The position numbers and the translations under genes are program-made. Source: Dehalococcoidia bacterium (GTDB taxonomy: Bacteria > Chloroflexota > Dehalococcoidia > Lucifugimonadales > UBA3495). From it: a stretch of DNA of 64,000 nucleotides. Positions 1-64,000 of this stretch are shown piece by piece; positions within the stretch are counted from its first letter, which is position 1, and each line of letters begins with the position of its first letter. The stretch lies in assembly GCA_965216065.1 (NCBI GenBank), contig CBDCFB010000002.1, forward strand, positions 756-64,755. Reading direction: 5' to 3'. The notes beneath the pieces are model-generated. The model ran no database searches. It was not told the origin of the DNA and saw nothing but the letters and a program-made list of their open reading frames with translations.

Positions 1-292
1 GGGTTGCGCCGGTGCATCCCTCTCATCCGTACTTGGAGAACGACCCGGCTCCGTCGTTTGCCCCCACCATCTGCGCATTTCACCTTGGCTTTAGTTTAGG
101 GCGACGGGATGTGCCCATCGGTCACCCAGTTCAGACCGCTCACCGGATGGATTGCGAGCTTGATAGAAAGTTTGCCCGCATTCGTGAGTGATAGTAATAT
201 GGCTTTCGCCGATGATGATGGGTTGGTGTTGGATCCAGTCAGCTGAGTATGGAGAATCCCAGCGAAAGGCCCAGTACAAGGAGGCGAAGCCC

Positions 293-1207
293 ATGCTTTC
301 ACACAACTACACGTACCAAGAGTGTCTGAACATCTCGAAGAGGGTCTCGTGGGTGGAAGACGATGTCTTGGCCGACAAGAATTTCGACTTCTCGAAACGC
401 TTTCTGCCCAATAGGTTGACCGGTGTAGACGAGATCGGATGTTTGAACGACAACGAGAAGCTTCAACTGAATCAGATTATGGGTAACGGCTATTGCCACA
501 TCTTCGCGTTCGTGGAGGAGTTTATCGTCCCCACCGTCACGGAAGAGGCTATGAAGGATGTCTATGGGGATGAAGTCAGGGCCCGCTCGTTGTTGCGGTT
601 CGCTGAGGAAGAGCTCAAGCATCAGGAGCTGTTTCGGAGATCGGTCGAACTATTCGGCCGGGGTTTCGGCAGTGAGTGCGGCTTAATCCCTGGTCGGGAA
701 GAGGTGGCGAAAGTAGTTCGGAGCAAGTCGAAGCTGGCCGTCATGGTTTTGACCGCGATTATCGAATGGTTCACCCAGCTCCACTACATAGAGCATGTGC
801 GCGACGAGTCGGACCTCGATGGGCTGTTCCGGGATCTCTTGAGGTTTCATTGGATGGAAGAGGCGCAGCACGCCAAGCTGGACACGTTGCTAATCGGCGA
901 AGTAGCCGAGCACTTGACCCTTCAAGAGCGGGAGACAGCAATCGATGAGGTTCTGGAGCTTGGTGGGGCGATCGACGGGCTCCTGGCACAGCAGATTGAG
1001 CTGAACATAGAAGCTCTTGAGAAGGCGACAGGACGGACGTTCACGGCTGCCGAGAAGGAGGAGATCATGACGAAGACGCAGCGGGCGTGGCGGTGGACCT
1101 TCCTCGTATCTGGACTGGAGCACCCGAACATCGTCAAAGCGATCGGTGAGCTGACTACATTAGGGCCAGGGAAAATAGAGGGCGTTGCCGCAGCGCTCTC
1201 AGCGTAG
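293..1207 (+). CDS. Ferritin-like diiron-carboxylate protein (AurF/N-oxygenase-like family, tentative)
   Basis: Long ORF 188..1207. ATG at 293 is preceded by AAGGAGG (277-283). Two ExxH motifs (EEELKHQ, MEEAQHAK) plus further conserved E/H positions (FVEEF, IEWFTQLHYIEH), as in four-helix-bundle diiron oxygenases. Confidence 0.6.
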   Translation: MLSHNYTYQECLNISKRVSWVEDDVLADKNFDFSKRFLPNRLTGVDEIGCLNDNEKLQLNQIMGNGYCHIFAFVEEFIVPTVTEEAMKDVYGDEVRARSLLRFAEEELKHQELFRRSVELFGRGFGSECGLIPGREEVAKVVRSKSKLAVMVLTAIIEWFTQLHYIEHVRDESDLDGLFRDLLRFHWMEEAQHAKLDTLLIGEVAEHLTLQERETAIDEVLELGGAIDGLLAQQIELNIEALEKATGRTFTAAEKEEIMTKTQRAWRWTFLVSGLEHPNIVKAIGELTTLGPGKIEGVAAALSA

Positions 1208-1266
1208 CACTAGAGCCCCGGGTGGTCGCTTGGAGTGTCGGACGGTCCTGAAATCGCAACCTCCTG

Positions 1267-1782
1267 CTAGGGGGTGTCGTCAATTTAGTGCAGCAGGATT
1301 GGGAAACGATATTTCAGACCGGGTATGGGAAATCTTGGTCTCCAATACTCCCATTGCCCGAAAGCGGGCAACTCCCAGAATGCCGGTAGCTGGACGCATT
1401 TGCTGCCAATGGCCGGGGTCTTTACCGCCCAAGAGCAACCGGAAGGAAAAGCGGGGATTCAAGTTGCGGCTTTGGAGAACGTTTCGGGCAATGACGGTGA
1501 CCTGGCCATATCGGGATGGCGACACTCCCTAGGAACAACGTCTCCAATACTAATGAAACTATGCCGAATTTGAGACCGAAAGTACCAAATCGGTGTTAGT
1601 GCGGCTGTAGTATTAGGGGGTGTCGTCATATTCACCGTCATTCCCTCGAAAGCCGGAATCCAAAGGCTATTGGCAGCAAATGCGTATTTGCCAGCTACCG
1701 GATTCTGGATTCCGGCTTTCGAGGGAATGACGGAAACAGACGCTTGCAGACCGATATTCTTAAATTGCCGACACTCCCTAGA
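1267..1782. repeat. Cluster of nested palindromic REP/MITE-like repeats
   Basis: ctagggggtgtcgtca (1267-1282, 1613-1628) pairs with gcgacactccctag (1519-1533, 1768-1782). Perfect 25-bp inverted repeat gtcattccctcgaaagccggaatcc at 1637-1661 / 1707-1731. A further inverted pair ccggtagctgg..gcatttgctgcc lies near 1383 and 1672. The ORFs here are translations of the repeats. Confidence 0.65.
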
Positions 1783-1980
1783 AAGCGGAGTTCGTTTAAG
1801 GGATATTAGGAGACGCCGTTTAGTGATAGCATTATTTGGCGCAATTGCGTTGCTGATGACAGGAGCAATTTCAGCAGTCAGTGTTTGAGGATATGAATCC
1901 GGGTAAAAAGCCTGTATATGTAGCTATAAGAGTCAATTACGAATTAGAGACAAATTTCGTTAATAATCAGGAGGTTCCCT

Positions 1981-2898
1981 ATGGAACGCAGAGTCCCCAC
2001 AAAAGAAGAAGTGTTGGCATACTTGAAGGACGACCGCAACTGGGGCCGTTGGGGCGACGACGATCAGGTCGGCGCAGTCAACATGATCACTCCGGAGAAG
2101 CGCATCGAGGCCGCCGGGCTGGTCAGGTCGGGACGGGCCGTGTCCCTCAGCCGCGAATTCCCTTCCATTCCCGCGCCCAACAACCCTACCCCGGCCATTC
2201 ACTACATGAAGAAGGTCTACCGCAGCCCCACCGCCGGGTTCTCCGCCGACTACTACGGCATCTCCTACCACGGCACGGCCACCACCCACCTCGACGCACT
2301 CTGTCACGTCTGGGACGAAAACGGGATGTGGAACGGCCGCAACCCCGATGAGGAGATAACCATGGACGGCGCCCAGTGGGGTGCGGTGCATCACTGGAAG
2401 GAGGGCCTCATCACCCGGGGCGTGCTGCTGGACGTTCCCAAGCACCGGGGTGGGGCCTACGTCACCATGGACACCCCCATCCACGGCTGGGAGCTGGAGG
2501 ACATCGCCCAGGAGCAGGGCGTGGAAATGCGCCCCGGCGATGCGCTGCTGGTCTACGGCGGGCGAGAATCCTGGAACGCCGACGGCAATCCGATCTGGGG
2601 CAGCGAGCCCCTGGAGCGCCCCGGCCTGCACATGAGCTGCCTGAAGTTCATCCGCGAGTCCGACGTCTGCCTGTTGGGATGGGACATGATGGACCACACG
2701 CCCAACGGCTACGACCTGAGCTGGGCGGTGCACGGCTCCATCTTCGCCTACGGCATCGGCCTGCTGGACAACGCCCTGCTGCAACCGCTGGCCGAGGCCT
2801 GCGCCGAGGAGGGCCGCTACGAGTTCATGCTCACCATCAACCCGCTGCGGGTGGTCGGCGGCACCGGCTCCCCCGTCAACCCGGTTGCCATCCTGTAG
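1981..2898 (+). CDS. Cyclase family protein (kynurenine formamidase-like fold)
   Basis: 305-aa ORF. NWGRWGDDDQVGAVN start and HGTATTHLDALCHV metal-binding motif are typical of the putative cyclase family. Clean stop at 2896-2898. Confidence 0.8.
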   Translation: MERRVPTKEEVLAYLKDDRNWGRWGDDDQVGAVNMITPEKRIEAAGLVRSGRAVSLSREFPSIPAPNNPTPAIHYMKKVYRSPTAGFSADYYGISYHGTATTHLDALCHVWDENGMWNGRNPDEEITMDGAQWGAVHHWKEGLITRGVLLDVPKHRGGAYVTMDTPIHGWELEDIAQEQGVEMRPGDALLVYGGRESWNADGNPIWGSEPLERPGLHMSCLKFIRESDVCLLGWDMMDHTPNGYDLSWAVHGSIFAYGIGLLDNALLQPLAEACAEEGRYEFMLTINPLRVVGGTGSPVNPVAIL

Positions 2899-2994
2899 CC
2901 AACGGCGTCCGCCAGGCTAACTTGCGCAAAGAGGGGCAGATTTGGAACCTGCCCCCGCTGCTTGCCCTTATTGACCGCACGTAACCCGTGTTAC

Positions 2995-3198
2995 CTATTG
3001 AGTTTCGGCTTGAGAACCAGCCTCCGGGGTTTCGTAGATTGAGTTCTCAAAGGTCCGCACCTTGTGGCAGTTTTGGCACTCGCCCTGGCTGTGGCGGCCG
3101 TTGGCCGGCTCAATGATCCAATGATGCCGACAGACGGGGGCTTCCTCTATTATCACCGACATGACCAACGGCGCCGCCTGCGCCCTATCCAAAACCAT
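2995..3198 (-). CDS. Small zinc-ribbon protein (hypothetical)
   Basis: ATG at 3198 with GAGGAGG upstream. 67 aa with CRHHW...GECQNCHKVRTF cysteine/histidine pairs. Confidence 0.5.
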   Translation of the reverse strand: MVLDRAQAAPLVMSVIIEEAPVCRHHWIIEPANGRHSQGECQNCHKVRTFENSIYETPEAGSQAETQ

Positions 3199-3378
3199 AT
3201 CTCCCCTCCTCAAACCCTCAACTGGAAAAAAGAAAATAAAACAGTGGCGGATGGCCAAGCCTGTGCAAGAACCATGCGCCACATTCAACCTATCGGGAAA
3301 GGGTGGCCTGAGTCAATAATTTTGGCGCAATTCCCAAATAATTTTGAGAAATTGCGCCAAAGTCCGACCCGGACTCCG

Positions 3379-3576
3379 CTAGGCTGCCAGGTCCAGTTCC
3401 GCCAGCTCCGGCGGGCCGGAGGGTGGAGCGGCCGGCGCCTCCCGCCCTGCCCCGGCAGGGCTCTCGGTTACGAAGAAATAGCGCCCGCACTGCACGCAGG
3501 CCAAGTATGCGCCGTAGACGTCCTCGCCCGCGTAGAGGTCTCCGTGGCACTTGGAGCAGCCGCGCAACTTGAACAT
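3379..3576 (-). CDS. Small zinc-ribbon protein (hypothetical)
   Basis: ATG at 3576 with GGAGGA upstream. CSKC...CVQC pairs (MFKLRGCSKCHGDLY...ACVQCGRYF). Confidence 0.55.
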   Translation of the reverse strand: MFKLRGCSKCHGDLYAGEDVYGAYLACVQCGRYFFVTESPAGAGREAPAAPPSGPPELAELDLAA

Positions 3577-3781
3577 AACTGTCCTCCATTTGTCGCTTGC
3601 CAGCATCGATTCAGGAAACCGAACTGGGATGGTACACCCCTGAATCTTACAGCAGTATTACGAATTGCGAGTATATTTTCCCAGTCTTGCCGACAGCGCT
3701 TGTGGGCCGTAGAATGCCGGAAAGCTGCGATGGTCCGGCCCACCGGGCCGGCAGCGCCGCAGGCCGGGAGAGGAGAGCAGA

Positions 3782-4109
3782 ATGGCAGGACTGAACCATC
3801 CCCTGGAGAACGTCAGAGTCATCGACCTGGGGCACCACCAGGCCGGGCCCCGCTGCGCCCAGGTTCTGGCACGCATGGGCGCCGAGGTCATCAAGGTCGA
3901 ACGCCTCGGCGGAGAGGGGACCAGATACCACGGCCCCTGGGTCAGAAAGCAGTCCTCCTACTGGGTCCAGTACAACTCCGGCAAGAAGTCGCTGTCCATC
4001 GACCTCCACAAGGAAGAGGGCGCTGGGCTATAGCGAGGAGCAGATCGAGTCCTTCCGCCAAGGCCGCGTCATCTCCGAGGAACACTACTACGACGAAATA
4101 CCGGGGTAG
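3782..4109 (+). pseudogene. CaiB/BaiF family III CoA-transferase remnant (internal deletion)
   Basis: The N-terminal 80 aa (LENVRVIDLGHHQAGPRCAQVLARMGAEVIKVERL...YWVQYNSGKKSLSIDL) are typical of the family. They then jump, in another frame, to a C-terminal-like tail (YSEEQIESFRQGRVIS...). About 300 aa are missing. Confidence 0.7.
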
Positions 4110-4120
4110 GGACGCGGCTT

Positions 4121-4150
4121 CACCCTGACCCTCTCCCGGACGGAGAGGGA
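4121..4150. repeat. REP-like hairpin (ccctctcc-loop-ggagaggg family)
   Basis: caccctgaccctctcccggacggagagggaac. Same family as 7065-7095, 8361-8392 and 17782-17809. Sits just past a gene 3' end. Confidence 0.6.
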
Positions 4151-4175
4151 ACTTCAACGCAACGGCGAGAACTGT

Positions 4176-4882
4176 ATGGGCATCACATACGGCGGTGGAG
4201 GAGTAGCCACGGCCTTTCGCGGCATCGGCGAATCGCCCAAAGGCGAGGAGCACAAGATACCGGAAAGGCTGCTTTGGAAGCTGTGGAAACGCCGCGCCGC
4301 CCGGCAGGATGAGTTCCGCACAGGCGCGGGCTCCCGTATCCGAGTGCTGTACCCCGGCCGGTCCGGCACCGCCGCCGGTCCAGACTTCCGCGACGCCCTG
4401 CTGGATGTCGAGGGCCTCGGGCTGGTGCGCGGCGACGTGGAAATCCACCTGAAGCAGCGCGACTGGAAATCCCACGGCCACGGTGATGACCCCAACTACA
4501 ACGGCGTGGTGTTTCACGGCGCGCTGGAAGTGGACGAGGCGGAGACGGCGCTCCACAGCGGAGCATCCGCGCCGGTGGTGTCACTGTCCGGCCTGCTGGA
4601 CGGGACGGACGACGCCGACTCGGTTGATCCGGATGACGCTGAAGTAACTTCCGACCTGTGGGATTTACTGGCCCGTCGCGGCTATGCCTGTCCCGGCAGC
4701 GCAGAGGAGGCTGGCGCGCTGCTGGACCGGGCGGGCGATGAGCGGTTCCGGCGCAAGGCCGCGACTTTGGCCCGGTTCGCCGCCGGGCAGGGGCCGGAGC
4801 AAACGCTGTACGAGGCACTGCTGGAAGGGCTGGGCTACCGGCACAATCAGCAGACCTTCGTGAAGCTGGCGCAGGCGGCCCC
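4176..4882 (+). pseudogene. DUF2851 family protein, 5' part (split by IS66-family insertion)
   Basis: The segment ...VLYPGRSGTAAGPDFRDALLDVEG..GDVEIHLKQRDWKSHGHGDDPNYNGVV is typical of DUF2851. The frame continues in phase at 6320 once the IS and one target duplication are removed. Confidence 0.75.
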
Positions 4883-6311
4883 GTAACTGTTCAGACTTGA
4901 TGAGGCGAATTGGCAGAAAGTTGCCGAAAGAGCAAAGGGGGACAGTTTCGCGGTTATGTTAAACCTACAGCATGGATACGAGCCTTGACCTGACGGCCGC
5001 CCCCCGAGAAACCCTGTTGGCAATCATTGCCCAACAGCAGAACACTATCGCCCAGTTGCAGCGGCGGATAGAGGCGCTGGAGGGAAAGGCCAAACCGGGC
5101 GGCCCCAAAGGGATGCCCGGCATCAAGCCCAAGTCCGGCCGCCAGCAGACTCCCAGGGAGAAAGGTCCCAGGAAGCCCCGGCCCCACGGTTTCGCCCGCC
5201 AGCGCACGACTCCCACCCACCGGGTGGAGCACGTCTTGGACGCCTGCCTCCAGTGCGGCACCGGCCTGTCCGGCGGATGGACCCAGCGGACCCGGGAGGT
5301 CATCGACCTGCCAGTGGTTCCGGTCCAAGTCACCGAACATGTCTTCATCGCCAGGACTTGCCCAGTGTGTGAGAAACGCCGGGTGCCCAAGGTGGACTTG
5401 GGCGGGGTGGCGCTGGGGAAACAGCGGTTGGGCATCAACCTGCTCAGCCTGATGGCGGCCCTGCGGGAAGAGGGGAGGCTGCCCTTCCGCACCGTCCAGT
5501 GGTATCTGAGGACCGTCCACCAGTTGCGCCTGAGCCTCGGCGCCATCGTCCGGGCCATCCACCAAGTGGCCCGGCAGGCCCAACCGGCGGTGGACCGGAT
5601 TCTGGAGCGCATCCGGGGCAGCCCGGTGGTCCACGCCGACGAGACCGGCTGGCGGGAGGATGGCGCCAATGGCTACGCTTGGACTTTCAGCACTCCCACC
5701 GAGCGGTATTTCCTGCGGCGTGGCCGCCACAAGGAGGTGGTGGACGAGGTGCTGGACGAGTCCTTCAGTGGGGTGTTGGTCAGCGACTTCTATGCCGCCT
5801 ATCATCACTACCCGGGACTGAAGCAGCGGTGCTGGGTGCACCTGCTGCGGGACATCCACGACCTGAAGATCCTCTACCCCAAAGACCGGCAATTGGCCGG
5901 GTGGGCGGCGGCAGTCCATCACATTTACTCGGCGGCCAAGAGCTTCGCCCATCCCCAGGCACGGCAACGGCAGCGGGTCCAGCAGCAATTGGAGCGGAAA
6001 CTGCTGGCCCAGTGCCGTCCCTACGCCCAAGACCCGGCAGCCGCCCAAGGCAAGCTGTGCCGGCGTATCGAGAGGCACATCAAGGAACTGTTTGTCTTCG
6101 TGGCTGCCCCCGGCGTGCCCTCGGACAACAACGCTGCGGAGCGCAGCCTGCGGCCCTTGGTGGTCAGCCGCAAAATCAGCGGCGGCAGCTCGGGGCAGGG
6201 CACCGACACCAAGATGACCCTGGCTTCCCTCTTCGGCACCTGGCGGGTCCGGGGCCTCGATTTCGTGGAATGCCACAAGCTGCTGACTTCCCCTCAAGTC
6301 TGAACAGTTAC
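4883..6311 (+). mobile_element. IS66-family insertion sequence, single-ORF (ISBst12-like) type
   Basis: Perfect 18-bp terminal inverted repeats: gtaactgttcagacttga (4883-4900) and tcaagtctgaacagttac (6294-6311). Flanked by an 8-bp direct target duplication gcggcccc (4875-4882 and 6312-6319). Confidence 0.9.
4972..6303 (+). CDS. IS66 family transposase
   Basis: 443-aa ORF with a leucine-zipper-like N-terminus, a zinc-finger (CLQCG...CPVCEKRR), HADETGW and NNAAERSLRPLV motifs characteristic of IS66 TnpC. Confidence 0.9.
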   Translation: MDTSLDLTAAPRETLLAIIAQQQNTIAQLQRRIEALEGKAKPGGPKGMPGIKPKSGRQQTPREKGPRKPRPHGFARQRTTPTHRVEHVLDACLQCGTGLSGGWTQRTREVIDLPVVPVQVTEHVFIARTCPVCEKRRVPKVDLGGVALGKQRLGINLLSLMAALREEGRLPFRTVQWYLRTVHQLRLSLGAIVRAIHQVARQAQPAVDRILERIRGSPVVHADETGWREDGANGYAWTFSTPTERYFLRRGRHKEVVDEVLDESFSGVLVSDFYAAYHHYPGLKQRCWVHLLRDIHDLKILYPKDRQLAGWAAAVHHIYSAAKSFAHPQARQRQRVQQQLERKLLAQCRPYAQDPAAAQGKLCRRIERHIKELFVFVAAPGVPSDNNAAERSLRPLVVSRKISGGSSGQGTDTKMTLASLFGTWRVRGLDFVECHKLLTSPQV

Positions 6312-6857
6312 GCGGCCCCGTATGCAGCGTTGCGGCGGGCGGCGCTGCCGGTGCTGTCCGAGCAACGGCCGATGGTTCTCCGCCACTGGCTGCTTGCCGT
6401 ATCGGGCTTGGCCGACGGCGCATCCGCCGCTCCTTCACGCCTGCCGTCGGGACTTGGCCCCGCGATGGAGCGGAAGGAGTGGCATCTGTTCCGCGTCCGG
6501 CCGTCCAACCACCCGGCGGCCCGAATCGAGGGCGCGGCGGAACTGGTCGCGCGGTTCATGGAGCGCGGCCTGCTGGCGGGGCTGGCCGAGGCCGCCGCAT
6601 CCCCGAAACAACTGAGCGCCGCGCTGACGGTTGACGGTCGAGGTGGAGGCGCTGCTCCCATCGGTGTGGGCCGGGCGCGGGATCTGGCGGTCAACGCCGT
6701 CCTGTCGCTGCTGCATGGCCTGAACAGCGGCGCGAATTCTCCCTACTTGGCGCACTACCGCCGTTTCCCCAAGCTGCAAGGCAACGAGGTCGTCCGCGAG
6801 ATGGAGGAGCAACTATTGCCGAAGGAATGGCGGGCACAAGTCAACGCCAGCCGCCGA
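6312..6857 (+). pseudogene. DUF2851 family protein, 3' part (also hit by a MITE near its end)
   Basis: In frame 3: YAALRRAALPVLSEQRP...WHLFRVRPSNHPAARIEGAA...RARDLAVNAVL. The present ORF runs into the MITE at 6858 and stops at 6905. Removing the MITE restores ...VNASRRQQGLLHLAALLRGGS stop. Confidence 0.7.
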
Positions 6858-6990
6858 CAGGACGATTGCAAAGTAACGCCGCCCATTGGTGTTTGCTCAT
6901 CCTGAGCTTGTCGAAGGATGCCCGTTCAAGCCACCGATGGTTCGACAAGCTCACCATGAGCGGGATGCAAAGGACTTTGCAATCGTCCTG
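6858..6990. mobile_element. 133-bp MITE with 17-bp perfect terminal inverted repeats and 10-bp target duplication
   Basis: TIRs are caggacgattgcaaagt (6858-6874) and actttgcaatcgtcctg (6974-6990). Direct repeats cagccgccga lie at 6848-6857 and 6991-7000. The interior carries the PELVEG...FDKLTMSG/HHER-type repeat sequence. Confidence 0.8.
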
Positions 6991-7064
6991 CAGCCGCCGA
7001 CAGCAGGGCTTGCTGCACTTGGCCGCCCTGCTGCGGGGTGGGAGCTGATTCCGCAGAGGACGCC

Positions 7065-7095
7065 CTCACCCTAACCCTCTCCCAGAGGGAGAGGG
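7065..7095. repeat. REP-like hairpin (ccctctccc-aga-gggagaggg)
   Basis: ctcaccctaaccctctcccagagggagagggg lies immediately downstream of the cupin stop at 7104 and could act as a terminator-like hairpin. Confidence 0.6.
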
Positions 7096-7103
7096 GAGTT
7101 TTG

Positions 7104-7448
7104 TTAGTCCGGTTCGGCCAGGGGGATGGCGAGAGATGTGCGCATCCCGGCGTAAGGGGAGCGGGCGATGTGGCCGTGGCCCGACAGGTCCTCCGCCACC
7201 AGGATGTCGCCCGGCTCCATCTGTATCTTGGAGCCGTCGGCGCACTCGAACTCGGCTGTGCCTTCCAGGTTGACGACATACTGACGCCGCGGGGCGATGT
7301 GGTAGTCGGAGAAGTTGGGAGCTTCGCGGCGGTTGATGTTGATATCGCCGGGGCCGACCCGGTTCACGATGCCAGCCATCTCTTCAACGGGGACTTCCTC
7401 AAAGTGGGACTCGCCGTCGTCGCCGGCGAACACGCGGATTATCTTCAT
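7104..7448 (-). CDS. Small cupin-domain protein (paralog 1 of 4)
   Basis: ATG at 7448. MKIIRVFAGDDGESHF...DYHIAPRRQYVV...GDILVAEDLSGHGHIAR. Shares all motifs with the next three genes. Confidence 0.8.
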   Translation of the reverse strand: MKIIRVFAGDDGESHFEEVPVEEMAGIVNRVGPGDININRREAPNFSDYHIAPRRQYVVNLEGTAEFECADGSKIQMEPGDILVAEDLSGHGHIARSPYAGMRTSLAIPLAEPD

Positions 7449-7542
7449 TTCGTCTCTCTCAAGTGGGTGTTTAACCACAGAGAACACAGAGATTACTTTT
7501 CCTTAAGTCTCTGCGTCCTCTGTGCTCTCTGGGTGAATGCTC

Positions 7543-7881
7543 CTAGCCGGCCAGAGGCACGGCCAGCAGGACACGGGGTTCGTCGCCGAGGCCGCGGGCG
7601 ATGTGGCCGTGGCCGGTCAGGTCCTCGGCCACCAGGATGTCGCCGACGCCCATCTGGTACTTGGTGCCGTCGGCGCACTCGAACTCCGACAGCCCGCTGA
7701 GGCCCACCACGTACTGGCGGCGCGGCGCTGTGTGGTAGTCGGAGAACGAGGGCGACGGGCGCGTGTTCAGCTGCACGTCGCCGCTGCCCTTGTGCCTGGC
7801 AATCTCGGCGAACTCCTCGGTAGAGACCACCTGGAAGTGGGACTCGCCGTCGTCGCCCGAATAAACGCGAACTATGTTCAT
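7543..7881 (-). CDS. Small cupin-domain protein (paralog 2 of 4)
   Basis: 112 aa. MNIVRVYSGDDGESHF...DYHTAPRRQYVV...GDILVAEDLTGHGHIAR. Confidence 0.8.
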   Translation of the reverse strand: MNIVRVYSGDDGESHFQVVSTEEFAEIARHKGSGDVQLNTRPSPSFSDYHTAPRRQYVVGLSGLSEFECADGTKYQMGVGDILVAEDLTGHGHIARGLGDEPRVLLAVPLAG

Positions 7882-7980
7882 ATCGCTTTCTCCTGTGAGA
7901 ATTGGGACAGCCTGTGCCCGATGCCGCCTCCGGATTCCCGCTTCGCGGGGATGACGGTTGGAGCGCGCTAGGCGTTGACG

Positions 7981-8328
7981 CTACTGGTCGACCAGGGGGA
8001 CGGTGGCGGTTATGCACTTGCCGCCGCCGATGCTGCGGGTGGTGTGGCCCTTCCCGCTGGTGTCCTCCACCAACCGGGCGTCGCCGGGGCCGAACTGGTG
8101 CACCGATCCGTCGCCCACCCCAATCTCGATGCCGCCCTGGATGCAGATGACGTACTGGCGGCGCGGCGCCGGGTGCCAGTCGATGAAGTGGCCTGAGTCC
8201 CGCTCGCTGAAGGTGATGCTGGTTACGTTCCGGGGGTTGTTCAGTTCCGGGTGGTCGGCCAGGCTCTGCTCCTCGATGTGTGTCTGGCCGTCGTCGCCGG
8301 TGTACATCCGGTAGATTCCCATAGTCAA
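7981..8328 (-). CDS. Small cupin-domain protein (paralog 3 of 4)
   Basis: 115 aa (alternative start at 8322). MGIYRMYTGDDGQTHIEE...DWHPAPRRQYVI...GDARLVEDTSGKGHTTR. Confidence 0.8.
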   Translation of the reverse strand: MTMGIYRMYTGDDGQTHIEEQSLADHPELNNPRNVTSITFSERDSGHFIDWHPAPRRQYVICIQGGIEIGVGDGSVHQFGPGDARLVEDTSGKGHTTRSIGGGKCITATVPLVDQ

Positions 8329-8360
8329 CTCCTGAATATTACTTTTCTCAAGACAGGTTC

Positions 8361-8392
8361 CCTCCCCCTCTGGGAGAGGGTTAGGGTGGGGG
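8361..8392. repeat. REP-like hairpin (inverted orientation of the 7065 family)
   Basis: cctccccctctgggagagggttagggtggggg lies between cupin 3 and cupin 4. Confidence 0.6.
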
Positions 8393-8409
8393 CGTTCCTC
8401 CTGCCGGAG

Positions 8410-8745
8410 TCACGCCAGCGGAACTACGCAACTGATGCTGGGAGTGCCGCCCGGCACACGGGTGATGTGTCCTTTTCCGGTAGTGTCCTCCACCAGCCGG
8501 GCGTCGCCGGGGTTGAAGGTGTGGGTGGTGCCGTCGCCCAGCTCGATCTCGATGTTGCCGGACAGCGAGATGATGTACTGCCGTCGGGGCGCGGGGTGCC
8601 AGTCAATGAAATGCCCCGGAGCCCACTCCCGGAAGGTGATGGTCGAGACGGCGATAGCCTGCGACAGCTCCGGATGGTCAGCGATCTGGAGCTCCTCAAG
8701 ATGGCTCTGCCCGTCGTCGCCGGAATACAGGCGGTAGATACCCAT
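8410..8745 (-). CDS. Small cupin-domain protein (paralog 4 of 4)
   Basis: 111 aa. MGIYRLYSGDDGQSHLEE...DWHPAPRRQYII...GDARLVEDTTGKGHITR. Confidence 0.8.
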   Translation of the reverse strand: MGIYRLYSGDDGQSHLEELQIADHPELSQAIAVSTITFREWAPGHFIDWHPAPRRQYIISLSGNIEIELGDGTTHTFNPGDARLVEDTTGKGHITRVPGGTPSISCVVPLA

Positions 8746-8772
8746 GTCCTATTCTCCCGTAGCGTCGGTATG

Positions 8773-9131
8773 CAGGGCAATCGCATCTTGATTTCAGCAG
8801 GTTGGGTCGGAGGAGCGGACATAGCCGGTTTGCAGAGGCTGATTTTTTCGTTTTTCCGGCCATTTCCGGTCATTTCCTGCCACCCGGAGAAGCGGAGATT
8901 GCTGGTTTGCCGGGGCTGAGTTTTCGTTTTTCCGCTCATTTCCGCTCATTTTCCGCCATTCCGGCAAATCCGGGCTAACCGCTGGTTCAAGGCAGACCCG
9001 CCGGGATCTCCGGCGGGTTGTGTACCATCCGTTTATATCCGTTATAGACATAGCACCAATGCTAGAGAGGTGGCACAAGGCTTGGCAAGGGGCGAATGTC
9101 ACTTCTTATCCTTCCAAATGCGATTGCCCTG
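8773..9131. mobile_element. 359-bp MITE-like element with 14-bp terminal inverted repeats and 10-bp target duplication
   Basis: TIRs are cagggcaatcgcat (8773-8786) and atgcgattgccctg (9118-9131). Direct repeats cgtcggtatg lie at 8763-8772 and 9132-9141. An internal direct repeat tttcgtttttccg..catttccg..tcatt occurs twice. No credible ORF inside. Confidence 0.75.
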
Positions 9132-9404
9132 CGTCGGTATGGGATTGACTCGCTAACGTTTCGGTATCATTGATATAGGCGGCAGTTTCGAGGATGCGCC
9201 GGTTGACCTCATCTGCGGACGTCGCCAGACTACAGCAGCCGTAGCGCGTCGGCGAAGACTGCGGATATGCGGCCGGTGGCTACCATGCGGTGTTTGTTGC
9301 TCCTAGGGCTGAGCTTCCTTGCGGCGTAGCTTAATCCCCGGCGCGGCGCGTGGCAACCGGCGGGTGTCAGGGATTTAACGCCGAGGGTGCGGAGGACGCC
9401 GAGG

Positions 9405-10259
9405 TTATTTTCTGGGCGCGTATATCCAGCCTTCCAGTTGGGCGGCGGCGAGTTCATTCGGACCGGGTTTGCGGAATTGTTCGGGGTTCTGCGCCCACAT
9501 AGCCGCTCCTATGGCGGCTACTAGCGAATCTAGACAGTCGTGATTTTCCATGCATTTTTGATGTATAGAATCAGGAAATTGCAATAGTATGGTCGCCTTC
9601 TTTTTCAACCCATCTAGAATTTCTGAGCGAACTTTCTCTGGGTATCCGCCGTTGGTCTTGTTCTTTCTCTTGTAGTTTGCAGCAGGCAGGGAGAAGGCGC
9701 GAAGTATGGCACCTGGCATGGTTTCAAGTAAAACCGGGCCAGTGCGTCCGGTTTTGTCCAATGGCGGCACCTTACAAATTGATTCCGTCCACAACGTATG
9801 CAACATACTCATGCCGAAAAAGGTCATTGCGAACATTTCCGGGGCGGCTGGATTCAAAGGCGAGTATGCTTCTGGGAAGTTCGTTCTGTCACCCTGCCTT
9901 AAAAGTTTGTTGAACTTCCTCAAGTCCCCTTGGCGAAGGCGCGGTCTAATTTCCTGGATGTATTTCGGCAGGTCAACTAGCATTGCGATTTTCTCCCACA
10001 TCTCTGGCATAACGGTTCCTTCAAAGCCGAATTCGGCTTCAGCAAAGGCTCTGGGTATCCCGAACGGGAAATCCACCCCTACAACGGCTCTTGCATCCCC
10101 TGAAAGGGCCAATATGCGGCTAGTCAACTCTTCCCGAGGCAAGGGGAAACACGATTCCAAGCTTAAGTTGCTACCACTCAAAGCCGCCGTCGTAACCCAG
10201 GGATCATTGTTTCTCGATCCGCTGTAGTCAACGCCCCATATAGTTATCCGCTCTGCCAT
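9405..10259 (-). CDS. DUF429-like protein (predicted RNase H-fold nuclease), tentative
   Basis: 284-aa ORF in a visibly lower-GC stretch. ITIWGVDYSG start, VVGVDFPFGIP and DCLDSLVAAIGA motifs resemble DUF429. Confidence 0.45.
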   Translation of the reverse strand: MAERITIWGVDYSGSRNNDPWVTTAALSGSNLSLESCFPLPREELTSRILALSGDARAVVGVDFPFGIPRAFAEAEFGFEGTVMPEMWEKIAMLVDLPKYIQEIRPRLRQGDLRKFNKLLRQGDRTNFPEAYSPLNPAAPEMFAMTFFGMSMLHTLWTESICKVPPLDKTGRTGPVLLETMPGAILRAFSLPAANYKRKNKTNGGYPEKVRSEILDGLKKKATILLQFPDSIHQKCMENHDCLDSLVAAIGAAMWAQNPEQFRKPGPNELAAAQLEGWIYAPRK

Positions 10260-10335
10260 CGCGCTGCCCCCGTGCTAGAATTGGCCGGGTTCTGATTGCA
10301 TTATACGGCTGAGAATTGACGATAGGGGTGTTGCT

Positions 10336-11196
10336 ATGGACTTCACGACGCGCCGGGCGAGATACCGGGGGATCCTGGAGGGGGACGTTTGTGTGCATCC
10401 GGGGTCGGTGTTCGATCCGATTTCAGCCCGGATTGCCGAGGACCTGGGCTTCGAGGTGGGGATGTTCGCCGGGTCCATCGCCTCGTTCACCGTGCTGGGG
10501 GCGCCGGACATCGTGGTGCTGACGCTGACCGAGTTTGCCCAGCAGATACATCGCATCTGCCGCGCCGGAGACCTGTCGCTGATGGTGGACGCCGACCACG
10601 GCTACGGCAACGCCCTCAACGTGATGCGCACGGTAGAGGAGCTGGAGACCGCAGGCGTTTCGGCCCTGACCATTGAGGACACGGTGCTGCCCATCGGCTT
10701 CGGCGCGAGTGGCGCACAACTGCTGTCCGTCGAAGAGGGCATAGGCAAGATGAAGGCGGCGCTGTCCGGCCGCACCGACCCGGCCCTGACCATCGCCGGC
10801 CGCACCAGCGCCCTGCGCATAACTGGCGTCGAGGACACCATCAAGCGGGCCAAGGCTTATGAGGCAGCCGGGGTGGACGCCATGTTCCTGGCCGGCGCCT
10901 CCACCCGCGACGAGGTGTCGGCGGTGGCCGCCGAGGTTTCGCTGCCGATTTTGCTGGGCGGCACCACCGGCGAGTTGCAGGACAAGGAGTGGTTGGGGTC
11001 CGCTGGCGTGAAGGTGGCCCTGCAAGGGCATCTGCCCTTCTCGGCGGCGGTCAAGGCGGTCTACGACACCCTGAAGGCCCTGCGCGACGGCGTGGCGCCC
11101 GCCGACCTGCGCCCCAATCTGGCGACGGACGAGCAGATGGCCCAGTTCACTCGCCGCGACAGCTACAATCAGTGGACGGCGGACTTCCTGAACTGA
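10336..11196 (+). CDS. Isocitrate lyase/PEP mutase superfamily enzyme (oxaloacetate decarboxylase / methylisocitrate lyase-like)
   Basis: 286 aa. GSVFDPISARIAEDLGFE, MVDADHGYGNALNV and SALTIEDTV motifs are typical of the ICL/PEPM fold. Confidence 0.8.
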   Translation: MDFTTRRARYRGILEGDVCVHPGSVFDPISARIAEDLGFEVGMFAGSIASFTVLGAPDIVVLTLTEFAQQIHRICRAGDLSLMVDADHGYGNALNVMRTVEELETAGVSALTIEDTVLPIGFGASGAQLLSVEEGIGKMKAALSGRTDPALTIAGRTSALRITGVEDTIKRAKAYEAAGVDAMFLAGASTRDEVSAVAAEVSLPILLGGTTGELQDKEWLGSAGVKVALQGHLPFSAAVKAVYDTLKALRDGVAPADLRPNLATDEQMAQFTRRDSYNQWTADFLN

Positions 11197-11228
11197 TTTC
11201 CCCTTGCCGTCGGTTTTGGGATAAAATA

Positions 11229-11678
11229 ATGCCCCAACCGAAACGATACAGGAGGGAACCTGTGAACGTCTCTTACAATCACCTGCACTTCCGCAGCGCC
11301 GACCCCGATGACGCGGCCAAGTTCTACTGCGACAACTTCGGGGCCAAGATCGTGGCGGAGCGACCGCTGTCCAACACCAAGTCTATCGAGCTGTCGCTGA
11401 ACAGCACCTACCTGATGACCATCTCCGGCAGGGCCCAGGGCGAAGACCCGGTGGCAGGGTCCACCGAGCCGCGCTACGGCCTGGACCATCTCGGCTTCCT
11501 GACCGACGACATCATGACCCTCGCAGCCACGCTGAAGTCCAACGACGTCCACTTCAACTGCGAGCCGTGGGTGATGCCCTCCGGTTCCGCCGTGGCCTTC
11601 ATCGTCGCCCCCGACGAGGTTAGCGTCGAGATCATCCAGCGCCCAGCCGCTGGTGAAGAAAAGGTCGTGCTGGCTTAA
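11229..11678 (+). CDS. VOC (glyoxalase/bleomycin-resistance/dioxygenase) family protein
   Basis: ATG at 11229. YNHLHFRSADPDDAAKFYCDNFGAK...GLDHLGF...VEIIQ pattern. Confidence 0.7.
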   Translation: MPQPKRYRREPVNVSYNHLHFRSADPDDAAKFYCDNFGAKIVAERPLSNTKSIELSLNSTYLMTISGRAQGEDPVAGSTEPRYGLDHLGFLTDDIMTLAATLKSNDVHFNCEPWVMPSGSAVAFIVAPDEVSVEIIQRPAAGEEKVVLA

Positions 11679-11772
11679 CCCAACGGCTTAGTCCAACATG
11701 GATGCACAGGATGCACAGGATGTTTGGATTTGACTCCCAATCCTGTAAATCCTGTTCATCCATGTAAGAGCG

Positions 11773-12639
11773 CTAATCCGTCATCAGCCCCTCGAAGAAG
11801 TCCGCGCCGACCTTTTCGCTCTCTGCGACCTCTGGATGGGCGCGGACGTAGAACTCGCGGCCCAGGATGCGGGCGGTGACGTGGCGGGGGACGCGGTGGT
11901 AGGGCCAGTCGGGGGCAACCTGGGTGCGGTGGCAGAGGATGCAGGCTATCTTGGCCTCTATGTCGCCGTCGCCGGAGACGTCCAGTTCTAGGTGCAGCTC
12001 CTCCTCCGGGACGCCCTGAAGCTCCTGCTCCGGGCTGGGCATGGGCCAGTTGATGCCCTCGCCCCGTAGGGCCTCGGCCCACTCCCGGCGGAACCCGCGA
12101 GGACGCACACTGTAGAACAGCCTCATCGGTTGGTATGGCTCCAGTCCGCCCGATAGCTGCTGCGGGAACGCGGCAGTGTCGGCGGCCAGATGAAATGCCG
12201 TCGTGGTGTGGTTGGAGATGGCGATGTGGTCGGGGTGGCCGTACAGCCCGTCGGGGCCGAAGGTCAACACCACTTGGGGGCGGAACGTGCGCATCTCCAG
12301 CACCAGACGTTCCACCACCTCTTCCGTGCTGGCTTTGATGAACGCCTTGGGGTGCTGGTTGGCCTCCCAGCCCTGCATCCCGGAATCGCGGTAGCCCCAC
12401 ACGTCGTTGCTGCCCAGCCGCAAGGCCCGGACGGCGCAGGAAAGCTCGACCTCGCGTATCTGACCCAGCGTCTCCCTCGTGGCCGACCCCTCCTGCCGGA
12501 TCTCGCCCTCCTCGCCCAGCGTGGTAGTTACGAGCCGCACATCCACGCCCCGGCGGGTGTGGGCCGCCAGCGCCCCGCCGACCGGGAACGCCTCATCGTC
12601 GGGGTGAGCAAAACAGGCCAGCAATCGGTGCTCGGGCAT
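11773..12639 (-). CDS. PIG-L/LmbE family deacetylase
   Basis: ATG at 12639. LLACFAHPDDEAFPVGG...HPDHIAISN zinc-site motifs of the PIG-L family. Confidence 0.8.
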   Translation of the reverse strand: MPEHRLLACFAHPDDEAFPVGGALAAHTRRGVDVRLVTTTLGEEGEIRQEGSATRETLGQIREVELSCAVRALRLGSNDVWGYRDSGMQGWEANQHPKAFIKASTEEVVERLVLEMRTFRPQVVLTFGPDGLYGHPDHIAISNHTTTAFHLAADTAAFPQQLSGGLEPYQPMRLFYSVRPRGFRREWAEALRGEGINWPMPSPEQELQGVPEEELHLELDVSGDGDIEAKIACILCHRTQVAPDWPYHRVPRHVTARILGREFYVRAHPEVAESEKVGADFFEGLMTD

Positions 12640-12773
12640 TTCAACCTTCCGTATTCGTTGTAAACTGCGGTCGTATTCTACATCGCCGCCAGAACAAATG
12701 AGGAATCGCCTCATTTGCTACTTGTCGGAAATCGCTCCTGCGTAATCAAGCCTTCATTGGCAATGACGGCAGG

Positions 12774-14201
12774 GTGTGGCAGAGGCCAGTCGTCGATTCA
12801 CGTTTCAGAAGCAAATTTCAACCCGCCCACTCCAATAGATGGTGTCGCCCTGTGTTCCTCACTGAAACCGAACTGGACATACCCCCGGCCCCGGCGGGCG
12901 CGGGCCTGCTGGAGTGGCTGTCGCGGCAGATGGCGGAGCGGCTGGCGTCGGGCCGGACTCCCCTGCGGCTGGTGGTGACGGAAACCCACGCACGGGGCTA
13001 TCGCTGTGAAGTGACCACGCTGGCGGGCAACGGACCCATGTTAAGTTCGCCCAACGGCCTGCCGGAGGGCGGCATCACCGAGTTCCGCCCCCGGCTCACC
13101 GAGAACACCGCGCAGTTCAACGCTGTGCTGCTGGTGCCGACCGGCATCGGGGCGGCCATCGGCGGGCACGCCGGCGACGCCACGCCGGTGGCCCGGCTCC
13201 TGGCGTCGGTGTGCGACACGCTGGTTACTCATCCCAACGTCGTGAACGCCTCAGATATCAACGAAATGCCCGCCAACGCCCTGTACGTGGAGGGCAGCGT
13301 GGCCTGCCGCCTGCTGATGGGGACGGCAGGGTTGCAGCCGGTGCGGGCCAACCGGGTGCTTGCGGTGGTGGACTCCCACCCCAACCCGCTCTTCACCGAG
13401 CTGGCGGTGAATGCAGTGAACGCGGCCCATGCCTCCTACGGCCTGCTCTGCCCCGGCGTGGTGGCCGTGGAGCCGCCGCTGCTGATGCGCTCGGTGTACA
13501 CCGGCTCCACCCGCGCCGCCGGTACGGTAGAGGACGTGGAGCGGCTGTTTGCCGTGCTGGACTCGCGGCGGGGCGAATACGATGCCGTGGCGCTGTCGTC
13601 GGTGATCTCCGTCCCGTTCCAGTACCACACCGATTATTTCACCAGCGAAGGCGGCATGGTCAACCCCTGGGGCGGTGTGGAGGCTATGCTGACCCACGCC
13701 GTCTCCAGCCGCTACGACGTGCCGTCGGCCCACTCGCCGATGCTGGAGTCGCAGGAGGTGCTGGACCTCGACGTGGGCGTGGTGGACCCCCGCATGGCCG
13801 CCGAGACCGTCTCCATAACCTTCCTGCAATCGGTCCTCAAGGGACTGCAACGCAGCCCGCGAATCATCACCGGCCGCGAGGCGATGCGAGAACCCGGTGT
13901 GCTGACCGCCCGCGACGTTTCCTGCCTGGTGTTGCCGCAGGGCTGCCTGGGACTGCCCACGCTGGCGGCGCTGGAGCAGGGCATCCCGGTCATCGAGGTG
14001 GAGGAGAACGCCAACTTGATGCGCAACGACTTGTCGGGCCTCCCGTGGCGTCAGGGCCAGTTCCACCGCGTCGCCAACTACTGGGAGGCCGCAGGCGTGA
14101 TGGCGGCCCTGAAGGCGGGCATGAATCCCGCCTCCGTGCGCCGCCCCCTCGCGCCGGTGCCGGTTCAGAAAAGTTCGCCCTTCCTCGAGGGAGAGGGTTA
14201 G
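12774..14201 (+). CDS. DUF3326-like conserved protein (start uncertain)
   Basis: Long ORF. VLLVPTGIGAAIGGHAGDATPVARLLASVCDTLVTHPNVVNASD matches my recollection of DUF3326. An alternative GTG start lies near 12851. Confidence 0.5.
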   Translation: MWQRPVVDSRFRSKFQPAHSNRWCRPVFLTETELDIPPAPAGAGLLEWLSRQMAERLASGRTPLRLVVTETHARGYRCEVTTLAGNGPMLSSPNGLPEGGITEFRPRLTENTAQFNAVLLVPTGIGAAIGGHAGDATPVARLLASVCDTLVTHPNVVNASDINEMPANALYVEGSVACRLLMGTAGLQPVRANRVLAVVDSHPNPLFTELAVNAVNAAHASYGLLCPGVVAVEPPLLMRSVYTGSTRAAGTVEDVERLFAVLDSRRGEYDAVALSSVISVPFQYHTDYFTSEGGMVNPWGGVEAMLTHAVSSRYDVPSAHSPMLESQEVLDLDVGVVDPRMAAETVSITFLQSVLKGLQRSPRIITGREAMREPGVLTARDVSCLVLPQGCLGLPTLAALEQGIPVIEVEENANLMRNDLSGLPWRQGQFHRVANYWEAAGVMAALKAGMNPASVRRPLAPVPVQKSSPFLEGEG

Positions 14202-14267
14202 ATGGGACAGGACGATGGCAAAGCCGGATAGCTCGTCCGGTCCCTGACGGCGCAGCGTGGCCGGCGG

Positions 14268-16703
14268 CTACTCTTCCCCGTTTATCGCCCGCCAGACGCG
14301 CTCCGGCTTCAGCGGGATGTCCAGTTGCGGCGGGCCCAGGTGCGACAGGGCGTCGGCGACGGCGTTGACCACCGCGGGAACGGCGGCGATGGTGGGCGTT
14401 TCGCCCATGCCCTTGACGCCCAGCGGATTGAAGGGGCTAGGCGTCTCCATAAGCTGCACGGTGAAATCGGGCAGGTGCTTGGCTAGCGGCATGGCGTAGT
14501 CCATGAAACTGCCGGAGAGCAGCGGGCCGCTTTCGTCCCAGACCGCCTCCTCCATCAGCGCCGCGCCGATGCCTTGGGCCAGCCCGCCGTGAACCTGCCC
14601 GTCCACCACCATCGGGTTCACGATAACGCCGAAGTCGTTCACCGAGTAGAAGCCTACCAGTTGCACCGCGCCGTTGTCCGGGTCAACCCGCACCACGGCC
14701 ACGTTGGCGCTGTAGGGGAAGGTGTAGCTGTCGGGTTCCCAGTACACGCTGGCCTCCAGGCCGCGTTCGGTTCCCTCCGGCAGGGGCTGGGGGCCAGTGG
14801 ACAGCGCGGCCACGTCGCGCCAGGTGACGTAGCGGTCTGGTATGTCTTCGGCGAAGAAACCGCCCCGGCCCAGCTCGACATACTCCGGCTCGGTGCGCAG
14901 CAGGGTGGCGGCCAGCTTCAGTGCCTTATCCTTGACCTGGCGGCTGGCCGTGACCACCGCCGAGCCGCCAACTACTATGGACCGGCTGGCCCGCGTGCCG
15001 GTGCCTTGGGCAATCAGGGCCGTATCGCCATACACTACCCTGACATCTTCCAGCGCCACGGCCAGCTCGTCGGCGGCAATCTGGGCGAAGGTGGTCTCGT
15101 GGCCTTGGCCGTGGGGCGATGACCCGGTGTAGACCGTGACCCGTCCGGTGGTGTCCACCTGCACCGTGGAGGTTTCGTAGCCGGGCCGGACGCTGAGGGA
15201 GCCGGACGGCCCAAAGCCGGAGGCGTCGACGGTGGTGGCGATGCCGATGCCCAACAGGCCGCCGCTCGCGCCCCCCGATGAACGCTGTCGGGCTTGTTCT
15301 TCCCTCAAGGAGGCGTAGCCCGCCAACTCCAGGACCATTTCCAGCCCGCGATGATAGTCGCCGCTGTCGTGGAGCCGGCCCGTGGGAGTGCGGTAGGGGA
15401 AGGCTGCGGCGGGTATCAGGTTGCGACGCCGCACCTCCGCCGGGTCGAGGCCCAGCGCCTGGGCGATACCGTCCATGACCCGCTCCGCAGCGTAGGCGGT
15501 GGCGTGCTGTCCGTAGCCGCGATAGGGGCCGACCGACATCTTGTTGGTGTAGACGCCGAACACCTCCCACTCCAGGTTTTCCACCGTGTAGGCGCCAGCG
15601 GCGCCGGACGGAGTGAGCGTCTCGGCCACCCCGTGGGTGCCTCCGAAAGAGTATGCGCCCAGGTCGGTGTAATACTGCGTCCGCAGGGCCAGCAGATTGC
15701 CGTCGTTGCGGTAGGCGGCCTCGACGTACTGGACCTCGCCGCGCCCGTGGATGGTGGAGGTGAACTCCTCCTGCCTTTCCCCGTCCCACTGCACCGGGCG
15801 GTTGAGGCGCATCGCCAGCGCCGCCGCGATGATGGTCTCCGGGTAGGTGTCGATTTTCGCGCCGAACCCGCCGCCCACGTCGCGGGAGAGGACGCGGATC
15901 CGGTTCTCCGCCAGGCCCAGCACGCCGGCCACAGCGCGGCGCTCCATGTGCGGGGCTTGGGTGGACAGCCAGAGGGTCAACTCGTCGACGCCGCGCTCGT
16001 AGCTGGCGGTCACCGCCCGAGGCTCCATGGCGTTGGGGACCAGGCGAGGCTCCACCAGCCGCAGGGACAGGACACCGTCGGCCTCGGCGAAGGCGGCGTC
16101 CGGGTCGCCGACGGTGCGGGAACTGGTGACGCAGAGGTTGGTTCCCAGCTCATCGTGAACCAGGGGCGCGCCGTCCTCCAGCCCTCGCTCGGCGTCCACC
16201 ACGGCAGGCAGCGGCTCGTAGTCGACCTCGATGAGTTCAATGGCGTCGCGGGCTATGTAGGCGTCCTCGGCGACCACCACGGCCACCGGCTCGCCTTCGT
16301 ACTTGGCTACATCCGCCGCCATGGGCCAGCGGCTCACGGCCTTCATGTGCTCGCGCACGCCGGCCAGGGGCAGCTCGGCGGCACAGAGGGCGTTGAATTC
16401 CGCTCCGGTGACCACCGCCAGCACGCCGGGCAGGTTTCGAGCGTTATCGGCATTTATGCCACGGATGCGGGCGTGGGCGTGCGGGCTGCGCAGGACGACC
16501 ATGAACGCCGCGTTGCGGGGCTGGATGTCACCGGCGTACCGGCCCTCGCCCTGAATCAGGCGAAAATCCTCCTTTCGTCGTACTGATGCGCCTACCAGCT
16601 TGTCGTTTCCGCCGATTTCTGAACGCTCCACGTCGTCCCCCGTCCAAATAAATGCGTTGTTCGATGCGTTATTATGATACTTTATATCATCAAATGATGG
16701 CAT
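14268..16703 (-). CDS. Xanthine dehydrogenase/aldehyde oxidase/CoxL-family molybdopterin-binding large subunit
   Basis: 811 aa. VRRKEDFRLIQGEGRYAGDI N-terminus, GGGFGAK and GPYRGYG motifs. The VAYRCSFR loop of true CO dehydrogenases is absent. No adjacent FeS or FAD subunit genes. Confidence 0.85.
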   Translation of the reverse strand: MPSFDDIKYHNNASNNAFIWTGDDVERSEIGGNDKLVGASVRRKEDFRLIQGEGRYAGDIQPRNAAFMVVLRSPHAHARIRGINADNARNLPGVLAVVTGAEFNALCAAELPLAGVREHMKAVSRWPMAADVAKYEGEPVAVVVAEDAYIARDAIELIEVDYEPLPAVVDAERGLEDGAPLVHDELGTNLCVTSSRTVGDPDAAFAEADGVLSLRLVEPRLVPNAMEPRAVTASYERGVDELTLWLSTQAPHMERRAVAGVLGLAENRIRVLSRDVGGGFGAKIDTYPETIIAAALAMRLNRPVQWDGERQEEFTSTIHGRGEVQYVEAAYRNDGNLLALRTQYYTDLGAYSFGGTHGVAETLTPSGAAGAYTVENLEWEVFGVYTNKMSVGPYRGYGQHATAYAAERVMDGIAQALGLDPAEVRRRNLIPAAAFPYRTPTGRLHDSGDYHRGLEMVLELAGYASLREEQARQRSSGGASGGLLGIGIATTVDASGFGPSGSLSVRPGYETSTVQVDTTGRVTVYTGSSPHGQGHETTFAQIAADELAVALEDVRVVYGDTALIAQGTGTRASRSIVVGGSAVVTASRQVKDKALKLAATLLRTEPEYVELGRGGFFAEDIPDRYVTWRDVAALSTGPQPLPEGTERGLEASVYWEPDSYTFPYSANVAVVRVDPDNGAVQLVGFYSVNDFGVIVNPMVVDGQVHGGLAQGIGAALMEEAVWDESGPLLSGSFMDYAMPLAKHLPDFTVQLMETPSPFNPLGVKGMGETPTIAAVPAVVNAVADALSHLGPPQLDIPLKPERVWRAINGEE

Positions 16704-16793
16704 GTCGCAATCTGGAGCCGTATAATATAACCAAGCCCAGCGTATTCTATACTAACGTGGGCGAGTGGGCGGGACGGGAAAGAGAGAGGACGT

Positions 16794-17744
16794 ATGGCAA
16801 CATTTGGAGATCTCGAAAGAGCGCTGGCTGACCTTTACCCCTACAGGTGGGCCATCGGGGCAGCGGTGCTGGTGCTTATCGCCGCGTTTCTGGCCTTCGC
16901 GTGGTGGCGCGGCTGGCACTTGTGGGCCTGGCGCTACCGCAAGCCTCTGGGCATCGTGTCCGTGCCCCTGCTCCTGGTGACTCTATGGCTCGGCTGGTCA
17001 CTGGGTTCGCCGCTGTTCACCAACGTAACGGTGGACGAGGCGTTCCCCTTCGCCGCCACCGCCACGGTGCCCGAGGGAATGGAGCGCGAGGACGTGGAGC
17101 AGGTCCTCTCCGGCTTCGCCAAGGTGGACAGCCCGGTGATGGAGACCATGCCTGCCCCCGCCGCAATAGACGCTTCGGCGGCCCTGGCGTCGGAAGAAGC
17201 CGACCCTGAGGACGCGCTGGTGGTGATTACTCCCTCCCGCCGCGCGGCTCTCGACGATGGCATGGCAATGGCGATGCAGGCGCTGGAAACCGGGAGCATG
17301 GAAGAAGCGGCTCAAATGACCGAAAAGGCAGTGGCGATGATGGAGGAAGCCATCGAGCAGTCGGAGATGGCGATGCAGACAGCGGCGTCCAGCGAGGTGC
17401 AGGCGGTGGCCATGGGCAGCTTCAAGGACGCTGACGCCTTCCACCGGGGCAGCGGCACCGCCACCATCTACCGCACTCCCGACGGCGGCAAAGTCCTGCG
17501 CCTGGAAAACCTGGAGGTCACCAACGGCCCGGCCCTGCACGTCGTCCTGTCCACGCACCCCGACCCGGAACGCTCCGAGCAGGTGAAGCAGGAGGGCTAC
17601 GTTGACCTCGGCGACCTCAAGGGCAACCGGGGCAACCAGAACTACCCGATACCGGCCAGCGTGGACACCTCGATACACCGGAGCGTGGTCATCTACTGCT
17701 ACCCCTTCGCCGTCGTGTTCAGCGTCGCCACGCTGGAGGGTTAG
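16794..17744 (+). CDS. Membrane-anchored DM13 domain protein
   Basis: N-terminal transmembrane helices, an acidic/Met-rich linker, then GSFKDADAFHRGSGTATIYRTPDGGKVLRLENLEVTNGPALHVVL (DM13 pattern). Confidence 0.6.
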   Translation: MATFGDLERALADLYPYRWAIGAAVLVLIAAFLAFAWWRGWHLWAWRYRKPLGIVSVPLLLVTLWLGWSLGSPLFTNVTVDEAFPFAATATVPEGMEREDVEQVLSGFAKVDSPVMETMPAPAAIDASAALASEEADPEDALVVITPSRRAALDDGMAMAMQALETGSMEEAAQMTEKAVAMMEEAIEQSEMAMQTAASSEVQAVAMGSFKDADAFHRGSGTATIYRTPDGGKVLRLENLEVTNGPALHVVLSTHPDPERSEQVKQEGYVDLGDLKGNRGNQNYPIPASVDTSIHRSVVIYCYPFAVVFSVATLEG

Positions 17745-17781
17745 GAGTGCGCCGATGCTCCCTGCCCCCGCGCCAATGTTT

Positions 17782-17809
17782 CCTCTCCCTCTGGGAGAGG
17801 GTTAGGGTG
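17782..17809. repeat. REP-like hairpin (same family as 8361-8392)
   Basis: cctctccctctgggagagggttagggtg lies about 40 nt past the DM13 gene stop. Confidence 0.6.
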
Positions 17810-17897
17810 TCCGCGGTGCTCTTCCGCTTGCCCACCGCGGGATGTTGGCGGATAATGCGTCAAACCACCACGCAAAGGGAGAAGGAGGCGCGAAGTC

Positions 17898-18425
17898 ATG
17901 TCCAAAGTCAACATGATTCACCACGTCAACATCCAGATCACCAACCGGGAGCGCACCCGCGAGTGGTACGAGAAGGTGCTGGGAGCCGAGTTCCTGGACC
18001 GCGGCCCGGCCCTGAACCGGCGGATGCTCCAGCTCCGCATCGGCAATGGCGAGATCCACACCAGCGAGGTCACCGAGATGGTGCATATTCCCCGCGTCCA
18101 CTTCGCCATTGAGGTGGAGGACTGGGACCCGGCGCTGGCCAACCTGGATGCGCTGGGCGTCGCCTACTCCCGCTCTGCCGGCGGGGCCTTCACCGGCACC
18201 GGCGGCGAAGACCCGTACCAAGGCCGCCGCGAGGACACCGGCGAGCACTACACCTACATCGCCGACCCCGACGGCAACCTGATTGAGCTGGTCTGCCACC
18301 CGCTGGGCCTTGAAAGTTCCGAGGGCGACGCCGTCGGCCTGCACCACGATGCGAGGAATCCCCACTGGACACAGATACCCGGCTTCGTGGAGGAGGCGTA
18401 CAAGGAAGCAGAGGTCACCGTTTAG
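17898..18425 (+). CDS. VOC family protein
   Basis: 175 aa. IHHVNIQITNRERTREWYEKVLGAEF...HFAIEVEDWD...DPDGNLIELV. Confidence 0.7.
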   Translation: MSKVNMIHHVNIQITNRERTREWYEKVLGAEFLDRGPALNRRMLQLRIGNGEIHTSEVTEMVHIPRVHFAIEVEDWDPALANLDALGVAYSRSAGGAFTGTGGEDPYQGRREDTGEHYTYIADPDGNLIELVCHPLGLESSEGDAVGLHHDARNPHWTQIPGFVEEAYKEAEVTV

Positions 18426-18540
18426 GGCCTCCCTGTCGGCTGCTTTCCGCCGTAGATGAAGGTTGAGCGCGGGTAGTCTGTTTGAGTGCCCGCGCTCCTT
18501 CTTGACGGCGAAAACAGGTCTTGACGGCGAAAACCGGCGG

Positions 18541-20856
18541 TTAGCTCTGGGCTGCATCCTGCAACGCCTGCCAGACCTTCTCCGGCGTCAGCGGCGTGTC
18601 GATGTGCTTCACTCCGGCAGACGATAGGGCGTCCATCACCGCGTTGGCTATTGCCACCGGCGCTGCCAGGGTGGGCAGCTCGCCGATGCCCTTTACGCCC
18701 AGCGCCGTGATGGGCGACGGCGTTTCGAAGGTGCTGTCCAGGTCGAAGTCCGGCAGGTCGATGGACTTGGGCAATACGTAGTCCATGAGGCTGCCGCTAA
18801 GGGGCTGGCCGCTGGAGTCGTATACCATGCCCTCCCAGAGGGCCTGGCCGATGCCCTGGGCGATGGCGCCGTGAATCTGGCCGTCGTACAGCATGGGGTT
18901 GATGACCTTGCCGGAGTCGTGGACGCCGGTGTATTGCAGGATTTTGATGGCCCCGTTTTCCCGCGAGACTTCCACCACCGCGACGTGGGAGCCGAAGGAG
19001 TAGGGGCTCCGGTTCAGCGTGTTGGAGCCGACGAAGTCCAACCCCGGCTCCGCGCCCGGGGGCAGCAGCTCTTCGTTGTGGGCTGCGGCGGCGAGCTGGG
19101 CGAAGGGTACGCTGCGGGAGGGGTTGTTGCGGTCGACGGCCCGGCCATCGTTCAGGTCTACATCTCCGGTCGGGCAGTCCAGCAGGTGCCCCGCTATAGT
19201 TATCAGCTTTTCCCGCGCTTCCTGCACTACGTTGTACAAGACCGTGCCACCGGCGATGACGCCCCGGCTGGCCGATGTGCCGCCGCCCGCGGGCAGGATG
19301 GCGGAGTCGCTGTGACGCACACGGACGTCGCCGGGCGCGATGCCCAGCTCATCGGCGACCACCTGGGCGAAGGTCGTCTCCGTGCCCTGACCGTGGGGCG
19401 AGATGCCGGTGTGAACCTCGACCTCTCCGTCCGGTCCGATGATGCACCGGGCGTGTTCTTCGAGCATGGTAACCTTGGCGCCGGACCCCTTCACCACCGT
19501 CGCAATGCCCACGCCGACGAGCGCTCCGTCGGTCTCCGACTGTTGGCGCGAGCGTTCCCGCCATTGCTGATAATCGGACATTTCCAATGAGCGTTCAAAG
19601 GCCGCGGCGTATTCGCCGGAGTCATAGATGATGCCCGTGGGTGTTTCGTAGGGGAAGGCGTCGGGCGGGATGAAGTTGCGGCGCCTGACATCGGCGGGGT
19701 CAAGGCCAAGCTCCTGGGCCACCAGGTCCACGGCGCGCTCCATGCAGAAGGCCGCCTCGGGCCCGCCCGCGCCGCGATACGCGCCGGTCACCGACTTGTT
19801 GGTCGCCACTCCCACCACCTCCACCGACATCGCGGGCGTGCGGTAGGGGCCGGTCAGCCGGTGGCTGGTCAGGATAGGGACCGTCGGCGTGGACATGAAG
19901 AAGTAGGCCCCCAGGTCGGCGGTGACCTTGACCCGGATGCCCAGCAGCGTACCGTCGCTCTGGGCCGCCGCCTCCAGGTCGATGCTGTGTCCGCGCCCGT
20001 GGAAGCAGAGCATATTCTCCTGCCGGCTCTCCACCCACTTGATGGGCCGTCCCAGCTTCATCGCCAGGTAGGGGATTGCCAGCTCCTCGGGGAAGAAGCA
20101 TCCCTTCTCGCCGAAGCCGCCGCCCACGTCGGGGCAGGCCACCCGCACCGACTCCATTGGCCGACTCAGCAGGCGGGCCAGGTGCTCCCGTATTTCGTGG
20201 GGGTGCTGGGTCGAGTCCCACACCGTCAGCAGGTCGGCCTCGGCGTCGTACTCGGCCAGCAGGCCGCGAGGCTCCATCGGCGCGGGGGCCACACGCTGCA
20301 CGTCGAAACGCTGGCTGATGACGCAATCGGCGTTGGCAAAGGCCCCGTCCAGATCGCCTCCCGCGTTGACCGTGCGCAGCACGATGTTGGTGCCAAGGTG
20401 CTCGTGGATCACGGGGACGTTCTCTCCGGTCGCTTGCAGCGGGTCGATTACGGCCGGCAGGATCTCGTAATCGATGTTGACCAGTTCCACCGCATCCTCG
20501 GCGGTGTAGATGTCCTCCGCGAGCACTATGGCGACCGGTTGCCCGGCGTAGCAGGCCTTGTCAATGGCCAGCGCCGGATGACGGGGCGGGCGCAGTTCGT
20601 CGGCGTCGGTGGACTCGCGGGTCGGCAGTTGGGCCGCTTCCTCGATGTCCCTGGCGGTGATGACCGCCGCCACTCCCGGAAGGGACAACGCCAGCGAAGC
20701 GTCGATGCTGCGGATGCGGGCGTGGCCGTGAGGGCTGCGTATGACAAGGGCGTGCAGCATCCCTGGCCTCGTCATATCGTCAACGTAAGAGGATTGCCCG
20801 GTGAGCAGGCGGTGGTCTTCAAATCGCTTGATGGACTGGCCCGTGTAGGTAGTCAT
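18541..20856 (-). CDS. Xanthine dehydrogenase/CoxL-family molybdopterin-binding large subunit (second paralog)
   Basis: ATG at 20856 (MTTYTGQSIKRFEDHRLLTGQSSYVDD). GGGFGEKG and GAYRGAGGPEA motifs. 772 aa. No adjacent small or medium subunit genes. Confidence 0.85.
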   Translation of the reverse strand: MTTYTGQSIKRFEDHRLLTGQSSYVDDMTRPGMLHALVIRSPHGHARIRSIDASLALSLPGVAAVITARDIEEAAQLPTRESTDADELRPPRHPALAIDKACYAGQPVAIVLAEDIYTAEDAVELVNIDYEILPAVIDPLQATGENVPVIHEHLGTNIVLRTVNAGGDLDGAFANADCVISQRFDVQRVAPAPMEPRGLLAEYDAEADLLTVWDSTQHPHEIREHLARLLSRPMESVRVACPDVGGGFGEKGCFFPEELAIPYLAMKLGRPIKWVESRQENMLCFHGRGHSIDLEAAAQSDGTLLGIRVKVTADLGAYFFMSTPTVPILTSHRLTGPYRTPAMSVEVVGVATNKSVTGAYRGAGGPEAAFCMERAVDLVAQELGLDPADVRRRNFIPPDAFPYETPTGIIYDSGEYAAAFERSLEMSDYQQWRERSRQQSETDGALVGVGIATVVKGSGAKVTMLEEHARCIIGPDGEVEVHTGISPHGQGTETTFAQVVADELGIAPGDVRVRHSDSAILPAGGGTSASRGVIAGGTVLYNVVQEAREKLITIAGHLLDCPTGDVDLNDGRAVDRNNPSRSVPFAQLAAAAHNEELLPPGAEPGLDFVGSNTLNRSPYSFGSHVAVVEVSRENGAIKILQYTGVHDSGKVINPMLYDGQIHGAIAQGIGQALWEGMVYDSSGQPLSGSLMDYVLPKSIDLPDFDLDSTFETPSPITALGVKGIGELPTLAAPVAIANAVMDALSSAGVKHIDTPLTPEKVWQALQDAAQS

Positions 20857-20919
20857 CGCCGGCCTCCGCAATTTTCTGCTTTGAACGCCCCGAAATAAAC
20901 GAAATAATACCATTACTTC

Positions 20920-22380
20920 GCTGGACTTTACGCAAAAGTTAGGAGAGGTAAAAAAGACAGGGTAAGCTGGCCTAAACCCACTTCTCACGGAAGGTCCAGC
21001 CATGCTCACCCTGCCCGATGCCATTTTACCCGTACTCCATCCCTTCGCCACGCTGTTTCGCAACCCGACCTGGCTGAAAGCCCAAATCCTGCTGGTCGGC
21101 GCGATACTGGCCCCGGGCCAACGCACCGTGGCCGCGGCGCTGCGCGTCATGGGCCGCAGCGACCACCTCGACTACGCCCGCTATCATGAGGTGCTCAACC
21201 GGGCGGTGTGGTCGCCCCGCCAAGCGGCTCGCATCCTGCTCATGCTGCTGCTCCAACACCTGGATCAGGGCGATGGTCCGTTGGTCTTCGGCATCGACGA
21301 AACCCTGGAACGGCGCCGTGGCCCTAAAATTAAATCCCTGGGCATCTACCGCGATGCGGTGCGTTCCAGCCGGAGCCACCTGGTCAAGGCCAGCGGCCTG
21401 CGCTGGATTTCCCTGATGTGGCTGGGCCAGATCCCCTGGGCGGGACGCTATTGGGCCTTGCCCTTTCTTACCGTGCTGGCGCCCTCGGAACGCTACCACC
21501 GGCAGCGCGGACGCCGCCACAAGAAGCTCACCGACTGGGCTCGGCAGATGATCCTGCAACTGCGCCGCTGGCTGCCCCACCGCCCCCTGGTGCTGGTGGG
21601 CGACAGCAGCTACGCCGTCTTGGACCTGCTCCACTGCTGCCAATCGTTGGCTCAACCCGTTACCCTCATCGCCCGCTTGCGCCTGGACGCCGCCCTTTAT
21701 GAACCGGCCCCACCCCGTCAGCCCGGTCAGAACGGTCGGCCTCCGCTGAAAGGCCGACGGCTGCCCGCGCTGAAGACACTCCTGGACTTGCCCACCGTGT
21801 CATGGGCCACCGTGTCGGCAGCCTGGTACGACGGCACTACCCGCACGTTGGGACTCACCTCGCAAACGGCGGTCTGGTACCGCTCGGGCAAGCCGCCGGT
21901 GCCCCTGCGCTGGGTCTTGGTTCGGGACCCACAGGGCGAATTCACTCCCCAGGCCTTGCTCTGCACCGATCCGTCGGCGGACCCGACGCAGATCCTGGAA
22001 TGGTTTGTGCTGCGCTGGCAACTGGAGGTCACCTTTCAGGAGGTGCGGGCTCACCTGGGCGTGGAGACCCAACGCCAGTGGTCGGACCTGGCCATTGCCC
22101 GTACTACGCCAATCCTGATGGGGCTCTTCTCCTGGACCACCCTGGCAGCCCATCTGCTGCGGCAACAACGACCCTCGGCCCATCGCACAGCGGCTTGGTA
22201 CGCCAAGCCGTCGCCGACCTTCGTGGATGCCATCGCTCTGGTGCGCCGCCACCTGTGGCTGGCGTCGGAGGGTTTTTCACTGTCCGCCGCCGACCCTGAT
22301 ATACGGAAAGTCCCGGCCGCTCTGTACCACCGACTTGTCGATTCCCTTGCCTACGCCGCTTGAATTGCGCAAAGTCCAGC
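20920..22380 (+). mobile_element. Insertion sequence with IS4/IS701-superfamily DDE transposase
   Basis: Imperfect 16-bp terminal inverted repeats: gctggactttacgcaa (20920-20935) and ttgcgcaaagtccagc (22365-22380). One intact transposase ORF. No clear target duplication seen. Confidence 0.7.
21002..22363 (+). CDS. DDE transposase (IS4/IS701-like; family not resolved)
   Basis: 453-aa intact ORF. GIDETLERRRG, LVGDSSYA and WQLEVTFQEVRAHLG segments fit a DDE transposase. Confidence 0.75.
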   Translation: MLTLPDAILPVLHPFATLFRNPTWLKAQILLVGAILAPGQRTVAAALRVMGRSDHLDYARYHEVLNRAVWSPRQAARILLMLLLQHLDQGDGPLVFGIDETLERRRGPKIKSLGIYRDAVRSSRSHLVKASGLRWISLMWLGQIPWAGRYWALPFLTVLAPSERYHRQRGRRHKKLTDWARQMILQLRRWLPHRPLVLVGDSSYAVLDLLHCCQSLAQPVTLIARLRLDAALYEPAPPRQPGQNGRPPLKGRRLPALKTLLDLPTVSWATVSAAWYDGTTRTLGLTSQTAVWYRSGKPPVPLRWVLVRDPQGEFTPQALLCTDPSADPTQILEWFVLRWQLEVTFQEVRAHLGVETQRQWSDLAIARTTPILMGLFSWTTLAAHLLRQQRPSAHRTAAWYAKPSPTFVDAIALVRRHLWLASEGFSLSAADPDIRKVPAALYHRLVDSLAYAA

Positions 22381-22413
22381 CAAGGGCAGGGTTAACGCAT
22401 CAAGCACAAGGCG

Positions 22414-23210
22414 ATGAGTTATAAGCGTATGAAAGAGAAGGAAGCCCGGTTGGCGGCGAAGGTGGCCGGGTTGCTGCGGCGGGCCCGGGAGGCGGATGAC
22501 GAGGAAGACCGCCGGTACTGTCAGGATGAGAGCGGGGATGAGTTGCCTGCAGAACTGGCGTTTCGTGAGGGCCGAATCAAGAAGACAATGGAAGCCATGG
22601 CCGCTTTGGAAGCGAGGGCTGGGGAAGCGGCAGAGCAGGCGGCGGCCGCAGGCAGGGAACATCCGGGAGTGCCGGAGGACAGGGCCCAGTTCAATTTCAC
22701 CGACGCCGAGTCCCGCATCATGCCAGCGCCAGGCGGTGGTGGACAGCGCCCACCAGGTCATCGTGGCGGCCCGTGCTACCAACCAGCCCTAGGACAAGGG
22801 TCAGGCCGAGAGCATGATTGAGGAGACCGTGAGTAACACCGGCGAGGTCCCAAAGGAAGTTTCCGCCGACGCAGGCTGCTACCCGGCGCAGGCAGTTGAC
22901 GGCCTCTATGCCTTGGGGACGGACCCCCTCGTGGCCCCGGAGCAGACCCGCCACGGGGGGTCCACCTGCGCCCCTGGGCCGGATACCCACCAACCTGTCG
23001 GACGGGGACCGGATGAGGCGGAAGTTGCAGACGAAACGGGGCCGGCAGCGCTACGCGTTGCGCATGGAGATGGCATTAGGCCAGATTATAGAAGCCCGCG
23101 GTTTCCGGCAGTTCCTGCTGCGGGACTTGGATAAGGTGAACCGGAAGTAGTTGCTCATTTGCACCGGGCGCAACCTGTTCAAGCTGTTCCGGTATGGAAC
23201 TGATGTGCCC
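22414..23210 (+). pseudogene. IS1182-family transposase, 5'-truncated with frameshifts and an in-frame stop
   Basis: Pieces lie in three frames: NFTDAESRIM; VVDSAHQVIVAARATNQP; EVPKEVSADAGCYPAQAVDGL; RGRQRYALRMEMALGQIIEARGFRQFLLRDLDKVNRK-stop-LLICTGRNLFKL. The TAG at 23148-23150 aligns with the conserved Trp of the family EW motif. Confidence 0.75.
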
Positions 23211-23516
23211 GTCGCAACATGGGCAACCGGGGCTGCCGAAAGCATCAGGAAATCGGCCGGGTTTGTAAACGGCGTGATATCCCAGAGGTTATTCGGGCGC
23301 CAGCGGCTGCAACCGGCGAGAATGGTTGTCGCCAACTGATGCCTGCCAGCCTGCTGGGATATCTTCGGAGAGGCTGCCAGCGTTCAGGGTCTGTTCCAGA
23401 GCTGACGGGAACTCACAAACACTGCAGCCGTCCGTCGGCACACCGACATCGCCCAACTGCGACCGTGATGCTCCAGGAATACGAGCTTTTGCGTTGCATG
23501 CCTTCAACGGCATTGA

Positions 23517-25118
23517 TTATGGCGGAGAAGGGGGCACAGCGGCGGTGAGACGGCGGGATGCACCCATCTCTTGTGTCAGTCGAGAGAACAGGAAGAATAT
23601 CTCCCCTGCCGTATTGGTTACATCGAGGATTCCTGCCTGTATGGAATCGCTTACGGGAGCGTTTGTGGTGATGTAGTCGCCCCTGATACGGCGAAGTAGC
23701 TCAGATCTGTCTCCGGTCAGTTGCATGGCCGTTTGCCAGTCCTCCTGGTCCTGACTGGTCAGCCCATCTATTATGATCAAAACCACGGCATCAATTCCGT
23801 CGACCATAACGTCCCGCAGCCGACCGGGAGCCCCCTCGTCGGGGAGTTCGTTCAATTCGGCGCACAATGCGGCAAACTGCTCCTCCAGCCAGACAATCAG
23901 CCTCTGCTGGGCAAGCATAGAGCTGACGGCCTCCATCTCATGGCTGGGATGCCGTAGTCTCGCTTCGGTGAGAAACTCGTCCATCTCCCGGATCATCGGT
24001 CTTACGGAATTTCTCAGGGGTTCAATTGCGGCTCCCTGACGCACGGCATCCAAGTAGGACGAGAAGGCGGAAAGTACGCGCCCCTGCTCCAGAGAGATAA
24101 GCTCCAGCGCTGCAGTAACGTCCCCATAGTTCCGGGCATGAACGTAGGCAACCCGCGACATCACTTCCGCAGTGGTTGCAGGCCAAAGCAGGGAAAATAG
24201 ATGCGCTATCCGGGGCACAAAGAAGATGACGGGTGCTGCGACGATGGCATCACTTGTCAAGCACAGGGCTGCCAATGGCTGGTCCAGAGGCACGGACAGG
24301 ATGAGAGTCTTTATCAGTGGTACGCTCGCCCATATCTCGACGTAAAGTAGCGGAACGAATACTGCGATTTGCAATAGATTGTAGAAAACTTGGACCATGG
24401 CGATGCGGCGCGACACCCCGCTCAGTTTAACCGATAGTATGAGAAGGGTAGCGTTTGTTCCGAGATACGAACCGTAGATGGACATGATCGCTTGGTCATC
24501 AGTCAAGACACCGACAGAAGCCATGCCAACGGCGAGCACCATCACCGCCACGGATGATTGGACCATGAGGGACAGCGCAGCGGCCGCGAGGAAAGAAAAC
24601 CACAAGGAGCCATCCATCAGCCCCAGAAATTCATCGAAAAGCGGCTGACCAGTGAATGACAGAGCGGACTGTTTGACCAGACCGAGGCCAACAAACATCA
24701 ATGCGGCTCCAAAAAGCGAGGCGCCGATGTTCCGGAACTTGATGGCTCTTTCGCTCAGCATCAACACGCTGGCTACCCCCAGTGCATAGAGGGCCGCCAG
24801 TTGAATATCCAGCGATACCAGGAGCACCAAGAGCCCGACTCCCACGTTACCGCCAATAATGAAGGCGAATGCCCGCTCGGTGGAGAGGAGGTTGGCCCGA
24901 AACATGGTGATGGTGATGAATGTCAGGGCAGACAGATTCTGAAGGATACTACCGGAGAGCACCCCCCAGCCCCAGGCTGCGTAGCGGTTGGGGACCCAGT
25001 CAGAAACAAGCCTGCGCAGTCGACGGGTGGTCAGGGCCTTGAGGTTCTCCGAGAGGAACCACATCCCGACGAAGAACAAGCCGAAACCTCCGAGAAGTCC
25101 TCCAATGCCTTCTAGCAC
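23517..25118 (-). CDS. Na+/phosphate cotransporter family protein (NptA-like with PhoU-like C-terminal region)
   Basis: 533 aa. N-terminal GFGLFFVGMWFLSENLK and repeated transmembrane segments, followed by a helical soluble C-terminus. Lower GC than its surroundings. Confidence 0.7.
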   Translation of the reverse strand: MLEGIGGLLGGFGLFFVGMWFLSENLKALTTRRLRRLVSDWVPNRYAAWGWGVLSGSILQNLSALTFITITMFRANLLSTERAFAFIIGGNVGVGLLVLLVSLDIQLAALYALGVASVLMLSERAIKFRNIGASLFGAALMFVGLGLVKQSALSFTGQPLFDEFLGLMDGSLWFSFLAAAALSLMVQSSVAVMVLAVGMASVGVLTDDQAIMSIYGSYLGTNATLLILSVKLSGVSRRIAMVQVFYNLLQIAVFVPLLYVEIWASVPLIKTLILSVPLDQPLAALCLTSDAIVAAPVIFFVPRIAHLFSLLWPATTAEVMSRVAYVHARNYGDVTAALELISLEQGRVLSAFSSYLDAVRQGAAIEPLRNSVRPMIREMDEFLTEARLRHPSHEMEAVSSMLAQQRLIVWLEEQFAALCAELNELPDEGAPGRLRDVMVDGIDAVVLIIIDGLTSQDQEDWQTAMQLTGDRSELLRRIRGDYITTNAPVSDSIQAGILDVTNTAGEIFFLFSRLTQEMGASRRLTAAVPPSPP

Positions 25119-25450
25119 TTTCTACACACGGGGAGAGCGGACATCAGACGCTGAAGGTAGCGCGGGCCCGTCGGGATGCTGAAAGGCTCAAACCGTAGGC
25201 GAACCTCGTAACCGCTGTCGTTAGGCATCTGTTCCAGCGCCGACAGAAGGGCCAGCGCGTTTCGGTCCCGGGCCGAGTCTCCCATCAGGCCGATGCGCCA
25301 CGCTTTGATGCGAAACTCGCCCAAACCTCCACCTATCTCGATCCCGTAGTCGTTCAGCAGCGTAGACCTGACGGTTGCATCGTCGATGCCGTCAGGGAGC
25401 TGAACGGTGGTCAGCCGGTTCAGACGGTACTCCGGGTCGGCAAGCAGCTC
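25112..25450 (-). pseudogene. Class V aminotransferase (serine-pyruvate/alanine-glyoxylate type) 3' fragment
   Basis: Only the C-terminal about 100 aa are present (RLNRLTTVQLPDGIDDATVRSTLLNDYGIEIGGGLGEFRIKAWRIGLMG). The N-terminal 250+ aa are absent. Confidence 0.65.
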
Positions 25451-25599
25451 CGGCCCCTGCGCCTCCCGCCCGGCGCGCCGGGCGGCCGCCGCCCTGGCGT
25501 GCAGGTTGATGCGATTGTCGCTGCCCTCCTGTTCTTCGTCTCCGTGTCGCATCCAGCCACCCTCTCGCTTTCCGGTAGCCTCGTTGGGTCCCTCTCCTC

Positions 25600-27051
25600 T
25601 CGATCATAGGGAGGACTCCCTGGGCACACGAAGACCCACACGTCTTTCTTCACGTCCTGTGCTCGTTTCCGTTCCTCCGTGAGTTGCGCCTGCAGCAGGC
25701 TGCCCGCGAACTGCGGGGGGTGATTGGGAGACTCCATGGTGTCAGTCAGGTAAACCCTGGGAATCTTGTCAGTTACGCCGGCGTTTCTCAAGCTCCGGGA
25801 CAGGCGCAGATGCGCTACCGAATAGGGACCTACCAGCACCTCGAAGGCATAAAGGCGCTCGGCCAGATTTCTCAGCTTCCCTGCGACTGCTCCCGGTCCA
25901 ACCCGCTGCAGCACGGCGCCCGATGCGAGGTCCAGAACGGCCAAGGGATGGGTGCCGGTTCCCACAGCGGGATCCAGGACCACGACGTCATCATCGGCAA
26001 AGACGAGGGGTTTCCCGAAACGTGTTCGAAGCAGTTCTCCGGCCAGTGTCACCTGGGCGCGGACCGCCTCCACAGGCGTGTAGTACACGCAGCGGTCTTT
26101 CCTGAGCTTTGGATCGTACGCGCTCAGGAACTGCTCGTAGAAGTACCACCAAGGGTCTGCCGATTGGCCCAGCTTCGCCGAGTCCTCAGCTTGGATGGCG
26201 CGTTCGAGCAGTTCGATGGGCATCCGCAACTCCTCTCGAACAGCTGGGGCCTCCAGCAGTTGCAGCCCCTCGGCGAACAAGCCGTGCTCCCGCTGAAGCG
26301 CATCCACAGCTATTGCGGGCCTCAAACTCTCCGCTCCCTCGAATCTTGCCAACAAGAGCGCGTGGGTCACCGTCTGGGCGTAGGCGTCGGCAAACTGAGC
26401 GTCATCTTCTTCTGGGAAGAGCAGCCCGGTCCGCTCACTTACCAGCGCCCGAAGGGGACTGGCCTCTCCAGCCAGCGCAGCCCTCACATCATCCCTTAGC
26501 ACGCGGGCCAAGGGAGCGAGGAACCCTGCCAGCCCTTCCGCCGTTCCAGGGACGATGGGGTCCCAGTACAGAAAGTCGCGAAGGAGTTCGCGAATAGTAT
26601 CGAGGGGCCCGGGGTCCACCGCCCTCGCGCCACCTTGACTGACATCCGCGGCAATCCTTGCCCCAGGCTTCAACTCCCCGGACCTGTACAGGCTCCACTC
26701 CCCGCCGTCCGCGCAGACAAGGTTGGGCAGCGCCCTGAACTGCTCCCGCTGCGAACTATTGTGCCTCGTAAAGTACTCCGGTCGTTCACCCAGCCCGGGG
26801 AGTTTGAGTTCTACGTGTCCGGTTAACAGTCCGTTGACGGTTGCACCCAAATCGGCACGTCCGTCAATGTCATCAGGGTGGACCTCCGTTCGCCACGCTA
26901 CGCTCAGGTCGGTCAAGCTGCCGGCGTCCCTAAGAATGTCGCCCACCTGGGCCTTCAACTGGTCTTCTGGCACGGCAATTGGCACACCCACATGAGCAGG
27001 CCGTGATCCATAGTCGCCATGATATGCCTCTTTATAATTTGTATACGACAA
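25600..27051 (-). pseudogene. MmeI-like type IIL/IIG restriction-modification enzyme, 3'-truncated
   Basis: N-terminal D...ExK nuclease-like motif (DGRADL...GHVELKLPG), a helical spacer, then gamma-class N6-adenine methylase motifs (YYTPVEAV, LDPAVGTGT, FEVLVGPYSVAHLRL, GSPPY instead of GNPPY). Homology stops right after motif IV near 25600. The target-recognition half is missing. Confidence 0.7.
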
Positions 27052-27062
27052 TATGATCGCCT

Positions 27063-27293
27063 TCAGCCGCCCGTCAGAAAAAAGGTGTAGGCATAGCCGG
27101 ATCCCGCCGCCTTCCCGGTGCAGCGAAAGGTCCCTGGGTCCATTTCCAACTTCCGTCCGGTAACCTCGGACAGGCGGTGGCAGAAGTCCTCTATTCCCCG
27201 CCAGGCTTCAGCCTGGTTGTCTGCGTTGACTTCCCTGACTGCCACCCAGGTGCCGTCCTCCTCCCGGACTATGCCCGAGTAACTCCAAGGCAT
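27063..27293 (-). CDS. Hypothetical 76-aa protein immediately upstream of the R-M remnant
   Basis: ATG at 27293 with GGAGGG about 8 nt upstream. Ends 11 nt before the R-M gene start. No recognisable motif. Confidence 0.4.
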   Translation of the reverse strand: MPWSYSGIVREEDGTWVAVREVNADNQAEAWRGIEDFCHRLSEVTGRKLEMDPGTFRCTGKAAGSGYAYTFFLTGG

Positions 27294-27397
27294 CTGCCTA
27301 CCCTCCAGCGCCTGGCGAGATACGGGTCCAGGCAGGAGTGCTTGCCCCTCCTTCCCGCAACCGCGTATGCGATGTCGTTGTGCTCGCGGGGCTCGGC

Positions 27398-27692
27398 CTA
27401 TCCGCCCGGCCCGCTGACGGTGTAATCCAGGCGGGCTGGACAGCTTCTTGTCGCCGTCGGCGCAGATGGCCCCCTGCGCGTCGCAGTCCCTGGTGGCGGG
27501 CAGCACGATGGTGACGTCGCCGTTGGAGTCTGGTTCGACGGTGATCCCCCAGCCGACGATACTGGGTGGGTTCACACGGCGCGCACCAGTTACCGAGCCT
27601 CCCGTCACCGTGAAAGCGTGGTCGCACAGCGTGGTGTATGTGGAGCCCGTGGCTCGCTCAAGGTTATGGATGATATGAGCCGGCTCATCCAC
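27398..27692 (-). pseudogene. 3' remnant of a paralog of the 1470-aa surface protein
   Basis: ATGSTYTTLCDHAFTVTGGSVTGARRVNPPSIVGWGITVEPDSNGDVTIVLPATRDCDAQGAICADGDKKLS matches the C-terminal repeat of the giant gene. Nucleotide similarity continues past the stop (27345-27400 versus 32745-32804). There is one frameshift before the original stop at 27398-27400. Confidence 0.75.
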
Positions 27693-28126
27693 TCATGCAA
27701 ATAAATATCCTGGGGGTAGAACTGTTGAACGCTCCGGCCTGAAACAAGCGATGCCTGCAGACGGGGCCGCCCGGGCCGCCCCGCCAGACCCCCGGCTAGT
27801 TCGCCTTTCCAACGCCTGAACGCAATTACTCCTACTGGATGGCACTGGTACTGGAGCCTTGGCATAAAGCAGGCTGGCCAGCCTGCGTCTTGGAAGCCGA
27901 CTGAGCCGAATCAGGTTACAGAGGCTTACAGGCCGAAACTAGGGCCATATGCAACTTTCTTCTGCAGAGTTTTGTACGCAACGTTTTGGCAGGAAACTGG
28001 AGTCAACTTTGACTACATTCAGCAACTCGTACACACCTTTTCTCAGCGTGCGTTTCCATGGCCATATCAGTGCTTTTGTATAGGGCGTATGTGATGCTCA
28101 CTGTGAGTGCCAACGCCCATACGTGG

Positions 28127-28190
28127 TTGGGTACATTGCAATCTCGACAACGTCGCGCCGGCGCGGTACTTTTGGGACGCCGGATGCGAC
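28127..28190. repeat. 64-nt repeat with GC palindrome (copy 1)
   Basis: ttgggtacattgcaatctcgacaacgtcgcgccggcgcggtacttttgggacgccggatgcgac. The second copy is at 40666-40729. Weaker similarity extends from tagggcgt at 28081 and 40621. Confidence 0.6.
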
Positions 28191-28327
28191 AAGTAGGGCG
28201 GAGTAAATGTGTACCACCATAGGTCTTTGGCCAGCGTAAATGTCCACGCCAGTTGTTCGGGAGAAGGGTCACAGAGGCAGGCTGACAGCAGGCTGGGCGG
28301 GTGAATGAGGACGGCTACTGGCGCGAC

Positions 28328-28900
28328 TTATGGGTTGTCTAATTCGTTCGGGGCTTGAGCTGCGGCGGTTTCCCGGCTGCGCTTGAGGCGGTAGCTCTCG
28401 CCGTTCATCTCCAGGATGTGGACGTGATGGGTGAGCCGGTCCAGCAACGTCCCGGTGAGGCGCTCCGAGCCGAAGACCTCAGTCCACTCGTCGAAAGGCA
28501 AATTGGTGGTCACCAGGATGGAGCCCCGCTCGTATCGCTGGCTGAACACCTCGAAGAGCAGTTCCGCACCGGAGCGGGACAGGGGGACAAAGCCCAGCTC
28601 GTCGATGATCAGCAGGTTGAGGCGGGACAGCTGCCGCTGGAGGTTGAGCAGGCGTCTTTCGTCCCTGGCCTCGATCATCTCGTGGACCAATGCGGCGGCG
28701 GCGGTGAAACCCACCGCCTTGCCTCTCTGGCAGGCAGCCAAGCCCAGTCCCAGGGCCAGGGCCACATGGGTCTTGCCGGTGCCGCTGTTGCCGACGGCGA
28801 TGACGTTCTCACGGCGCTGGATGTATTCACACCGGGCCAGTTCCATAACCAGTGCCTTGTTCAGAGATGGGATGGTTGGGAAGTCGACGGTGTCCAGCAA
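28328..28900 (-). pseudogene. IS21-family IstB helper ATPase, 5'-truncated by IS110 insertion
   Basis: Walker A (GNSGTGKTH), Walker B (LLIIDELG) and the IstB C-terminus are present. About 70 N-terminal aa are missing. The frame abuts the IS110 transposase stop at 28913-28915. Confidence 0.8.
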
Positions 28901-28912
28901 CTGCCTTTGATG

Positions 28913-29861
<949 letters not shown>

Positions 29862-30493
29862 GTTTCACCTCCAAGGGATTCAGAACGTGGCCCCTCCTTG
29901 CACGATGCGGGCTTGGTTGGCCCAGGCAACTGTTCGGGCTCTCTTAGGAGTAGGTGCGGCGACCCTCGCTATAGAACGGTCTTCCATGACCAAGGAGCAT
30001 TCGATCTGCTGCACCCCGGTCCACCTGAGTGAAGTGATTGTCACACTCCAAAACCAAGATACAAGGAGCATCATTTTCGCTGGCCAGTTAGCGCGGACAC
30101 TTTCGCTGGACGTCAACAGTTTCACACGGCCAGCAAGATGGTGGGTCTGGGTGAGGGCTTCTGCGCTCACTCGCCCCGGGTGGGCACGGTCCAGGACCTG
30201 AGCGCCGCTGGGGCGGACCTACCGGAGCTGATGACCGCGGGAAGGTAGGACCACGCCACCATTCCGGCCCCGGTGCACCGGGGCCCAGGCCGCCGGCAGG
30301 GAGGCGTGTCCCAGTACTACTGGGGCGGGATGCGGGGGTCGCGAGGCCATCGTAAGGTTCTGCGCCTTGAAACAAGCCCAGGTAGGATGACCGCAGCTGA
30401 CGCACGAGGACCCTGAGGACGGATGAGCCGCAGCTATATGCGGCGATTCTTAAGACCGTCCAACACTATTACTGGCCATCTGCGGCTGTAATG

Positions 30494-30764
30494 CTAATCC
30501 AGCTTGATCAGGTTCCATCCAGAGCCCAGGCTGTCTCCCTGAAAGTGATGAGGTTCGTGCAGCCCGACCCAGAGGATGTCGTCGCTCCCCACATGGGTCA
30601 GGGTGTTGAAATCTGCGAACACGGGGTTCGGGTCGAACACGAACCAGTTCTGGGTGCTGTTCTCGTGCTTCCATATCCGGAAGAGGACGCCGGCCTTGAG
30701 CAGTTCCTTGAAGACCATCCGGGGCGGGCCGGTGAGAGTAGCCCCAACTACCTCGACTATGTCT
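30494..30764 (-). pseudogene. 3' fragment of an unknown gene cut by the IS701 insertion
   Basis: The frame is open from the IS boundary (…DIVEVVGATLTGPPRMVFKELLKAGVLFRIWKHEN…WNLIKLD stop). No upstream partner is identifiable on the other side of the IS. Confidence 0.3.
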
Positions 30765-32245
30765 GCTAGTATTACAACGTCAGTTCAGGGAGGGATGTGG
30801 GGTGATGCGCGCATGGCGGCGCGGCGCTTGGCATGGGAGCGTCTGGCCCGCTCGTTGCATTCTTGCGTATCCTCAAGCCACCGCAGCAACTCAGCTGGCC
30901 CGAGCCGTTCCCGGGGCAGCATCTCCCGCACCACCCGGTAGACCTGCGGCCTCGTGATCCGGGGCATCTTTTTCCCACCAAGCCTGTTGCAGGCTCAGCA
31001 GAAAAGCTCCGCCCAGCAGGCACAGGGCCACATGGTGATGCCAGCCAGCCCAGGTGCGGGTCTCGTACTGCGTCCAGCCCCACGTCGCTTTTCTCCGTCT
31101 CGAACTCCGTTTCTATACGCCAGCGGGAGCCTCCCACGTATGCCAGGGTCTCCAACGGGGTATCCTCCGGTGCATTGGACAGATAGTAGCGGGGTTCGCT
31201 GCCATCCAGATTCCGGCGGTAAATGGCCCAGTGGATTTCGCCGGGCTTGCGCCTGCTGGTTGGACGCACCCTCTGGGCACTGAACAGGTAGCTGCGTGGG
31301 CCCTGGCTTCCCTCGGCCACCGTAATCTCACGCCACGCCTCCTCCGTGATGGCATCGGCCCGCTCCGCCATCGTCCGCCGCTGCCCGCTGCGGAGCCTCG
31401 GCTTGCGGGGACGCCCGAATCCCTGATACTCCACGCTGGTCCAAGCAGGCTCCGGCGGCCACACCGTAAAGCCGGACGGAACGTCCAGCACGTACCACAT
31501 CCCCAAGGCCGCCAGGCCGTCGCGGAATAACGGCGACATGCCGAAGGCATCGTCCGCAGCGACCCATCCAGCCTTCAGGTGGCCCCGCTCCTGCGCCCGC
31601 CCCACCATCTCCAAGGCCAACTCCGTCCCTTCGACAGGCTCAGGACCGGTAGCCCTGCCTATCCTGGGCACACCCGCCGCCTCACACCGGTCTTTGTCCG
31701 AGGTCCAACTCTCCGGCAGATGCAGCCGTTTGTCCACCAGGGCCCGTCCCAACGGGCTGACATAGGCCAAGAACATTCCGGCTTGGCAGTTGGCCACCTT
31801 CCCCAGCCTGCCGCAGTACTGCCGGGCCACTCCCGCCGACTTCCGTCCCTGCTTGGGAAAGTCGCTGCCGTCCAGCACCCACACCCCTTCCGGATGCTCC
31901 AGCCGGGTTCCCAGGTACTCCTGCAGCCGTCCTATAATCGCCTCATCGTCCTAGGGAGAATCGGTGAGAAACCGCTGCATCCCTCGGGCTGACCCCGGAA
32001 CCGTCTCCGACAGGTTCTCAGCGTTGCGCCGCTCCCCGGACTGTACCAGCAGGGCCTGGAGATAATGACCGCTGTGCTCCCGCGTCTCCCGGCGGCCAAA
32101 CAGCGGAGCGAAGTAAGCGTGAAAATCCCCAAAGGCCCCGTACATCTGTTCGAAAACTTCTGCATCCACATCCCCACCTCACCTGCCTGTTCCCTCTCCA
32201 GTTACACAGCCATCCTATCAAACCAACTGACGTTGTAATACTAGC
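30765..32245 (-). mobile_element. IS701-family insertion sequence, transposase decayed
   Basis: Perfect 21-bp terminal inverted repeats (gctagtattacaacgtcagtt at 30765-30785 and its complement at 32225-32245). The transposase lies in three frames, with an in-frame TAG at 31951-31953 (FLTDSP-stop-DDEAI, where the family has SPWD) and two frameshifts (near 31075 and 30985). Confidence 0.85.
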
Positions 32246-32707
32246 GGAGCTCGGTCCGACCCAGCCGACTGTTCCTCTAAACTTTGCAGTCGGCTCGCAG
32301 GCTTGGTGATGTTTTATAGTTGGTTCTAACTCAGTCCATATTCTCCGACTTGCCGTGCTCAAACTAATCGATGGGGCTGCGTTGGGGGATGGCCCGGTGA
32401 AATGCTATGGGCTCCAACACAAGGTTATTGTCGCCTGCAGGAGCGTCAAGATTCGTTTGCAGCCCTTTGCGAGGGGAATTTGATTGCAGCATTTGAGGAT
32501 GCTGCTGGGAACGCGGTTGTGTGTATGTGGTGCGTAGCTTGCACCCTTTCTCAGCGGTGTTTAAGCAGCTGCTTGTAGCTAGCTCCTATGTGGTTGTTTG
32601 GCGCGTTCGACATGCGACCAATTGCCTGCGCCAAGTTGGATATGTTCAGGTGCTCGACAGCGCCCACCAGCGCGGTGCGTTTGGGGGCACGGCTGCAACG
32701 ACTTCAC

Positions 32708-32752
32708 TACCAAAATCAATAGGGGGACCTTCACTTGAAGCGAAGGTCCCCC
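32708..32752 (-). terminator. Putative intrinsic terminator of the giant surface-protein gene
   Basis: 11-bp perfect stem gggggaccttc (32722-32732 / 32742-32752) with a 9-nt loop, 50 nt past the stop, followed on the minus strand by TATTGATTTTGG. Confidence 0.55.
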
Positions 32753-32801
32753 TTGCGAAACCGCGTCTGCGATGTCGTTGTATTCGCGGGCATCGGGCCT
32801 A

Positions 32802-35800
32802 TCATCCCGGCCCGCTGACGGTAAGCTCCAGGCGGTTGGACAGCATCCTCCCGTCATCGGTGCAGATGGCCCCCTGCGCGTCGCAGTCCTCGGTGACGGG
32901 CAGCTCGACGGTGACGTCTGCGTTGGAGTCTGGATCGACGGTGATCTCCCAGCCGATGTTGCTGCCGCCGACCAGCCGTCGTGCCCCGGCCACCGCGCCT
33001 CCCTCCACCGTGAACACATGGTCGTCCCGCAGCGTCTTGTAGCTGAAGCCCGTCTCGAGCTCCTCGCTGAAGGCAATCCTGAATTTGACGTTGTTACTGC
33101 CGTTGTGGGACGTCGGGACGCTCTCGAAACTTGCCGTCAGCGGAGGCCCCGTGACGGTGAATTTCAATGGGCTGGACAGCATCCCGTCGTCATCGGTGCA
33201 GATGGCCCCCTCGGCGTCGCAGTCCTCGGTGACGGGCAGCTCGACGTTGACGTCCGCGTTCGAGTCCGGGGTGACGCTGATCTCCCAGCGTATGTTACCC
33301 GGCGGGTTCAGCCGCCGGGCCCCGGCCACCGTGCCTGCCGTCACCGTGAACGCATGGTCCCGCATCGTCTTGTAGCTGAAGCCCGTCGCAGGCTCCTCGC
33401 TGAAGCTCAGTTCGAAGGTGAACTTTTCGCTGCCGTTGTGCGACTCCGGCGCGTCGTGGACGGCGGCTGTCAGCTGGGTCTCCGCAGTCTCCTGCGCGTC
33501 TTCCGCCTCGTGCGTCCCCGGCGGTGTCTCTTCATCGGGGATGATCAGGGGTGGGGCGGCGATCATTGCGTTGCCGGTCAGCGACTCTTCGTTGCCCGCA
33601 TCGTCGGTGAAGGAGACCCGCACCTTGATGGCCTTGCCCTCGTCATCGTCGGTCATGGTGTAGGTGGAGCCTGTCGCTTCCTCGATGTCGGCGTCAGTGA
33701 AGGTCGCCAGGTCATTGCGTATCCACTGGTAGGAGAAGACCGCGCCCGTCAGGCCGTCCTCGTCCTCGATGCCGTCTGTGGTCGCCGTCAGCGTCTCCCC
33801 GGCCCGCACCGTCCCGTCGATGCCCGGCCAGCCCGTCGCCGGGCTGTTGGCCTGCAGGCTCCTCGAGGTGAGCGGCCCTCCCGTCAACGTCAGCGTGAAG
33901 TGGTCGCCCTGGAACGGGACGCTGCCCCTGCCCCTGGCGGTGACGGCGACGTAGTAGTCGCCGGCGTCCGGCGCGGTGAACACCAGGGCGGGGCTGTCGG
34001 GGCACGTGTTTGGTCGGCGCGACGTTTCCGCCCTGGTGTTCACCGCAGTGACACCGTCGGACTGGTAGACGGCCCGGATGATGCCTTGGTGCTGGTAGCA
34101 GCCGTGTATCTGTACGTCATAGACCAGCCGGTACTCATCTTCCTGCTGCAGGCCGGTGAGCCGTATCCAGTCCACGTCGGAGGTGGATGAGCTGCTGTAG
34201 TTTCTCTCCGTGCGCATCACGTAGTTCTGCAGGCTATCGCCCGCCGCGACCTCGGCCGTGGTGCTCGTGGAGGCCGGGTAGTCGTCGGACTGCGCCGACA
34301 GGTTGTACCCAACATACAGCCCCTCTCGGTAGGCCGTCCAAGTCTGTATCGACACGTAATGGACTCCGGTCTTCTCCGCCCGTAAGGGCAGGCTGTTGAC
34401 CCGATCGACAGAGTTGTAGACCGCGGGGAATCCGCTACCTGGGATTTGACTCGAGTAAACTTCCCTTCCTATGTCGGTGTAGACTTTCAGCAGGTACAGC
34501 TTCGTCGGCGTCCCAGGGGCAACGGGGCCATTGAGTCCCACGGCGGAAGCGTCGAACTGGTAATCCACGCCGACCTCGAGTTCGACGCGGAACCAGTCAA
34601 CGTCCGCGTGGCTGCAGAGGCGGCCCTCCACGCTGCCGTCGACCACGAGGCTCCCGCTGGTGGAGGTGTCCGCGCTGTGCGGATCGTCGCAGGGGGTGGG
34701 CTCGCCGAGAATCGCCATCTTGAGGCGGGTATCGTTGGGCGTTGGCTCCCAACTGCCGTCCGACATCGTTGCACGGGCGGGGCCTGCGAGCGACCAGTTC
34801 CTGGCCGCGATGTTCACGCCCGTGTCCTGGGTTAGGAAAACCTGGACGGCATTGGATTCTGTGGCCGACTCCGCGGCGTCGATGACCAGCCAGTAGGTCG
34901 TACTCGCGGAGAGGGTGATGCTGGCCGAAGCGTGGAACGTGAGCAGGCCCGGCCGCGGGTTGATCTGCAGAGCCAGTTGGTGCAGCGAGGCCCCCGGGAG
35001 TCCTCTTTCGTCCGCGTGTATCGCGGCCCTGAGCCCGCCCGCGAATATTGTCGTAAAATCCCCCAATTCGATCTGCACGCCGCGCAGGACGTAACCCGTT
35101 TCATCGTCTCCGGTCCTGAACGGCTGCGCGACCGCACGTCGACCTAAGCTGGTTGTGGAAACTATGGCGTTCCCCAGCTGCGTCTTGCCCAGGTTGATGA
35201 TCAGCGGCGCGGCGGGCGTGGGGGGAGCAGGGTTGGGCAGCGGGTTCGGCCACCCGTGGACGTTGAGCGGGATCCGCTTGACGTCCCCTGCGCCGAAGTT
35301 CCAGTCGTCTCCGTAGCCCCAGGGATGGACGAAGCGGTTACCATAGGGAAACGAGCCGAGCGCCCAGCCCTCTGCGGCGCCGGGGTCCTGTTTGGGGCCG
35401 GCGTTGGGCGTCTCGTAGTACCCCGCGCCGACGTTGCTGAAATAGGCCACGTAGGCGCTGTCTGGACCGACCTGGAATCGCTGGCTGCCGGTCAGCGCGG
35501 CGAACCGGTCGGGCGAAGCGTCCACGCTGCTCGCCTGGTAGCTGGCCAAGGGCGGCGAGGGGTCGCCACTGCCCTCGCGGGTGCTGAACACGTCTACGGC
35601 GTAGATCGCCGCCCTGGGATCCACCGGCCCTTTCAGGGTGTTCCGGACGTCGATGTCCACCCCGAGGCCGGTGATGGTGTAGCCGGTGGGGTGGGGGCCG
35701 GTGGTGAACCTGCGCCCGCCAGCCCACTCGTGGTCGTAGTAGTTGCTCGGGTGGAGGTTGCACAGCCGCTTCGATCTCTCCGTGTCGTCGCCTGCCACGA

Positions 35801-37214
35801 ACGCCGGTTCGCAGTGGTCGAAGGTTCTGTCCTTGGGCAGGCTGATCAAGGTGGCGGTGATCTCCTCCGTGCCGAAGCGCAGGAAGGGGCCGTCGGCGGC
35901 GGTGTCCCGCAGCCCGTGGGCCCCCACCAGCACCCGCTCCGCCGCATAGCCGTAGAAACTCATCTGGACGGGCCCATCGGACGCTTCCGTCCAAGTGAAC
36001 CCGGTCGCGGTTAGGTAGTTGATCCGGTGCCTCGTGTCGCCGATCATCCAGCTTGCGAAACCGGCGTCCTCATTACCGTTTGCTGCCAGATGAAGGGAGT
36101 AGAAGCCCGCCCCGGTTACCTCATCGAAGACCCCCCAGTACTTCCGGCCTGGTTCCAATGTCGCGTTGTCCGGGAATGTGGCGGTGAGATCGAGGTCACG
36201 GATCGAACCGGATGGAACTTCTACGTACGCGACATACAGGGCGCCTGCAGCGGGGCCGTCGCTGTCGTCGCCGTGGATTGCGACACGGAACAGACCTCCG
36301 GATATTGTCGAGACACCAAAGGTGATAGAGCTGAGCGCGTACCAGCCCGCGTCGCCGCCCGGTGTGAAGGAGGTCGCAGACCCCCAGTAGCCGCCCGACG
36401 GAAGGCCGCCGACCTCCCAGGACCCGATGCCCCCGCGCGATTCGCTATCGAAGCTCTCGTTGCCGCCGAGCTTTTCGGGGGTGTTCTGCGGCTCGCCGAG
36501 CACTGCTATCTCGATGACCCGCTCTACCGTCCTCCACTCAACGCTGCTGGATCTGAGATATCTATCGTTATTTATGCTCCATCCATCGACCGGCGGCGGA
36601 ACCTGGTCCTCGGCTGAGGAACTCGTGGTCCCGAGGTACAGCGTTTCCCTCAAGGCCTCGAATACGACCCAGTACCTGGAGCCGCCGGGAATTACCGTCC
36701 CCGACGGGGCTGCCAGGGTGTACTCCGCAAACTCACCGGTGCTGGCGAAGTCGCCTGGCACGGTCAGGGTGTGCAGACGGGAGCCAGGGAGCCCGTTGGC
36801 GTCCCTGTGCAGGCTGGCGCTCACTTCCGGAACAAAAACATCACCACCTAGTACGCTTGACCTAGCTGCGACCCGAATGCCCTGGAACCGGTAGCCGAGG
36901 CCGCCGGAGCCCGGACCGGCGACAAAAGACTGTGCCTGCTGTGAGTCCTCAATAATAGTGGCTTCCAGCGCATCCAGTTGCCCAAGATTTGAGACGAGCG
37001 TCCCGATGCTGTTCTGCTGCAGCGCCACCGGCGGGTCATCCAACCCCGAGGGGTCGGACGAGGTGTCCGTGGTTGCCTCTTGCGCATGGGCTGCGGACAC
37101 GAGGGCCACGAGCAGGGCCATGATTGCCAGGAAGGGTAGCAGCCTGGTCAGGATGGGTGCGCTCCTTGACCGGTCTCCTACGAGCGAAGGCAAGTGTCGA
37201 CGCAAGGCCCGCAT
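32802..37214 (-). CDS. Giant secreted multi-domain surface protein (1470 aa)
   Basis: Signal peptide (LLPFLAIMALLVALVSAAHAQEA). Four copies of a roughly 110-aa module (LVSNLGQ...AQSF/AQPF...GLPG...YWVV/YWLV). Two pre-peptidase-C-terminal-like segments (DVDWFRVEL, DVDWIRLTG). One Ig-like module (TLTATTDGIEDEDGL...YQWIRND...GKAIKVRVSFTDDAGNEES). Two 95-aa C-terminal repeats (FSYKT.RDH.FTV..G.V.GARRL...PDSNADV.VELPVTEDCDA.GAICTDD). Confidence 0.85.
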   Translation of the reverse strand: MRALRRHLPSLVGDRSRSAPILTRLLPFLAIMALLVALVSAAHAQEATTDTSSDPSGLDDPPVALQQNSIGTLVSNLGQLDALEATIIEDSQQAQSFVAGPGSGGLGYRFQGIRVAARSSVLGGDVFVPEVSASLHRDANGLPGSRLHTLTVPGDFASTGEFAEYTLAAPSGTVIPGGSRYWVVFEALRETLYLGTTSSSAEDQVPPPVDGWSINNDRYLRSSSVEWRTVERVIEIAVLGEPQNTPEKLGGNESFDSESRGGIGSWEVGGLPSGGYWGSATSFTPGGDAGWYALSSITFGVSTISGGLFRVAIHGDDSDGPAAGALYVAYVEVPSGSIRDLDLTATFPDNATLEPGRKYWGVFDEVTGAGFYSLHLAANGNEDAGFASWMIGDTRHRINYLTATGFTWTEASDGPVQMSFYGYAAERVLVGAHGLRDTAADGPFLRFGTEEITATLISLPKDRTFDHCEPAFVAGDDTERSKRLCNLHPSNYYDHEWAGGRRFTTGPHPTGYTITGLGVDIDVRNTLKGPVDPRAAIYAVDVFSTREGSGDPSPPLASYQASSVDASPDRFAALTGSQRFQVGPDSAYVAYFSNVGAGYYETPNAGPKQDPGAAEGWALGSFPYGNRFVHPWGYGDDWNFGAGDVKRIPLNVHGWPNPLPNPAPPTPAAPLIINLGKTQLGNAIVSTTSLGRRAVAQPFRTGDDETGYVLRGVQIELGDFTTIFAGGLRAAIHADERGLPGASLHQLALQINPRPGLLTFHASASITLSASTTYWLVIDAAESATESNAVQVFLTQDTGVNIAARNWSLAGPARATMSDGSWEPTPNDTRLKMAILGEPTPCDDPHSADTSTSGSLVVDGSVEGRLCSHADVDWFRVELEVGVDYQFDASAVGLNGPVAPGTPTKLYLLKVYTDIGREVYSSQIPGSGFPAVYNSVDRVNSLPLRAEKTGVHYVSIQTWTAYREGLYVGYNLSAQSDDYPASTSTTAEVAAGDSLQNYVMRTERNYSSSSTSDVDWIRLTGLQQEDEYRLVYDVQIHGCYQHQGIIRAVYQSDGVTAVNTRAETSRRPNTCPDSPALVFTAPDAGDYYVAVTARGRGSVPFQGDHFTLTLTGGPLTSRSLQANSPATGWPGIDGTVRAGETLTATTDGIEDEDGLTGAVFSYQWIRNDLATFTDADIEEATGSTYTMTDDDEGKAIKVRVSFTDDAGNEESLTGNAMIAAPPLIIPDEETPPGTHEAEDAQETAETQLTAAVHDAPESHNGSEKFTFELSFSEEPATGFSYKTMRDHAFTVTAGTVAGARRLNPPGNIRWEISVTPDSNADVNVELPVTEDCDAEGAICTDDDGMLSSPLKFTVTGPPLTASFESVPTSHNGSNNVKFRIAFSEELETGFSYKTLRDDHVFTVEGGAVAGARRLVGGSNIGWEITVDPDSNADVTVELPVTEDCDAQGAICTDDGRMLSNRLELTVSGPG

Positions 37215-38524
37215 CTACTTCTCCTTCGCCCAGAGCCCGATCCTGCCGATCGTGTAGCCGAGCGGATGCGCCCCGGTGACAAAGCCATTCGAAGCATCTC
37301 CGCCGGTCGAGTCGACAAGGACGCCGGTTTGACCAAAGTTGCTGACCAGAGTCCGCGGCGCGGGCACGATGACCGAGGTGGCGGGTCCCGTGCGCGTCTC
37401 TGGGTTGTTGTCGTTGTCAGTGATCTGCACTTGCAGCCGTATCCGCATCGTCATCACCGTTGATCGTGTAGGTGGGGTACCTGGTGCTTTCCAGATCCGT
37501 GATGTCGCCCAGGTGGATGGCGCTATCCCCTGTGGCATCAAGATCTGAACTCCGGGTCGTATTTTCGGACGACTCCCGAGTGGGTTCCGGGGGTAGCTTC
37601 CGGCGTGGGTTCCGGGGGGTAGCTTCCGGCGTGGGTTCCGGGGGGTAGCTTCCGGCGTGGGTTCCGGGGGGTAGCTTCCGGCGTCCGGCGTGGGTTCCGG
37701 GGGGTAGCTTCCGGCGTGGGTTCCGGGGGGTAGCTTCCGGCGTGGGTTCCGGGGGGTAGCTTCCGGCGTGGGTTCCGGGGGGTAGCTTCCGGCGTGGGTT
37801 CCGGGGGTAGCTTCCGGCGTGGGTTCCGGGGGGTAGCTTCCGGCGTGGGTTCCGGGGGTAGCTTCCGGCGTGGGTTCCGGGGGTAGCTTCCGGCGTGGGT
37901 TCCGGGGGGTAGCCTCCGGCGCGGGTTCCGGGAGGTAGCCTCCGGCGTGGGTTCCGGGGTAGCCTCCGGCGTGGGTTAGGGAGTTGGGGTTGGTTCCTCC
38001 GTAGGCTCAGGCGTGGATACAGGCTCCTCAGGAGTTTCGGGATTGCGGCCGTTGAAATGCTTGCTCTCAGGGCTTCGGCCGGCGGAGTTCCTCGCCTTAA
38101 CCCGATAGACATATCCGTGGCCCGCCTCCACGGTGTTGTCCGTGTACGAAGTGGCGGATGATCCGGTGTCTTCTACCAGGGTTTCAAATTGGCCTATATC
38201 GTGGATTGCCTTGTCCCGTCTGAGTATCCGATGGCCCGTGATGCTCTCGTCTCCGGGGTCGTCTCAAGTCAGAGACACAGAATTGTGGCTGACGGTGCCG
38301 GTCAACCCCGTCGGCTTTGACGGTACGTTCGCTTCCTGCGCCCTTGCCGGCCATACCAAAGCCATCGCTGACGCCCAAATGATCAACGCTGTGGCAGTTA
38401 TGAGGGATAGCTCAGGGGTCGCTGTCCAGAAACCTTGAATTTCACATTCCCCATTGCCGGGTTGTATTTGGATCACGTCATTGAACTCTGGCGTTCCAAA
38501 GCTTCGCAGTCGCGGCGGCAGCAA
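37215..38524 (-). pseudogene. Secreted FN3-domain / Pro-Thr-linker surface protein, decayed
   Basis: Signal peptide plus FN3 (PSKPTGLTGTVSHNSVSLT-TGA-DDPGDESITGHRIL...YVYRVKARNSAG). In-frame TGA at 38264-38266 at the conserved FN3 Trp. In-frame TAA at 37976-37978. The tandem repeat breaks the frame. The distal part (LVSNFGQTGVLVDS...GYTIGRIGLW) starts the same module as the giant protein and ends one codon before the giant gene ATG. Confidence 0.75.
37582..37972. repeat. 15-unit tandem repeat with non-triplet period (24-33 nt, mostly 26)
   Basis: Unit gggttccgg(g)4-6tagcttccggcgt. Unit lengths are 25,26,26,33,26,26,26,26,25,26,25,25,26,26,24. They differ mainly in G-run length (4, 5 or 6). 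The minus strand has no stop in any frame. Confidence 0.95.
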
Positions 38525-38652
38525 TTGAGTTCAACTTGGCTGATATGGAGCGCCCCATAAGTAATAGTTAGGTATTCTGGACAGCATTTTAATGATCATT
38601 AGTGAATAATTCGTGAAACTACTCTCCGAAACAGTGACTATATTGTGAGAAT

Positions 38653-38685
38653 TGTGTGAAATTGCAATTCCCGCTTTTTCACACA
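38653..38685. promoter_or_regulatory. Candidate operator: 9-bp inverted repeat in an AT-rich upstream region
   Basis: tgtgtgaaa-N15-tttcacaca lies within the AT-rich stretch 38530-38780, upstream of the FN3 gene start (38524, minus strand). Confidence 0.3.
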
Positions 38686-38950
38686 AAATAGTGATCCTTT
38701 GAAGGGGCATAGGAGTGCAAATTCGATCTGCCATTGGCGTTAGCTAATTTTGTCGGTTATACATCCAGTATGGAGGTTCAGGATTGACAACAAACCTGAA
38801 AGTCAGGATGTTGAGGCAGCTGGGGATGGAGAGGAGAAGGACCGAAACGGACAACACCGATAAAATCAGTGCGCTCAGCTTGCGATCAATCAGTGCGATG
38901 CCCACCTACCTGATTGAGTGCATTCCAAGGAGAGACAACCAGGGGGGCGC

Positions 38951-40300
38951 CTACAGCCCGCCAATTGCGACGGCGTTGCTGGATGTCGCCTCTACGGTTC
39001 TGCGGTCCCGGGTGGGGTCGCTGCTGGAAATGACGAGGTTCCCGGACGCGTTACGGGGACCGCTGGCTCCGTCGTAGTAGGTGATGGAGACCTTCAGGAG
39101 TTTGCCTTGGTCCGCTGCCGCGGGAGCATAGCACCCCGGGGATGAACATCTGCTGTTGTTGCCGCCAAACAACGTGAAAGGGCCAATTGCGGTATAGGCT
39201 TTGTGCCACTGTGCCTAGACGACCCGCAGCTCACCATCCGAGTCAGTCAAGACGGCATTGAGCACACTGCCCACCGCCGGCGTCGGTGGAATCAGGGTGA
39301 TGCTTCCCGCCTCGTCGATGTTCTTGACGCGAATCGTGACGGAGACTGAATCGTCGGTCAGGGCCGGGCTTTCCGCGTTGCCGGAGGCGTCCTCGCCATC
39401 GGTCACGTCGACCGTGATGGAGTAAGAACGCTTCACCTCGTAGTTGGGAGACGCGCCGGACTTCACGGTTATCTCGCCGGTGCTCGCGTTCATGGCAAAG
39501 ACCCGGTTGAATCCAGCGGCGTCCGCTCCGGAGACCGAGTGGGTGACGGAGTCGTTGTCCGGGTCCGCGGCCGTCGTCTGGCCTACGACGGCGCCGGCGT
39601 CGGCGTTCTCGTTCACCTCCATGGTCAAGGGAGCCGCAGGGTCGATGCAGGGAAAGACCGGTTGTGTTATGGACGGCGTATCTCCACTGGCATGGACGGC
39701 CATCCTCATCCTGTACCCGTTGGGCCTTTCGGCGGTGACGAAAGCAGGGCGCCACCCGGCGTTGCCTCGGTGGGACATCTTGTCACCCATGGACCACCCT
39801 GCCGCGGAGAGTTCATGCCTTGACCCCGTGACGCCGAATGCCAAGGAGTCCTGTACCGATAAGACCAACCAGTAGCGGGCATTGGCTTCGAGCGTAACGC
39901 CGCTGCTCGTGAAGTCCTCATTGGATGAAATGGTATTGTCAAAGGTCGTCGGGTTGGAGAGTGTGGCAACCGTCTGACCCGGCTCACCCGACCGGTCAGC
40001 GCGTATGGTCACCGATGGGGCCGGATTGGGACCGCTGGTGCTTCTCGTGGCCAAGCGCACCTTGGCGAGAGCAACAGCGAAGGGGCCGGTGCAGAATGAC
40101 TGTGCGTATTGCTGGCCCTCGCCCAGTGAGATTTGGCTGGTTTCCGCCGCTTCCAGGTTGCTGACCCTGACCGTTTCGGTCGACTGCGCTCCCGCGGTGG
40201 TGACGCCTGCCACCGCGAGCACGACCGCCATGACGATGGCCGGCGCCCAGAGCCCATGCAGTCGAGGCCGGGCGCCCTGTTTGCCATCCTCATCCGTCAT
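38951..40300 (-). pseudogene. Secreted surface protein (QSF-type module + cadherin-like domain) interrupted by one in-frame TAG
   Basis: The 361-aa ORF 39215..40300 has a signal peptide, one RVSNLEA...AQSF...YWLVLSV module and a cadherin-like domain (VNENADAGAVVGQTTAADPDNDSVTHSVSGADAAGF...TGEITV). The same frame continues after the TAG (39215-39217) for 87 more codons (…AADQGKLLKVSITYYDGASG…). The N-terminal ORF could still be expressed. Confidence 0.65.
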
Positions 40301-40665
40301 CTCAGAACTCCTCTCGTGCTCCTCGGTTTGCTATCCCTCTGCTCTCACCAGTCCGTCGATCAACAGGAGCCATGCGCCGAGCCCTCAACCCAATCGTTGT
40401 TCTGACCGCCCGATCCGCTGTCCCCTCCGAGCTCAATAGCGCCCAATGCTTGTGGGCCTATGCCCCACCTGTAAGTTTCGGGCCGCTCCATAGGCTAAAC
40501 AAGGTTCGTTTGCAACGTTTCCAAGTAGGACTTTGGACGCAACGTTATATGGGGCATTCAGTGATGCGTCTACGCCTTCTTATGAAGGCGCTTATTGCAT
40601 TATTTATATGTGCTGTTTGTTAGGGCGTTTAGCATGGATATTTACGTACTAATGCCTACACATCA

Positions 40666-40729
40666 TTGGGTGCATTGAAGTCTCGACAACGCCGCGCTGG
40701 CGCGGTACGTTTGGGACGCCGGATGCGAC
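40666..40729. repeat. 64-nt repeat with GC palindrome (copy 2)
   Basis: ttgggtgcattgaagtctcgacaacgccgcgctggcgcggtacgtttgggacgccggatgcgac. Compare 28127-28190. Confidence 0.6.
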
Positions 40730-40762
40730 GGCCTCACGCCATCAAGTGAGAGAGGTCCATGG

Positions 40763-42046
40763 ATGTCAATGTCAGGGAGAGGTCCCGTCAGCACGCGTAC
40801 CATCCCCGCAGCATCGCAACGCGGGTTGCGCCGGCGGGCGAGAGGTCCGGCCATGCCCGGCGCCGAACTGCGCAGGCGGGTTCTCCGGGCCGTCCGTGCC
40901 GACCCGGACGTGATGCTGTACGCCGCGCGGGTCTCGGTCTGGGCGCGCTGGCTTTTGATGCTCGTCGCCGTGGTCGAATTGGCCTATCGGCCAGAGTTCT
41001 GGTACGCCACCGACAAGGAGTACCTGTTCCTGAGCCTGCCGCTGCCGGTGTTCAACGGGTTCCTCCACTACCGGCTCCGGAGGGACCGGGCGGTGACGTG
41101 GCGCTGGCTCCTCTTCCTCAGCGCCGTGGATATCGCTCTCATCACCGCCGTCGTCATCATCGGCAGCGACTTCCACCTCTTCAGCTACGTGGCCTACTAT
41201 CCCGCCCTGGCGCTGTTCGCGGTCGTCTTCCCGTACCTTTGGCTCAGCCTCGCCTGGGCGACGATGGCCGGGGCCATCTATGCCGTCGTCAGCCTGATGG
41301 TGGGCCCCGGCCTCGATTTCGATGCCGGTCAGGAGAAGGCCCTGCTCGCCAGGGTGATGGCCATGTATGGGGTCGTCGCATCCGTCAGCCTCATCGCCCG
41401 GTTCGAACGGGTCAGGCGGCAGGAGTCCGCGGAGCGGGAAAGGGAGCTGCAGCGGGAGCGCATCGAGCTCTCCCAGACCATTCACGACACCGTCGCGCAG
41501 ACCGCTTACATGATCAGCCTGGGGATACACCGGGCCATCAGGCAGGCCGGAGGCTCCAACGAGGAGCTCACCGCCACGCTGGCCGCCACCGCATCGCTGT
41601 CGAAGGCGGCCATCTGGGAGTTGCGGCGTCCCATCGACGAGGGCCACCTCTTCGAGGGGAGGGAGCTGGGCCGGGTGCTCTCGTCGCACACCGAGACTTT
41701 TTCGCAGGTCTCGTCGATCCCCGCCGAGATGCTGCAGTCCGGGACCGAGCCTCCGCTTGCCGTGGAGACCCGGGCCCGCCTCTTCTCCATCGCCCACAAC
41801 GCGCTCACCAACGCATTCCTGCACGCCCGGGCCGGCCGGGTCGAGGTCCGGCTGGACTTCGGGGCCAACGGCATCCGGCTGTCCGTCTCGGACGACGGGG
41901 GCGGCCTGCCCGAAGACTACGCCGAGCGCGGCCGGGGATTCAGGGGCATGAGAGCGGACGCCGAGCGGCTGGGCGGCAGGCTCATCGTGGAGACCGGCGG
42001 AGACAGCGGGGGAACGACCGTGACCTGCGAGACACCCTACAGGTAG
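40763..42046 (+). CDS. Membrane sensor histidine kinase (HisKA_3/NarX-type, HATPase_c)
   Basis: Five to six predicted transmembrane helices, a coiled linker (ERERELQRERIELSQ), H-box TIHDTVAQ and N/G boxes (HNALTNAFLHA, DDGGGLP, GFRGM). Exact start uncertain. Confidence 0.85.
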   Translation: MSMSGRGPVSTRTIPAASQRGLRRRARGPAMPGAELRRRVLRAVRADPDVMLYAARVSVWARWLLMLVAVVELAYRPEFWYATDKEYLFLSLPLPVFNGFLHYRLRRDRAVTWRWLLFLSAVDIALITAVVIIGSDFHLFSYVAYYPALALFAVVFPYLWLSLAWATMAGAIYAVVSLMVGPGLDFDAGQEKALLARVMAMYGVVASVSLIARFERVRRQESAERERELQRERIELSQTIHDTVAQTAYMISLGIHRAIRQAGGSNEELTATLAATASLSKAAIWELRRPIDEGHLFEGRELGRVLSSHTETFSQVSSIPAEMLQSGTEPPLAVETRARLFSIAHNALTNAFLHARAGRVEVRLDFGANGIRLSVSDDGGGLPEDYAERGRGFRGMRADAERLGGRLIVETGGDSGGTTVTCETPYR

Positions 42047-42065
42047 CTGTTGAGAGGAGACCGGG

Positions 42066-42767
42066 ATGTCGTTGACGAAACAAATCAGGGTGATGCTGGC
42101 GGATGACCATCCCATCATGCGGGACGGCCTGCGGGACGCCCTGCAGGATGAGGGGGACTTCGAGGTTGTCGGATCGGCCGGAGACGGGGTTGAGGCGGTG
42201 AGCATGGCACAGAGCCTCGAGCCCGAGGTCATCGTCATGGACGTGATCATGCCGAACAAGGACGGCGTGGACGCCTGCCGGGAGATCATGGAACTGCTGC
42301 CGGAGACGCGGGTGCTGATGCTGACGGCCTCGACCACCGAGGATGCGGTCGTGGATGCCGTCGCCGCCGGCGCGACGGGCTACCTGCAGAAGCACTCGGG
42401 GCCGGAGGAGCTGGCGGAGGCGATCCGGGAGGTGGCCCAGGGCCGTCTGCGCATACCGGACAAGGCCATCAGGCGGGTCTTCGAGCTGATCCGCGGCCAG
42501 CGGGGCCTCACCGCCAACCGGGCCCTGGAAAGGATGACCGCGGTAGAGAGGGAGATCCTGACGCTGTTTGCCAGCGGCAGGTCATACGCCCAGATCGCCG
42601 AGGCCAGGGGCAACAAGACCGTGAGCGTCAGGAACGCCGTCTACCGCATTCAGGACAAAGTGGGCGTCCATTCGAAACAGGAACTCGTGATCTGGGCCGT
42701 GCGGAACGGCCTGCTGGATGAGGTCGCAGCGGGCGTTGACTCCCCGCCACCGCCGGAGGGGCGGTGA
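42066..42767 (+). CDS. NarL/LuxR-family response regulator
   Basis: REC domain (VMLADDHPIMRDG...VIVMDVIMP...LTAS) plus a LuxR HTH (LTAVEREILTLFASGRSYAQIAEARGNKTVSVRNAVYRIQDKVG). Confidence 0.9.
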   Translation: MSLTKQIRVMLADDHPIMRDGLRDALQDEGDFEVVGSAGDGVEAVSMAQSLEPEVIVMDVIMPNKDGVDACREIMELLPETRVLMLTASTTEDAVVDAVAAGATGYLQKHSGPEELAEAIREVAQGRLRIPDKAIRRVFELIRGQRGLTANRALERMTAVEREILTLFASGRSYAQIAEARGNKTVSVRNAVYRIQDKVGVHSKQELVIWAVRNGLLDEVAAGVDSPPPPEGR

Positions 42768-43176
42768 CCCACGACCAGCCGCTTGCAGGCCGGGCTGCTG
42801 GTTTCAGCTGAGCCAGCCGACGTTGCTTGGGGGGCGCTGAACCGGGCAAATCGACTATGCCGTGGTGGAGAAGGCCCAAGCCACAGTCCAGCGGACGGGG
42901 GGTGATTACCCTTTGGAAGTAACCTTGCAGCCCTTGCTCTTCAACCGTTGGCAGACAGGGCCCGTTGTGTCCCCCGGTTACGTCCGGCGGTCAGAAGCCC
43001 GGTTGTGCGAACCGCATTTTCAGCGTTCAACGGCCCTTTCCGGTGTGCGAGTGTATTCCCAGGACCAACTGGGTGCAGGGATTGTTCCCACGCCACAACC
43101 AAGATAAAAGTTGACGCTGAACACCCTGCTCGCATGCCCGCCCCCCTCCTCGAGCTGTCGTTGTAAAATTGGGGAA

Positions 43177-43494
43177 ATGCCCAGCAAAGTCCCGGTCAAA
43201 TGCGCCATTCCCGGCTGCCACCGCCGGCTGAAGATGACCCTCGCCGAACGCGAGGACCTGAGGCGGGCGGGACGCGAGAACAACGCCACGGCGGGCCTCG
43301 TCTGCCCCGTCCACGTGAGGGCCGCCTTCAACTTCGAATTCGACGATATCGACATCGATGTCCCGCTGGGGGAACTCCTGGTCGAGGCGTCCAAGGAAAC
43401 ACCCCGTTGGCGCGTGATGCTGACACCGCTGCCGGGGGCGGCGGGTGAGCCGGACAGCCAGTCCACGCCAGGGTGGGGCGACAGGGTTATCTAG
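43177..43494 (+). CDS. Hypothetical protein
   Basis: ORF with ATG at 43177. Cys/His-containing N-terminus (CAIPGCHRRL...CPVH). No family recognised. Confidence 0.3.
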   Translation: MPSKVPVKCAIPGCHRRLKMTLAEREDLRRAGRENNATAGLVCPVHVRAAFNFEFDDIDIDVPLGELLVEASKETPRWRVMLTPLPGAAGEPDSQSTPGWGDRVI

Positions 43495-43643
43495 TCCATC
43501 CACGCGGCCCGTAGCTCCCGGGAGAATTCAGGCAATTTCAGAGTGCAATAACCGGCCGGTCTGGCCGATCCTGTAGCCGCATCCGGCGGGAGGGTTTCCT
43601 TTGGTTATAATGCTGGCAGCCTCCGGAACAGGAGCCTTCGATT

Positions 43644-43808
43644 ATGGCCACACCCCCCGAATCCGTTGAAATCTACTGCTTGAAGTGCCGGGCCAAGACC
43701 GGCTCACGGGATGTTGAACAGGTGACCCTGAAGAACGGACGTCCCGCCCTGCGCGCTGTGTGCACTGTGTGCGGCACAGGCAAGTCCCGCATCTGCTCCG
43801 CCGGCTGA
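43644..43808 (+). CDS. DUF5679-like small zinc-ribbon protein (54 aa; below the ORF-track cutoff)
   Basis: My own translation: MATPPESVEIYCLKCRAKTGSRDVEQVTLKNGRPALRAVCTVCGTGKSRICSAG. The CxxC...CxxC pattern with KNGR matches the DUF5679 pattern as I recall it. Confidence 0.55.
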   Translation: MATPPESVEIYCLKCRAKTGSRDVEQVTLKNGRPALRAVCTVCGTGKSRICSAG

Positions 43809-43924
43809 ACCTGAGCCGCCAGGTGGGCCTCCGGCTACACCCGCCTCGTGTGGCGCGTCAGGGAGTGCAACTTCTGCACCGGGAAATGTCCAGGGTGGCA
43901 TCACCGGCCCAGGCTTTCAGCGGC

Positions 43925-46141
43925 CTACAGGAGGCCGAGTCGCTCGGAGCCACCTTCAGGAAACGCCGTCCTGCTTCCTGTCTCCGTCTCAGAAAGCCGG
44001 ACCCTGAGCATGGAGTTGCGCTCCCCGGGACGGTCGTTGCGCACTGCCATGGCCAGCGCCCGTCGGCTTCCGACAACCACGACCAGTTTCCTGCCCCTGG
44101 TGATCGCGGTGTACAGCAGGTTGCGCTGTAGCATCGGGTAATGTTGCGTCAAAAGCGGAACCACCACCGCGGGAAACTCGCTCCCCTGGGCCCGGTGTAC
44201 GGTCATTGCGAAGGAGGGCTGAAGTTCGTCGAGTTCCGAGAAATCGTAGTCCACGCCGGTTTCCTCGAAGCTCACCGTGATCCGCCCGGCGGCCTGGTCC
44301 ACCCCGGTAACCCAGCCCAGATCGCCGTTGAACACATCCTTGTCGTAGTTGTTGACCGACTGGAGCACACGGTCGCCCACCCGGAAAGTCCGTCCGAAGC
44401 GTGTTACCTCGGTTCCCGCCGGATTGAGGGCCTCCCGAAGCCTGTCGTTGAGCCGATGGACGCCTACGTCCCCCCGGTTCATGGGACACAGAACCTGAAC
44501 GTCCCGCATGGGACGCAATCCGAACCGCGCCGGGATCCGCTCCGCGCAGATGCGGACGACGGCATTGGCTGCCGCCTCCGGTTCTCCGGCTTCGACGAAG
44601 TAGAAGTCCCCCTGGGAGTCACTGGAGCCGAGAGAGGGCAGGCGGCCCTGGTTGACCCGGTGGGCCGCCTCCACGATGCCGCTCCGATCCCCTTGACGGA
44701 AGATCCGCTCAAGACGAAGGAAGGGTACAACTCCGGACTGAAGAACGTCCCCAAGGAACTTGCCGGGCCCGACGGAGGGCAGTTGGTTCGCATCTCCGAC
44801 GAATAGCACCGAGGCGTGGCGAGGCACGGCCTGCAGCAGGTGATGGCACAGCACGATGTCCAGCATTGAGGTCTCGTCGACCACCACGGCATCGGCGCCC
44901 AGGGGCCGCTCGGCGTCTCGTCCGTACCGGCCCTCCCCGGGCTTGAACTCCAGCAGACGGTGCAGCGTCTGAGCTTCCCGACCAGCGGCCTCTCCCAGAC
45001 GCTTGGCCGCCCTCCCGGTGGGAGCCGCCAGGGCCACCCGCTGGCCAAGAGCCTCGAGGATCGATATCACGGCCCGCAGTATGGTTGTCTTGCCGGTGCC
45101 AGGCCCGCCCGTCAGAACGAAGACCTTTTGCGACACGGCTTCGTGCACCGCCTGCCTCTGCTCCCCGGTCAGCTCCACTCCCATCCGGCGGCTGGCCCAC
45201 TCCACGGCGGCCGGAGCGTCGAACTCGCGCCGCTGCCCGGGGCTGGTCACCAGGACCCTGATGGAATCGGCCACGGCTCGCTCGGCAAGATAGAAGCCCC
45301 GAAGGAAGACGGCTTCTCCATCCAGCACGATCCGTCCCGCCTTCCGCAGGCTTCCCACCGCCGCCGTCAGCAGCTCCCCGGGGAGGTCGAAACGGGTTCG
45401 ACACTCTAGGATCAGCTCAGCATTGGGAGTGAAGACGTGGCCCTCGCCGGCCTGCTCCAGCAGCAGGTGCTCCAGGGCGGCCTGGGCCCGGTGGGGCGAA
45501 TGCTCGTCTATCCCCATCTCCCGGGCGATCTTGTCGGCGGTGATGAAACCAATCCCCCGCACGTCCTGGGCCAGCCGGTAGGGGTTCTCCTGAACGACCT
45601 TCACCGCGTCCTGGCCGTATGTCTTGTAGATGCGGGTGGAGTAGGCGGCGCTGACCCCGTGTCCCTGCAGGAACAGCATCACGCCCCGTATCTCCTGCTG
45701 CTCCACCCAAGCCCGTTTGATGCTCTCCACCCGGCGGGGGCCGACACCCGGCGCCTCGGCCAGACGCTCCGGCTGCTCATCGATCACTCGCAGGGTCTCG
45801 TCGCCGAAGCAGTCCACCAGCCTTCCGGCAAGCACCGGGCCGATGCCCTTCACCAGGCTCGAGGCCAGGTAGCGGCGCACGGCATTGGCGCTGGCAGGCA
45901 GCTGGGAGCTGTAGCTGTCAGCCCGAAACTGATAGCCATGGATGGGATGATTTATCCACCTGCCTCGCAGGTGCAGCCGCTCTCCCGGCTGAATTCCCGG
46001 CATGGTTCCGGCAACGGTCACCAGGTCGCCTCTGCCCGGAACCACAAGGCGGCAGATGGTGAATCCAGACTCCTCCGAGCTGTAGACCAGCCTTTCGACC
46101 TCGCCACGCAGCTGTTCCAGGTCGTTCGTCATGGGATTCAT
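43925..46141 (-). CDS. recD2: RecD2-like SF1 DNA helicase (RecD/TraA family)
   Basis: ATG at 46141. OB-fold and HhH N-terminal region (GFTICRL...VKGIGPVLA), Walker A (TGGPGTGKTT), Walker B (VVVDETSM) and C-terminal SH3-like and AAA_30 motifs (TVHRAQGSEF). Confidence 0.85.
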   Translation of the reverse strand: MNPMTNDLEQLRGEVERLVYSSEESGFTICRLVVPGRGDLVTVAGTMPGIQPGERLHLRGRWINHPIHGYQFRADSYSSQLPASANAVRRYLASSLVKGIGPVLAGRLVDCFGDETLRVIDEQPERLAEAPGVGPRRVESIKRAWVEQQEIRGVMLFLQGHGVSAAYSTRIYKTYGQDAVKVVQENPYRLAQDVRGIGFITADKIAREMGIDEHSPHRAQAALEHLLLEQAGEGHVFTPNAELILECRTRFDLPGELLTAAVGSLRKAGRIVLDGEAVFLRGFYLAERAVADSIRVLVTSPGQRREFDAPAAVEWASRRMGVELTGEQRQAVHEAVSQKVFVLTGGPGTGKTTILRAVISILEALGQRVALAAPTGRAAKRLGEAAGREAQTLHRLLEFKPGEGRYGRDAERPLGADAVVVDETSMLDIVLCHHLLQAVPRHASVLFVGDANQLPSVGPGKFLGDVLQSGVVPFLRLERIFRQGDRSGIVEAAHRVNQGRLPSLGSSDSQGDFYFVEAGEPEAAANAVVRICAERIPARFGLRPMRDVQVLCPMNRGDVGVHRLNDRLREALNPAGTEVTRFGRTFRVGDRVLQSVNNYDKDVFNGDLGWVTGVDQAAGRITVSFEETGVDYDFSELDELQPSFAMTVHRAQGSEFPAVVVPLLTQHYPMLQRNLLYTAITRGRKLVVVVGSRRALAMAVRNDRPGERNSMLRVRLSETETGSRTAFPEGGSERLGLL

Positions 46142-46235
46142 GATACACACCCCCCCAAGCTTCCCGGCGACGACGATCCCAGCAGCACCTGTTGCGTCGC
46201 AGGCGCTTGCACCAGGAGGGGATGCTGGTGCAAAC

Positions 46236-46397
46236 GACGGCAGCCAGCACCACTGGCTGGAGGACCGGGGAACGAAGCTGACGCTGCTCATCGCCGTGGA
46301 CGACGACATCGGCACCGTGGCCCAGGCCGTCCTACGCGCCGGTGAGAATACCCGGGGCTACCCGGTGCTCCTGGAAGGCCTGGTCCGGCAGCGGGGC
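46236..46397 (+). pseudogene. Fragment of an rve-type DDE integrase/transposase
   Basis: DGSQHHWLEDRGTKLTLLIAVDDDIGTVAQAVLRAGENTRGYPVLLEGL resembles the catalytic-core start of ISNCY/IS481-like integrases. About 55 aa only. Confidence 0.45.
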
Positions 46398-46418
46398 GGT
46401 TCATGCGCTACCATCCCT

Positions 46419-46517
46419 CCCTGCTTGCACTGTCGGCAGGAAATCACCACCAAGGGCGTCGTCCAGTGGTGTAGGACAGTCCGTCGGCCGTGCCCCCACT
46501 GCGGGAAGCCGCACTGA
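46419..46517 (+). pseudogene. Fragment of the zinc-ribbon gene found intact at 48790..49095
   Basis: PCLHCRQEITTKGVVQWCRTVRRPCPHCGKPH versus RCLHCNQEIHAKGGVAWRRAVRNPCPHCGKPGW. About 70 percent nucleotide identity by eye. Opposite orientation. Confidence 0.6.
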
Positions 46518-46655
46518 TGAAAGGAGGCTGCTACCAGGCAGTGTTGACGCGCGCAGGTCGTTTTCCGCCAGTCTCTTCTGCGGCCGTTGATGCCCCTGGT
46601 TCCGGGTAAATTGAAGGTGCGCTGAACGGTGCCGACGGTGTCGTTGGGCTGTACT

Positions 46656-46830
46656 GGGTCATCAGCTCATTCCAGCCGGGACGGGACAGGGAGCTGCCAG
46701 TCATCCCGCCGGTGAAGATGTGCTCCTCGCGGATCCCGAACTCCTGGAGCATGTGGAGCTGCGTTTCAGGGCTCCGCGTGGCATCGTCGGGCTTGCTGAC
46801 CCGGGCGTAGCCGTAGGTGGCGGGGATCAT
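46656..46830 (-). pseudogene. Serine recombinase N-terminal fragment
   Basis: MIPATYGYARVSKPDDATRSPETQLHMLQEFGIREEHIFTGGMTGSSLSRPGWNELM parallels residues 1-58 of the intact recombinase at 48192..48785. The rest of ORF 46531..46830 is unrelated. Confidence 0.75.
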
Positions 46831-47122
46831 GAGGTCAACCTCGCATAAGGCCCCTTATGTCTAAGCGACTCGGATCTAACTCCCATCATTATTCGCAGAC
46901 TGGTCCTGTCCAACCAACTAACTCGAGACAGGACGTATTCCAGAAACAACCGCTGGCGCAGTCGAACGTGTACCAGTGATACTTTTCCTGTTCTTTGATT
47001 TTCGAATAGAACCGGGAGATTAATATTCCCTTGAAGTTTTCCTTCACCCTTTTCCAGTCGATATGCAGCCCAAAGCCGCAACCTGCTCGAGCGGCCAATG
47101 GTCCGGTCTTCTCTCTCTTCGC

Positions 47123-47567
47123 CTAGCGGCCTATGTCGGCCGACCACTCTTCCGGCTTTGCCTCAATGAAGGCCCTGAGCGTCCGCCCGGCCTTCTCGAG
47201 GTCCAGGTCGGCCAGTTCTACTCCATATCTGACCAGGAGCTCGCGACCCTTGTCCTCCGGTAAGTTTCTGGACTCCCCGTACACCACCTTGATGATGCCG
47301 AAGTGCACGATGGCTCCGGCGCAATTGTTGCAGGGGCATGAGCGTGGAGTACATGGTCATCCCCCGGAAGCTGCTCAGCTTCTGGCCGGCGTTAAGCAGG
47401 CAGTAGGTCTCCGCGTGCATGACGCAGGCCCCTTCCTGCAGCCGGCGATTGCGACCGGTGGCGACCACCGTCCCCCCGGCGTTTACCAGGACTGCTCCGA
47501 TGGGGACGCCTCCCTCCCTGGCACCGGTGCGGGCTTCCTCGAGTGCTGTAATCATGTACTCGCCCAT
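47123..47567 (-). pseudogene. CDA-fold deaminase (yeast-type cytosine deaminase / guanine deaminase-like) with +1 frameshift
   Basis: GGVPIGAVLV...HAE...MYSTLMP, then the frame breaks in a 4-nt homopolymer (47333-47336) exactly at the PCxxC zinc motif. The other frame reads PCNNCAGAIVHFGIIKVVYGE...AFIEAKPEEW. Confidence 0.75.
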
Positions 47568-47663
47568 GACTGCACCCCATATGTCCCAGGTTCAGGCTGG
47601 GTTGCGGGCAAATCATCCGTCTACCCTGGCGCGAATCCTTGAATGTTTCAGCTGGGCTTTGGT

Positions 47664-48083
47664 CTAGTCGATTTGTTGCAGCACCTCTCCGGATAATTCC
47701 GTGATCTTGTCTATCTTAATGAGGACCGCGACACCCAGGCGTTCAGGATCCCGGTCCAGTTCGGCTTGGACGCAGCGGTCCATGACTTCTTGGCGAATGG
47801 GACCGTCTTCGTGAACGGTTGCCTTGCCGTGGAACCGCCACCTCACCCGGTCGGCGGCGTGGTCGTAGTAGACGACGACCTGCGGATTCTCGGCAACGTT
47901 GTCCAAGGCCGACCGCTTGGCCCGCTCCCAATAGGCCAGTGTATTTCTGTCGAAGGCCATCACGCTTCCCTTGGGGCTTATCTGGGGTTCGCCGTCCTTG
48001 GAGGCCGTGCCCACCAGGCAGGGATATCCGTCGGCTAAAGCGCTGTCCAACCGCGATACCATCTCGTCAGTCAAATTGATCAT
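47664..48083 (-). CDS. Pyridoxamine 5'-phosphate oxidase-family (FMN-binding split-barrel) protein
   Basis: 139 aa. CLVGTASKDGEPQISPKGS...LAYWERAKRSALDNVAENPQVVVYY. Confidence 0.7.
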   Translation of the reverse strand: MINLTDEMVSRLDSALADGYPCLVGTASKDGEPQISPKGSVMAFDRNTLAYWERAKRSALDNVAENPQVVVYYDHAADRVRWRFHGKATVHEDGPIRQEVMDRCVQAELDRDPERLGVAVLIKIDKITELSGEVLQQID

Positions 48084-48195
48084 CGTGGTCTATCTCCTTG
48101 GGAGCAACGGCAGTTTGTAAGGCCTTGTCCCTGCCCTCGGCATAGCAGGTGCAGGGCTCGGGGCAATCGCAGACCGGTCGGTCCCGACCAGTCAT
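48067..48195 (-). CDS. Small Cys-rich protein (CDCPEPCxCYAEG family), 42 aa
   Basis: MTGRDRPVCDCPEPCTCYAEGRDKAL... A paralog lies at 60400..60537. Overlaps the neighbouring genes by a few nt (operon-like). Confidence 0.5.
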   Translation of the reverse strand: MTGRDRPVCDCPEPCTCYAEGRDKALQTAVAPKEIDHDDQFD

Positions 48196-48785
48196 TGCAT
48201 TCCTGCTTGCGCTGAACTTCCATCGAAGATCGCCTTGTTGGCCGTGCTCCACGAGACCTTCATGATCCTGGCCACACGGCTCACCGACGGGTTCTCCGCG
48301 AACATACGCTTGCACTCGTTCACCTGGTCGGGTGAAAGCGCAGGCGGCCTCCCTTCGGCCTTGGCACGCTCTTGGCCCACCTTTATCCGCTCGCTGGTGG
48401 AATCAGCCTGGTAGGCACCGTTGGCCAGCATCATCCGGCGGAAGTACTTGGCCGCGGCGCTGTCGTCGGTGGTGTCGATCCCTTCCTTGATGGCCACTAT
48501 GCCGATGTTCCGGCTGGTGAGGTCCGCCTGGATCCTCACGCCCTCGTCGAAGTTGCGGCTGAAGCGGTCCAGCCATACCAACACGATGGTGTCGTTCGGC
48601 TGGATCCGGGCCATGAGATCGTTCCATCCGGGCCGCGACATCAAACGGCCGGTCATCACGTCGGAAAAGATGAGCTCCCCGCGGATGCCGTGGTTGGCCA
48701 GCTCGCGGAGCTGGGTCTCGAGGTTCCGGTCGTCCCGGTCGCTCTTGCTGACCCGCGCGTAGCCATAGGTGACGGGGATCATCAT
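48192..48785 (-). CDS. Serine recombinase (resolvase/invertase family)
   Basis: ATG at 48785. YGYARVSKSDRDDRNLETQ catalytic-Ser motif, VWLDRFSRN and a C-terminal HTH (VSRVARIMKVSWSTANKA). 197 aa. Confidence 0.9.
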   Translation of the reverse strand: MMIPVTYGYARVSKSDRDDRNLETQLRELANHGIRGELIFSDVMTGRLMSRPGWNDLMARIQPNDTIVLVWLDRFSRNFDEGVRIQADLTSRNIGIVAIKEGIDTTDDSAAAKYFRRMMLANGAYQADSTSERIKVGQERAKAEGRPPALSPDQVNECKRMFAENPSVSRVARIMKVSWSTANKAIFDGSSAQAGMQ

Positions 48786-48789
48786 CGCT

Positions 48790-49095
48790 TCACCACCCCG
48801 GTTTGCCGCAGTGCGGGCAGGGATTCCGGACCGCCCGACGCCAGGCGACTCCGCCCTTGGCATGGATTTCCTGATTGCAGTGGAGGCAGCGGCCCATGTA
48901 TGTGTTCTGGTCGGACAGGTCCTCGGCCACCAGCTCAAGACAGTCTCCGCACCCCCGCACCAGCTCCGGGTCGGGGGTCATCGGTTCGGGACTCTCCTCG
49001 AGGCCACACAGCGGGGAGTCTCCCGGGGCGTGGTGGACCACAGCGGCGGCGGCGACAACTCTGCTCTCCTCGCGTCTGCGGTCACCCTCTGCCAT
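48790..49095 (-). CDS. Zinc-ribbon protein co-transcribed with the serine recombinase
   Basis: 101 aa. CGDC...CLHC...CPHC. Its stop lies 4 nt before the recombinase ATG. Confidence 0.55.
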   Translation of the reverse strand: MAEGDRRREESRVVAAAAVVHHAPGDSPLCGLEESPEPMTPDPELVRGCGDCLELVAEDLSDQNTYMGRCLHCNQEIHAKGGVAWRRAVRNPCPHCGKPGW

Positions 49096-49330
49096 GGTGA
49101 AGGAATCGACCCCCTTCCGAAGCGAAGTCCCACAGCTTGTTGCCCCAAACCTCCGGGTCTATCGAGCCGTGCCACTGCAGTCCCCTCCCGGTGAGTCCTG
49201 CCGCGATCACCCGGCGGCCGCAGACACCGCAGTTGATGGCGTGGTCCTTTCCCCAAGCGTCGTCCTGGTTGGTGGCCGCCATCGTCGTGCTGCGGCACTG
49301 GGGGCAGGCGGCTGCCAGGTGGACGTGCAT
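49082..49330 (-). CDS. Zinc-ribbon protein
   Basis: 82 aa. CPQC...CGVC. Overlaps the next gene by 14 nt. Confidence 0.45.
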   Translation of the reverse strand: MHVHLAAACPQCRSTTMAATNQDDAWGKDHAINCGVCGRRVIAAGLTGRGLQWHGSIDPEVWGNKLWDFASEGGRFLHHGRG

Positions 49331-49537
49331 GGCGTTCTTCTCCGCTCAACAAACGGCCGTTTTTGGGAGGCTCGGTGCGGACGCCGGCTGTCAGCTTTGA
49401 CGAGCCTCTCAATAAATACCCTCAATAATAGTTTGCTCTCAACAATGCCCTCAAGGGTTTGTTGAGGAGGGTGGCCGCGAGATTACCTCACCTCAGGTGT
49501 TGGCGCCGCAGTGGACGCCCTGATTAAACAGAGGTAG

Positions 49538-51491
<1,954 letters not shown>

Positions 51492-51603
51492 TTTCTTTCC
51501 CCAGTGCCGCGATAATTTTCAATCGTCCCTGTCGATTCAACGGTCCCCGGCGCTGACCGGGGCGAACTCCCTGGCTGGAGGCCTGGCCAAGAGGCCCCAG
51601 TCG

Positions 51604-52273
51604 ATGAGGGGTATAAGCCGACGACCCTTCCGGGCGGCGGCAGTGCTGACTGTCCGGGGCTGCCGCCCCCACCATGGAAAGGCGCTCCAGCAGACCTCCG
51701 GCTTGGGCCGGCATGGCTCGGCACCCGGCGGGCGGCGTACGTTGCGGAGCGCACAGAGGACACGGGGCCTGGCCTCCTGTGCGCTCCACCGAGAATTTAT
51801 CTGGGCGATAGGCCGGGTGCCCCGTTGCCTTACCGGCAGAATGGAAGGCCACCCAGGGCTGACTGATCCATATCCAATTGGACCGACAAACTGCTTGGCA
51901 CGCATCCGGTCAACTGGTTCACGTCGAGCCGCAGCGATGTCAGGTTTTCGAGGTTGCCCAACTCCGGCGGTATCTCCCCGCTCAACTGGTTCTCGTCGAG
52001 GCTCAATATTTCTATGTTGGCGAGTCTGCCCAACCGCGGCGGTATGTCCCCGCTCAGTAGGTTCCCGCTGAGGGCCAGCCATTCCAGGTTGGTGAGGTCG
52101 CCCAACTCCGGCGGTATCTCCCCGCTCAACTGGTTATGCCTGAGGGCCAGGCTCTCCAGGTTGGCGAGGTTGCCCAACTGCAGCGGTATCTCCCCGCTCA
52201 GCTGGTTCTCGTAAAGCTCCAAGTACTCCAGGCTGGCGAGGTTACCCAACTGCGGCGGTATCTCCCCGCTCAA
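51604..52273. repeat. 670-bp direct repeat, copy 1 (copy 2 at 53617..54286)
   Basis: Offset is exactly 2013 nt. All six-frame ORF translations across the two copies are identical (for example 51878..52060 = 53891..54073 and 51954..52214 = 53967..54227). Confidence 0.9.
51830..52269 (-). pseudogene. Orphan 3' fragment of an LRR lipoprotein gene (duplicate of the 3' end of 53843..54898)
   Basis: Encodes [29 protein letters not shown]...[17 protein letters not shown], identical to the C-terminus of the downstream-copy gene. It has no start of its own. It begins right at the stop of gene 52270..53490. Confidence 0.8.
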
Positions 52274-53490
52274 GGCGTGGTTGTCTCGCCGCAGTCTGGG
52301 AGGCCAAGCTGGGCAAGGTCGTGGTACCGGACGTCCTGCAGCCCCGCCGGAATGCAGCCCGTCAACTGGTTGTTTGAAAGATAGATTTCTTGCAATTCGG
52401 CCAGGTTGTCCAACGCCACCGGAATCGTTCCGGTAAACAGGTTGGAGGTGAGGTACAACCCTTCCAACTTGCCCAGGTTGCCCAGCCATGCCGGAATGCT
52501 GCCGGAAACCCGGTTGGAACTCAAGGTGAGCCACTCTAAGTTGGTTAGACGACTCATTTCCGACGGTATCGCCCCTGTCAATCGGTTTTCCGGCATGTGC
52601 AATTGCCACAAGGCGGTCAAGTCACCGATTTCCCTTGGTATTCGCCCGGTCAATTGGTTGTTTCCCAGGGCCAGAGACCCCAAGTTGGCGAGGCTGCCCA
52701 GTTCGGCCGGAATAATCCCGGTCAACCGGTCCCCACTCAGGTCGGCGCTACCATCAAGGTCCAACCGCGTGACTCGCTGCGGCGCGCCGTTCAGGGTCAC
52801 ACCGTCCCAGTCGCCCACAGGGGTCGCAAACGACCAGTTCAAGGTAGCGGTTCCTCTGAGGGCGTCCCGGGACGCCAGCAGCGCCTCGCAATCGGATATC
52901 AGGCCGGGGTTTTCGTGGGGATTCGGCACGGCGATACCATTGGAACACGAGTCGGGAATTAGAGGCGCAGCAGTCGGTGTGGGTCGTGGCGTGGTCGTGG
53001 GTCGCGGGGTTGATGTGGGTCTGGGCGTCAGCGTGGGCCTCGGCGTCAGCGTGGGCCTCGGCATCAGCGTGGGCCTCGGCGTAGGCGTGGGTTGGGGTAC
53101 TGCAGTGGGATACGGGGTAGCTGTAGGCCATGGCGTGTTCGTCGGCCAAGGTGTTGCGGTGGGATACGGTGTGGGTGTAGGCCGTGGCCTATTCCTTGGC
53201 TCTGGAGTCGAGGTGGGCAAAGAGGCGTTTGTTGGCCGAGGCGCTGCTGTGGGCATTGGCCCTGGAGTCGAGGTGGAGGTGGTTAAGGCCGCAGCGACTT
53301 TTGCCTCCACTGTTGCGTCAATCGCAGTCTCTGCCTCACGGGTGCCGCTGACACCTGCCTCCACCGTCGCCGGAACGTCAGCCGTCGGTAGGGATGCTGT
53401 TTGTGTGTCCGCAGTAGACGGTGCCTCGCTGGAGCAGGCAACAGCCGTCAGGCCGGAGATTACCAGAACAATCAGGATGATAATTCTCAT
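52270..53490 (-). CDS. Lipoprotein: shared leader cassette + Pro/Thr linker + plant-type LRR domain (variant B)
   Basis: [19 protein letters not shown] lipobox and the same leader, then an LRR N-cap ([14 protein letters not shown]...NW) and LTGxIPxxLGxLxNL repeats. Confidence 0.85.
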
Positions 53491-53616
53491 TTTCTATTCC
53501 CCAGTGCCGCGATAATTTTCAATCGTCCCTATCTACAGGTTCAGCGCCGGGGGCGCTGACCGAGGCGAACTCCCCGGCAGGAGGCCTGGCCAAGAGGCCC
53601 CAGTCGGTGGGCTGGA

Positions 53617-54286
53617 ATGAGGGGTATAAGCCGACGACCCTTCCGGGCGGCGGCAGTGCTGACTGTCCGGGGCTGCCGCCCCCACCATGGAAAGGCGCTC
53701 CAGCAGACCTCGGGCTTGGGCCGGCATGGCTCGGCACCCGGCGGGCGGCGTACGTTGCGGAGCGCACAGAGGACACGGGGCCTGGCCTCCTGTGCGCTCC
53801 ACCGAGAATTTATCTGGGCGATAGGCCGGGTGCCCCGTTGCCTTACCGGCAGAATGGAAGGCCACCCAGGGCTGACTGATCCATATCCAATTGGACCGAC
53901 AAACTGCTTGGCACGCATCCGGTCAACTGGTTCACGTCGAGCCGCAGCGATGTCAGGTTTTCGAGGTTGCCCAACTCCGGCGGTATCTCCCCGCTCAACT
54001 GGTTCTCGTCGAGGCTCAATATTTCTATGTTGGCGAGTCTGCCCAACCGCGGCGGTATGTCCCCGCTCAGTAGGTTCCCGCTGAGGGCCAGCCATTCCAG
54101 GTTGGTGAGGTCGCCCAACTCCGGCGGTATCTCCCCGCTCAACTGGTTATGCCTGAGGGCCAGGCTCTCCAGGTTGGCGAGGTTGCCCAACTGCAGCGGT
54201 ATCTCCCCGCTCAGCTGGTTCTCGTAAAGCTCCAAGTACTCCAGGCTGGCGAGGTTACCCAACTGCGGCGGTATCTCCCCGCTCAA
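53617..54286. repeat. 670-bp direct repeat, copy 2
   Basis: See 51604..52273. Identity ends at 52273/54286. Confidence 0.9.
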
Positions 54287-54898
54287 CTGGTTCTCGCCGA
54301 GGTCCAGGCTCTCCAAGTTGGCGAGGTTGCCCAACTCCGGCGGTATCCCCCCGCTCAACTGGTTATTCCTGAGTTGCAGGCTCTCCAAGCTGGCGAGGTT
54401 GCCCAACTCCGGCGGTATCTCCCCGCTCAACTGGTTATTCCAGAGGGCCAGTTCGATGACACGGCTGTTGTCGTCAGTGGTGACGCCGTACCACTCGCCA
54501 ATCGGCAACTCGCTCAGCCAGTTATTGCTTTCTTCCCAATTCAGGCCGCCGGTGGCGTCATAGAAATCGACCAGCGCTTCCCGGTCCGTTTCGGGCGAGG
54601 TCTGCGCCATCATCGGCGCGGCGGTGGCCACAGGTGCGGGTGCGGTGGTGGCCCTGGGAGCGGAGGTGGAGCTGGTGGTCAGGGTTGCTGCGACTTTTGC
54701 CTCCACTGTGGCGTCAATCGCCGCCTCTGCCTCCGTCTCTGCCTCACGGGTGCCGCGGATACCTGCCTCCACCGTCGCCGGAACGTCAGCCGTCGGTCGG
54801 GATGCTGCTTGTGTGTCCGCAGTAGAGGGTGCCTCGCTGGAGCAGGCAACAGCTGTCAGGCCGGAGATTACCAGAACAATCAGGATGATAATTCTCAT
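53843..54898 (-). CDS. Lipoprotein: shared leader cassette + plant-type LRR domain (variant C)
   Basis: ATG at 54898. The same signal and leader, a short linker, an LRR N-cap (DREALVDFYDATGGLNW) and about 9 [12 protein letters not shown] repeats. Confidence 0.85.
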   Translation of the reverse strand: MRIIILIVLVISGLTAVACSSEAPSTADTQAASRPTADVPATVEAGIRGTREAETEAEAAIDATVEAKVAATLTTSSTSAPRATTAPAPVATAAPMMAQTSPETDREALVDFYDATGGLNWEESNNWLSELPIGEWYGVTTDDNSRVIELALWNNQLSGEIPPELGNLASLESLQLRNNQLSGGIPPELGNLANLESLDLGENQLSGEIPPQLGNLASLEYLELYENQLSGEIPLQLGNLANLESLALRHNQLSGEIPPELGDLTNLEWLALSGNLLSGDIPPRLGRLANIEILSLDENQLSGEIPPELGNLENLTSLRLDVNQLTGCVPSSLSVQLDMDQSALGGLPFCR

Positions 54899-54947
54899 TC
54901 CCTTTCCCCAGTGCCGCGAAAATATTCCATCGCCCCTATCGACAGGT

Positions 54948-55349
54948 TCAACGGTCCCCGGCTCTGACTGAGGCGAACTCCCAGCCCGCATCCAGTCTCT
55001 TCCCTTCCGTCTGCGGAGGGGAGTAAGAACAGGGGCTTGCCAGCGGAACACCAGCGGCTAAAAGCCATGCCCCAGCGTTGGGTACTGGCTTGCGTTGCCG
55101 AAGTCCCAGAGGCCATCGCCAACTACATCCTCTGCTCGCATTGCCGCAGGAAGCCAGCGGCCCCCAACTCCGTGGTCTCTGGTTCAGGCGTCGGTTCAGG
55201 CGTGGCTTCGGGCCCTGCTGTGGCGGCGGGAATGGGGACGGCCACAGCCGACGGCTGTGGTTTGGCGCACCGGCACACCCGGCCAGCAGTACGGCAAGGA
55301 GTAGCGCACCCACTCCCGGCAGTCCCAGCTCAATGGACTTTGACATCAT
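54948..55349 (-). pseudogene. Decayed lipoprotein gene (multiple frameshifts)
   Basis: MMSKSIELGLPGVGALLLAVLLAGCAG lipobox. Sensible sequence then continues only by switching frames (AKPQPSAVAVPIPAATAGPEATPEPTPEPETTELG; then EDVVGDGLWDFGNASQYPTLGHGF). Confidence 0.4.
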
Positions 55350-55528
55350 CGCCCTCCCCGGTGTCGGGTTCAGTGCCGCGGTCGCGTCCACGTTAGCCCT
55401 CCGCATGACGCGCCGTAAGGTTCTGGTGCCCATGGCCTGGGGGTACTATTGTGTAGTTCCGATAGGGTGCGCTCGAACCTTGCCGCCGCCCCCGTCGGGC
55501 GGCGTACATTAACTGCATCAGTCGAGGC

Positions 55529-56781
55529 TTGAATTTGCTGACCGCGCCGCGAGGTGGGATTGCCGAACCCCGCCGGGAGCCGGACCGGACCGACCCGGAC
55601 GACCTGAGATACAACCTGAGGATTTCGGTATGGGTACGCTGGTTTCTTCTGACAGCCTGGCTGCTGCAGTTCAACTACCGGCCCAACTTCGGGGATCCTG
55701 CCTATATTCCGACCATGCTGTTTGCGGTATCACTGCTGGCCCTGAACGGCTACGTCCACCACCGCATCCGGTCGAACCGGACGGTCACGCGGCGCTGGGC
55801 CCTCGCCCTCAGCGTGATGGACGCGGTGATGATCACGGCGGGCATCGCCATATCATCCAGCGGATTTCAGAACACCTTCTTCGTGCTGTACTACCCCGCC
55901 CTGGCCATGTTCGCGGTGGTGTTCACCTCCTTCAGGCTCAGCTTCGCCTGGGCCACAATGGTTGCAGTCGTGTACGCGGCGTTGAGCCTGCTGCTGGAGC
56001 CGGGAGTCGACTACGGGATCAAGGAGGAGAAGGTGCTGTTCACCAGGATCGTCGTCTTGTACGCGGTCGTGGGGGCGGTCAACCTGGTCTCCCGTTCGAG
56101 CGGACCAGAAGGAGGGAGGCAGTGGAGCGGGAGGGGGAGCTGCAGAGGGAGCGGATCGAACTCTCGCAGTCCATTCATGACACCATCGCCCAGTCCGCCT
56201 ACATGATGGGCCTGGGCATCGAGATCGTGATGGAGCTGGCGAAGGCCCGGAACGACGGTGGCCGCGACGAGATGATCGCCAGGCTGGAGGCGGTTCATGC
56301 CCTGTCCAAATCGACCATGTGGGAGTTGAGACATCCAATCGACGCGGGACCCATCTTCGAGGGCATGGAGTTCGGCCTGGTGCTGAGTTCCCACGCCGCC
56401 ACGTTCACCACGATCACGTCGATCCCCACAGAGGTGGAGCAATCCGGCAGGGAGCCGCCGCTTGCCACGGTCACGCGGGGGCTGCTCTTCTCGATAGCCC
56501 ACAACGCCATGACCAACGCATTCAGACACTCGCGCGCTGGCAGGGTCGCCATCGCGCTGAGCTTCGATGACGATGGGCTCCGCATGTCCGTATCCGACGA
56601 CGGGACCGGCCTCCCCGGCGACTACGCGGACCGCGGCCACGGGTTCCGGAACATGAGGAGGGACGCCGAGCGAATGGGCGGCAGGCTCGAGGTGGGCCCG
56701 GGCGAGTCGGGACGCGGCACGACCGTAACCTGCGTGGTTCCATACGACGCAAATGGAGGAGGTCCGCAGCTTGGAGCCTGA
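55529..56781 (+). pseudogene. Sensor histidine kinase paralog (HisKA_3) with a 1-nt frameshift
   Basis: The transmembrane domain (frame of 55529) parallels HK 40763..42046. The kinase core (frame of 55630) carries SIHDTIAQ, HNAMTNAFRHS and DDGTGLP. The frames join at ...AVNLVSR/FERTRRRE, where cgttcgag (56093-56100) lacks one T (TT at 56095-56096). Confidence 0.8.
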
Positions 56782-57451
56782 CAGTCAGATCCCGGACGGA
56801 CGGATCAGGGTGATGCTCGTGGATGATCACGAGATGATGCGCGACGGCCTGCGGGAGGCGCTCCAGCGTGCCGGGAATTACGAGGTCGTGGGCGAGGCCG
56901 GAGACGGGGTGGAGGCGGTGAGGGCTGCGCAGAGTCTCAGGCCCGATGTGATCATCATGGACGTCATGATGCCCCTCCAGAACGGCATCGACGCCTGCCG
57001 GGAGATCATGGAGGTGCTCCCGGACACGAAGGTGCTGATGGTGACGGCCGCAACGGAGCGGGACGCGGTGATTGAGGCCGTGGCTGCGGGTGCAACCGGC
57101 TACCTCGAGAAGTATTCCGGCATGGCGAAGCTGCTGCGCACCGTCCGCGACGTGGCGGAGGGAGAGCACCGCATACCCGGCGATGTGATCAGGCGCGTGT
57201 TCGCCGGATTCCGCACGGGGGCGCCGCAACCGGCCCACGAGCTGGACCGGCTGACCGCGCGGGAGCGGGAGATACTCACGCTGTTTGCCCAGGGCCTGTC
57301 GTACGCCGCGATCGCCGAGGTCAGGGGCAACCAGCCTGTGACCATCCGCAACGGCGTCTACGGCATCCAGGACAAGCTCAAGATCGGGAGCAAGCAGGAA
57401 CTGGTGGTCTGGGCTGTGCGAAACGGTCTCCTGGACGAGCCCAGGCGATAG
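56753..57451 (+). CDS. NarL/LuxR-family response regulator (paralog)
   Basis: REC (VMLVDDHEMMRDG...IIMDVMMP...VTAA) plus a LuxR HTH (LTAREREILTLFAQGLSYAAIAEVRGNQPVTIRNGVYGIQDKL). Confidence 0.9.
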   Translation: MEEVRSLEPDSQIPDGRIRVMLVDDHEMMRDGLREALQRAGNYEVVGEAGDGVEAVRAAQSLRPDVIIMDVMMPLQNGIDACREIMEVLPDTKVLMVTAATERDAVIEAVAAGATGYLEKYSGMAKLLRTVRDVAEGEHRIPGDVIRRVFAGFRTGAPQPAHELDRLTAREREILTLFAQGLSYAAIAEVRGNQPVTIRNGVYGIQDKLKIGSKQELVVWAVRNGLLDEPRR

Positions 57452-58177
57452 GCGCATGACAGCGCTCAGGGATCTGTGCCAGTCGTTGCCGTTCGGGTCA
57501 TCTCGTCCCGCATGTCCGCCACCCCTCCACAAGGTGCGAGTGTCAGGATTTCCGCCAGTGGCGGGAAAGGGACGCTTTTCGTGTGGTAGGGGCAGCAATA
57601 ACGTTAAGAAGCTGCCCGGTTCTTGCCCGGTTCTGAGGTTCGGAATACCTTACTGCACCTGCACCGCTGGCGCGAAGAAGGCTGCGCACGCCGCGGCCTC
57701 GTCGTCGAGCGTCACCGCGTGAGTTGACATCCAGAACCTGCACATTCAAGGGCGGTCCGCGAGTACGCCATGATTGCCGTTGCCACCGCCGACCGGGACC
57801 GCGCCGAAGCCGCCATCGGCGACGAGTCCAGCATATGTCATTTCCAGCCTTGGCCTGTCTGGCAGTCCGTGGGATGACCCTGCCCTTTGCTTCGCCCGGT
57901 AATCCCTAGAAAGCGAGAATTCATAAACCCCGCAGGTTCCTGCACACAGACCGGCTCGAACGGCGGCATTCCAGCGGGCCAGTGACTATTGGGCGGTGTG
58001 CCCGGAGACAGGCGATGTGGAATGGATGGAACTGGAGGGAAACGGCAACACTGGAACCCCGGTTTGCCATCCTGATGCAACTTGGAGAAAACCGCCCAGG
58101 GCCACTGAGAGTCAACTGGGATAACGCACCAGCCCCTGGGGGGCGGCGGTTCGGACATACCAAAGGAGGTTCGCACT

Positions 58178-59878
58178 ATGACCAATCTACGGAGGTTCCT
58201 CTGGCCAGGCGGTCGCTTGAGGTGGGTCGCCATTGCTGGCTACTTGGTGGTAGTCGTCATCATTGTGGTCGTGATACTCCTGTTGCTGCTCTTGCAGCAG
58301 ATAAGCCGTCCCGGAGAGGCCACTGCGGAGTACATCCCTTCCAACGCACTCGTGTACAGCTCAATCAATCTTCGGCCGGGAGCGGGTCAAATCAACAACG
58401 CCAGGTCGGTCGGTGACTTGCTGCGGTCCGATGACTTCATGGACGAAGAGGATGATCTGCTGGACGACGTCGAGGACGAGACCGGGATTCACCCCCTTGA
58501 CGACGTGACATCATGGCTGGGCACCGATGTTACCTTCGCGCTCTTGGACCTCGATGAAGACGAGGATTTGATCGAATGGACCCTCATGGTCCAGATCAGC
58601 GACCGGGCTGAGGCCCACGATTTTGTTGAGAAGCTCCGTGAGTATCTGGAGGACGACCTTTACACGGAATTTGACGAGGACGAAATCGGAGCAGCGGACG
58701 TCTGGATCGCTGATGACGAGGACTTGGCCATCGGCTTGACCGATGAATACCTACTCTTAGCGGACAGCGAAGACACCATAGAGCACATGCTGGACAACAT
58801 TGATTCTCCGCCCACCCGCTCCCTTGCCGAGGACGAGCAGTTTATTGCCGCTAGAGAGGCCCTGCCCAAGGGGCGCGTCATGTTCGTGTATGCGCAGGTT
58901 GAGGACTATCTGGAGGAGTTCCAGGACATTGTCGACCCCTGGGGCGATGCGGCTTCGGTATGGAACTGGGCAGAGAGCAATACGCCGGAGTACGTGGCGG
59001 CATCCCTGTCGTTCATCGACAAGGGGGTGCGCTTTGATGTCGTATCGGAGGCCGCATCAAGATCCCTGTCCCTGGATTCCGAGAGCGACCTTCGATCGGC
59101 AGAGGTGGTTCCGGAAAACACACTGTTCCTGGCCAGCTATGCCGGCGTCACCGACGCGTGGGAGGAATTTCGCGATACCCTGGAGGACTCCGATCCATGG
59201 GCCGCCGAGGACTTTGACGAGTTCCTGGACGATCTGGAAGACGAGACGGGGATTGACCTTGAACAGGACCTCATCGAATCGCTGACGGGCGAGGTTTCCC
59301 TGGCGATCATGCCAAGCGATATAAGCATCTCGGCTGATGCCGGCGAACTGGAGGGGGTCATTGAAGCGCTCTTCCTGGCCAGCCTGGATGACCCAAGGGG
59401 CATCGAGAACGCTCTCGAGTCGCTGACCGACTGGATCGAGGACGAAGGGTATGATACCGACAGGGACGCTGTTGGCAATTACTACGCTATAACTTTGAAC
59501 CTAGACCAGTTCGACGAGGACCTCATCGAGGACTACGAGGTGGGATACATCATCACCGATGACTGGTTGGCCCTTGGCAGCTCGATCGAAAGCCTGGAAG
59601 CCTTTCACGACGCCGACGGGGGTGGCACCGGCTCCCTGAGCTCCGCCGTCAAATATTCGAACCTGGCAGAACTGGCCCCCATTCCTCTGCACTTGCTCAT
59701 TTATGCCGACATCGCAGGAATCGTGGAGGTGGTGGTTGATGGCCTCGACGAGGATGCACTGGAAGACTACGAGGACGATGTGCGGCCCTACGTGGAAAAT
59801 CTGAACGCTTTCATGTTGGCCAGTTCGTTGACCGATGAGAGGTGGCATTTCACAGCAGCGCTGACGTTGCAGGAGTAA
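58178..59878 (+). CDS. Membrane-anchored, highly acidic DUF3352-like protein
   Basis: 566 aa. One N-terminal transmembrane helix (VAIAGYLVVVVIIVVVILLLLLL), then an Asp/Glu-rich soluble domain. Architecture and size fit DUF3352 (tentative). Confidence 0.45.
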   Translation: MTNLRRFLWPGGRLRWVAIAGYLVVVVIIVVVILLLLLLQQISRPGEATAEYIPSNALVYSSINLRPGAGQINNARSVGDLLRSDDFMDEEDDLLDDVEDETGIHPLDDVTSWLGTDVTFALLDLDEDEDLIEWTLMVQISDRAEAHDFVEKLREYLEDDLYTEFDEDEIGAADVWIADDEDLAIGLTDEYLLLADSEDTIEHMLDNIDSPPTRSLAEDEQFIAAREALPKGRVMFVYAQVEDYLEEFQDIVDPWGDAASVWNWAESNTPEYVAASLSFIDKGVRFDVVSEAASRSLSLDSESDLRSAEVVPENTLFLASYAGVTDAWEEFRDTLEDSDPWAAEDFDEFLDDLEDETGIDLEQDLIESLTGEVSLAIMPSDISISADAGELEGVIEALFLASLDDPRGIENALESLTDWIEDEGYDTDRDAVGNYYAITLNLDQFDEDLIEDYEVGYIITDDWLALGSSIESLEAFHDADGGGTGSLSSAVKYSNLAELAPIPLHLLIYADIAGIVEVVVDGLDEDALEDYEDDVRPYVENLNAFMLASSLTDERWHFTAALTLQE

Positions 59879-60399
59879 CGGGACTGGGAATGCTGCGGCC
59901 TGCTATGCGGTCAACTGCCCAGCGGGAATCCAGCGAGGAGGGAAAAGACTCGCAACCAACAGTGAGTCCCAAGCTATCATGAACTGGAAACAGAAGAGAA
60001 CGAACGAGACAGCGAAAGAGAGCATCCCCAGGGCCTGACAACCCCGTTTTTGGCCATCTGAGCGGCGACAGGGGCGGCTGCTCTGGCAGGAACCACCCCC
60101 CAGGCGGGGACGGGAACTTCTCTCCGGCATGGGACCGGACACGGTCCCGGAGGGGCTTGTGCGGCCAGCCTCAGCCACCGCGTCCCGCCGGTCTCCCCAT
60201 CCTCCCTGAGCGGTGTGGTGAGCGCTCCCTCCGGAGGCGTAGGAGGGAGCGCCGGCGTCTCTCGGGGAAGGGTTTCCGTTTCAGATGCGGCGGTCATTGT
60301 CCTCCAGCGCCCAGGCCTCCACCAGCTCGAAGAGCGCCGGGGAACTCCTGGCAACAGGATCATCACCTTCCGGAGGCGGGCCCGCTTCACCTGGCAGGC

Positions 60400-60537
60400 T
60401 CAGCCCTCGGTGTGAGGAGGTCCCTCAAGGCTGACGATCACTTCGAAGTACTCCTTGTCCTTATCGGCGGCGTATCCCTCGGCATAGCAGGCGCAGGGCT
60501 CTGGGCAGTCGCAGAGGGGGCGGTCCTGGTCGGTCAT
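60400..60537 (-). CDS. Small Cys-rich protein (CDCPEPCxCYAEG family), 45 aa; below the ORF-track cutoff
   Basis: My own translation: MTDQDRPLCDCPEPCACYAEGYAADKDKEYFEVIVSLEGPPHTEG. The first 21 aa are nearly identical to those of 48067..48195. Confidence 0.5.
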   Translation of the reverse strand: MTDQDRPLCDCPEPCACYAEGYAADKDKEYFEVIVSLEGPPHTEG

Positions 60538-60957
60538 GGCATCCTCCTTGACCCCGCTTCCCGGGGCCCCGGCGTCCATTCTACTATGTCTGATATGTGT
60601 AATTATCGGTCATGGTAAGAGCAACGCGGGACGGGCAGTCTTCGACTGCGAAAGCGGGAGGGAGTCAGCGCACAATTGTACACATGGGTTATTGGAAGAG
60701 GCGCTGTTGAGTGGAGGCGCTCGGCGGCAGGACCTCCGGTCACCGGGACTGTTCCCTAACGCCAGGTACCCCCGTTTCCCGGGGAACGGAGGCCTGTGGA
60801 CGTCCACCGGACCATCCCGGGTAGAAAGTGGCCGGAGACGTCCAGACCGGCGATCCCTCCGGGTTTCCCGCCGACCAGCGGGAAAACGTCGCCCCAGGAT
60901 GCGATTTAAGGGGGGTCGCTTTTTCGTAGCCGGCTGGAGGACACATCCATCCGAAAT

Positions 60958-61437
60958 TCACCGGCCTTCGGAGGTGTCCACCTCCACAGCCGGCTTTTCG
61001 GCAGCGCCACGGGCAGGCCCTTGGCTTTGGAGGTCCTGCAGCCGTACGAACTGCGGCGTATATAGACCTTTAGTCTTGGGTGGCTTCCACGGCTTCCCAT
61101 TGATCCGGCCGCGGGCCTTCTTAAGATCGTTGAAGTGGACATCGGTGTAGGTTGACTCGGCCTTGTCATCATCGAAATCTTCCTGGTGGTCTGCCTGGTG
61201 ATCCGCCCGCCCCTCCTCTTCAAATTCCTCCGACTTGTTTTCGCTCTTGTAAAGATTGTCGGCCTCTTCCTGCTCAACCTCGTCGTCCTCAACCTCCTCG
61301 TCGTCGCGTTCCCAGGGAAATTTTTCATAATATTGCTCATACGATCTTGAGACCCAGTCCCGCTCCTCCTGGGAGACCTCGGTCCCACGCTTCTCAGTCC
61401 GGTCGTGTTCGTTTCCGTATCCGTCGCGATGCTGCAT
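60958..61437 (-). CDS. Hypothetical highly charged/acidic protein
   Basis: 159-aa ORF with an AGGAGG-type RBS, divergent from 61519..63327. Long Asp/Glu tract and a basic C-terminal part (KKARGRINGKPWKPPKTKG). Confidence 0.45.
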   Translation of the reverse strand: MQHRDGYGNEHDRTEKRGTEVSQEERDWVSRSYEQYYEKFPWERDDEEVEDDEVEQEEADNLYKSENKSEEFEEEGRADHQADHQEDFDDDKAESTYTDVHFNDLKKARGRINGKPWKPPKTKGLYTPQFVRLQDLQSQGPARGAAEKPAVEVDTSEGR

Positions 61438-61468
61438 ATCACACCTCCTCTATCAAGTCTCCCCTATG

Positions 61469-61487
61469 GGAAATGTCACATTTCCCT
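61469..61487. promoter_or_regulatory. Perfect 19-bp palindrome in a divergent promoter region
   Basis: gggaaatgtcacatttccc is centred in the 81-nt gap between the divergent starts 61437 (minus) and 61519 (plus). Confidence 0.5.
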
Positions 61488-61518
61488 TTCGGTAAGGTTT
61501 TGGTAGAGGAGGTGACAC

Positions 61519-63327
61519 ATGACAATGTCAGAAAGGGACATACAGCCCATGCGGGCTGACCGTCTGAAGGATCACATCCTGGGACTGATGGTGCCCACCG
61601 CCAGTGAACTGGTGGTGGCGTCCGGGCTGACTCCGCAGCAGGTCAAGGATGATGTCCGGGATTACAAGAAGGCAGGGTTCCTGTACAGAGCTGAGATAGG
61701 CAGCCTGCTGCCGGGAGTGCCATTGCTGTGGCCCACGCCCCTGGGCCTCGACCATATGGGGGCCTCACAGGCACAGCGGTCCTGGTTCAGAGAGGCTGGG
61801 CTGTCCAACCTGTTTCTTTTCGACCTGCCGAAGCTGGAGGCGGTGAAGCAAATCAGCGTGCTTTGCAGCACAGACGAGCAGCCTTTCGCTGGAATCCACT
61901 TTTACGAGGGGCTCCCCATGATCGCTGCGGCCGACCACCATCGGCCAGGAGATGATCCAAACTACGCCGTATTTCTCTGGGTATCTCTGATCTCCAGGGA
62001 GCGGGACCTGTATCACAAACTGGAGTCCTTGCCCGACGCGATGAATACCCAACTCGTGGCTCCCGATCGTATCTTCTACCCTGGCCGGGTCTGCATCGTC
62101 GCTCACGATGAATGGGACGCCACCGTCGCACTCAAACTGGTCAACGGCTTACCCAAAGATTGGTTCATTCGCACTCACATCCTCGCCTGGTATTACCGAA
62201 ACGGCAGCTGGTATGTCTGTGACGCAGACTCGCTCCACACTGGCAGGCCACCGACGGCCCTGCGCCCCATGGCTTTCAGCGTAGGTCGCCTGCGCCCTAC
62301 GACCAGTACCAGGAAGGAATATGCGAAAGTCGAGGGCCTGTTGACCCGCTCACTCTGGTCCGGACGTGCGGGGCAGGGCCTCTTCACGGTGCTGACGTCG
62401 GTGGGGAAATATCCGGTTGCCTCCGTCGACCACCATAAAGCTTGGCTCGGCGACGCCCCGGCGTCGACCAGGATTGAGGACCGGGTTTACACACTGGTGA
62501 GCGAGGGCATGATCGAGGAGGTGGCCGAGAGTGCCTACGCCTCGGATGGGAATTTATTGAAGACCTGGATCAGGCTAGCCCCAGCGTCGCCCATGGCTCA
62601 GGGGCGGCTGGACGACCTTGTAAGGCTGAAGGTGATCGAAGTTGTGGTGGGTGAGATGGGTGAGAGCGGCTATGCCTACGTCCCGAAGGAGGAGCAGGCC
62701 CGGAAGAGGAAGCCGCTGAAGCTCGGTCTCCGCGATTGGGCACGCGGAGTTCCCATGGCGATCTCACAGCGCGGCCAAGGCAAGCCCCGCTTTGTCCTGA
62801 CGACGAAAGGCAGGACGCGGCTTCGCTACGCCCTCGGGGGGTCCACTGAGAACTTGTACAACTGGACCAACCTCGGCCTGGTGGAATCGGGCCGTTGGAG
62901 CATCCAGCATCAGGACTGCGCATATGAATTCCTGGCCCAGTGCGCTGAGATGGGGTGTCCCATAGCCCCTCACTGGAAGGTGCAAATCACTCTGGCGAAC
63001 GGCAGACGCATTGAGCCGGACGGCGCGGTGCTGGTCGAGACACCGCTCTGGGGGAGGAAGTGGTGCAACGTGGAAATCGAACTGTCGGACCGCACCCCCA
63101 GGGCAATTGGCCCTCGGTGCAAGCGGTACGGGTCTCCGGATCGGCTGGAGGATGGCCCCCTACTGGTCGTGGCATACAACGAGCTGGCTGAGCAGCATTT
63201 TCAGGAAGCCGGGCGTCTATATGGTCTACGCATGCTGACGACGACGCTGGGGCGGCTGGCAGAATCCGGTGTCGCCGGCCCCGGGGTCTGGTCCCACTAT
63301 GGCACCCCCGTGACGCTGCGTGCATGA
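61519..63327 (+). CDS. Replication-relaxation (Replic_Relax)-like protein, apparently two-domain (tentative)
   Basis: 602 aa. The C-terminal part (HQDCAYEFLAQCAEMG...RIEPDGAVLV...WCNVEIELSDRT) fits the nuclease-like core of the replication-relaxation family. The N-terminal half has a winged-helix-like start. Confidence 0.45.
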   Translation: MTMSERDIQPMRADRLKDHILGLMVPTASELVVASGLTPQQVKDDVRDYKKAGFLYRAEIGSLLPGVPLLWPTPLGLDHMGASQAQRSWFREAGLSNLFLFDLPKLEAVKQISVLCSTDEQPFAGIHFYEGLPMIAAADHHRPGDDPNYAVFLWVSLISRERDLYHKLESLPDAMNTQLVAPDRIFYPGRVCIVAHDEWDATVALKLVNGLPKDWFIRTHILAWYYRNGSWYVCDADSLHTGRPPTALRPMAFSVGRLRPTTSTRKEYAKVEGLLTRSLWSGRAGQGLFTVLTSVGKYPVASVDHHKAWLGDAPASTRIEDRVYTLVSEGMIEEVAESAYASDGNLLKTWIRLAPASPMAQGRLDDLVRLKVIEVVVGEMGESGYAYVPKEEQARKRKPLKLGLRDWARGVPMAISQRGQGKPRFVLTTKGRTRLRYALGGSTENLYNWTNLGLVESGRWSIQHQDCAYEFLAQCAEMGCPIAPHWKVQITLANGRRIEPDGAVLVETPLWGRKWCNVEIELSDRTPRAIGPRCKRYGSPDRLEDGPLLVVAYNELAEQHFQEAGRLYGLRMLTTTLGRLAESGVAGPGVWSHYGTPVTLRA

Positions 63328-63370
63328 AAAACGATCCACTCGGAGACGGCTCTGGTCAAAAACTGCCCAG

Positions 63371-63560
63371 TCACCATGGGGTCGGCTCCGCGGGGCCGAG
63401 GCACGGTGCCTCCTTGCTGGGGAGGTCAGCTTTGAAATGGCGGGTCCCAGGGGTCACCACGGGGTCGCCGCGGCGGGCCGAGGCACGGTGCCTACTGACT
63501 GGGAAGGTCAGCTTTGAAATTGCGGGTCCCAGGGGTCACCACGGGGTCACCACCATGGGG
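63371..63560. repeat. About 83-bp tandem repeat, 2.3 copies, each with an internal palindrome
   Basis: Units start at 63371, 63454 and 63536 (tcaccayggggtc...). Each contains gaggcacggtgcct(c) (63398-63412 and 63480-63494) and ggtcagctttgaaat.gcgggtcccagggg. Confidence 0.85.
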
Positions 63561-63678
63561 GGGCTGTACTGCCGGTACTCTGATAGGGACATTAGGCCCT
63601 GGTGTCCGCGTCAAGCATCTTACGATGGCTGGTGAATCATCCCGGTCGGTGGCCACCGGATGCCGTTCCATCCGGGAT

Positions 63679-63993
63679 TCAGCCCAGCTCGATCGGGCCG
63701 TCTTGCTCAACGCGGCAACGGGGGCAGTAATCCATTAACACATGGACTTTCGATCTACAGAAGGGGTTGCGACAGGCCGTCCATTCTCGGAACGGTGGGC
63801 GAACCACCAAGTTTCTCCTGACGGAGGCTGGGTATTTGGTTGCCCCCTGCCCGCAGTGGGGGCAGTTGAACTCAATCAGCCCGCGGGCGTTGATCGTGCC
63901 ACTGATGAAGACCTGGCAGGTCGGGCACAGCCACTGAGCCACGTCCTCATCCTGGTCAGCCTCTTCTTGGTTCCATCTATCCGTGTCGGCCAT
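63679..63993 (-). CDS. Multi-CxxC zinc-ribbon protein
   Basis: 104 aa. CPTC...CPHC...C..C...CPRC. Acidic N-terminus. Confidence 0.5.
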   Translation of the reverse strand: MADTDRWNQEEADQDEDVAQWLCPTCQVFISGTINARGLIEFNCPHCGQGATKYPASVRRNLVVRPPFREWTACRNPFCRSKVHVLMDYCPRCRVEQDGPIELG

Positions 63994-64000
63994 AAATTCC

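Follow-up and report, generated by a model that had tools for sequence, protein, structure and literature searches.

A frame-breaking tandem array in a secreted-protein pseudogene of an uncultured Dehalococcoidia bacterium is probably a hypervariable minisatellite

Introduction

Within the gene for a surface-type protein, the DNA analysed here (64,000 nucleotides of a Dehalococcoidia bacterium, hereafter the window) carries a long tandem array built mostly of 26-nt units, raising the question of whether gain and loss of repeats switch the encoded protein on and off, or whether the array expanded in a gene that had already been lost. Both readings were offered in an earlier note on this sequence, the first as a slipped-strand phase-variation device and the second as a runaway expansion after gene death. 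Perfect tandem repeats mutate at rates of 1e-3 to 1e-6 per generation, and in coding DNA selection acts against units of non-triplet length (PMC3899988); bacterial tandem repeats of variable copy number, including those located in promoters, are well known (PMC12817950).

Structure of the array

Splitting the sequence at each GTGGGTT or GCGGGTT yields units of 25, 26, 26, 33, 26, 26, 26, 26, 25, 26, 25, 25, 26, 26 and 24 nt between 37580 and 37970, reproducing the list of fifteen lengths given in the earlier note; the unit reads ACGCCGGA(A/G)GCTACC(C2-4)GGAACCC on the coding strand (Table 1). Tandem Repeats Finder places the array at 37580-37977 with a period of 26, 15.3 copies, 93% matches and 5% indels, its score of 656 being by a wide margin the highest in the window. 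All ten occurrences of the 26-nt consensus with at most three mismatches fall inside the array, against none in 100 shuffles.

The main variable from unit to unit is, as previously described, a G run of 4, 5 or 6. In plus-strand order, units 1-12 have a single sequence, varying only in whether the G run has 5 or 6 bases and in the 7-nt duplication that unit 4 carries; divergent units are confined to the 5' edge of the array in coding sense, with 12 of the 15 alike apart from indels. In the three units on the FN3 side CCTC replaces CTTC, one of them having GGGAGG and the last a G run of 4. Read in order along the coding strand, the C runs of the window allele are 4, T-variant (6), 6, 5, 5, 6, 5, 6, 6, 6, 6 (with the additional 7 nt), 6, 6, 6 and 5, and nine of the 30 G or C runs of at least 6 in the whole window lie within the array.

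Fourteen of the fifteen units (25, 26 or 33 nt, the 33-nt one being a 26-nt unit with a 7-nt duplication) are not divisible by three, the single exception being the 24-nt unit, which encodes the in-frame TPEATPEP linker on the minus strand, as had been recognised, and presumably represents the linker unit in its ancestral, in-frame form. The minus strand is free of stop codons across the array in each of its three frames, and the readings PEPTPEATP, RNPRRKLPPG and THAGSYP rotate from unit to unit, again in agreement with the earlier description. Two-unit hairpins can form on the G-rich strand (dG -10.8 kcal/mol per unit pair, z -2.5 to -3.0); the C-rich, mRNA-sense strand has no stimulatory structure (z about 0) and no slippery heptamer.

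Table 1. Features of the array, its host pseudogene and the adjacent gene, in window coordinates
Feature	Position	Strand	Description
Tandem array of 15 units	37580..37970	minus	391 nt; units of 24-33 nt, modal length 26
First unit in coding sense	37947..37970	minus	The sole 24-nt unit; TPEATPEP in the FN3 frame; same in three assemblies
GGGAGG unit	37921..37946	minus	26 nt; coding strand CCTCCC; found in all three assemblies
33-nt unit	37657..37689	minus	26-nt unit with a 7-nt duplication, GTCCGGC, at 37683-37689
Pseudogene 5' part	37979..38524	minus	Hydrophobic signal-like N-terminus, FN3, non-repetitive Pro/Thr/Glu linker (PETPEEPVSTPEPTEEPTPTP)
In-frame TGA	38264..38266	minus	Replaces conserved FN3 Trp (SLT*DDPGD)
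In-frame TAA	37976..37978	minus	In the Pro/Thr linker (PTPTP*PTPEATPEP), 5 nt upstream of the array
Post-array remnant	37417..37579	minus	Frame +1 relative to FN3; DATGDSAIHLGDITDLESTRYPTYTINGDDD, then divergence and a stop
Third-frame fragment	37215..37450	minus	…LQVQITDNDNNPE…LVSNFGQ…IGRIGLWAKEK*; like the N-terminal LVSNLGQ module of neighbouring large proteins
Downstream gene, intact	32802..37214	minus	1470 aa; signal peptide, repeated beta-rich modules; begins right after the pseudogene

The host gene and its lesions

The host gene lies on the minus strand from about 38524 to 37215, as debris between two paralogous surface-protein genes. Its domain order runs from a signal peptide through an FN3 domain, scored by Pfam (fn3) at E=3.5e-10 in the read-through translation, to a Pro/Thr linker, after which a PPC-type domain begins. 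Both in-frame stops to which the earlier note had pointed are real. The TGA falls within the TW(D/N)DP motif of the FN3 domain (TWDDPGD), whose Trp is kept by all homologues; the TAA follows in the linker. Downstream of the array, the DATGDSAIHLGDITDLESTRYPTYTINGDDD segment aligns with residues 252-288 of an intact FN3-FN3-PPC protein from a Dehalococcoidia MAG (L001; BLASTP, 54% identity over 37 aa, E=4e-9), in which the Pfam PPC domain runs from residue 290; similarity to L001 ends after INGDDD, just where PPC begins, with a stop nine codons on. The last ~230 nt of the debris read as a piece of the LVSNLGQ module with which the neighbouring 1470-aa and 361-aa proteins begin, a motif akin to the LVSNFGQ fragment being present in the 1470-aa protein and in a further homologue, P0014, and the end of this fragment provides the AAGGAG ribosome-binding site of the 1470-aa gene.

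The host gene is a pseudogene, dead independently of the array by virtue of the TGA, the TAA and the truncated downstream domain, with the disabling lesions hitting positions conserved in intact homologues (the Trp of TWDDPGD; the complete PPC domain of L001 and P0040). The total excess of the units over 24 nt is 31 nt, equal to 1 modulo 3 and to the frame offset between FN3 and the post-array segment, which is consistent with a linker originally built of in-frame 24-nt units, chance agreement having a probability of 1 in 3.

An alternative genetic code in which TGA specifies tryptophan was considered and rejected, as table 11 leaves the long reading frames of the window (63% GC) uninterrupted and the second stop, a TAA, follows. 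A selected overlapping reading frame at 37417..38112 was likewise rejected, its sole relatives being the same locus in two assemblies and its N-terminus an out-of-frame reading of FN3.

Linkers of intact homologues

Homologues of the host gene encode small secreted proteins of FN3, FN3-FN3, FN3-PT-PPC or FN3-PT-'LASNLGQ' architecture. A protein search with FN3 found no orthologue closer than 66% identity, homologues lying at 50-66%, and a scan of species-representative genomes recovered FN3 relatives only, at 32-62% identity and mostly in Dehalococcoidia MAGs, with no orthologous locus; JGI metagenome contigs scanned for the junction of 24-nt units gave no matches, as did exact-product look-ups of two neighbouring window proteins. 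Among the intact homologues, P0040 comprises FN3, a PEPTPEPTPE-type linker (APAPEPTPEPTPE) and a PPC domain that passes the Pfam threshold, and P0014 a long PEPTPEPTAEPT linker. Three intact lipoprotein genes in the window carry TPRPTP-type linkers with periods of 18, 36 and 54 nt and open frames. Working linkers of this family are therefore triplet-compatible, imperfect repeats, to which the near-perfect 26-nt array in a dead gene is the exception. FN3-linker genes of the related contigs L011, L012 and L013 are also broken or frameshifted in or beside the linker (one contig at 2x coverage), and Pro/Thr linkers seem to be general weak points.

Variation between strains

A protein search with the array-spanning frame 37417..38112 returned only two other proteins, each of 186 aa, on the assemblies L009 (ENA ERZ25071132, 155 kb) and L010 (ENA ERZ26694896, 4.6 Mb). 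The locus and its neighbours are arranged there as in the window, with 99.3-99.8% identity apart from a few more diverged stretches, and the downstream gene is also called at 1470 aa in both. When the pseudogene is aligned, the three assemblies agree exactly in the TGA, the TAA and the truncated end; lesions common to independent assemblies are thus not assembly errors of one record. Outside the array the pseudogene differs by one SNP in 1010 columns across the three assemblies, whereas the array has 15 units in 391 nt in the window and 10 units in 256 nt in each of the others; as the arrays differ while the flanks stay constant, the array is, compared with those flanks, a mutational hot spot. 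This contradicts an absence of variation between strains, an outcome that the earlier note had also envisaged. The C runs read 4, T6, 6, 6, 5, 6, 6, 5, 6 and 6 in L009 and 4, T6, 6, 5, 4, 7, 6, 6, 6 and 6 in L010, spanning 4-7 across the three alleles, and the 7-nt duplication at 37683-37689 is missing from both. The L009 and L010 alleles are exactly 256 nt each despite four differing runs. Contig names (ctgN_14x_l) resemble those of a homopolymer-compressing assembler and may point to one.

The three fully read alleles, of 391, 256 and 256 nt, are all 1 modulo 3, so that none rejoins FN3 and the PPC remnant in frame, the two lying in different frames in every allele. The mutability expected in the earlier note is real: unit number (15 against 10) and tract length (4-7) vary between strains of about 99.5% identity, with the frame class unchanged. 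Agreement of three alleles in length modulo 3, with a chance of about 1 in 9, is mildly unexpected under pure neutrality and could hint at constraint; it could also reflect a polishing artefact that keeps total length while misplacing homopolymer bases, and single run lengths in L009 and L010, such as the adjacent 4 and 7, could be length-preserving polishing errors of this kind.

The locus is present in twenty public runs under seven organism names, with one raw-read run (X21) from the same study under an eighth. Contigs built from k-mers of these runs break within the array, as expected. In ten runs, contigs of 40-72 nt span the junctions G5-to-G6 and G5-to-G5, as well as the GGGAGG and G4 units, with no mismatches or gaps, the GGGAGG unit lying within a 72-nt contig of run X1; sequencing platforms of the ten are unrecorded, and homopolymer length per unit is less certain than unit count. 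The unit bordering the downstream flank occurs as G5 only in X8, as G6 only in X4, X11 and X18, and in both forms in X1, X2 and X7; the flank contig of X3 and X12 stops at 37593, within the G run of this unit, and no G6 form is seen there. In some samples these G5/G6 mixtures co-occur with mixtures of flank SNPs (k-mer contigs and few short reads), most simply read as co-existing strains; flank SNPs lie at 37477, 37922 and 38494. The ratio of cyclic G6 contig depth to flank depth, a rough measure, is about 2.4 in X4 and X11, 6-7 in X3 and X12 and about 11 in X18, which suggests that samples range in unit number from 10 to over 15.

The 7-nt duplication is private to the strain of the window, depth over this stretch being zero in all ten high-word-share runs examined. 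At 38494 the window base is likewise private in every run covering the position; at 37922 the window base is rare, X2, X3, X8, X12 and X18 being fixed for the alternative and X1 having it only as a minority. Two probable RNA runs have low-depth contigs over a portion of the FN3 region and over the beginning of the next gene, so that the locus may still be transcribed.

A divergent strain, sharing 0.56 of sampled words, is represented by X19 and X20 together with X21 (Illumina Hi-C raw reads, 10 reads). Its contig from X19 and X20, covering 37949-38700, has no change at 38264-38266 and keeps the TGA, which is therefore older than the split between lineages; at 37978 an A>C change in X19, X20 and X21 gives GAA (Glu) where the window has TAA, making the TAA the younger of the two stops. 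The array of this strain begins with G6 and then G4 units in Illumina raw reads (only two), and non-triplet units are already present in both lineages.

Origin of the array

The array is probably a hypervariable minisatellite (VNTR) derived from the Pro/Thr/Glu linker of an FN3-linker-PPC secreted-protein gene that no longer has a full-length product. Its units of more than 10 nt are arranged head to tail with high identity, and copy number is polymorphic (15 against 10) between conserved flanks. Of the two readings first proposed, it is runaway expansion after gene death that the data favour: the lesions are present in three strains, the TGA also in the divergent one, and the expanded unit is itself frame-breaking.

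The ancestral linker would have consisted of an in-frame 24-nt unit whose TPEATPEP comprises two 12-nt TPEx halves, one copy apparently being left at the 5' edge of the array. A gain of 2 nt in the ACC-CCG run may then have produced the 26-nt unit, the shifted frame probably escaping selection because the gene carries the TGA at the FN3 tryptophan, common to the diverged lineage. Amplification of the 26-nt unit could have proceeded by replication slippage or by unequal recombination between perfect direct repeats, and the C5-C7 runs so formed (G runs when read on the plus strand) would gain and lose single bases. Today both the number of units and the length of the tracts change far more quickly than the flanks do, and the array presumably has no coding function. 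For the observed anatomy, lesions, strain polymorphism and flank constancy, we infer an order in which the 2-nt gain preceded amplification, slippage as the mechanism, and neutrality. Stabilisation of slipped intermediates by hairpins of the G-rich strand is a speculative addition.

Alternative explanations

Broader in scope is the proposal that the array is a relic or member of a lineage-wide habit, in which C-rich linkers of secreted FN3, cadherin, LRR and PPC proteins serve as slippage switches governing display of a C-terminal domain or expression of the adjacent large surface protein; this is improbable. Hints in its direction are the breakage of L011, L012 and L013 at their linkers and the common modulo-3 length of the three alleles, which plain decay also fits.

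A working slipped-strand phase switch, in which gain or loss of a unit or of a single G/C would toggle the post-linker domain between ON and OFF, is very unlikely, although a hypermutable, non-triplet, stop-free array does lie inside a reading frame of a secreted or surface-type gene family, and both the number of units and the length of the tracts vary among near-identical strains and apparently inside single samples as well. No tract state yields a full-length protein, the TGA and TAA being present in all three assemblies (the TGA in the divergent strain as well) and the downstream domain being truncated; the three alleles read fall into one non-restoring frame class, so that neither a length state with an intact product nor alleles of different frame classes are found among them. 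Flank SNPs are heterogeneous in the same samples too, and mixed strains may account for the mixed alleles. Tracts in phase-variable genes are also usually longer than G runs of 4-7. The phase-variation device suggested by the earlier note is therefore not upheld.

Comparably doubtful is a cis-regulatory role, by which the length of the array, located 366-756 nt upstream of the 1470-aa gene, would alter transcription of that gene or its 5'-UTR. The pseudogene remnant abuts the gene and supplies its ribosome-binding site, and the G-rich strand can fold into two-unit hairpins, but the array is far from the start codon, and a promoter and terminator scan of 37100-38800 gave nothing above shuffles, the sole promoter consensus match, itself at shuffle level, lying upstream of the array and none between array and gene. 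The sole RNA contig near the gene start extends only 13 nt upstream of the ATG.

More improbable still is a sequencing or assembly artefact, according to which the true repeat would be a uniform in-frame 24 or 27 nt and the 25- and 26-nt units homopolymer miscalls. Units do differ almost solely in homopolymer length, and the equal lengths of the L009 and L010 alleles with different run distributions, including the odd neighbouring 4 and 7 of L010, look as if they came from mispolishing. The GGGAGG unit, however, is 26 nt long without being a homopolymer and is the same in three assemblies, so that its additional 2 nt are not a homopolymer miscall; contigs of ten other runs match stretches with G5 and G6 exactly; a G6 unit followed by a G4 unit is seen in Illumina raw reads from the divergent strain, in two reads only; and neither 391 nor 256 nt is a multiple of 24, 27 or 3. 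A uniform unit of 24 or 27 nt, which the earlier note had itself raised, is ruled out by these exact contigs and by the non-triplet units of L009 and L010.

Translational recoding, whether by programmed frameshifting in the C-rich units or by stop readthrough, would still yield a protein from an array open in all three frames, yet is extremely improbable given two FN3-frame stops upstream of the array, an mRNA-sense strand lacking slippery heptamer and stimulatory structure, and a downstream domain truncated regardless.

Implications

As a probable VNTR in a pseudogene, the array carries little functional weight, its interest being that of a natural example of a coding linker repeat freed from frame selection, in which a frame-breaking unit amplifies and its runs drift. 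Unit number and run pattern vary where the flanks do not, making the locus a sensitive strain marker for an uncultured bacterium. It is also an annotation trap, gene callers having turned the stop-free array into a 'protein' of 186-231 aa that is now in protein databases, and a test case for the handling of homopolymers by long-read metagenome assemblers.

Comparison with known repeat systems

Simple-sequence contingency loci, such as the tetranucleotide repeats of Haemophilus and the homopolymers and pentamers of Neisseria (PMC2651432, PMC4085013), resemble the array in placing a non-triplet repeat within the frame of a surface protein, in the rotation of the frame with each change in length and in tract polymorphism among strains. 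They differ in unit size (1-7 nt, against 26 nt here) and in that no length of the array gives an intact protein, its alleles all belonging to one frame class.

With PT interdomain linkers (Pfam PF04886, 'PT disordered repeat') the array shares its position between FN3 and a PPC-type domain and a first unit reading TPEATPEP, the homologues P0014 and P0040 having PEPTPEPT linkers in the same place. Functional linkers of this type have imperfect repeats with periods that are multiples of three, whereas the array is near perfect with 14 of 15 units frame-breaking, and has neither a triplet period nor an open frame joining both domains.

Bacterial VNTRs, including the MIRU-VNTR and other loci of Mycobacterium tuberculosis (PMC12817950, PMC3899988), likewise consist of pure head-to-tail units of more than 10 nt, vary in copy number between close strains while their flanks remain constant, and are presumed to change by slippage or unequal recombination. 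Unlike these, the array has a unit derived from a protein linker and yet in 14 of 15 cases not a multiple of three, adds variation in homopolymer length within its units, and lies in a pseudogene of an uncultured bacterium.

Strain variation around the array

Through the array runs an open reading frame, assembled from the stop-free repeat and out-of-frame FN3 sequence, which gene callers have turned into a 186–231-aa 'protein' that appears in the public protein collection for three assemblies; this 'protein' is an annotation artefact. The cadherin-domain gene upstream of the pseudogene carries 129 nt (39424–39552) absent from both L009 and L010, the assemblies with 10-unit arrays from strains about 99.5% identical, while L009 and L010 have an extra GACGCC hexamer in a short repeat just upstream of the 129-nt segment. 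Like the array, this neighbouring surface-protein gene is thus structurally polymorphic between strains. Downstream of the intact 1470-aa surface-protein gene lie several transposase genes (DDE_5, IS110-type, IS21/IstB and DDE_Tnp_1_4), the order and layout of which are not the same in L009 and L010, and the entire neighbourhood looks like a variable island.

A low-depth (3x) contig from sequencing run X12, with about 91% identity to the array flanks, places 235 nt between positions 37521 and 38070, against 548 in the window, and probably comes from a related strain or a paralogue whose linker is different or much shorter.

Coordinates of features near the array, elsewhere in the window and in related contigs
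Feature	Position	Strand	Character
Spurious ORF	37417..38112	minus	array plus FN3 sequence
Cadherin-domain gene	39215..40300	minus	upstream neighbour of pseudogene
Transposase genes	window about 27400-32000; L009:15809-19650; L010:7558-12310		downstream of 1470-aa gene
Lipoprotein genes	49899..51491; 52270..53490; 53843..55051	minus	common N-terminus
Frameshifted FN3-linker genes	L011:3590-3700; L012:1300-1340; L013:1010-1080		related metagenome contigs

Linkers, repeats and shared leaders elsewhere

Frameshifts within or beside the Pro/Thr linker were also seen in FN3-linker genes of three related metagenome contigs: in L013, two shifts separate FN3 from an otherwise good PPC domain; the L011 gene has additional lesions; and the L012 frameshift rests on a contig of only 2x coverage. 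In this gene family the linkers seem to be places where breaks recur.

Tandem Repeats Finder, run on the 64-kb window, reported two other non-triplet tandem repeats, at 63370–63548 (82-nt period, 2.2 copies) and 8808–8958 (76/77-nt period, 2 copies). Three lipoprotein genes have almost the same N-terminus, followed in the first two listed by an in-frame Pro/Thr linker. Their C-terminal domains differ: the first gene has a periplasmic-binding-protein domain there, the second and third have leucine-rich repeats, an arrangement that looks like domain shuffling onto one common leader.
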